IMG/VR virus record: IMGVR_UViG_2534681835_000019
DNA from: a virus
Lineage: Duplodnaviria; Heunggongvirae; Uroviricota; Caudoviricetes
DNA: 14,986 nucleotides
Strand: one strand, 5' to 3'
The position numbers and the translations under genes are program-made. The notes below the pieces were generated by a model. The model ran no database searches, had not been told where the DNA came from, and worked only from the letters and a program-made list of their open reading frames with translations. Shown one piece after another: positions 1 through 14,986 of the stretch. How positions within the stretch are numbered: the first letter of the stretch is position 1; each line of letters begins with the position of its first letter.

Positions 1-1051
1 GCGCCGAAAATCCATTGTCTGAATCCTGCGCTGTCTGCAGTTTCAGATCATCACCAGGGAAAAGGTGCGGAATTTTGACACCGCCCAGCGTCACGTGATT
101 CGTGTCATACCAGCTGGAGAACTTCTCCAGAATATTAATAAGCGGATTATCCTTCTGCTCCTGTGGCGCGCCGGCGATATATTCAAAGGCCTTTTCGGTA
201 TCAAGTTCACTTTCAATCGTCGCTGCATACATCGCCTTCACTATGGCCGACTGAAGCTGTGTTGCCTGCAGGGAATCGAGCATCTTCAGCCGTTCCATGA
301 CGCTGTAAAACTGATTAGCCCCACGGGTCTGCCCGTCCTCCACCGGCTCGAAAATATGCAGCATAGCCGGACGCCCGGTGGGAAGTTCACGCGGGATCCG
401 TTCCCATCGTCCACTACCAGAGAACGGAAAATCATCCTCACAAATATGGTACGCAACGGCACGGCCATATCGATCGACCTCCACACCGGCCCGCAGAAAA
501 CGGTTCCCCATACCGTGTCCAGGCGTGTCCACCCGTTTCGGACTCACGGCTTTAAAACGCGTACGGAATAACTGCGTGGTTTCCGTATCCCAGACCGGCT
601 GCACAAAGATTTCGCCGTTAAACGCATGAACGCCCACACCTTCACGGATAAATTCCGTGAACGTGCGTTTTCCTTCCACGTCGATCTCGCCAGACATCCC
701 TTCGGCGTATTCCGACCAGGCCGCCTCCACCTCATCGACAAAGCTTTTTGCTGCGGTCTCCCGCATCCCCAGCCAGCGCCAGTTCGGACGGTAGCTGATA
801 AGAAACATATGCCCGACAATGTGATCCTTATGCAGAGCCACCGCATTAGCCGCTATTCCGTTATTGCGCACCAGATCATCTGCCCGGGCATTCCCCAGAC
901 GCAACGCGGGTAGCAGGGCCGCATCGGCACTCTGCGCCGGTGGCAACCACTCCGCCATTTGCCCGCCAAATCCTGCACCGCCCCCGTTGTAGCTGAGACT
1001 CTCACGAAGCGGAACGCCGTTCACATCAATCAGGACAGGCGTTCGTTTCAT
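1..1051 (-). CDS. B: Portal protein (lambda gpB-like), N-terminal ~350 aa; gene runs off the left edge of the window
   Basis: Uninterrupted minus-strand frame from ATG at 1051..1049 (ATGA overlap with the W stop) to position 1, checked codon by codon. Translation MKRTPVLIDVNGVPLRESLSYNGGGAGFGGQMAEW...LGNARADDLVRNNG...HIFEPVEDGQTRGAN...SAIVKAMYAATIESELDT matches recalled lambda gpB. Absent from the ORF track because there is no stop codon inside the window. Confidence 0.85.
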   Translation of the reverse strand, partial: MKRTPVLIDVNGVPLRESLSYNGGGAGFGGQMAEWLPPAQSADAALLPALRLGNARADDLVRNNGIAANAVALHKDHIVGHMFLISYRPNWRWLGMRETAAKSFVDEVEAAWSEYAEGMSGEIDVEGKRTFTEFIREGVGVHAFNGEIFVQPVWDTETTQLFRTRFKAVSPKRVDTPGHGMGNRFLRAGVEVDRYGRAVAYHICEDDFPFSGSGRWERIPRELPTGRPAMLHIFEPVEDGQTRGANQFYSVMERLKMLDSLQATQLQSAIVKAMYAATIESELDTEKAFEYIAGAPQEQKDNPLINILEKFSSWYDTNHVTLGGVKIPHLFPGDDLKLQTAQDSDNGFSA

Positions 1052-1254
1052 AACCTCACTCCCAGCGGACGACGGCGACGCCGGGTTGTCCCCAGTACCG
1101 ACTCCGCATCATTGATCGCCCGGTTAAGCTCATCCAGAGAAGCCGCCGTATATTCAATTCTGCGACCATCTTTCTGGACAGACACCACCCGTTTACCGGT
1201 TAATAAATCAAGGCGCGCCTGACGCAGCGCCTGCAGTTCAGCGACTGTAACCAT
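1048..1254 (-). CDS. W: Head-tail joining / head completion protein (lambda gpW-like)
   Basis: 68 aa, ATG start; MVTVAELQALRQARLDLLTGKRVVSVQKDGRRIEYTAASL aligns along its full length with recalled lambda gpW (..[21 protein letters not shown]..). Sits between A and B as in lambda. Confidence 0.85.
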   Translation of the reverse strand: MVTVAELQALRQARLDLLTGKRVVSVQKDGRRIEYTAASLDELNRAINDAESVLGTTRRRRRPLGVRL

Positions 1255-3166
1255 TCACTCCTCCGGACAGCTTCGCTGCCAGTTCTTTAAGGGTTGGCCG
1301 GGTCGTCTCTTCTTCCCGGGATTTTGCCAGTACAGCCAGATCAAGCTGCCAGCGTTGCACGGACACACGTAATGCCGCGTAGGCATACACCAGGCAGTCC
1401 AGCGCTTCGTTACGCCGCTTTTTGTTATCCCACAGCAGACGCATCTTTCCTTTTTCCCACTTCTCCACAAGCTCTTCCGCGACCAGTTGCTGCGCCTCTG
1501 TCTGCGAAAAAATCTCCGGATCATCAGGAAAACGGATGGCATACGACGTGGCTTCATCCGCAGGCGTGGGATCGGCTTTCATACGGGCATAGAGAATTTC
1601 TTTTGCGGTGTCCGTTCCCACTTCACACAGATACACGCCCCGCTGATTGCGGGTTTTTGGCATGGTGATCACCGGCTTGCCATAGACAGATGCGCCTTTT
1701 ACCGGCAGCACCCGGAAAACACCGTGTTTTTTTGATCTCTGATAAACAATTTCACCATCGATCCCCCCGGTGTCCCAGCAGACACGGGAAATAGTCATTT
1801 CGGTGCCATCCGCATGGCGGTATTTTTTGTTGATCGCCGCATCCACACGTAACAGCGTCTCTTCCTCATCAGGACGCCCCATAATGATGATTTTATCCAC
1901 CAGGAAGGCTTCCTCTCCCGGAGCCCATCCCCAGACATACATCTCAAAACGGTTTCGCTGCGAGTCAATGCCCGCCGTCAGATAAACCACCCGGGCAGGC
2001 ACCGCCGCCGTGTAACGCACCACCTTATCCATCAGTACCTGGTGATCGAGTTTTTCGCCCACGGCCTCTTCCCAGGTCTCGCCCAGCGTGGTGTTCACAA
2101 AGGTTTTCAGGCCGTTGGGATCTTTCAGTGCATCCAGCCAGTCATAGACAATCTGTACCCAGGTGGTGAACGGACTGTACGCCGTCCAGATATGGAACGT
2201 GATGGAGCGCGGCGGCGGAATTTCATCACCCCGGGCGCTGAAAAACGTCAGACCGTCACGGGTCCACATGCCTGTGTTTTCACAGATCCACCGCCCGTTG
2301 CTCTGGTCCAGTTCAGACTGATGGATCACGCAGCCATGATGTTCACAGAGGTAGAAAACACTTTCAGGGCTGTCCTTCTCCCATTTAAGCCCAAAAGGCG
2401 TGGACTCATCGCCAAATTTCAGATACTGCTCCTCCCCACAGTGCGGGCAGGGCACATAAAAACGCATAAAATGCGCCGACTCGTTAGCGGCTTTTTCGAT
2501 CTGGCAGGTGCCTTTGATTTTAGGCGTCGAGCCGCGAATGGATTTTGGCCACACCGACCCCTCAATACGCTTATCCCCCAGCAGGGTTGGCGAGCCCTCT
2601 TTTTCGACATCCGGCTCGAACGAGGAAAGTTCGTCATAGCAGACCACGTCCACGGATTTTTCACGGTAGTTTTTGGCGGCAGCGCCGCCCAGGCACCAGA
2701 AACCGACGCCCGATGAAAAGCGTTTCAGCGTGAGAGTATTGTCACGATGTTTACGACCCAGCCATGGGGAAAGGTCTTTCAGGCATGGCACGTTCCGAAT
2801 CGTCGCCTCCACGTGAGACTTCATAAAATCTTCAGCGGCAGAATCCGTGGGCTGAAAAAGCAGACTGTTTCGGGATTTATGCTCAATAAAATACCCGACC
2901 ACCCCCAGCAACATCTTTGTATAGCCAACACGGGCAGATTTAATCAGATTAACAGTGCGGATCTGATCATTCCCCATGCTGTTCATGATGGCGATCTGGA
3001 ATGGCAGCGTTTTCCATTCGCCCTCACCATATGAAGATTCTTTAGGCAGATAATAATTTTGATCAGCCCATTCAACTGGCGTCACCGGCAATGCCCTTAT
3101 CAGGGGCTGTAATGCAGTTGTGACAGCGCTCATCATATTATTCAGTTGTTGCTCTGATATATTCAT
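1238..3166 (-). CDS. A: Terminase large subunit (lambda gpA-like)
   Basis: Long minus ORF; from the ATG at 3166 the protein begins MNISEQQLNN...VEWADQNYYLPKES...RFYVPCPHCGEEQYLKFGD...TFHIWTAYSPFTTWVQIV...YLTAGIDSQ...RNEALDCLVYAYAALR, near-collinear with recalled lambda gpA. The ORF-track start at 3223 is a non-ATG upstream extension. Overlaps the Nu1 3' end as in lambda. Confidence 0.95.
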   Translation of the reverse strand: MNISEQQLNNMMSAVTTALQPLIRALPVTPVEWADQNYYLPKESSYGEGEWKTLPFQIAIMNSMGNDQIRTVNLIKSARVGYTKMLLGVVGYFIEHKSRNSLLFQPTDSAAEDFMKSHVEATIRNVPCLKDLSPWLGRKHRDNTLTLKRFSSGVGFWCLGGAAAKNYREKSVDVVCYDELSSFEPDVEKEGSPTLLGDKRIEGSVWPKSIRGSTPKIKGTCQIEKAANESAHFMRFYVPCPHCGEEQYLKFGDESTPFGLKWEKDSPESVFYLCEHHGCVIHQSELDQSNGRWICENTGMWTRDGLTFFSARGDEIPPPRSITFHIWTAYSPFTTWVQIVYDWLDALKDPNGLKTFVNTTLGETWEEAVGEKLDHQVLMDKVVRYTAAVPARVVYLTAGIDSQRNRFEMYVWGWAPGEEAFLVDKIIIMGRPDEEETLLRVDAAINKKYRHADGTEMTISRVCWDTGGIDGEIVYQRSKKHGVFRVLPVKGASVYGKPVITMPKTRNQRGVYLCEVGTDTAKEILYARMKADPTPADEATSYAIRFPDDPEIFSQTEAQQLVAEELVEKWEKGKMRLLWDNKKRRNEALDCLVYAYAALRVSVQRWQLDLAVLAKSREEETTRPTLKELAAKLSGGVNGYSR

Positions 3167-3644
3167 CAAGTAAATCCGGTAATTTATCCCCTGCCCGCGC
3201 ACACTGATTTGCCCCCTTAGCAATAAGGGTTTTCAGATGGTCAAGATGGCGCGGTGTTAAATCAGGAAACTGTCGCTGCATGGATAAAGGGATGGAATCA
3301 AGCGTACTGGATAACGCCATTGCCAGCTTACTGAGGGCAAAAATACAGAATCCGGCGTCAATAAGCTTACCTTCGGTTACCTGATTTTTAAGTTTTTGAG
3401 CTACGGCCTGTTCTTCTGTCAGTTCAGCTCTGGCCCGAAGCAGCCTTTCCTCCAGATCGCCCTCGTCATCAGGTATTCTCTGATTGTGTTGTCGCCGCTC
3501 GCGATCTATCTCCAGTACAGTTTTAACGTCATAAAAAACTTCCCTCCCCCGACGCTCAACAGGAGGAACGCCCCATTTATCAAATGCCTGAACAGATATA
3601 CCGATGGAGGAGGCCATATCACTTTTATTCAATAAAAAGGCCAT
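3138..3644 (-). CDS. Nu1: Terminase small subunit (Nu1-like), divergent N-terminal DNA-binding region
   Basis: C-terminal two-thirds (..AGFCIFALSKLAMALSSTLDSIPLSMQRQFPDL..LLDEYI) matches recalled lambda Nu1. Start chosen at ATG 3644 (MAFLLNKSDMASSIGISVQAFDKWG) with GGAG 5 nt upstream; ATG 3662 is an alternative. The ORF-track extension to 3749 overlaps the cosB region and is rejected. Confidence 0.8.
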   Translation of the reverse strand: MAFLLNKSDMASSIGISVQAFDKWGVPPVERRGREVFYDVKTVLEIDRERRQHNQRIPDDEGDLEERLLRARAELTEEQAVAQKLKNQVTEGKLIDAGFCIFALSKLAMALSSTLDSIPLSMQRQFPDLTPRHLDHLKTLIAKGANQCARAGDKLPDLLDEYIRATTE

Positions 3645-3685
3645 CTCCTCTCCATAAGCCATCGATAAAAAGCGATACAACAACC

Positions 3686-3749
3686 ATGTGTTTTTACAAA
3701 ACCATTTGATATCATTGACATTTTTCGCATTGACGACATCAAAACACAT
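3686..3749. repeat. Candidate cosB repeats: inverted repeat ATGTGTTTT (3686..3694) / AAAACACAT (3741..3749) flanking a direct repeat CATTGAC (3713..3719 and 3728..3734)
   Basis: Read directly from the sequence between the Nu1 start and cosN, where lambda has the Nu1-binding R elements. The sequence here differs from lambda cosB. Confidence 0.4.
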
Positions 3750-3859
3750 CGTAAGGTTGTTGTATTTATTTTATTTTCACCTTACTTATCAATTAGATAT
3801 GCCAAACAATTAAACAACAACTCCCCCTCAAAAAATCTCATAAATAGCGAAAACCCGCG

Positions 3860-3871
3860 AGGTCGCCGCCC
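3860..3871 (-). other. cosN cohesive-end site (12-nt GGGCGGCGACCT on the minus strand)
   Basis: Minus-strand sequence ..CCGACAGGTTACG|GGGCGGCGACCT|CGCGGGTTTTCGCTATTTATGA.. matches the recalled lambda right-end/left-end junction almost base for base. It lies about 215 bp upstream of Nu1, as in lambda. Confidence 0.85.
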
Positions 3872-4070
3872 CGTAACCTGTCGGATCGCCGGAAAGGACC
3901 CGTAAAATGATAATAATTATCATCTACATGTCACAACGTGCATCTACGCCATCAAACCACGTCAAATAATCAATTATGACGCAGGTATCGTATTAATTGA
4001 TCTGCATCAAATTAACGTAAAAGCAACTTCAGATAATACAAATCAGCAACACTGAATATGGGGCAACATT

Positions 4071-4295
4071 ATGTCATCAAAGAACAGAACCCGCAGAACA
4101 ACAACCCGCAACATCCGATTTCCAAACCAGATGATTGAACAAATTAACATCGCTCTTGATCTGAAAGGTTCAGGAAATTTTTCAGCGTGGGTTATTGAAG
4201 CCTGCAGAAGAAGATTAATTAATGAAAAATATTCTCAATTTGTACCCAACAAAGACAAACACGACCAGAGCACCTGTTCAGACAGGTTTACTTAA
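4071..4295 (+). CDS. ylcI: DUF3950-type small protein, YlcI-like (ribbon-helix-helix-like)
   Basis: 74 aa, ATG start; MSSKNRTRRTTTRNIRFPNQMIEQINIALDLKGSGNFSAWVIEACRRRL closely resembles recalled E. coli DLP12 YlcI, which also lies next to the Nu1 homolog. Opposite strand to the late genes. Confidence 0.65.
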   Translation: MSSKNRTRRTTTRNIRFPNQMIEQINIALDLKGSGNFSAWVIEACRRRLINEKYSQFVPNKDKHDQSTCSDRFT

Positions 4296-4313
4296 ACGAC
4301 TTATATATGACAC

Positions 4314-4341
4314 AAAAAGCGACCACTAAAGTCGCTTTTTC
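4314..4341. terminator. Bidirectional rho-independent terminator between convergent ylcI-like and perC-like genes
   Basis: AAAAAGCGAC-cactaaa-GTCGCTTTTT: GC-containing stem with an A-tract 5' and a T-tract 3', so it is a hairpin plus U-run on either strand. Confidence 0.7.
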
Positions 4342-4376
4342 TTATGGTAACAGGCAATAACTCTCTCAGATATTTT

Positions 4377-4691
4377 TTAGCATTTTTTTGACCGCGCGTT
4401 TCCGGACGTATTCTGTTCTCCTGTCCCTTTATATCGTCGGAATACCCGCCGCTCTTCAAATCCCATTCCCAACTCAGAATGTAGTCGGTTGACCGCTTGT
4501 TTTATTTCGGTCAGGTTCACCGGTGAAACCGGAGTCCGGCGCGCCTTACGCAAACACTCTGCTCGTTTCTGTGCCGCCACTTTTCTTTTCTGGTCATCAC
4601 TTAGCTGTACCATCACTTTTGCCCATCGTTCAGCTGCTCTCCGGTACAGTCCTTTTTTCTCCAGACATTCTGCCAGGTGATCATGTAGCAT
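4377..4691 (-). CDS. PerC-family (Pch-like) transcriptional activator, putative
   Basis: 104 aa, ATG start with strong SD (GGAGG, 7-nt spacer). The motif LEKKGLYRRAAERWAKVM matches my recollection of the PerC/Pch family signature (..KGLWRRAA.RW..). Family assignment is from memory, not a search. Confidence 0.5.
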   Translation of the reverse strand: MLHDHLAECLEKKGLYRRAAERWAKVMVQLSDDQKRKVAAQKRAECLRKARRTPVSPVNLTEIKQAVNRLHSELGMGFEERRVFRRYKGTGEQNTSGNARSKKC

Positions 4692-5153
4692 AAGTAACCT
4701 CCGTTTATCTACAGACTGCCATCCTGAATTAACCGTCCTTAATAAGACAACAATAAAAAACTAATTATATAAAAACAATAAAAATAATATACAAAAAACT
4801 AAACAACAAAGAAAAGCAAATCATATCTGGCATTTTAATTGAAAGAGCAATTACCGAACAAAAGACGCTGACTATATACTCAAAACCAAACAACAATTCT
4901 GCCAATCAGGTATCATGGCAACACACGGAATTACCATGTTTTTGCCTTCTCTGCCCATACAATACGGGCATATACTTCATACTCTATTGTAATATTTCTA
5001 TCCATGCGCCCCACTCCATTTACCTGTAAATAATATTCAAAATATTTATCACAGAAATCGTTTTTGGCCATGAACTGAGCACACTATAAAGTCCGGAACT
5101 GACTCTTTGTTAAATTACCTTAACGTTACCAGTAACACCTTCGTAACAAAACA

Positions 5154-5621
5154 TCACGGTATACACTGGGTACGGATATATTCCTGTGCTCCTTCCAGTT
5201 GCTTCTGCATTGCCATCAGCCGTTCTCTGAGGATGAAATAATCCCGTTCAGCGGCTTCTGCCAGTCGGGGACCGGTTGCATTATCCACGCCGGAGGTGAT
5301 GGGGGCTTTACGCAAGGAGCCTGGACAGTTGGCGTTGATCCGCAGGCGCTTACGACCAGCGGCAACATCAGCGCGCAGAGTTTCATTTTCAGCTCTCGCA
5401 TCGGCTAATTCCCTCGAGTATCTGGCATCAAGTGCAGCAACATCACGCTGGCGCTGCTGCATATCAGTAATGGTTGCATTTGCCAGCTCCAGCTCACTGA
5501 CTTTTTTATCGCGCTGCTCTTTGTAGGTTATGGCGTTATCACGGTAATGATTCAGCCCCAGACTAAGCGCACCACAGGCCACCAGCAGGGCAATGATGAC
5601 CACGCACAGTACGCGGTTCAT
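5154..5621 (-). CDS. Rz: Spanin inner-membrane subunit (Rz, i-spanin)
   Basis: From ATG 5621: MNRVLCVVIIALLVACGALSLGLNHYRDNAITYKEQRDKK...DVAALDARYSRELADARAENETLRADVAAGRKRL...AERDYFILRERLMAMQKQLEGAQEYI, closely matching recalled lambda Rz. The ORF-track start at 5645 is a TTG extension. Confidence 0.9.
   Translation of the reverse strand: MNRVLCVVIIALLVACGALSLGLNHYRDNAITYKEQRDKKVSELELANATITDMQQRQRDVAALDARYSRELADARAENETLRADVAAGRKRLRINANCPGSLRKAPITSGVDNATGPRLAEAAERDYFILRERLMAMQKQLEGAQEYIRTQCIP
5216..5401 (-). CDS. Rz1: Spanin outer-membrane lipoprotein subunit (Rz1, o-spanin), embedded in Rz in another frame
   Basis: 61 aa, ATG start; MRELKMKLCALMLPLVVSACGSTPT..CVKPPSPPAWIMQPVPDWQKPLNGIIS has a lipobox (VSAC) and proline-rich segment and matches recalled lambda Rz1. 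Confidence 0.85.
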   Translation of the reverse strand: MRELKMKLCALMLPLVVSACGSTPTVQAPCVKPPSPPAWIMQPVPDWQKPLNGIISSSENG

Positions 5622-5622
5622 T

Positions 5623-5724
5623 TCACCACCAGCGTATCTGACCAATGAAATAACCGGAAGCCATAATCACAAACACCAGCCAGATAAGGATGAACTTCCA
5701 GGTGGATAATTTTTCAGCCATCAT
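5623..5724 (-). CDS. Hypothetical 33-aa single-TM peptide between endolysin and Rz
   Basis: Tandem ATG ATG at 5724..5719 preceded by GGGAG (7-nt spacer); MMAEKLSTWKFILIWLVFVIMASGYFIGQIRWW has one hydrophobic helix. Its stop lies 1 nt from the Rz ATG. No homolog recalled. Confidence 0.35.
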   Translation of the reverse strand: MMAEKLSTWKFILIWLVFVIMASGYFIGQIRWW

Positions 5725-5796
5725 TCGAATCTCCCGAATCAGTTTGCTAAAATCAAACACACTTTCTCCTTTGACTTTTCCGGAGTCAGGAAACAC

Positions 5797-5829
5797 AAAA
5801 CCCCACTTGCGGCCAACAAACGGGGTTTT
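5797..5829. terminator. Terminator-like hairpin downstream of the endolysin gene
   Basis: AAAACCCCACTTG-cggccaa-CAAACGGGGTTTT: 13-bp stem with 7-nt loop, followed by a U-rich run on either strand (GUGUUUCC on minus, ACUUUUAUUC on plus). Confidence 0.5.
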
Positions 5830-5918
5830 ACTTTTATTCACTTAGTTTTTGCCAGTTCGCAGGATTTCGTGTTATCCGCCCGTGTGAGCAAACCGCATTT
5901 TTCAGCAAAATATTCTGC

Positions 5919-6452
5919 TTATCTGTCAATTCCCCAGCACGCCAGCGCGCTCTCCTGGTCACGCCGTGAGACCTGACCGTAACAGTTATTTGAGCGAATA
6001 CGGCAGTCTCTGCCACCGTCCTTAATCCACCAGCGAATCGCCTCGCATGCTCCCCTGCGGTCACCAGCATTAATCCGTCTGTAAAACGTCGACGGGAAAC
6101 ACTTACCGGGGCCAATGTTGTACGGACAGAATGACGCAATCCCCGCTTTCTGGGGTTCGGTCAGTGGCACTCTGATGTTTTTCTCCACCCATGCCAGCGC
6201 CTTATCACGTTCAATGGCGTTAACCTGGTCGCATTTTTCCTTCGACAGCTTCATGCCAGGAATCACAGGCTTACCATCCACCATGATGGCACCTCGGCAG
6301 ATGGTCCAGATACCCGCACCATCACGGTATGCCGTGGTGTGGTTACCTTCCTTTTCATCCAGAAACTGGTCGAGAATGTCAGGCGCAGGCGCACCAGCGG
6401 CAATCAGCGCCAGAACGGCAGCCGACAGGCCGTATTTGATTTTGGTGTTCAT
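5919..6452 (-). CDS. R: SAR endolysin (phage-21 R-type lysozyme, GH24/T4-lysozyme-like)
   Basis: 177 aa, ATG start. N-terminal Gly/Ala-rich weakly hydrophobic segment (GLSAAVLALIAAGAPAP) typical of a signal-anchor-release domain, followed by the E-x8-D-x5-T catalytic triad (EGNHTTAYRDGAGIWT). Resembles recalled phage-21 R. Confidence 0.9.
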   Translation of the reverse strand: MNTKIKYGLSAAVLALIAAGAPAPDILDQFLDEKEGNHTTAYRDGAGIWTICRGAIMVDGKPVIPGMKLSKEKCDQVNAIERDKALAWVEKNIRVPLTEPQKAGIASFCPYNIGPGKCFPSTFYRRINAGDRRGACEAIRWWIKDGGRDCRIRSNNCYGQVSRRDQESALACWGIDR

Positions 6453-6494
6453 GGATATTTATCAGGATTTATCGGCAACAGATAACGAGCCAGC

Positions 6495-6917
6495 TTATAT
6501 ACGTCCTTTAAGATAAGTCAGTCCTGGATGAAACCAGTAAGCCGGCACTTTTTTAAAGGGCGGGTTGTCAAACTCACGAAGAAGAGCCTCCCGCACAACT
6601 GCATCCTTGTCCGCACCACTGGCCAGCGCTTCAATCTCAGCAGCTATCTGCAGATATCCCATGCAACGACCAATGCACTTCATCAGCCCCTGCTTTTTAT
6701 TGTTCTTCAGGTAATCAATGGCAAATTCAATGAGCACCTCACTATGCTGGTGCGATGGCGGTGTTACTTTTCCATTTTCTGAGATGGTTATTTTCCCAGC
6801 ATCACCGGATACAACAAAGGATGGCCGGTTACACTCCCATTCCAGCTCACTGAAATTATCATTATGAATACTGAAACACTCTGAGAGATTTCTGCTCATC
6901 GCGGCGTTTTTTTTCAT
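6495..6917 (-). CDS. Hypothetical protein inserted between holin and endolysin
   Basis: 140-aa ATG-initiated ORF with no strong SD and lower GC than its neighbours. Its start sits in an A8 tract and overlaps the 3' end of the upstream small ORF (6862..7011). No confident homolog recalled; E. coli Qin ydfR also sits between holin and lysozyme, but similarity is unverified. Confidence 0.5.
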   Translation of the reverse strand: MKKNAAMSRNLSECFSIHNDNFSELEWECNRPSFVVSGDAGKITISENGKVTPPSHQHSEVLIEFAIDYLKNNKKQGLMKCIGRCMGYLQIAAEIEALASGADKDAVVREALLREFDNPPFKKVPAYWFHPGLTYLKGRI

Positions 6918-7011
6918 CTTCAGAAGGCATCAGCGTCGACAGTTTTTTATTCAGTTCAGCAATTTCATTTTCCAGACGACTGAAGCGCTGATTCATTTCT
7001 TCATGGTTCAT
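6862..7011 (-). CDS. Hypothetical 49-aa coiled-coil-like ORF directly after the holin stop; possibly the 5' part of a frameshift-split gene
   Basis: ATG 7011 with GGGGAGA 7 nt upstream; MNHEEMNQRFSRLENEIAELNKKLSTLMPSEDEKKRRDEQKSLRVFQYS. Runs through the A8 tract (6907..6914) and stops 17 codons later. Deleting one A would fuse it in frame with 6495..6917. Confidence 0.35.
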   Translation of the reverse strand: MNHEEMNQRFSRLENEIAELNKKLSTLMPSEDEKKRRDEQKSLRVFQYS

Positions 7012-7014
7012 CAC

Positions 7015-7230
7015 CTAATCTCCCCGGGCAGCCTTGCGACGGTCCTCTTTAATTTTGAAATACAGGTTAGTCAGATACGTCAGCAGGCCAAACAGCAGAC
7101 TCCCCAGCACACCTATCGCCACCCACTGGGACGGAGAGACTTTGTCCAGCAGCTGCAGTAACCAGTATCCCGTCCCCACCGCTGACGTGGTGTATGACAC
7201 ACCTGTTGTGATTTTTTCCATCTGGTACAT
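7015..7230 (-). CDS. S: Class II pinholin (phage-21 S21-type) with dual-start motif
   Basis: 71 aa; [71 protein letters not shown] resembles recalled S21. ATG at codons 1 and 4 is the classic antiholin/holin dual start; two TMDs; SD GGGAGA upstream. Confidence 0.9.
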
Positions 7231-7265
7231 ACCCCGTCTCCCGTTATCCGGAAGCTCACAACATG

Positions 7266-7295
7266 AAAAAGGCCAGCAGCTGTTTACTGATGGCC
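7266..7295 (-). terminator. Rho-independent terminator in the holin 5' leader (minus-strand polarity)
   Basis: Minus strand reads GGCCATCAG-taaacag-CTGCTGGCC followed by UUUUUCAUG: 9-bp stem with one mismatch plus a U-tract. Confidence 0.6.
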
Positions 7296-7306
7296 CTGAC
7301 TCCCCG

Positions 7307-14986: not shown

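Follow-up and report, generated by a model that had tools for sequence, protein, structure and literature searches.

A pchB-type gene and its AT-rich upstream region as a probable cargo cassette at the right end of an EHEC O111 lambdoid prophage

Introduction

A stretch of viral DNA of 14,986 nucleotides (Caudoviricetes; IMG/VR record IMGVR_UViG_2534681835_000019), called the window here, carries on its minus strand a short gene that is separated from the Rz spanin gene by almost half a kilobase of AT-rich DNA. The locus raises the question of whether this gene is a virulence regulator carried as cargo or an accessory gene of the phage itself, and whether the AT-rich DNA in front of it belongs to it. 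An earlier note, written from the letters of the sequence, had proposed a PerC-like regulator in a moron position behind horizontally acquired regulatory DNA of the kind bound by nucleoid proteins. The pch genes are the master activators of the LEE type III secretion system, and therefore a pch gene in a prophage marks that prophage as virulence-relevant. For O157 this was established in 2004 and for O111, by comparative genomics, in 2007, and annotation pipelines already annotate these genes.

In the present study, we find that the gene in the window is a copy of the known EHEC regulator pchB with its usual AT-rich upstream region, which as such was already known. Our best explanation is that the region is a pch cassette, a self-contained piece of cargo (about 4206-5161) at the far right end of the genome of an EHEC O111 lambdoid prophage. 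We give this reading a probability of about 0.93, a figure that covers the whole explanation, namely the cassette, its own upstream control, the action of Pch, the translation lock and late read-through. What is added to the published picture is modest and consists of the split of the upstream region into an invariant and a hypervariable part, a length polymorphism of a poly-T run and a difference at leader position -5.

Results

The identity, family, anatomy, context, co-occurrence and composition of the pch gene were established from the window and from the genomes compared with it. The coding sequence lies at 4377..4691 on the minus strand, begins with ATG, encodes 104 amino acids followed by a stop codon and is of the pchB type within the PchABC group of the PerC family. 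In the Pfam profile search, the product scored 148.8 bits against PF06069 (PerC), for which the cut-off is 22.6, and its residues 1-89 aligned with profile positions 1-89 of 90. It has 100% amino-acid identity with PchB of O157:H7 Sakai (ECs_2182), so that the PerC assignment made in the earlier note is borne out by both the profile and the identity. The sole nucleotide difference from the Sakai pchB coding sequence is a synonymous change at nt 205, and in each case a single residue sets the product apart from PchA (V6L) and from PchC (V58M). The 315-bp genes pchA, pchB and pchC are separated only by nt 16, 172 and 183 (PMC5931665), and at these positions, where the Sakai genes differ, the window copy is identical to pchB. 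The exact protein sequence is named 'PchABC family transcriptional regulator' in UniRef, and at least 1000 contigs carry it.

The PerC family is a small one: a search of 1.84 billion proteins gave 84 representatives at 50% identity; the long proteins in that search were HEAT-repeat or compositional matches, not PerC domains, and were rejected. A word-indexed search for homologues of the product returned just 16 close relatives. In an alignment of 44 PerC sequences, R17, A19, A20 and W23 were invariant and L10, E11, G14, R18, R22 and C46 were conserved in at least 90%, and every conserved position is found in the window product, including the motif LE..G.(Y/W)RRAA.RW and the conserved cysteine. 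No solved structure is related to the product by sequence, and its predicted fold, which resembles that of helical-repeat proteins, has no recognisable DNA-binding motif. A single-sequence AlphaFold model of the protein, with a pLDDT of 50.5, was dropped. Residues 7-47 (window 4380-4691, minus strand) bear a faint likeness to the ANR family (NCBIfam NF033650, E 0.046), at 13.6 bits and thus below the cut-off of 32, which is probably a matter of chance. ANR proteins are AraC-negative regulators, helical proteins that are likewise small.

The neighbourhood of the gene is that of the end of a lambdoid late operon. Along the minus strand the order is holin, lysozyme, Rz, AT-rich region, pch, a hairpin, the convergent ylcI, cosN, nu1 and terminase A. 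The Rz spanin gene (5154..5645, minus strand; Pfam Phage_lysis, 158.2 bits), in which Rz1 is embedded (5216-5401), is the last of the late lysis genes. On the other side, a gene of the ylcI/ynfO family (DUF3950) runs convergently with pch at 4071..4295 on the plus strand (PF13132, 66.6 bits; NCBIfam YlcI_YnfO_N), and ylcI was downstream of pch in every locus examined. The location between Rz and cos given for the gene was correct, since the exact lambda cosN sequence GGGCGGCGACCT was found at 3860..3871 on the minus strand with 0 mismatches, in flanks that read like lambda cos, and is followed by nu1 and terminase A. It follows from the order Rz-pch-ylcI-cosN that pch lies about 500 bp from the right cohesive end, on the late-operon strand. 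Between pch and ylcI, folding revealed a hairpin on both strands, composed of an A-run, a GC stem and a T-run (4314..4340), with energies of -17.3 kcal/mol (z -2.3) for the strand that carries pch and -11.9 kcal/mol (z -3.6) for that of ylcI. This hairpin is unchanged in Sakai pchA, pchB and pchC and looks like a bidirectional intrinsic terminator, as far as prediction goes. No terminator-like structure was found by folding after Rz.

The 2-kb stretch around pch has its closest matches in O111:H8 and O111:H- EHEC chromosomes (99.9-100.0% identity as rounded), in which PGAP annotates a 'lysis protein', a 'PerC family transcriptional regulator' and a 'YlcI/YnfO family protein'. Even the top hits extend over one base more than the query, and the best identity of the 462-bp upstream region alone was 99.8%, with a one-base difference in length, and therefore no searched genome has the exact sequence of this copy. 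Searched one at a time against 5,426 complete E. coli genomes, the upstream region and the pch coding sequence both hit the same 688 records, which belong to 673 genomes. The upstream region matched at 1878 places and the coding sequence at 1877, the median number of copies in a genome being 3. In addition, each of the 20 chromosomal loci that were examined showed the arrangement Rz, a gap of about 463 bp, pch, ylcI and nu1. Matches to the Rz and ylcI flanks were found in 4800 genomes, whereas pch was present in only 673. Homology with the Stx2a phage EH2201 stops at 4205 and 5162, with 717 bp of unrelated DNA between these points, and DLP12 of K-12 has borD, ybcV and ybcW in the slot from Rz to ylcI. 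Since related phages hold other cargo in the same slot, the term moron fits the pch cassette, and the variable slot together with the restricted distribution of pch upholds the proposal that the gene is cargo. A tblastn search of 50,697 phage records for PerC homologues (E of 1e-5 or lower) gave nothing save short fragments derived from EDL933; pch-bearing prophages seem to be rarely recovered as free phage. Eleven plasmids have the pch cassette as well. The context was looked at in one of them, the IncFIB conjugative plasmid NZ_CP027549.1 (1907-4784), where IS elements flank a piece of a prophage lysis region (holin, YdfR, Rz1) that contains the cassette.

The gap between Rz and pch (4692-5153) is 462 bp long and has a GC content of 33.3%, compared with 50.7% for the window and 49.5% for the pch coding sequence. 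Among all 462-bp windows the GC minimum is at 4690, with only 0.13% equally low, and in the 169 bp nearest pch the GC content falls to 27%. Runs of at least four A or T number 12 in this region (26 per kb versus 12.4 per kb window-wide). The contrast with the phage genes described earlier, in base composition and in A-tracts, is therefore real, the runs being twice as dense. The strong ribosome-binding site noticed before the gene was also found, as the Shine-Dalgarno (SD) sequence GGAGG at 4698..4702 on the minus strand, 6 nt upstream of the ATG and invariant in six aligned alleles. No Rfam family was detected in the upstream region, either with the window at the gathering threshold or with 3700-5700 at E up to 5.

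When 12 distinct alleles were aligned, the upstream region divided into two parts. The proximal part, about 140 bp and T-rich on the sense strand (4712..4851, minus strand), is a hypervariable tract with 10-25 variable columns per 25, as against 0-5 elsewhere. Two main alleles of the tract occur: Sakai pchA and pchC have one, pchB and the window copy have the other. At one locus the tract carries a 40-bp deletion. The distal part, about 300 bp counted from the Rz stop codon (4852..5153, minus strand), is nearly invariant (0-6 variable columns per 25 in the 12 alleles) and remains so in strain A25, although the pch coding sequence there has only 94% identity. Within the proximal tract, a poly-T run (A6 on the plus strand) at 4793..4798 on the minus strand, 102-107 nt upstream of the ATG, is polymorphic in length, being T6 in the window, T7 in Sakai pchB and several other loci and T8 in O111:H- 11128. 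The prophage of the latter strain is 99.89% identical to the window prophage over 12.7 kb, and in comparison with window 3700-5700 the length of the poly-T run is the sole difference. This variation could be due to slippage or, in any single assembly, to a homopolymer sequencing error.

The upstream region was searched for a promoter and for features of nucleoid-protein binding. In a matrix scan, the best sigma-70 promoter scored 9.2, less than the average top score reached in shuffled sequences (10.2 +/- 1.7), and a separate promoter scan of the region found none. As no promoter stood above shuffled sequence, none was assigned to pch; a published transcription start site or promoter map of pch was likewise not found in the accessible literature. 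A weak candidate, TTGTTG-spacer-TATTTT, has the poly-T run in its spacer, and of the three run lengths only T6 gives the optimal spacer of 17 bp. The 10-mer H-NS nucleation motif TCGATAAATT was not enriched in the window (16 matches, 13.3 +/- 3.6 expected), and the upstream region has one match with two mismatches, at 5107-5116. Curvature was estimated with a wedge model; the end-to-end ratio was lowest near 5045, at 0.887 (z -2.95). This value is among the top 2% of the window and amounts to a moderate predicted curvature, the cos region and ylcI scoring higher. No 10-11-bp AA/TT periodicity of the kind given by phased A-tracts was seen in the upstream region, and no H-NS ChIP result for pch upstream regions was present in the accessible papers. 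As the motif is not enriched, the curvature moderate and the A-tracts unphased, the case for H-NS therefore comes down to AT content, and on this compositional ground binding of the region by H-NS is plausible.

Furthermore, we examined the control of pch after transcription. In pchA, according to the part of a review (PMC7769764) that summarises Melson and Kendall 2019, an anti-SD within the coding sequence sequesters the ribosome-binding site, and the small RNA DicF pairs at this anti-SD and frees the site. For the DicF of Sakai Sp4 (76.9 bits in Rfam), duplex energies of the 24 nt at its 5' end predicted a pairing site in the window gene at +79..+105 (4587..4613, minus strand), with -27.6 kcal/mol against -17.9 +/- 2.4 for shuffled seeds. 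In the minimum-energy fold of pch from -40 to +315, the SD and spacer are paired with +88..+100 (4592-4604, minus strand), a predicted anti-SD that the DicF site overlaps. The anti-SD part of the coding sequence is identical in the window pch and in Sakai pchA, pchB and pchC. These model predictions for the window copy agree with the published description of pchA (PMC7769764). A direct search for a duplex between SD and coding sequence gave -18.9, no better than shuffled sequence (-17.7 +/- 2.6) and ambiguous between +140..+173 and +85..+100, and the assignment of the anti-SD is therefore taken from the fold of the whole mRNA and from the literature. Leader position -5 (window 4696) is U in the window copy and pchB and C in pchA and pchC. 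The U turns a C-G pair into a U.G pair, and the calculated local SD:anti-SD duplex is therefore -10.4 instead of -12.6 kcal/mol. On this modelling, copies of the pchB type may be less tightly locked in translation than those of the pchA type, through this one leader base.

An open reading frame of 46 amino acids (4931..5071, minus strand) lies in the distal block. It matches phrog_2157, of unknown function, with 127.9 bits and is annotated as hypothetical in some genomes. We consider it doubtful as a coding sequence because it has no SD and its allele differences are mostly nonsynonymous.

Discussion

The mechanism of Pch and its control by LrhA and DicF are taken from published papers. PchA, PchB and PchC each activate ler::lacZ, and the effect of PchB is the strongest, about eightfold (PMC5931665). 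The general statement that PerC/Pch homologues activate virulence regulons should thus apply to this locus, as its product is identical to PchB. By this identity with a tested protein, the product of the window gene should activate LEE1/ler as well as further virulence genes of horizontal origin. Activation of the LEE1 promoter by Pch requires that this promoter be under silencing by H-NS, StpA, Hha and YdgT, and Pch lowers the occupancy of H-NS there (PMC4764244). According to the published mechanism, the window protein would sit on H-NS-silenced DNA and cut the occupancy of H-NS and StpA there. Several inputs to the pch genes have been described, namely activation of pchA and pchB by LrhA (PMC4456613, PMC13012123) and the action through pch of butyrate via Lrp and LeuO and of NtrC with sigma-S (PMC4456613, PMC13012123, PMC10714755). 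The occurrence of the gene in an O111 prophage is in line with earlier surveys, in which probes for PchA, B and C were positive in 6 of 6 O111 strains (PMC2323221) and PchABC were found only in LEE-positive strains (PMC6724679).

For the window copy, we propose that the 462-bp AT-rich stretch would be the upstream regulatory region and 5' leader of pch itself, accompanying the gene wherever it goes. LrhA and the other published transcriptional inputs would have to act at this region, and its AT-richness probably exposes pch itself to silencing as well. Base pairing between +88..+100 and the SD with its spacer probably holds back the translation of pch, a lock that the prophage-encoded small RNA DicF should be able to undo. 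Since the late operon and pch share a strand and Rz has no terminator behind it, late-promoter read-through into pch should also be expected upon induction of the prophage.

Other explanations of the locus were weighed against the cassette. The gene might be a conserved lysis or packaging accessory gene of the phage that merely resembles PerC, and its place in the late region, on the late strand and between lysis and packaging genes is what such a gene would have. We give this next to no credence, in view of the absence of pch from most relatives that have Rz and ylcI (673 versus 4800 genomes), its absence from the phage records apart from the EDL933 fragments and the identity of the protein to an experimentally characterised LEE activator (PMC5931665). 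When the structural or packaging role named in the earlier note as the competing possibility was checked, the presence of pch in only 673 of 5,426 E. coli genomes likewise told against it. In another explanation, the AT-rich region is inert filler left by decayed earlier cargo, and pch is expressed only by read-through from the late promoter. The lack of a convincing promoter or terminator between Rz and pch would fit this explanation, as would the varied cargo of the Rz-cos slot in other phages and the late rise of group 1 pch transcripts after SOS induction (PMC5931665). It is nevertheless highly improbable, for pch is needed for LEE expression in uninduced lysogens and responds to LrhA (PMC4456613, PMC13012123, PMC4764244), and pch must therefore have its own promoter; moreover, decaying DNA would not hold 300 bp nearly invariant across serotypes, always in the company of pch.

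An explanation that leaves the cargo status of pch untouched is that the distal 300 bp (4852-5153) form a separate linked element, either the 46-aa gene or a small RNA from the 3' end of the late lysis transcript. The block is near-invariant in the 12 alleles even where the identity of the pch coding sequence goes down to 94%, and the 46-aa frame is open in all alleles, defines phrog_2157 and is annotated in some genomes. Against this stand the ATG without an SD, the mostly nonsynonymous substitutions among alleles (for example R/H, Y/N and W/R, and in pchC also V/I, G/E, R/G and A/V), the absence of a Pfam or NCBIfam match to the frame and of an Rfam match at E up to 5, and the fact that the distal block was never seen without pch. 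We consider a separate element unlikely, and the preferred reading remains that of one cassette in which the whole AT-rich region belongs to pch.

Within the cassette reading, the variation of the proximal tract invites a further suggestion, which we regard as speculative and rather improbable. The hypervariable tract, through poly-T slippage and the swapping of alleles, might work as a tuning knob that resets promoter spacing or the leader and thus pch expression. If that were true, the three pch copies of a strain would form a graded, evolvable dosage set for the master switch of the LEE.

The closest known system is Sakai PchB (ECs_2182) of prophage Sp11, with the same 104-aa protein, the same pchB-type upstream allele and the same neighbours, Rz being upstream and the hairpin and terminase genes downstream. 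The window copy differs from it in having T6 instead of T7 and two single-base changes in the upstream region, and the window prophage differs from Sp11 in matching the O111 serotype and in carrying an IS66-family insertion further upstream. PchA (ECs_1091, Sp4) and PchC (ECs_2737, Sp14) have 103 of 104 residues in common with the window product and the same cassette layout and distal block, but they have the other T-rich allele of about 140 bp and C at leader position -5. The lambdoid layout downstream of the lysis genes is the same at Sp4, Sp11 and Sp14. PerC of EPEC, encoded in the perABC operon of the EAF plasmid, belongs to the same PF06069 family and has the same target, LEE1/ler (PMC4764244, PMC4456613). 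PerC is plasmid-borne, lies in an operon and, under many conditions, is not required for LEE expression; pch, by contrast, is prophage-borne, monocistronic, multi-copy and essential in EHEC (PMC4764244). The borD, ybcV and ybcW genes of K-12 DLP12 share the position between Rz and ylcI/nu1 but are unrelated in sequence and function, and bor is on the opposite strand, whereas pch is on the late strand. In lambda, bor occupies the same Rz-to-cos slot.

Some further features of the surrounding prophage were observed. Between holin and lysozyme, at 6495-6917 on the minus strand, PGAP calls the gene frameshifted in a matching O111 genome (9798-10314 there); in other prophages this position is occupied by a gene of the DUF1327/YdfR family. 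Upstream of the lysis genes lies a gene for a 645-aa SASA-family carbohydrate esterase of the NanS-p type, a 9-O-acetyl sialic acid esterase (7936-9873, minus strand), which is another common cargo gene of EHEC prophages. An Rfam match to the small RNA STnc100 (104.7 bits, gathering 47) lies between the esterase and TerB-like genes at 10011-10183 on the minus strand. The IS66-family element mentioned above (10871-13287, plus strand; tnpA, tnpB and an ISEc47-like transposase according to the annotation of a matching O111 genome) separates the TerB-like gene from a cluster of three consecutive tRNA genes (13496-13744, minus strand; Rfam 56-69 bits). According to the annotation of Sakai Sp4 and Sp14, the position of this trio is the usual ileZ/argN/argO site downstream of Q.

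What the first reader, a model, noticed from the sequence alone, without database searches (positions are those of the whole stretch)
5623..5829. 33-aa single-TM ORF with strong SD inserted between endolysin and Rz, preceded by a terminator hairpin
R and Rz are normally adjacent. Here a ~300-bp spacer contains a strong hairpin (5797..5829) and a tandem-ATG ORF with GGGAG at ideal spacing encoding a one-helix hydrophobic peptide ending in WW, whose stop lies 1 nt from the Rz ATG. Size and composition resemble small membrane-active peptides (type I toxins, holin/antiholin modulators, spanin accessory peptides), but I recognise no homolog.
Basis: seen in the sequence. Interest (0 to 1): 0.55.

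Follow-up and report, generated by a model that had tools for sequence, protein, structure and literature searches.

The report
Antisense-guarded small membrane peptide cassette
The spacer between the phage endolysin and Rz genes holds a real, conserved 45-codon gene for a one-helix membrane peptide that travels between prophages as a unit with a hairpin terminator and a probable antisense-RNA promoter, so it looks like a tightly locked, possibly toxic late gene whose function is still untested.

Summary
The 33-codon ORF is, however, only the 3' part of a conserved 45-codon frame (5623-5760, minus strand). That frame starts at GTG, behind an AAGGAG Shine-Dalgarno (SD) sequence. It belongs to phrog_6632 (unknown function) and is only sometimes annotated.

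Homology across unrelated gene contexts begins at the hairpin and ends at the stop codon, so hairpin plus ORF form one portable cassette. It sits between endolysin and Rz, but also between baseplate genes, after tail fibres and before terminase. It runs in the same direction as the neighbouring late genes wherever those were annotated or called. About 900 of 5,426 complete E. coli genomes carry it.

The hairpin shows strong covariation. Synonymous sites in codons 2-13 are almost frozen and spell an invariant extended -10 promoter (TGCTAAnAT) on the opposite strand. This promoter points at the SD and the hairpin.

The geometry copies phage P22 sar/ant and resembles a type I toxin-antitoxin locus. 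The cassette does not meet the Rfam sar threshold and matches no known toxin family.

No transcript, ribosome-profiling or phenotype data were found. The gene and the hairpin are solid; the antisense RNA and any toxic or lysis role are inferred.

The parts
5623..5760 (-). Conserved 45-codon ORF plus stop, starting at GTG. Product: VFDFSKLIREIRMMAEKLSTWKFILIWLVFVIMASGYFIGQIRWW.
   Evidence: phrog_6632, E 8e-30, 45/45 profile positions. PGAP annotates the 45-aa form. 161 loci give 28 distinct proteins, all starting with GTG or TTG. pS 0.81 and pN 0.29 in codons 22-45; other frames have stops or pN/pS of about 1 or more. AlphaFold2 gives helix 4-17 and helix 20-44, pLDDT 85.
5766..5771 (-). Shine-Dalgarno AAGGAG, 5 nt before GTG 5760.
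   Evidence: Read from the sequence. GGAG-type motifs occupy the same column in all relatives.
5719..5735 (-). Use of Met14 would give a 32-aa product.
   Evidence: Met14 is present in all 161 loci and in most distant members. A GGAG/GGGG/GAGG motif stays 8-9 nt upstream even where residues 9-10 change. Actual use of this start is untested.
5797..5829 (.). G+C-rich hairpin flanked by an A-tract and a T-tract, i.e. an intrinsic terminator-like structure on both strands. The minus-strand tail is TTTTGTGTTT (5800..5791). The plus-strand tail is TTTTACTTTTATT (5826-5838).
   Evidence: Fold. Covariation: 8 of 14 pairs compensatory, 91.5% paired, 0/500 shuffles. Present in front of every family member examined, including Pseudomonas phage and metagenome copies.
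5769..5785 (.). Second small stem-loop (5 pairs, 7-nt loop) between the hairpin and the SD. On the plus strand it lies within the anti-SD part of the predicted antisense RNA.
   Evidence: 97.3% paired, 3 of 5 pairs with compensatory changes, 0/500 shuffles for pairing and covariation. The test of which strand carries the structure was ambiguous.
5725..5753 (+). Predicted antisense promoter inside ORF codons 3-12: weak -35 TCGAAT (5725-5730), 17-nt spacer, TG (5745-5746), -10 TAAAAT (5748-5753).
   Evidence: TGCTAA[A/T/G]AT is kept in 161 of 161 loci. It is kept as TGnTA...T in distant members with other amino acids and at 40-64% GC. Normalised synonymous entropy is 0.23 in codons 2-13 against 0.79 in codons 22-45, Mann-Whitney p = 8e-6. 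The position matches P22 Psar inside ant. No transcription start-site data exist.
5760..5838 (+). Predicted antisense RNA of about 75-80 nt. It has a 5' anti-start/anti-SD stretch (CACUUUCUCCUUU), the small stem-loop, then the terminator hairpin and U tail.
   Evidence: Fold -18.6 kcal/mol, z -2.2. RNAalifold consensus with 9 of 18 pairs compensatory. The covariance model R1, built from 22 copies including the window's own, scores the window copy at 67.6 bits, which is expected by construction. It also recovers copies that were not used to build it: L176, L173, L175, L182, L183, L185, L186, L187. Existence of the RNA is inferred, not shown.
5830..5918 (-). Stretch after the R stop that lies outside the cassette. 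The left edge of the cassette is at about 5832-5835.
   Evidence: This stretch continues to match Sakai prophages, which carry ant at the same place. The match ends at the A-tract of the hairpin. In cross-context alignments homology starts at the same point.
5154..5621 (-). Rz (i-spanin), with Rz1 embedded at 5216-5401. It is the downstream neighbour; its ATG lies 1 nt after the ORF stop.
   Evidence: Pfam Phage_lysis, 1e-46. The 1-nt gap is found in nearly all endolysin-Rz contexts, both E. coli-type and Salmonella-type.
5919..6452 (-). Endolysin R, 177 aa, phage-21 type; the upstream neighbour.
   Evidence: Pfam Phage_lysozyme, 5e-24.

Best explanation
The spacer carries a portable three-part cassette that sits inside antiterminated late operons of lambdoid prophages.

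1. An intrinsic-terminator hairpin with T-tracts on both sides.
2. A 45-codon gene, started at GTG, for a peptide with a short amphipathic cytoplasmic helix and one membrane helix. The predicted orientation is N-terminus inside.
3. An extended -10 promoter on the opposite strand, buried in codons 3-6. This promoter would make an RNA of about 75-80 nt that is complementary to the start codon and Shine-Dalgarno sequence and ends at the same hairpin.

Proposed working:
- In the lysogen, stray rightward transcription stops at the hairpin.
- Any message that gets through is silenced by the antisense RNA and by the weak GTG start.
- After induction, Q-modified polymerase reads through the hairpin, the message outnumbers the antisense RNA, and the peptide is made late, together with the lysis and structural proteins.
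- Because it is locked three times over, the peptide is probably harmful to the membrane if made early. It may help or time lysis, as the prophage type I toxin HokW does.
- The conserved Met14 with its own SD may give a second 32-aa form that the antisense RNA does not cover.

Shown: the gene, the hairpin, the cassette boundaries and the nucleotide-level constraint. Inferred: the antisense transcript, dependence on antitermination, toxicity, and the second start.
For: The gene is real.
- It matches phrog_6632 over its full length.
- Relatives occur in at least 12 genera and in named phages SPN3UB, SEN34, Rac-SA53, H-19B and Pseudomonas YMC11/02/R656.
- Synonymous sites are saturated while amino acids are kept in codons 22-45.

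It is a cassette.
- Homology across unrelated contexts starts at the A-tract of the hairpin and ends at the stop codon.
- The junction with the alternative ant cassette in Sakai lies at the same point.
- In L186 and L187 the upstream gene is divergent, so there the hairpin cannot be that gene's terminator.

The hairpin and the second stem-loop both show covariation.

The antisense promoter is supported by sequence constraint.
- Synonymous entropy is 0.23 in codons 2-13 against 0.79 in codons 22-45, p = 8e-6. D3 is always GAT, codon 4 always nTT, S5 always AGC, L11 always TTG and R12 always CGA. All 161 loci keep TGCTAAnAT.
- The motif survives amino-acid replacement and GC contents of 40-64%.

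The geometry matches the annotated P22 sar RNA, whose promoter lies in ant codons 3-12 and whose terminator lies in the arc-ant spacer. The Rfam sar model gives a full-length sub-threshold match on the predicted strand and coordinates in L009, at 28.6 bits.

The late-operon setting is consistent.
- The cassette runs in the same direction as the annotated or called late genes in the contexts examined.
- In L187 it lies directly after a PR'-like promoter plus terminator.

The company it keeps fits a toxin-antitoxin reading. Three cassette copies with RWW-ended peptides are interleaved with ParE/RelB and YafQ/RelB pairs in L186.

Precedents exist. hokW-sokW in Sp5 assists phage release (PMC8621323). 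PasB is an 83-nt, Northern-validated antisense-oriented sRNA that ends at an A/T-flanked hairpin inside a lambdoid tail operon.
Against: - No experimental trace of the antisense RNA or of the peptide was found. The cassette is not among the Hfq-bound EcOnc RNAs of Sakai, but the four Sakai prophages checked carry the ant cassette instead. The one EPEC prophage lysis region checked (PP2) lacks the spacer. The peptide was not found in the small-ORF supplements searched.
- The -35 element is weak, at 3 of 6 matches.
- pN is also low in codons 2-13, with pN/pS 0.37 against 0.36 elsewhere. Part of the 5' conservation is therefore protein-level constraint, and the N-terminal helix is conserved as protein in distant members.
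- The G-U pair test does not favour the antisense strand for the terminator hairpin: 91.5% paired on the sense strand against 86% on the antisense strand.
- The cassette carries no conserved sense promoter, unlike classical type I toxin-antitoxin loci.
- The Rfam sar threshold is not met. My own model R1 matches only the hairpin of P22 sar, at 12 bits.
- Toxicity is pure inference.
Confidence: 0.5

Rival explanations
1. Lysis accessory. The peptide is a dedicated part of the lysis cassette, such as a pinholin or antiholin modulator or a helper of the Rz/Rz1 spanin. The hairpin is only a transcript-processing or terminator element between R and Rz.
For: The commonest context by far is endolysin, then cassette, then Rz, with the stop exactly 1 nt before the Rz ATG. 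This holds in both E. coli-type and Salmonella-type copies and downstream of at least three unrelated endolysin types. A sister variant in O157:H7 (37 aa, also ending AIRWW) occupies the same slot with the same 1-nt junction. Two possible starts recall holin/antiholin pairs.
Against: About 25 loci and the viable phages SEN34 and Rac-SA53 have the cassette between baseplate genes. Others have it after tail fibres, in a Pseudomonas phage tail region, or before terminase. There is no match to any holin, antiholin or spanin family in Pfam. Because all these sites lie in the late operon, a lysis-timing role is weakened but not excluded.
Confidence: 0.2
2. A small late membrane protein with an ordinary upstream terminator and no antisense RNA. 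The frozen synonymous sites at the 5' end reflect only translation signals (internal SD and Met14, an open start region) and a strongly conserved N-terminal helix.
For: The N-terminal motif SK(L/I)I(R/K)E(L/I)RxM is conserved as protein even in distant members. pN/pS is the same in the 5' and 3' parts. GGAG at codons 9-10 fits an internal SD. No sRNA has been reported here.
Against: Specific rare codons (CGA, AGC, TTG, GAT) are fixed in 15-17 of 17 divergent representatives while neighbouring helix codons are saturated. The TGnTA...T motif persists when the encoded residues change (DFSK to EFIK, SSK or ISR) and in a 60-64% GC background. The hairpin carries a good T-tract on the antisense side in all members. 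The layout is the same as in the experimentally known P22 sar.
Confidence: 0.2
3. A lysogenic-conversion or superinfection-exclusion moron that is expressed from the resting prophage, in the manner of HK97 gp15 or Bor.
For: It is inserted between genes that are adjacent in related phages. It is a small inner-membrane peptide, and the slot exchanges with other cargo such as ant.
Against: No conserved sense promoter exists, since homology begins at the hairpin. A terminator lies directly upstream, the start codon is weak, and a probable antisense repressor is present. All of these argue against expression in the lysogen. There is no PADLOC match.
Confidence: 0.07
4. Not a gene: a decayed remnant of a deleted insert (for example ant) that happens to keep an open frame.
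For: Most genome records leave it unannotated.
Against: The frame is conserved across genera with saturated synonymous change. It has a PHROG family of its own. There is no similarity to ant or to the 48-aa ORF that follows ant.
Confidence: 0.02

Closest known systems
Phage P22 sar RNA / ant control (immI region; Rfam RF00262)
   Same: The antisense promoter lies inside the first ~12 codons of the target gene. The RNA starts at or beside the start codon, covers the SD, has two stem-loops, is about 70-80 nt long, and ends at a hairpin in the intercistronic spacer (P22 annotation). Both promoters share the core TTGCTA of an extended -10. The hairpins are similar in sequence. The sar model gives a full-length 28.6-bit match to the Edwardsiella copy.
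   Different: The target is a 45-aa membrane peptide, not the 300-aa antirepressor. The Rfam gathering score of 43 bits is never reached, and the window itself gives no match. My own model matches only the P22 hairpin, at 12 bits. Here the hairpin also has a T-tract in the sense direction, whereas in P22 it does not. The RNA has not been observed.
Type I toxin-antitoxin loci (hok/sok, ldr/rdl, zorO/orzO; hokW-sokW of prophage Sp5)
   Same: A peptide of under 60 aa with one membrane helix. A cis-antisense RNA is predicted over the translation start. Several paralogous copies lie among type II toxin-antitoxin pairs in one locus. hokW-sokW shows that such a pair in an Stx prophage can assist lysis (PMC8621323).
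   Different: The cassette has no sense promoter of its own. It is embedded in, and co-directional with, late operons. There is no sequence match to Hok, Ldr, TisB, Ibs or Fst families in Pfam. Toxicity is untested.
P22 sieB/esc with sas RNA (an antisense RNA that switches translation to an internal start)
   Same: One frame has an upstream start and a conserved internal Met with its own SD. The predicted antisense RNA would cover only the upstream start. The review line 'Sas RNA regulates alternative translation' comes from PMC5415839. The mechanism itself is from my own knowledge of Ranade and Poteete 1993.
   Different: There is no homology. Use of Met14 is unproven, and the products here are tiny peptides.
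PasB sRNA of EPEC prophage PP6
   Same: It is 83 nt long and oriented against the flanking tail genes. It ends at a hairpin flanked by an A-run and a T-run in an intergenic gap of a lambdoid late operon. It has been validated by Northern blot and RIL-seq (an RNA-RNA interaction sequencing method).
   Different: No sequence match to the window. It lies next to no comparable membrane-peptide ORF. It acts in trans with Hfq.
Morons in the sense of Juhala/Hendrix
   Same: An extra unit between genes that are adjacent in related phages. It is exchanged with other cargo at the same junction.
   Different: The classical moron has its own promoter upstream and a terminator downstream. Here the terminator is upstream and the only promoter-like element points backwards.

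Membership tests
phrog_6632 (PHROGs, unknown function) | Significant full-length match to the family profile | tested here: met
   E 8e-30, residues 1-45 on profile positions 1-45 of 45. Two diverged relatives also match, at 4e-23 and 6e-24.
Type I toxin-antitoxin system | Small hydrophobic peptide (under ~60 aa) with a membrane helix | tested here: met
   45 aa. AlphaFold2 gives helix 20-44, pLDDT 85. The hydrophobic stretch W21-I42 is read from the sequence.
Type I toxin-antitoxin system | Antisense RNA that pairs with the toxin message | tested here: inconclusive
   A conserved extended -10, a terminator and stem-loop covariation are all present. No transcript data were found.
Type I toxin-antitoxin system | Toxin gene has its own promoter | tested here: not met
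   Cross-context homology begins at the hairpin, and no conserved sense promoter is present. The scan found none in the window.
Type I toxin-antitoxin system | Peptide is toxic when over-produced and the RNA neutralises it | not testable with these tools
   This needs expression experiments.
Type I toxin-antitoxin system | Sequence membership in a known toxin family (Hok, Ldr, TisB, Ibs, Fst and others) | tested here: not met
   No Pfam, NCBIfam or PADLOC match at E <= 1 other than noise.
sar RNA (Rfam RF00262) | Covariance-model score at or above the gathering score of 43 bits | tested here: not met
   No match in the window at E <= 10. The best relative scores 28.6 bits; others score 21-28 bits, some on the other strand.
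sar RNA (Rfam RF00262) | Promoter inside the 5' codons of the target; RNA covers the SD and ends at an intercistronic hairpin | tested here: inconclusive
   The motif positions match the P22 annotation: the -10 begins 4 nt inside the ORF here against 3 nt in P22. The transcription start has not been mapped.
sar RNA (Rfam RF00262) | Target gene is the antirepressor ant | tested here: not met
   The target is the 45-aa peptide, and no ant similarity exists in the window.
Holin / antiholin | Match to a holin family profile | tested here: not met
   There is no holin match for the peptide, whereas the true holin at 7015-7230 matches Phage_holin_2_1 at 8.5e-33.
Holin / antiholin | Obligate position within lysis cassettes | tested here: not met
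   Baseplate, tail-fibre and terminase-proximal contexts also occur.
Holin / antiholin | Two in-frame starts giving a longer and a shorter product | tested here: inconclusive
   GTG1 and the conserved Met14 each have an SD. No translation data exist.
Moron (Juhala/Hendrix definition) | Lies between genes that are adjacent in related phages | tested here: met
   R and Rz overlap in Qin, EPEC PP2 and P22.
Moron (Juhala/Hendrix definition) | Own promoter upstream and terminator downstream | tested here: not met
   The terminator is upstream. The stop codon abuts the next gene.

The most novel reading that the evidence does not exclude
This is a previously undescribed family of 'late-lock' cassettes present in roughly one in six complete E. 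coli genomes, including Stx phages such as H-19B. A sar-like antisense RNA and a two-way terminator keep a membrane-active peptide silent in the lysogen. By covering only the GTG start, the RNA also sets the ratio of a 45-aa form to an internally started 32-aa form. On induction this ratio would tune membrane collapse, lysis timing and therefore phage and toxin release.
Probability: 0.25. Interest if true: 0.75.

Novelty: new variant of a known kind. Interest (0 to 1): 0.6.

Why it matters
If the model holds, several things follow.
- A widespread gene that is mostly left unannotated would gain a defined regulatory logic. It sits in the late operons of Shiga-toxin phages and other lambdoid prophages.
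- The 40-year-old P22 sar mechanism would turn out to be a portable control module used for other cargo.
- There would be a new candidate membrane toxin or lysis-timing factor that could affect phage burst and toxin release.
- Even without a known function, the locus is a clean example of a coding sequence whose first dozen codons are constrained by a promoter on the other strand.
- The synonymous-mutation experiment proposed in the next steps can test the antisense-promoter part of the model directly.

Tried and rejected
**Family and structure searches that found nothing named**
- Pfam, NCBIfam, PADLOC and PDB sequence searches of the peptide gave only noise.
- Rfam on the window gave only sub-threshold rimP-leader and L10-leader matches, driven by the hairpin.
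- A profile search of 1.84 billion representative proteins found only 40 clusters, so this is a small family. That library carries no names.

**Literature and supplement searches that found nothing on this locus**
- Searches for WP_000459342 and for 'between R and Rz' returned nothing relevant.
- The peptide sequence is absent from the supplements of the Sakai small-gene ribosome-profiling paper and of the Enterobacteriaceae microproteome preprint.
- The Hfq-bound EcOnc sRNA list of Sakai has no entry in an R-Rz spacer. EcOnc10/11/12 lie downstream of Rz. Sakai Sp9, Sp10, Sp12 and Sp15 turned out to carry ant plus a 48-aa ORF instead of this cassette, so that data set cannot test the model.
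- EPEC RIL-seq: PasA-D are elsewhere, and the one EPEC prophage lysis region checked (PP2) has no spacer.

**Homology ideas that were rejected**
- The 48-aa ORF that follows ant is not related to this family by profile comparison.
- PasA, PasB, EcOnc11 and ant have no similarity to the window.

**Alternative ORF readings that were rejected**
- The 72-aa reading from GTG 5841 is rejected. It runs through the hairpin, and its extra part is not conserved across contexts.
- The plus-strand 51-aa ORF and the antisense CDSs annotated in CP-1639 are rejected on substitution pattern.
- The plus-strand promoter that the scanner flagged at 5638-5667 lies in the non-conserved part of the ORF and is not kept in relatives.

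**A test that did not decide**
- The G-U/A-C asymmetry test of which strand carries the RNA structures was inconclusive.
Full report
**1. What is in the window**

The late region of a lambdoid prophage lies on the minus strand. In order it holds:
- an S21-type holin (7015-7230),
- a 140-aa ORF with no family (6495-6917),
- a phage-21-type endolysin R (5919-6452),
- a 297-nt spacer,
- Rz (5154-5621) with embedded Rz1 (5216-5401),
- a PerC-family gene,
- Nu1 and the large terminase.

The 361 bases around the spacer are 100% identical to O111 STEC chromosomes. They are 99% identical to Stx2c phages and to H-19B.

**2. Checking the observation**

The single-sequence fold is only modestly better than shuffles (z = -2.05). 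Comparative data are needed, and they are decisive (section 4).

R and Rz overlap, with no spacer, in K-12 Qin, in EPEC PP2 and in P22. The spacer is therefore an insertion.

**3.

NCBI's PGAP pipeline annotates a 45-aa 'hypothetical protein' (WP_000459342.1) in some genomes. It starts at GTG 5760, behind AAGGAG.

- A search of 5.8 billion proteins returned 36 relatives, most of them 45 aa long, from E. coli, E. albertii, E. fergusonii and Salmonella.
- Scans of genome and viral contig collections added Citrobacter, Edwardsiella, Yersinia, Izhakiella, Sodalis, Brenneria, Symbiopectobacterium, Serratia, Providencia, Dryocola and Trabulsiella.
- They also added more than 150 viral contigs.
- Named phages with the gene are SPN3UB, FSL SP-016, SEN34, Rac-SA53 and two Pseudomonas phages.

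In 161 loci there are 28 distinct proteins. All start with GTG or TTG.

The family equals phrog_6632, whose profile is 45 positions long and whose function is unknown. Pfam, NCBIfam, PADLOC and PDB give nothing. A full HMM scan of 1.84 billion representatives finds only 40 clusters.

The frame is coding. In codons 22-45, pS is 0.81 (saturated) and pN is 0.29. Other frames have stops or a pN/pS of about 1 or more.

AlphaFold2 predicts a helix at residues 4-17, a break at Pro19, and a helix at residues 20-44, with pLDDT 85. Five of the six K/R residues lie at or before residue 22. By the positive-inside rule I infer that the N-terminus faces the cytoplasm.

**4. Hairpin plus ORF form one portable cassette**

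When copies from unrelated surroundings are aligned, similarity begins at the A-rich tract just 5' of the hairpin. It ends at the stop codon.

The sequence after R in the window continues to match Sakai prophages, which carry ant at this site. That match ends exactly at the hairpin's A-tract.

Contexts differ widely:
- between endolysin and Rz, downstream of at least three unrelated endolysin types;
- between the baseplate V-like and W-like genes in SEN34-type and Rac-SA53-type phages (about 25 loci);
- after tail-fibre genes;
- in the tail region of a Pseudomonas phage;
- just before terminase.

Wherever the neighbouring late genes were annotated or called, the cassette points the same way as they do.

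In L187 it follows a PR'-like promoter (TTTACA-17-TATCAT) and a terminator. That is the start of a Q-dependent late operon.

A 213-nt query covering only the cassette is at least 80% covered in 900 of 5,426 complete E. coli genomes.

**5. RNA structures**

The hairpin is kept by compensatory change.
- Of 14 pairs, 91.5% of cells are paired.
- Eight pairs have changes on both sides.
- 0 of 500 shuffles reach the observed values.
- Slid controls give 38-63% pairing.

A second 5-pair stem-loop between the hairpin and the SD is 97% paired, with 3 pairs compensatory.

Every member, down to copies at 40% and 64% GC, keeps the hairpin with T-runs on both sides.

A G-U versus A-C asymmetry test did not show which strand carries the structures. 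The terminator favours the sense strand and the small stem favours the antisense strand.

**6. A promoter on the other strand**

In 17 representatives below 93% identity, synonymous sites are almost frozen in codons 2-13.
- D3 is GAT in 16 of 16.
- Codon 4 is nTT in 17 of 17.
- S5 is AGC in 17 of 17.
- L11 is TTG in 15 of 15.
- R12 is CGA in 17 of 17.

Synonymous sites in codons 22-43 are near saturation. Normalised synonymous entropy is 0.23 in codons 2-13, 0.49 in codons 14-21, and 0.79 in codons 22-45. The Mann-Whitney p value for the first against the last is 8e-6.

Read on the plus strand, codons 3-6 spell TTTGCTAAAATC. This is an extended -10 promoter: TG at 5745-5746 and TAAAAT at 5748-5753. 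All 161 loci keep TGCTAA[A/T/G]AT.

Distant members keep TGnTA...T although their residues differ (EFIK, SSK, ISR instead of DFSK). The Pseudomonas phage copy keeps GAT TTT AGC in a locus of about 60% GC.

Transcription from this promoter would start at about 5760. It would run through the complement of the start codon and SD (CACUUUCUCCUUU) and end at the hairpin's plus-strand U-tail near 5835. The product would be 75-80 nt long.

Caveats:
- The -35 is weak.
- pN is also low in this segment.
- The N-terminal motif is conserved as protein in distant members.

Part of the constraint is therefore on the protein.

**7. The known system it copies**

The P22 genome record annotates the following:
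- sar RNA at 15021-15090 (minus strand);
- its promoter at 15097-15125, inside ant codons 3-12;
- its terminator in the arc-ant spacer.

The layout is the same here. The -10 begins 4 nt inside the ORF, against 3 nt in P22. Both promoters share the core TTGCTA. The hairpins resemble each other in sequence.

The Rfam sar model gives a full-length match on exactly the predicted strand and span in the Edwardsiella copy. The score is 28.6 bits against a gathering score of 43.
- Other copies give 21-28 bits, some on the opposite strand.
- The window gives nothing.
- A covariance model built from 22 cassette copies matches only the P22 hairpin, at 12 bits.

The cassette therefore works like sar, but membership of the sar family is not shown.

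sar RNA is known to inhibit antirepressor synthesis (review PMC5415839; the primary papers are cited from my own knowledge).

**8. Relatives and neighbours that bear on function**

My covariance model found three cassette copies in one Enterobacterales genome locus (L186). Each precedes a small membrane ORF ending in AIRWW (44, 58 and 51 aa). They are interleaved with ParE/RelB and YafQ/RelB toxin-antitoxin pairs.

An O157:H7 strain has the same hairpin, stem-loop and SD after R. These are followed by an 8-codon ORF and a 37-aa AIRWW peptide, again ending 1 nt before Rz.

The control region is thus combined with several peptide variants.

Two experimentally studied cases show that the proposed parts exist in such prophages.
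- hokW-sokW is a type I toxin-antitoxin pair in the Stx2 prophage Sp5 that assists phage release (PMC8621323).
- PasB is an 83-nt sRNA oriented against the tail genes of an EPEC prophage. It ends at a hairpin flanked by an A-run and a T-run.

**9. Most likely mechanism, with shown and inferred steps marked**

Shown:
- a conserved gene for a one-helix peptide;
- a conserved terminator-type hairpin directly upstream;
- cassette mobility within late operons;
- nucleotide-level constraint that matches an antisense extended -10 promoter.

Inferred:
- the antisense RNA is made and blocks the GTG start;
- the hairpin stops non-antiterminated transcription, so the peptide is made only from Q-modified late transcripts;
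- the peptide is harmful if made early and acts on the inner membrane late in infection;
- Met14, with its conserved GGAG-like motif 8-9 nt upstream, is a second start that the RNA would not cover. This recalls the sas RNA switch in P22 sieB/esc.

I put the whole model at about 0.5. The reality of the gene and the hairpin I put above 0.9.

**10. Rivals**

- A dedicated lysis accessory is favoured by the dominant R-Rz context and the fixed 1-nt junction with Rz. It is weakened by the non-lysis contexts.
- A plain late membrane protein with no antisense RNA remains possible until a transcript is seen.
- Expression from the resting prophage, as in conversion or exclusion morons, is disfavoured by the upstream terminator and the lack of a sense promoter.
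- A non-coding remnant is excluded.

**11. What could not be found**

I found no transcription start-site, Northern, ribosome-profiling or proteomic evidence for either strand of this locus. The well-studied strains I could check either lack the cassette or carry the ant alternative.

**12. Verdict**

It is best filed as a new variant of known kinds: sar-type antisense control joined to a type I-toxin-like peptide. It is widespread in lambdoid prophages and mostly unannotated. The experiments needed to test it are simple.

Noticed in passing
window 6495-6917 (-): A 140-aa ORF lies between the holin and the endolysin, with no Pfam or NCBIfam family. At the same position related prophages have a 345-nt 'YdfR family' gene (O157:H7 N8B7-2, Sakai), or a frame that PGAP marks as a frameshifted pseudogene.
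   Followed up: partly
L172 14749-14895 and 14895-15464 (Sakai Sp15); the same arrangement in Sp9, Sp10 and Sp12: An alternative cargo occupies the same R-Rz slot: an antirepressor gene followed by a 48-aa one-helix ORF (ECs_5741 type) that ends 7 nt before Rz. This ORF is unrelated to the 45-aa family by profile comparison.
   Followed up: partly
L189 2001-2252 (E. coli O157:H7 N8B7-2): The same hairpin, stem-loop and SD as in the window are followed by an 8-codon ORF and a 37-aa peptide, MKGIEVETPASLDLTRAAAFAIRIVAIAVLVWAIRWW (WP_000675931.1). Its stop is 1 nt before Rz. An antisense TATACT lies between the two ORFs.
   Followed up: partly
L186 2415-2635, 3119-3379, 4645-4884 (GCA_900156195.1): Three copies of the hairpin/antisense element each precede a small ORF ending AIRWW. 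They are interleaved with ParE/RelB-like and YafQ/RelB type II toxin-antitoxin pairs.
   Followed up: partly
window 5623-5631 (-) and the Rz start at 5619-5621: The last codons, TGG TGG TGA, form a GGUGGUGA stretch directly before the Rz AUG. They could double as the Rz ribosome-binding site. RWW is nevertheless also kept in baseplate contexts, where the next gene has its own AAGGAGG.
   Followed up: no
window 10871-13287 (+): A complete IS66-family element (HTH_Tnp_1, TnpB_IS66 and DDE_Tnp_IS66 ORFs) is inserted upstream of a TerB-domain gene (10352-10783) and the NanS-p-type esterase (7936-9873). This is the region where Stx phages carry stx.
   Followed up: partly
window 9960-9990 (-): A 31-nt match (87% identity) to the terminator end of the EPEC sRNA PasD2 lies just upstream of the esterase gene. 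PasA, PasB and EcOnc11 have no match in the window.
   Followed up: partly
L178 2762-2844 (EPEC E2348/69 PP6): The validated sRNA PasB lies between the tail genes for assembly protein I and J, oriented against them. It ends at a hairpin flanked by an A-run and a T-run, and carries a CUCCUUCAC stretch opposite an AGGAG on the sense strand. The layout is analogous to the cassette studied here.
   Followed up: partly
L005 8349-8437 (K-12 Qin, between ynfS and the Q-like gene ydfT): There is a weak match (20.8 bits, E 0.005) to my covariance model of the cassette RNA. It is probably only a terminator hairpin.
   Followed up: no
window 4377-4691 (-): A PerC-family transcriptional activator gene lies between Rz and the terminase genes. 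Other relatives carry bor there.
   Followed up: no

Follow-up and report, generated by a model that had tools for sequence, protein, structure and literature searches.

The two overlapping open reading frames (ORFs) found between the holin and endolysin genes of this Escherichia coli prophage are very probably the two halves of a single accessory gene, broken when 41 bp were deleted between direct repeats of 9 bp; the run of eight adenines (A8) at their overlap is an in-frame bystander. This gene sat between holin and endolysin in a lambdoid E. coli prophage resembling Stx phages, and it lost 41 nt between two copies of GATGAGCAG, one of which was left behind. The footprint of this event is visible in the alignments, and from it we infer slipped mispairing during replication, or recombination, between the repeats. 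The allele is likely to have arisen once on a particular haplotype and is now fixed mainly in prophages of O111:H8/H-/NM EHEC strains, on two backbones, with further decay through IS insertion under way in some strains. What remains at the locus is an ordinary pseudogene of an accessory gene with a YdfR-related C-terminal domain.

Results

Two overlapping reading frames in a phage 21-type lysis cassette

The window, by which we mean the whole 14,986-nt stretch of DNA that was analysed, carries all the genes of interest at the holin-endolysin locus on its minus strand. The features are as follows.

7799..7620, minus strand: DUF1378 gene
7015..7230, minus strand: P21-type (class II) holin, 71 aa (Pfam PF04971, E = 8.5e-33)
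6495..7011, minus strand: full extent of the pseudogene, 517 nt; accessory gene between holin and endolysin whose frame is broken by the loss of 41 nt
6862..7014, minus strand: 5′ fragment ORF, 49 aa from ATG 7011 or 50 aa from GTG 7014
6907..6914, minus strand (T8 on the plus strand): A8 tract, natively read within GAA-AAA-AAA (E-K-K)
6892..6900, minus strand: the one GATGAGCAG direct repeat (9 bp) that survives, marking the deletion junction (alignments A1 and A2)
6495..6917, minus strand: 3′ fragment ORF, 140 aa from ATG 6917 or 134 aa from ATG 6899
5919..6452, minus strand: lysozyme-type endolysin (Pfam PF00959, E = 5.2e-24)
5154..5645, minus strand: Rz-type spanin gene, which completes the lysis cassette (Pfam PF03245, E = 1.5e-46)

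The order of P21 holin, lysozyme endolysin and Rz spanin (PF04971, PF00959 and PF03245) is that of a phage 21-type lysis cassette, and the region resembles that of Stx-converting and other lambdoid E. coli phages. The holin has two start methionines (M1 and M4), terminates in GAT TAG, and corresponds to the “class II holin family protein” WP_000284516.1 of RefSeq relatives. Between it and the DUF1378 gene lies a small ORF that is called DUF826 in relatives, and the translated endolysin begins with a hydrophobic, SAR-like segment. A scan for promoters and terminators detected none from the holin to the endolysin.

The initial annotation had drawn attention to an A8 at the overlap of two ORFs in this interval, and the tract is indeed found there, at 6914..6907. 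The T8 that was listed beside it at 6907..6914 is equally real, but the two are one tract seen on opposite strands and not a pair. The description of the ORFs themselves also stands. The upstream frame has GTG (7014) and ATG (7011) directly after the holin stop, with GGAG positioned 8 nt 5′ of the ATG as the good Shine-Dalgarno sequence that had been attributed to it. It crosses the tract as GAT GAA AAA AAA CGC CGC GAT GAG CAG and stops at TAA 6864..6862. The downstream frame opens at ATG 6917..6915, with the A8 next, and ends at 6495; as had been remarked for its first start, ATG 6917 has nothing like a Shine-Dalgarno sequence upstream, and the same holds for the following ATG in this frame, at 6899. 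Because this frame is +1 relative to the upstream one, (7014-6917) mod 3 being 1, dropping one A fuses the two into 172 aa reading ...SEDEKKNAAMSRNLSE..., which agrees with the fusion of about 170 aa that had been predicted for an A7 tract.

Homopolymers of eight or more bases occur twice in the window (6907-6914 and 9960-9967), where its base composition would predict about 0.3, and the A8 tract is mildly unusual and otherwise unremarkable. It resembles a junction because the out-of-frame ATG of the longest downstream ORF happens to sit directly before it.

A 41-nt deletion between direct repeats separates the window from intact alleles

The proposal that the two ORFs were a frameshift-split gene, recently inactivated by an indel, proved right in that single-ORF orthologues exist, from which the window differs by a 41-nt deletion. 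In relative phages one ORF fills the holin-endolysin slot. Its product has 329 aa in Stx2_95 and 213 aa in Stx2_12E129, and phage 86 has a version of 268 aa under the name “YdfR family protein”. The 213-aa protein starts with MNHEEMNQRFSRLENEIAELNKKLS like the window's upstream ORF and has the C-terminal domain of its 140-aa ORF, and the 329-aa protein contains ...QQPEKKRRDEQFAAFYDYCRKVMSRNLAECFSIHNDNF.... The native frame thus crosses the A8 as E-K-K and continues with the RRDEQ of the window's upstream ORF, 11 further residues, and then the MSRNL of the downstream ORF. At the DNA level, Stx2_95 has the same A8 in frame, together with 41 nt that are missing from the window (alignment A1). In E. 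coli 10671, an uninterrupted 185-aa coding sequence (WP_001015164.1; locus L004, 1510-2067) lies between flanks identical to those of the window and matches it base for base around the site, with the A8 present and in frame, apart from 41 extra nt (alignment A2). The comparison with orthologous loci that had been suggested as a check therefore returned the expected single ORF, but with A8 in place of the expected A7, and the lesion is not in the homopolymer, where it had been placed.

The intact allele reads CGCCGC-GATGAGCAG-TTTGCTGCGTTTGACGATTATTGTCGGAAAGT-GATGAGCAG-AAATCTC and the window CGCCGC-GATGAGCAG-AAATCTC, so that the missing stretch consists of a 32-nt spacer and one 9-nt copy of GATGAGCAG. 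The deletion begins 6 nt 3′ of the A8, and the native frame is lost 3′ of the retained repeat copy. Since 41 is not a multiple of 3 (41 mod 3 = 2), translation from the native start goes off-frame after residue 40 and stops 9 codons on. Residues 1-40 of the 49-aa product, which is WP_001369338.1 in RefSeq, are accordingly native, and its final nine (KSLRVFQYS) are out-of-frame read-through past the deletion junction. On the other side, native coding extends from 6891 to the stop, and the first six codons of the 140-aa ORF (MKKNAA) are the native EKKRR codons in the wrong frame.

The direction of the change can be read from the protein family. The lost residues FAAFDDYCRKV belong to a segment, RRDEQFAAF(Y/D)DxCxKV, that is present in 25/25 aligned family members (alignment A3) and is kept down to 57% identity to the reference protein P0020 and in every architecture, with A42, C48 and K50 near-invariant. 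Conservation of this segment across the whole family indicates that the 41 nt are ancestral, and we rejected on the same ground the converse possibility that they were inserted in the “intact” alleles. An intact parent protein with the window's own substitution (SEVLIEF; P0019) occurs on 10 contigs.

Spontaneous deletion between short direct repeats, by slipped mispairing or microhomology, is a classical class of mutation in E. coli lacI, and events of the Farabaugh or Albertini-Miller type are reportedly deletions between short repeats in that gene. The window's gene fits this class, as two perfect 9-bp repeats flank the lost segment in the intact allele, and one copy plus the spacer (41 nt) is gone with the other copy kept. 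There is nothing unusual about the present case, which is an instance in a prophage accessory gene.

The pseudogene is already known in substance, as RefSeq flags the locus as “frameshifted” in E. coli O111:H- 11128. There, the PGAP/RefSeq 517-nt coding sequence ECO111_RS13535 (“hypothetical protein, frameshifted”; locus L005, 7010-7526) is base for base the same as 6495..7011 of the window, and WP_001015164.1 is its intact counterpart. That annotation flags the frameshift without giving the place or the origin of the lesion.

The intact protein shares its C-terminal domain with YdfR-family proteins

Searches of Pfam and NCBIfam gave no match for the intact 185-aa protein, and the two window ORFs are likewise without a Pfam match. 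Its longer relatives, however, match PF07041 (DUF1327) in their N-terminal part at an E value of about 1e-45 and are named as the YdfR family. The C-terminal domain is 81-89% identical to YdfR-family proteins of 287-296 aa, and a profile of unknown function, phrog_1085, matched at its positions 117-296 (E = 7e-112), covers the 185-aa and the longer forms alike. A further profile, phrog_15975, matches residues 1-40, the part kept in the 49-aa ORF. The intact 185-aa protein is an N-terminal helical region joined to a C-terminal domain that is shared with longer DUF1327/“YdfR family” proteins. DUF1327 (PF07041)/YdfR proteins such as gp05 of Stx2-converting phage 86 occupy the same slot directly after the holin and have the C-terminal domain of about 115 aa and a coiled segment in common with the window's gene, whereas the 185-aa form is without their N-terminal DUF1327 domain.

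All homologues found were from E. coli. A sequence profile search of the PDB returned nothing below E = 0.1, and the AlphaFold2 model, built from an E. coli-only alignment of 25 sequences, was too poor for a fold search (pLDDT 57, pTM 0.29). A literature search on DUF1327, and on ydfR together with holin, found no functional study.

Tract length among carriers of the deletion allele

To survey the allele, a 241-nt query across the site was compared with 5,426 complete E. coli genomes, of which 162 matched at full length, in two forms. The first is one 241-nt piece, as in the window, and the second, exemplified by E. coli 10671, is two pieces spread over 282 nt at 100% identity, that is, with the additional 41 nt. 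Roughly 90 genomes have the intact 185-aa type. Tract length was then scored with a 45-nt query able to seed only on the deletion junction. This junction is carried by 72 of the 5,426 complete genomes, 71 of which are identical and have A8. The remaining carrier, a PacBio assembly of strain 2013C-3277 (NZ_CP027331.1), has A9, and a second assembly of that strain has A8.

An exact-sequence look-up in about 15 billion proteins gave the following counts.

49-aa product: 927 contigs
140-aa call: 70 contigs
134-aa call: 49 contigs
Intact 185-aa protein: 944 contigs

Absent from the same collection were the fusions predicted for A7 (172 aa) and for A10 (173 aa). Among the family members of similar length that were inspected there was no such fusion either; these were different broken or partial alleles.

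Alternative explanations for the two-ORF arrangement

The tract could itself have been the lesion if an A7 with a fused 172-aa ORF were the native state and a gain of one A had inactivated the gene. Removal of one A would indeed join the two frames, and homopolymer lengths do differ between strains elsewhere in the prophage (4793-4798 and 7928-7934). The intact orthologues nevertheless carry A8 in frame, and the A7 fusion would be without 14 native residues, including family-conserved positions, and would have NAA instead. Moreover, none of the 72 carrier genomes has A7 and the fusion is missing from the protein collection, so that the A7 state that had been expected to be common among orthologues was never seen; we attach almost no weight to this explanation. 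A sequencing or assembly error at the homopolymer, or a phase-variable contingency tract, is just as improbable. Both had been put forward in the initial annotation, and the single A9 is what speaks for them, but it is contradicted by the second 2013C-3277 assembly and would in any case leave the frame unrestored. The split is due to the 41-nt deletion and not to tract length, and the identical allele in 71 independent complete genomes from many laboratories, as well as on 927 contigs, is difficult to square with an error.

Recoding at the A8, by programmed ribosomal frameshifting or transcriptional slippage, might instead join the ORFs into a functional fusion. In the frame of the 49-aa ORF the sequence GA-A AAA AAA forms a perfect X_XXY_YYZ heptamer, and RNA polymerase slippage on A/T runs is able to rescue frameshifted genes (PMC1088944, PMC4256274). 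A -1 shift, however, yields KKTPR and then a stop (five codons), and the downstream ORF lies in the +1 frame, which would have to be reached by a +1 or a -2 shift. There is no stable RNA structure at the site: the fold of 86 nt around and 3′ of the tract scores z = -0.47 against shuffled sequences, and an Rfam scan gave no RNA family there. For slippage by the RNA polymerase of E. coli, a run of 7 T or longer, or “even more” A residues, is required (PMC6260861), and in many bacteria A/T runs typically show signs of counter-selection at 9 nt (PMC1088944). By these published lengths an A8 in the sense strand is at or below the threshold and marginal at best, and a slippage-rescued product would again be without the 14 native residues, conserved positions among them. 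The A_AAA_AAA heptamer and overlapping ORFs thus bear a superficial likeness to the -1 frameshift at A_AAA_AAG in dnaX and to transcriptional slippage in IS elements and Shigella mxiE, but the window has the wrong frame for -1, no stimulator, and a run below the usual 9. The tract lies inside an uninterrupted ORF in the orthologues, where recoding has no role; the two-ORF arrangement is not conserved, being limited to one deletion allele that is IS-disrupted in some strains. We consider recoding highly unlikely, and the programmed frameshift proposed earlier fails on its -1 stop, on the lack of RNA structure and on the absence of fusion proteins.

It is similarly hard to credit that the broken gene has become a new two-gene arrangement in which a holin-coupled 49-aa helical peptide, a lone C-terminal domain of 134-140 aa, or both are under selection. 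The 49-aa ORF has a good Shine-Dalgarno sequence, adjoins the holin stop and retains the helix modelled with the highest confidence (pLDDT 85-91 over residues 1-20), and the allele is widespread on 927 contigs. Clonal expansion of O111 and the near identity of the modules, however, explain this spread. The 3′ ORF has no Shine-Dalgarno sequence and is interrupted by IS1203 in some carriers, and the full-length family members found are all single ORFs, the shorter stand-alone entries being partial or broken calls. We would allow a slim chance that the A8 leaks, with RNA polymerase dropping one A or ribosomes shifting by +1 or -2 to give the 172-aa ...SEDEKKNAAMSRNLSE... protein, or that the 49-aa peptide has gained a role in lysis timing. 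If leaky rescue were true, the 172-aa protein would partly rescue the gene and the pseudogene would be a “leaky” one.

The explanation that we favor remains the loss of a single gene by deletion between repeats. Judging from the good Shine-Dalgarno sequence and the abutting holin stop, the N-terminal peptide of 49 aa probably continues to be produced; the 3′ fragment is probably not translated to a useful level. The case also carries a caution: where overlapping ORFs seem to meet at a homopolymer, the lesion may lie elsewhere.

Spread and further decay of the deletion allele

A prophage of E. coli O111:H- 11128 matches the window at 99.9% identity over 14 kb. Carriers of the allele are mostly O111:H8/H-/NM strains. 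Being found in 72 of the 5,426 complete genomes, for the most part O111, the junction left by the 41-bp deletion marks a lineage cleanly. The same allele is present in the Stx2a prophage of E. coli SJ3 (locus L007), which has a different morphogenesis module and different terminase and portal genes. When the two were compared over window 5176-9305, zero differences were found across 5989-7933. An almost identical lysis module with the deletion allele is thus common to a stx-negative lambda-like prophage and a Stx2a prophage. Identity of the two backbones over 5989-7933 favors one origin of the deletion and its spread by module exchange between lambdoid prophages, and these comparisons point to exchange of lysis modules between co-resident lambdoid prophages after a single deletion event. 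A marker shared by stx-negative and Stx2a prophages documents such exchange.

Decay has gone further in strains 2013C-3250 and 2015C-3108, where an IS1203 element (IS3 family) is inserted in the 3′ fragment (loci L008 and L009, 7636-8849; at about 6840 of the window). PGAP calls the 49-aa ORF as coding sequence WP_001369338.1 in both of these strains. The insertion fits with relaxed constraint on the gene.

One protein, P0003, found on 1 contig, is the 49-aa product of the deletion allele with T26A, a residue that also occurs in some intact alleles (P0022). It could stem from a second, independent deletion between the repeats or simply from a point mutation. Many other alleles in E. coli are independently broken or truncated (P0072, P0104, P0128, P0121 and P0132), a further sign of relaxed constraint, and the gene appears to have been lost recurrently in this species. 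Two further profiles, phrog_36381 and phrog_26186 (122 and 62 positions), together tile the 185-aa protein, and this tiling suggests that another common split allele may exist.

Other features of the window

Three indels distinguish the window from the O111:H- 11128 prophage, all of them in homopolymers. At 4793-4798 the window has A6 and 11128 has A8, about 100 nt upstream of a PerC-family regulator gene (4691..4377, minus strand); at 7928-7934, just 3′ of the esterase stop, T7 in the window stands against T8 in 11128. Tract lengths elsewhere in this prophage are therefore variable or mis-assembled, unlike the A8 at 6907-6914.

An IS66-family element with three genes (tnpA, tnpB and a transposase) lies at 10871-13287 on the plus strand, between a tRNA cluster and the esterase gene. 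It is ISEc47-like in RefSeq relatives, is adjoined by TerB-family and DUF3927 genes, and occupies the region where Stx phages have stx, as seen by comparison with the SJ3 prophage (locus L007). The tRNA cluster (13493-13744, minus strand) is typical of the late regions of Stx phages and comprises Arg-tct, Arg-tcg and a tRNA with a CAT anticodon that is Met according to ARAGORN and tRNA-Ile according to RefSeq. An Rfam match to the sRNA STnc100 is found at 10011-10183 on the minus strand (104.7 bits, against a gathering score of 47), and the second 8-base homopolymer of the window, at 9960-9967 (A8 on the plus and T8 on the minus strand), follows about 45 nt further downstream on that strand. 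At its far end (14569-14986) the window terminates within an IS3-family element, IS1203/IS629-like, that is 99.8% identical to the IS1203 copy at locus L008.

Follow-up and report, generated by a model that had tools for sequence, protein, structure and literature searches.

The lysis genes of phage 21 form the canonical pinholin/SAR-endolysin cassette without an insert. The Stx phage 933W resembles the locus described here in the order and families of its holin, lysozyme and Rz/Rz1 spanin genes, and its S gene is followed by R after 4 bp, with no gene in the gap. In BP-4795 the space from S to R holds a small DUF1327 protein, ORF47, and no other gene. Other YdfR/DUF1327 (PF07041) proteins, such as YdfR of the K-12 Qin prophage (103 aa), are found in this position between holin and endolysin in related prophages.

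In a 2026 study (PMC13232886), two-hybrid and pull-down assays are reported to show E. coli YdfR interacting with the catalytic half of RNase E, and RNA is reported to co-purify with it. Our search of the literature found no link between ydfR and holin.

The same slot also houses members of PHROG 1085, for example phage 86 gp05 (YP_794052, 268 aa), the Stx2_95 protein BCI50300 (329 aa), the Stx2_12E129 protein BCI50505 (213 aa) and hypothetical E. coli proteins of 185 aa. In gp05 of the Stx2-converting phage 86 and in the protein of the Stx2a phage Stx2_95, an N-terminal DUF1327 is fused to a further C-terminal domain. DUF1327 is the N-terminal module of many members of this family, and the YdfR-only proteins are without the C-terminal domain.

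Here, we examine a 14,986-nucleotide stretch of a Caudoviricetes virus (IMG/VR record IMGVR_UViG_2534681835_000019), called the window below. Over 14 kb it matches a lambdoid prophage of E. coli O111:H- strain 11128 with 99.9% identity. Like the PHROG 1085 examples, it has a slot gene between an S21-type holin and an MNTKIKYG-type lysozyme, on the same strand as both. The C-terminal domain of this slot gene is 84–96% identical to theirs and its N-terminal helix is identical to that of the 185-aa and 213-aa forms. Unlike them, the slot gene has lost 41 bp and is out of frame. We put a probability of roughly 0.8 on the interval 6495..7011 being a copy of PHROG 1085, an accessory gene that is optional in the late operon of lambdoid and Stx-type prophages, and on this copy having been inactivated recently.

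The lysis cassette and its neighbours

Along the minus strand, the esterase gene is followed by those of the DUF1378 protein, a DUF826 protein and the holin, then by the interval, the lysozyme gene, a small ORF and Rz with embedded Rz1 (Table 1). The lysis genes around the pseudogene are intact. The N-terminus of endolysin R is hydrophobic and rich in Ala and Gly, as is characteristic of the SAR type, and an E-x8-D-x5-T triad can be read directly from its sequence.

Table 1. Positions of the features discussed, numbered in the window unless a relative's locus is named.
Feature	Position	Strand	Basis
YlcI/YnfO gene	4069..4293	plus	RefSeq annotation of the near-identical 11128 region
PerC-family regulator gene	4375..4689	minus	RefSeq annotation of the near-identical 11128 region
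72-aa ORF between lysozyme and Rz	5623..5841	minus	last 45 residues match phrog_6632
SAR-type endolysin R (phage lysozyme), 177 aa	5919..6452	minus	PF00959, E=5.2e-24
AT-rich leader before R	6453..6494		
Whole pseudogene, frameshifted PHROG 1085 remnant (185-aa coiled-coil-N type)	6495..7011	minus	
Downstream ORF, 140 aa; complete conserved C-terminal domain encoded at 6498..6842	6495..6917	minus	phrog_1085 match
Upstream ORF, 50 aa; start GTG 7014 or ATG 7011	6862..7014	minus	ORF list
Sole remaining 9-bp direct repeat GATGAGCAG, the deletion junction	6892..6900	minus	alignment to intact alleles
A8 run just upstream of the junction	6907..6914	minus	sequence; found in intact allele L005 too
S21-type (class II) holin S, 71 aa	7015..7230	minus	PF04971 Phage_holin_2_1, E=8.5e-33
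DUF1378 protein	7799..7620	minus	
SASA/NanS-p-type esterase	9873..7936	minus	
ISEc47 (IS66 family; tnpA/tnpB/transposase)	about 10870..13290		
Phage tRNA cluster	13493..13744		
tRNA	13669..13744	minus	ARAGORN: Met (anticodon CAT); RefSeq: tRNA-Ile for the matching gene
Convergent ~105-aa gene of relatives	L003:2682-2996	plus	phrog_1853 type
Convergent ~105-aa gene of relatives	L001:3181-3495	plus	phrog_1853 type
Convergent ~105-aa gene of relatives	L096:4307-4624	minus	phrog_1853 type
Convergent ~105-aa gene of relatives	L098:585-902	minus	phrog_1853 type

The S to R gap amounts to 562 bp, made up of the decayed accessory gene and a spacer. The first-pass annotation had pointed to about 0.5 kb of extra DNA of lower GC between pinholin S and SAR endolysin R, and both points are borne out: PF04971 and PF00959 neighbours flank the slot, all on the minus strand, and at 0.445 its GC content is below that of S (0.528) and of R (0.549).

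The holin stop overlaps the start of the slot gene (TAGGTGATG), with TAG leading directly into GTG ATG, and a GGAG lies 8 nt ahead of ATG 7011. No promoter-like or terminator-like sites were found inside the slot. Together with the shared strand, this arrangement places the slot in the late lysis transcript. The first-pass annotation is right that the lysis cassette is interrupted on the late strand and that the insert is co-oriented with S and R.

Some further features of the region are recorded here in their own right. R genes of the MNTKIKYG type are always preceded by a conserved AT-rich leader, ending ..TGATAAATATCC-ATG or ..AATATTTAATATATCC-ATG, in the window as upstream of R in loci L005, L008 and L003. 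This leader has no obvious Shine-Dalgarno sequence. 933W, with a different R allele, uses GGGGAGAG at the S end. Between the lysozyme and Rz, where 933W and BP-4795 have an ant gene, the window has a 72-aa ORF, and the corresponding R-Rz gap carries no annotation in the RefSeq record of strain 11128.

Farther out, the PerC-family and YlcI/YnfO genes are located between the lysis cassette and the terminase genes. ISEc47 has the phage tRNA cluster on one side and the TerB/DUF3927/NanS-p genes on the other. This is the portion of the late region in which Stx phages such as 933W and the SJ3 prophage have their stx genes, flanked by the tRNA cluster or Q region and by the NanS-p esterase; the window contains no stx genes. 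One tRNA of the cluster, which ARAGORN and RefSeq name differently, is presumably a lysidine-modified ileX-type tRNA, as in other Stx-type phages.

A frame broken between direct repeats

The interval holds two overlapping ORFs in different frames. The upstream one encodes an N-terminal coiled-coil helix, MNHEEMNQRFSRLENEIAELNKKLS...KRRDEQ, whose N-terminus is identical to that of intact alleles, and then runs into an out-of-frame tail, KSLRVFQYS, and a stop. The downstream one matches phrog_1085 with E=1.8e-90 over profile positions 160–296 of 296. Such a match, together with intact homologues in the same slot of many E. coli prophages, sets the feature apart from chance. The description of the interval as coding sequence is not confirmed, as it is the remnant of a real gene but not one open gene. 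RefSeq/PGAP annotates the identical interval of NC_013364 as one pseudogene, ECO111_RS13535, ‘hypothetical protein, frameshifted’.

In the DNA alignment, the window tracks the Stx2_95 gene as far as CGCCGC-GATGAGCAG and picks it up again after a second GATGAGCAG. Intact alleles have both copies of this repeat, with starts 41 bp apart. A further comparison is with locus L005, where P0002, a 185-aa E. coli protein, is encoded between the same holin and lysozyme families; against its DNA the window shows one clean 41-bp gap, bounded by the repeat.

When the 41 bp are put back, a single open frame results. A search with the repaired protein retrieves real 185-aa E. coli proteins with 96% identity and full coverage (the intact P0001, 262 member sequences). 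The restored frame and the clean repeat-bounded gap against intact alleles show a repeat-mediated deletion, and this 41-bp loss between the 9-bp direct repeats broke the frame. The window copy occupies the family's usual place, the late operon on the same strand in or beside the lysis cassette, and is without the family's uninterrupted frame over N-terminal module and C-terminal domain.

Two other origins of the break were considered and rejected. A slip in the A8 run does not fit, as the upstream frame remains homologous beyond the run (KRRDEQ) and the alignment puts the break at the repeat-bounded deletion. A sequencing error does not fit either: 72 complete genomes, sequenced in many projects and among them the 11128 reference, have the junction, and 71 of them agree in every base. 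Nor does the break look like a programmed recoding site: most relatives are single-frame, the break is explained by the deletion and the A8 run is shared with intact alleles.

The parent family

The family combines a variable N-terminal part, either DUF1327/YdfR or a short coiled-coil helix, with a variable linker and a C-terminal domain that spans about 115 aa and is conserved. The window belongs to the lineage with the short helix. The C-terminal domain is marked by the motifs GRCMGYLQ-AAEIE and DFDNPPFK...W..PG..YLK. Its median pairwise dN/dS is 0.19 over 201 pairs, which indicates purifying selection and hence that the intact gene is real.

The first-pass annotation had suggested a comparison with DUF1327/YdfR-type proteins. 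This relation holds for the family, as phage 86 gp05 and the Stx2_95 protein carry DUF1327, but not for the window copy: neither of its ORFs has a Pfam match to PF07041, for which the gathering score cutoff is 25 and full-length relatives score 152 bits. The RNase E binding reported for YdfR is not transferable to the window copy, which has no DUF1327 module.

Searches of Pfam, NCBIfam and PADLOC with the window's slot ORFs gave no match, and the PDB sequence profile search found nothing. Fold searches with the C-terminal domain returned nothing specific, with no relative in PDB or BFVD. Across these five resources, the slot protein shows no similarity to a characterised lysis regulator, a defence protein or another known family. 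The outcomes named beforehand as fatal to a role in lysis, strong homology to a characterised unrelated family or no conservation across related prophages, are thus both absent; the family is conserved and uncharacterised.

From an alignment extended by distant relatives, AlphaFold2 models the C-terminal domain as a three-stranded beta meander followed by four helices (pLDDT 90, pTM 0.83). The intact 185-aa protein, modelled from a shallow alignment, reaches a pLDDT of only 55 and its model is unusable.

By hydropathy, neither the window ORFs nor the intact relatives have a signal peptide or a transmembrane segment, of which the first-pass annotation had asked for a prediction. Over 19 residues, the Kyte-Doolittle mean peaks at 0.95 in the ORF and the intact relatives; the holin reaches 1.83 and the SAR segment of R (residues 9–27) 1.74. 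The intact protein is accordingly neither a membrane-embedded holin or antiholin nor exported, and is predicted to be soluble and cytoplasmic.

The family is small: 1.84 billion representatives, searched exhaustively with a profile, yielded 41 clusters, and a scan of one genome per species found three loci, all in Escherichia or Shigella. Relatives at about 30–40% identity retain a DUF1327-like N-terminal domain and the C-terminal domain. They are located between the Q antiterminator and the holin, not between the holin and the lysozyme as in the E. coli relatives, so the constant feature is the late operon beside the lysis genes rather than the exact slot.

Some family members have a conserved gene of about 105 aa just downstream of them and convergent to them. 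This gene is of phrog_1853 type, with the motif ELSYLDC-WD. Its range extends from E. coli phages as far as relatives with about 40% identity, and phage 86 and Stx2_12E129 have it as a 104-aa gene; the window and most E. coli alleles are without it. It could serve as a functional partner.

Our tentative best guess is that intact members bind, or act as adaptors for, a host target in the cytoplasm late in infection. The only experimental lead is the RNase E binding reported for the DUF1327 module of some members. A bolder proposal is that the family represents an undescribed late-phase effector, in which a swappable N-terminal module is joined to a conserved domain without a recognisable fold relative, and which could tune host RNA turnover or lysis timing; in the window the C-terminal domain might then still be made at a low level. 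We would bet against it.

Spread of the broken allele and its reading

The interval 6453..7014 is 100% identical in strain 11128 and dozens more complete genomes. Of 5426 complete E. coli genomes, 72 contain a 45-mer able to match only the deletion junction, and the majority of these are O111:H8/NM STEC; the undeleted segment is in 749. In 71 of the 72 junction-bearing genomes, the 140-aa ORF retains the conserved domain without further damage.

Most of the 80 IMG/VR loci fetched are intact, with genes of 185, 268, 296–297 or 329 aa, and a minority are broken. The 41-bp deletion is carried by four of the 80. One carrier, L029 (about 2823..3381), has a slot 4 bp shorter still, which disrupts the start of the C-terminal domain. 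Other loci have truncated ORFs that suggest breaks elsewhere in the gene; for L084 this is confirmed, and L086 and L088 share its truncated 161-aa ORF. The family gene has thus been inactivated more than once, and such recurrent independent breaks with secondary loss are as expected of a dispensable prophage gene.

The comparison with known phages leads to the same view. The slot of 933W is empty and that of BP-4795 has the DUF1327 protein only, so the gene appears dispensable for the lysis cassette. Since distant relatives are moreover upstream of the holin, it is better seen as an optional late-operon accessory gene than as lysis machinery.

The favoured history, a recent inactivation, would run as follows. 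The ancestor would have been a soluble protein of 185 aa in the cytoplasm, with translation passing to it straight from the holin as the overlap of stop and start implies. The 41 bp were then lost, with a shift of the frame, by recombination or replication slippage between the two GATGAGCAG repeats. After induction, ribosomes that finish the holin would start at 7011 or 7014 and make the N-terminal helix and nine wrong-frame residues before the stop at 6862, so that only the 50-aa peptide is expected. The ORF of the C-terminal domain is still open but has no ribosome-binding site, and the DNA would still be transcribed as a spacer in the S-R-Rz late message. We infer that the window copy is probably a non-functional relic.

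One rival reading is that the 140-aa ORF has a translation start of its own, or that one at ATG 6899 gives a 134-aa form, so that the C-terminal domain is supplied without an N-terminal module. The domain is complete, open and modelled as a compact fold, and its undamaged state in nearly all junction-bearing genomes, while expected of a recent break, also fits a retained short product. The allele is unchanged in about 70 genomes and on two different prophage backbones; C-domain-only ORFs exist elsewhere (P0101, 140 aa, and 135-aa forms in L025, L043, L044 and L091); and an A-rich leader sometimes supports initiation without a Shine-Dalgarno sequence. However, no Shine-Dalgarno sequence was found before ATG 6917 or ATG 6899, and ribosomes on the upstream ORF stop 53 nt beyond ATG 6917, which makes both independent translation and coupling unlikely. 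Moreover, L029 has lost four more bases and the N-terminal end of the domain, most short database entries are flagged partial or adjoin frame breaks, and with only 3 differences in 345 nt to L019 the conservation is uninformative on selection. A functional short form is accordingly improbable in our judgement.

Far less probable is that the two ORFs are joined into a product of about 171 aa, which would miss only about 17 linker residues, by polymerase slippage on the A8 run (−1 A or +2 A) or by a +1 ribosomal shift. The run is 6 nt upstream of the junction, and removal of one A gives, by direct reading, ...SEDEK-NAA-MSRNLSECF... in frame with the C-terminal domain. Slippage on long poly(A) tracts rescues frameshifted genes in some bacteria, but a tract of eight As is near the lower limit for this in E. 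coli. The run is also unchanged in intact alleles, where it encodes EKKRR, and hence was not selected for recoding; a classic −1 shift on A_AAA_AAA enters the wrong frame; and no stimulatory structure or Rfam element was found in the slot. The original proposal of the first-pass annotation, an intact protein made in stoichiometry with holin and endolysin as a lysis regulator or as late cargo released at lysis, is just as hard to sustain. Position and orientation suit it, as do the overlapping start, the slot free of a terminator and the intact relatives, which are always in or beside the late-operon lysis cassette even at about 40% identity. Yet the frameshift makes a full-length product impossible for the window copy, and the missing membrane or export signal, the empty 933W slot and the lack of any match to a characterised lysis regulator or other known family all count against such a role.

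The inactivated accessory gene has not stayed on one prophage backbone. The Stx2a-encoding short-tailed prophage of SJ3 has the same broken allele and the same S and R proteins. Its identity to the window is 98.9% over 5176..9305, from the esterase through the lysis genes, while the flanking packaging and structural genes are unrelated. The near-identical block with unrelated flanks shows clearly that the module has been exchanged between prophage backbones and that the broken gene was carried along.

In summary, the locus appears to be an ordinary pseudogene, already flagged in RefSeq, and matters little for the window itself. Its parent family is of modest interest, being conserved, under selection and linked to lysis genes, with a fold that has no recognised relative in PDB or BFVD. 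The 41-bp junction is a clean lineage marker common to the O111 STEC prophages and a Stx2a phage of another strain, and its sharing shows that lysis modules are exchanged between prophage backbones.
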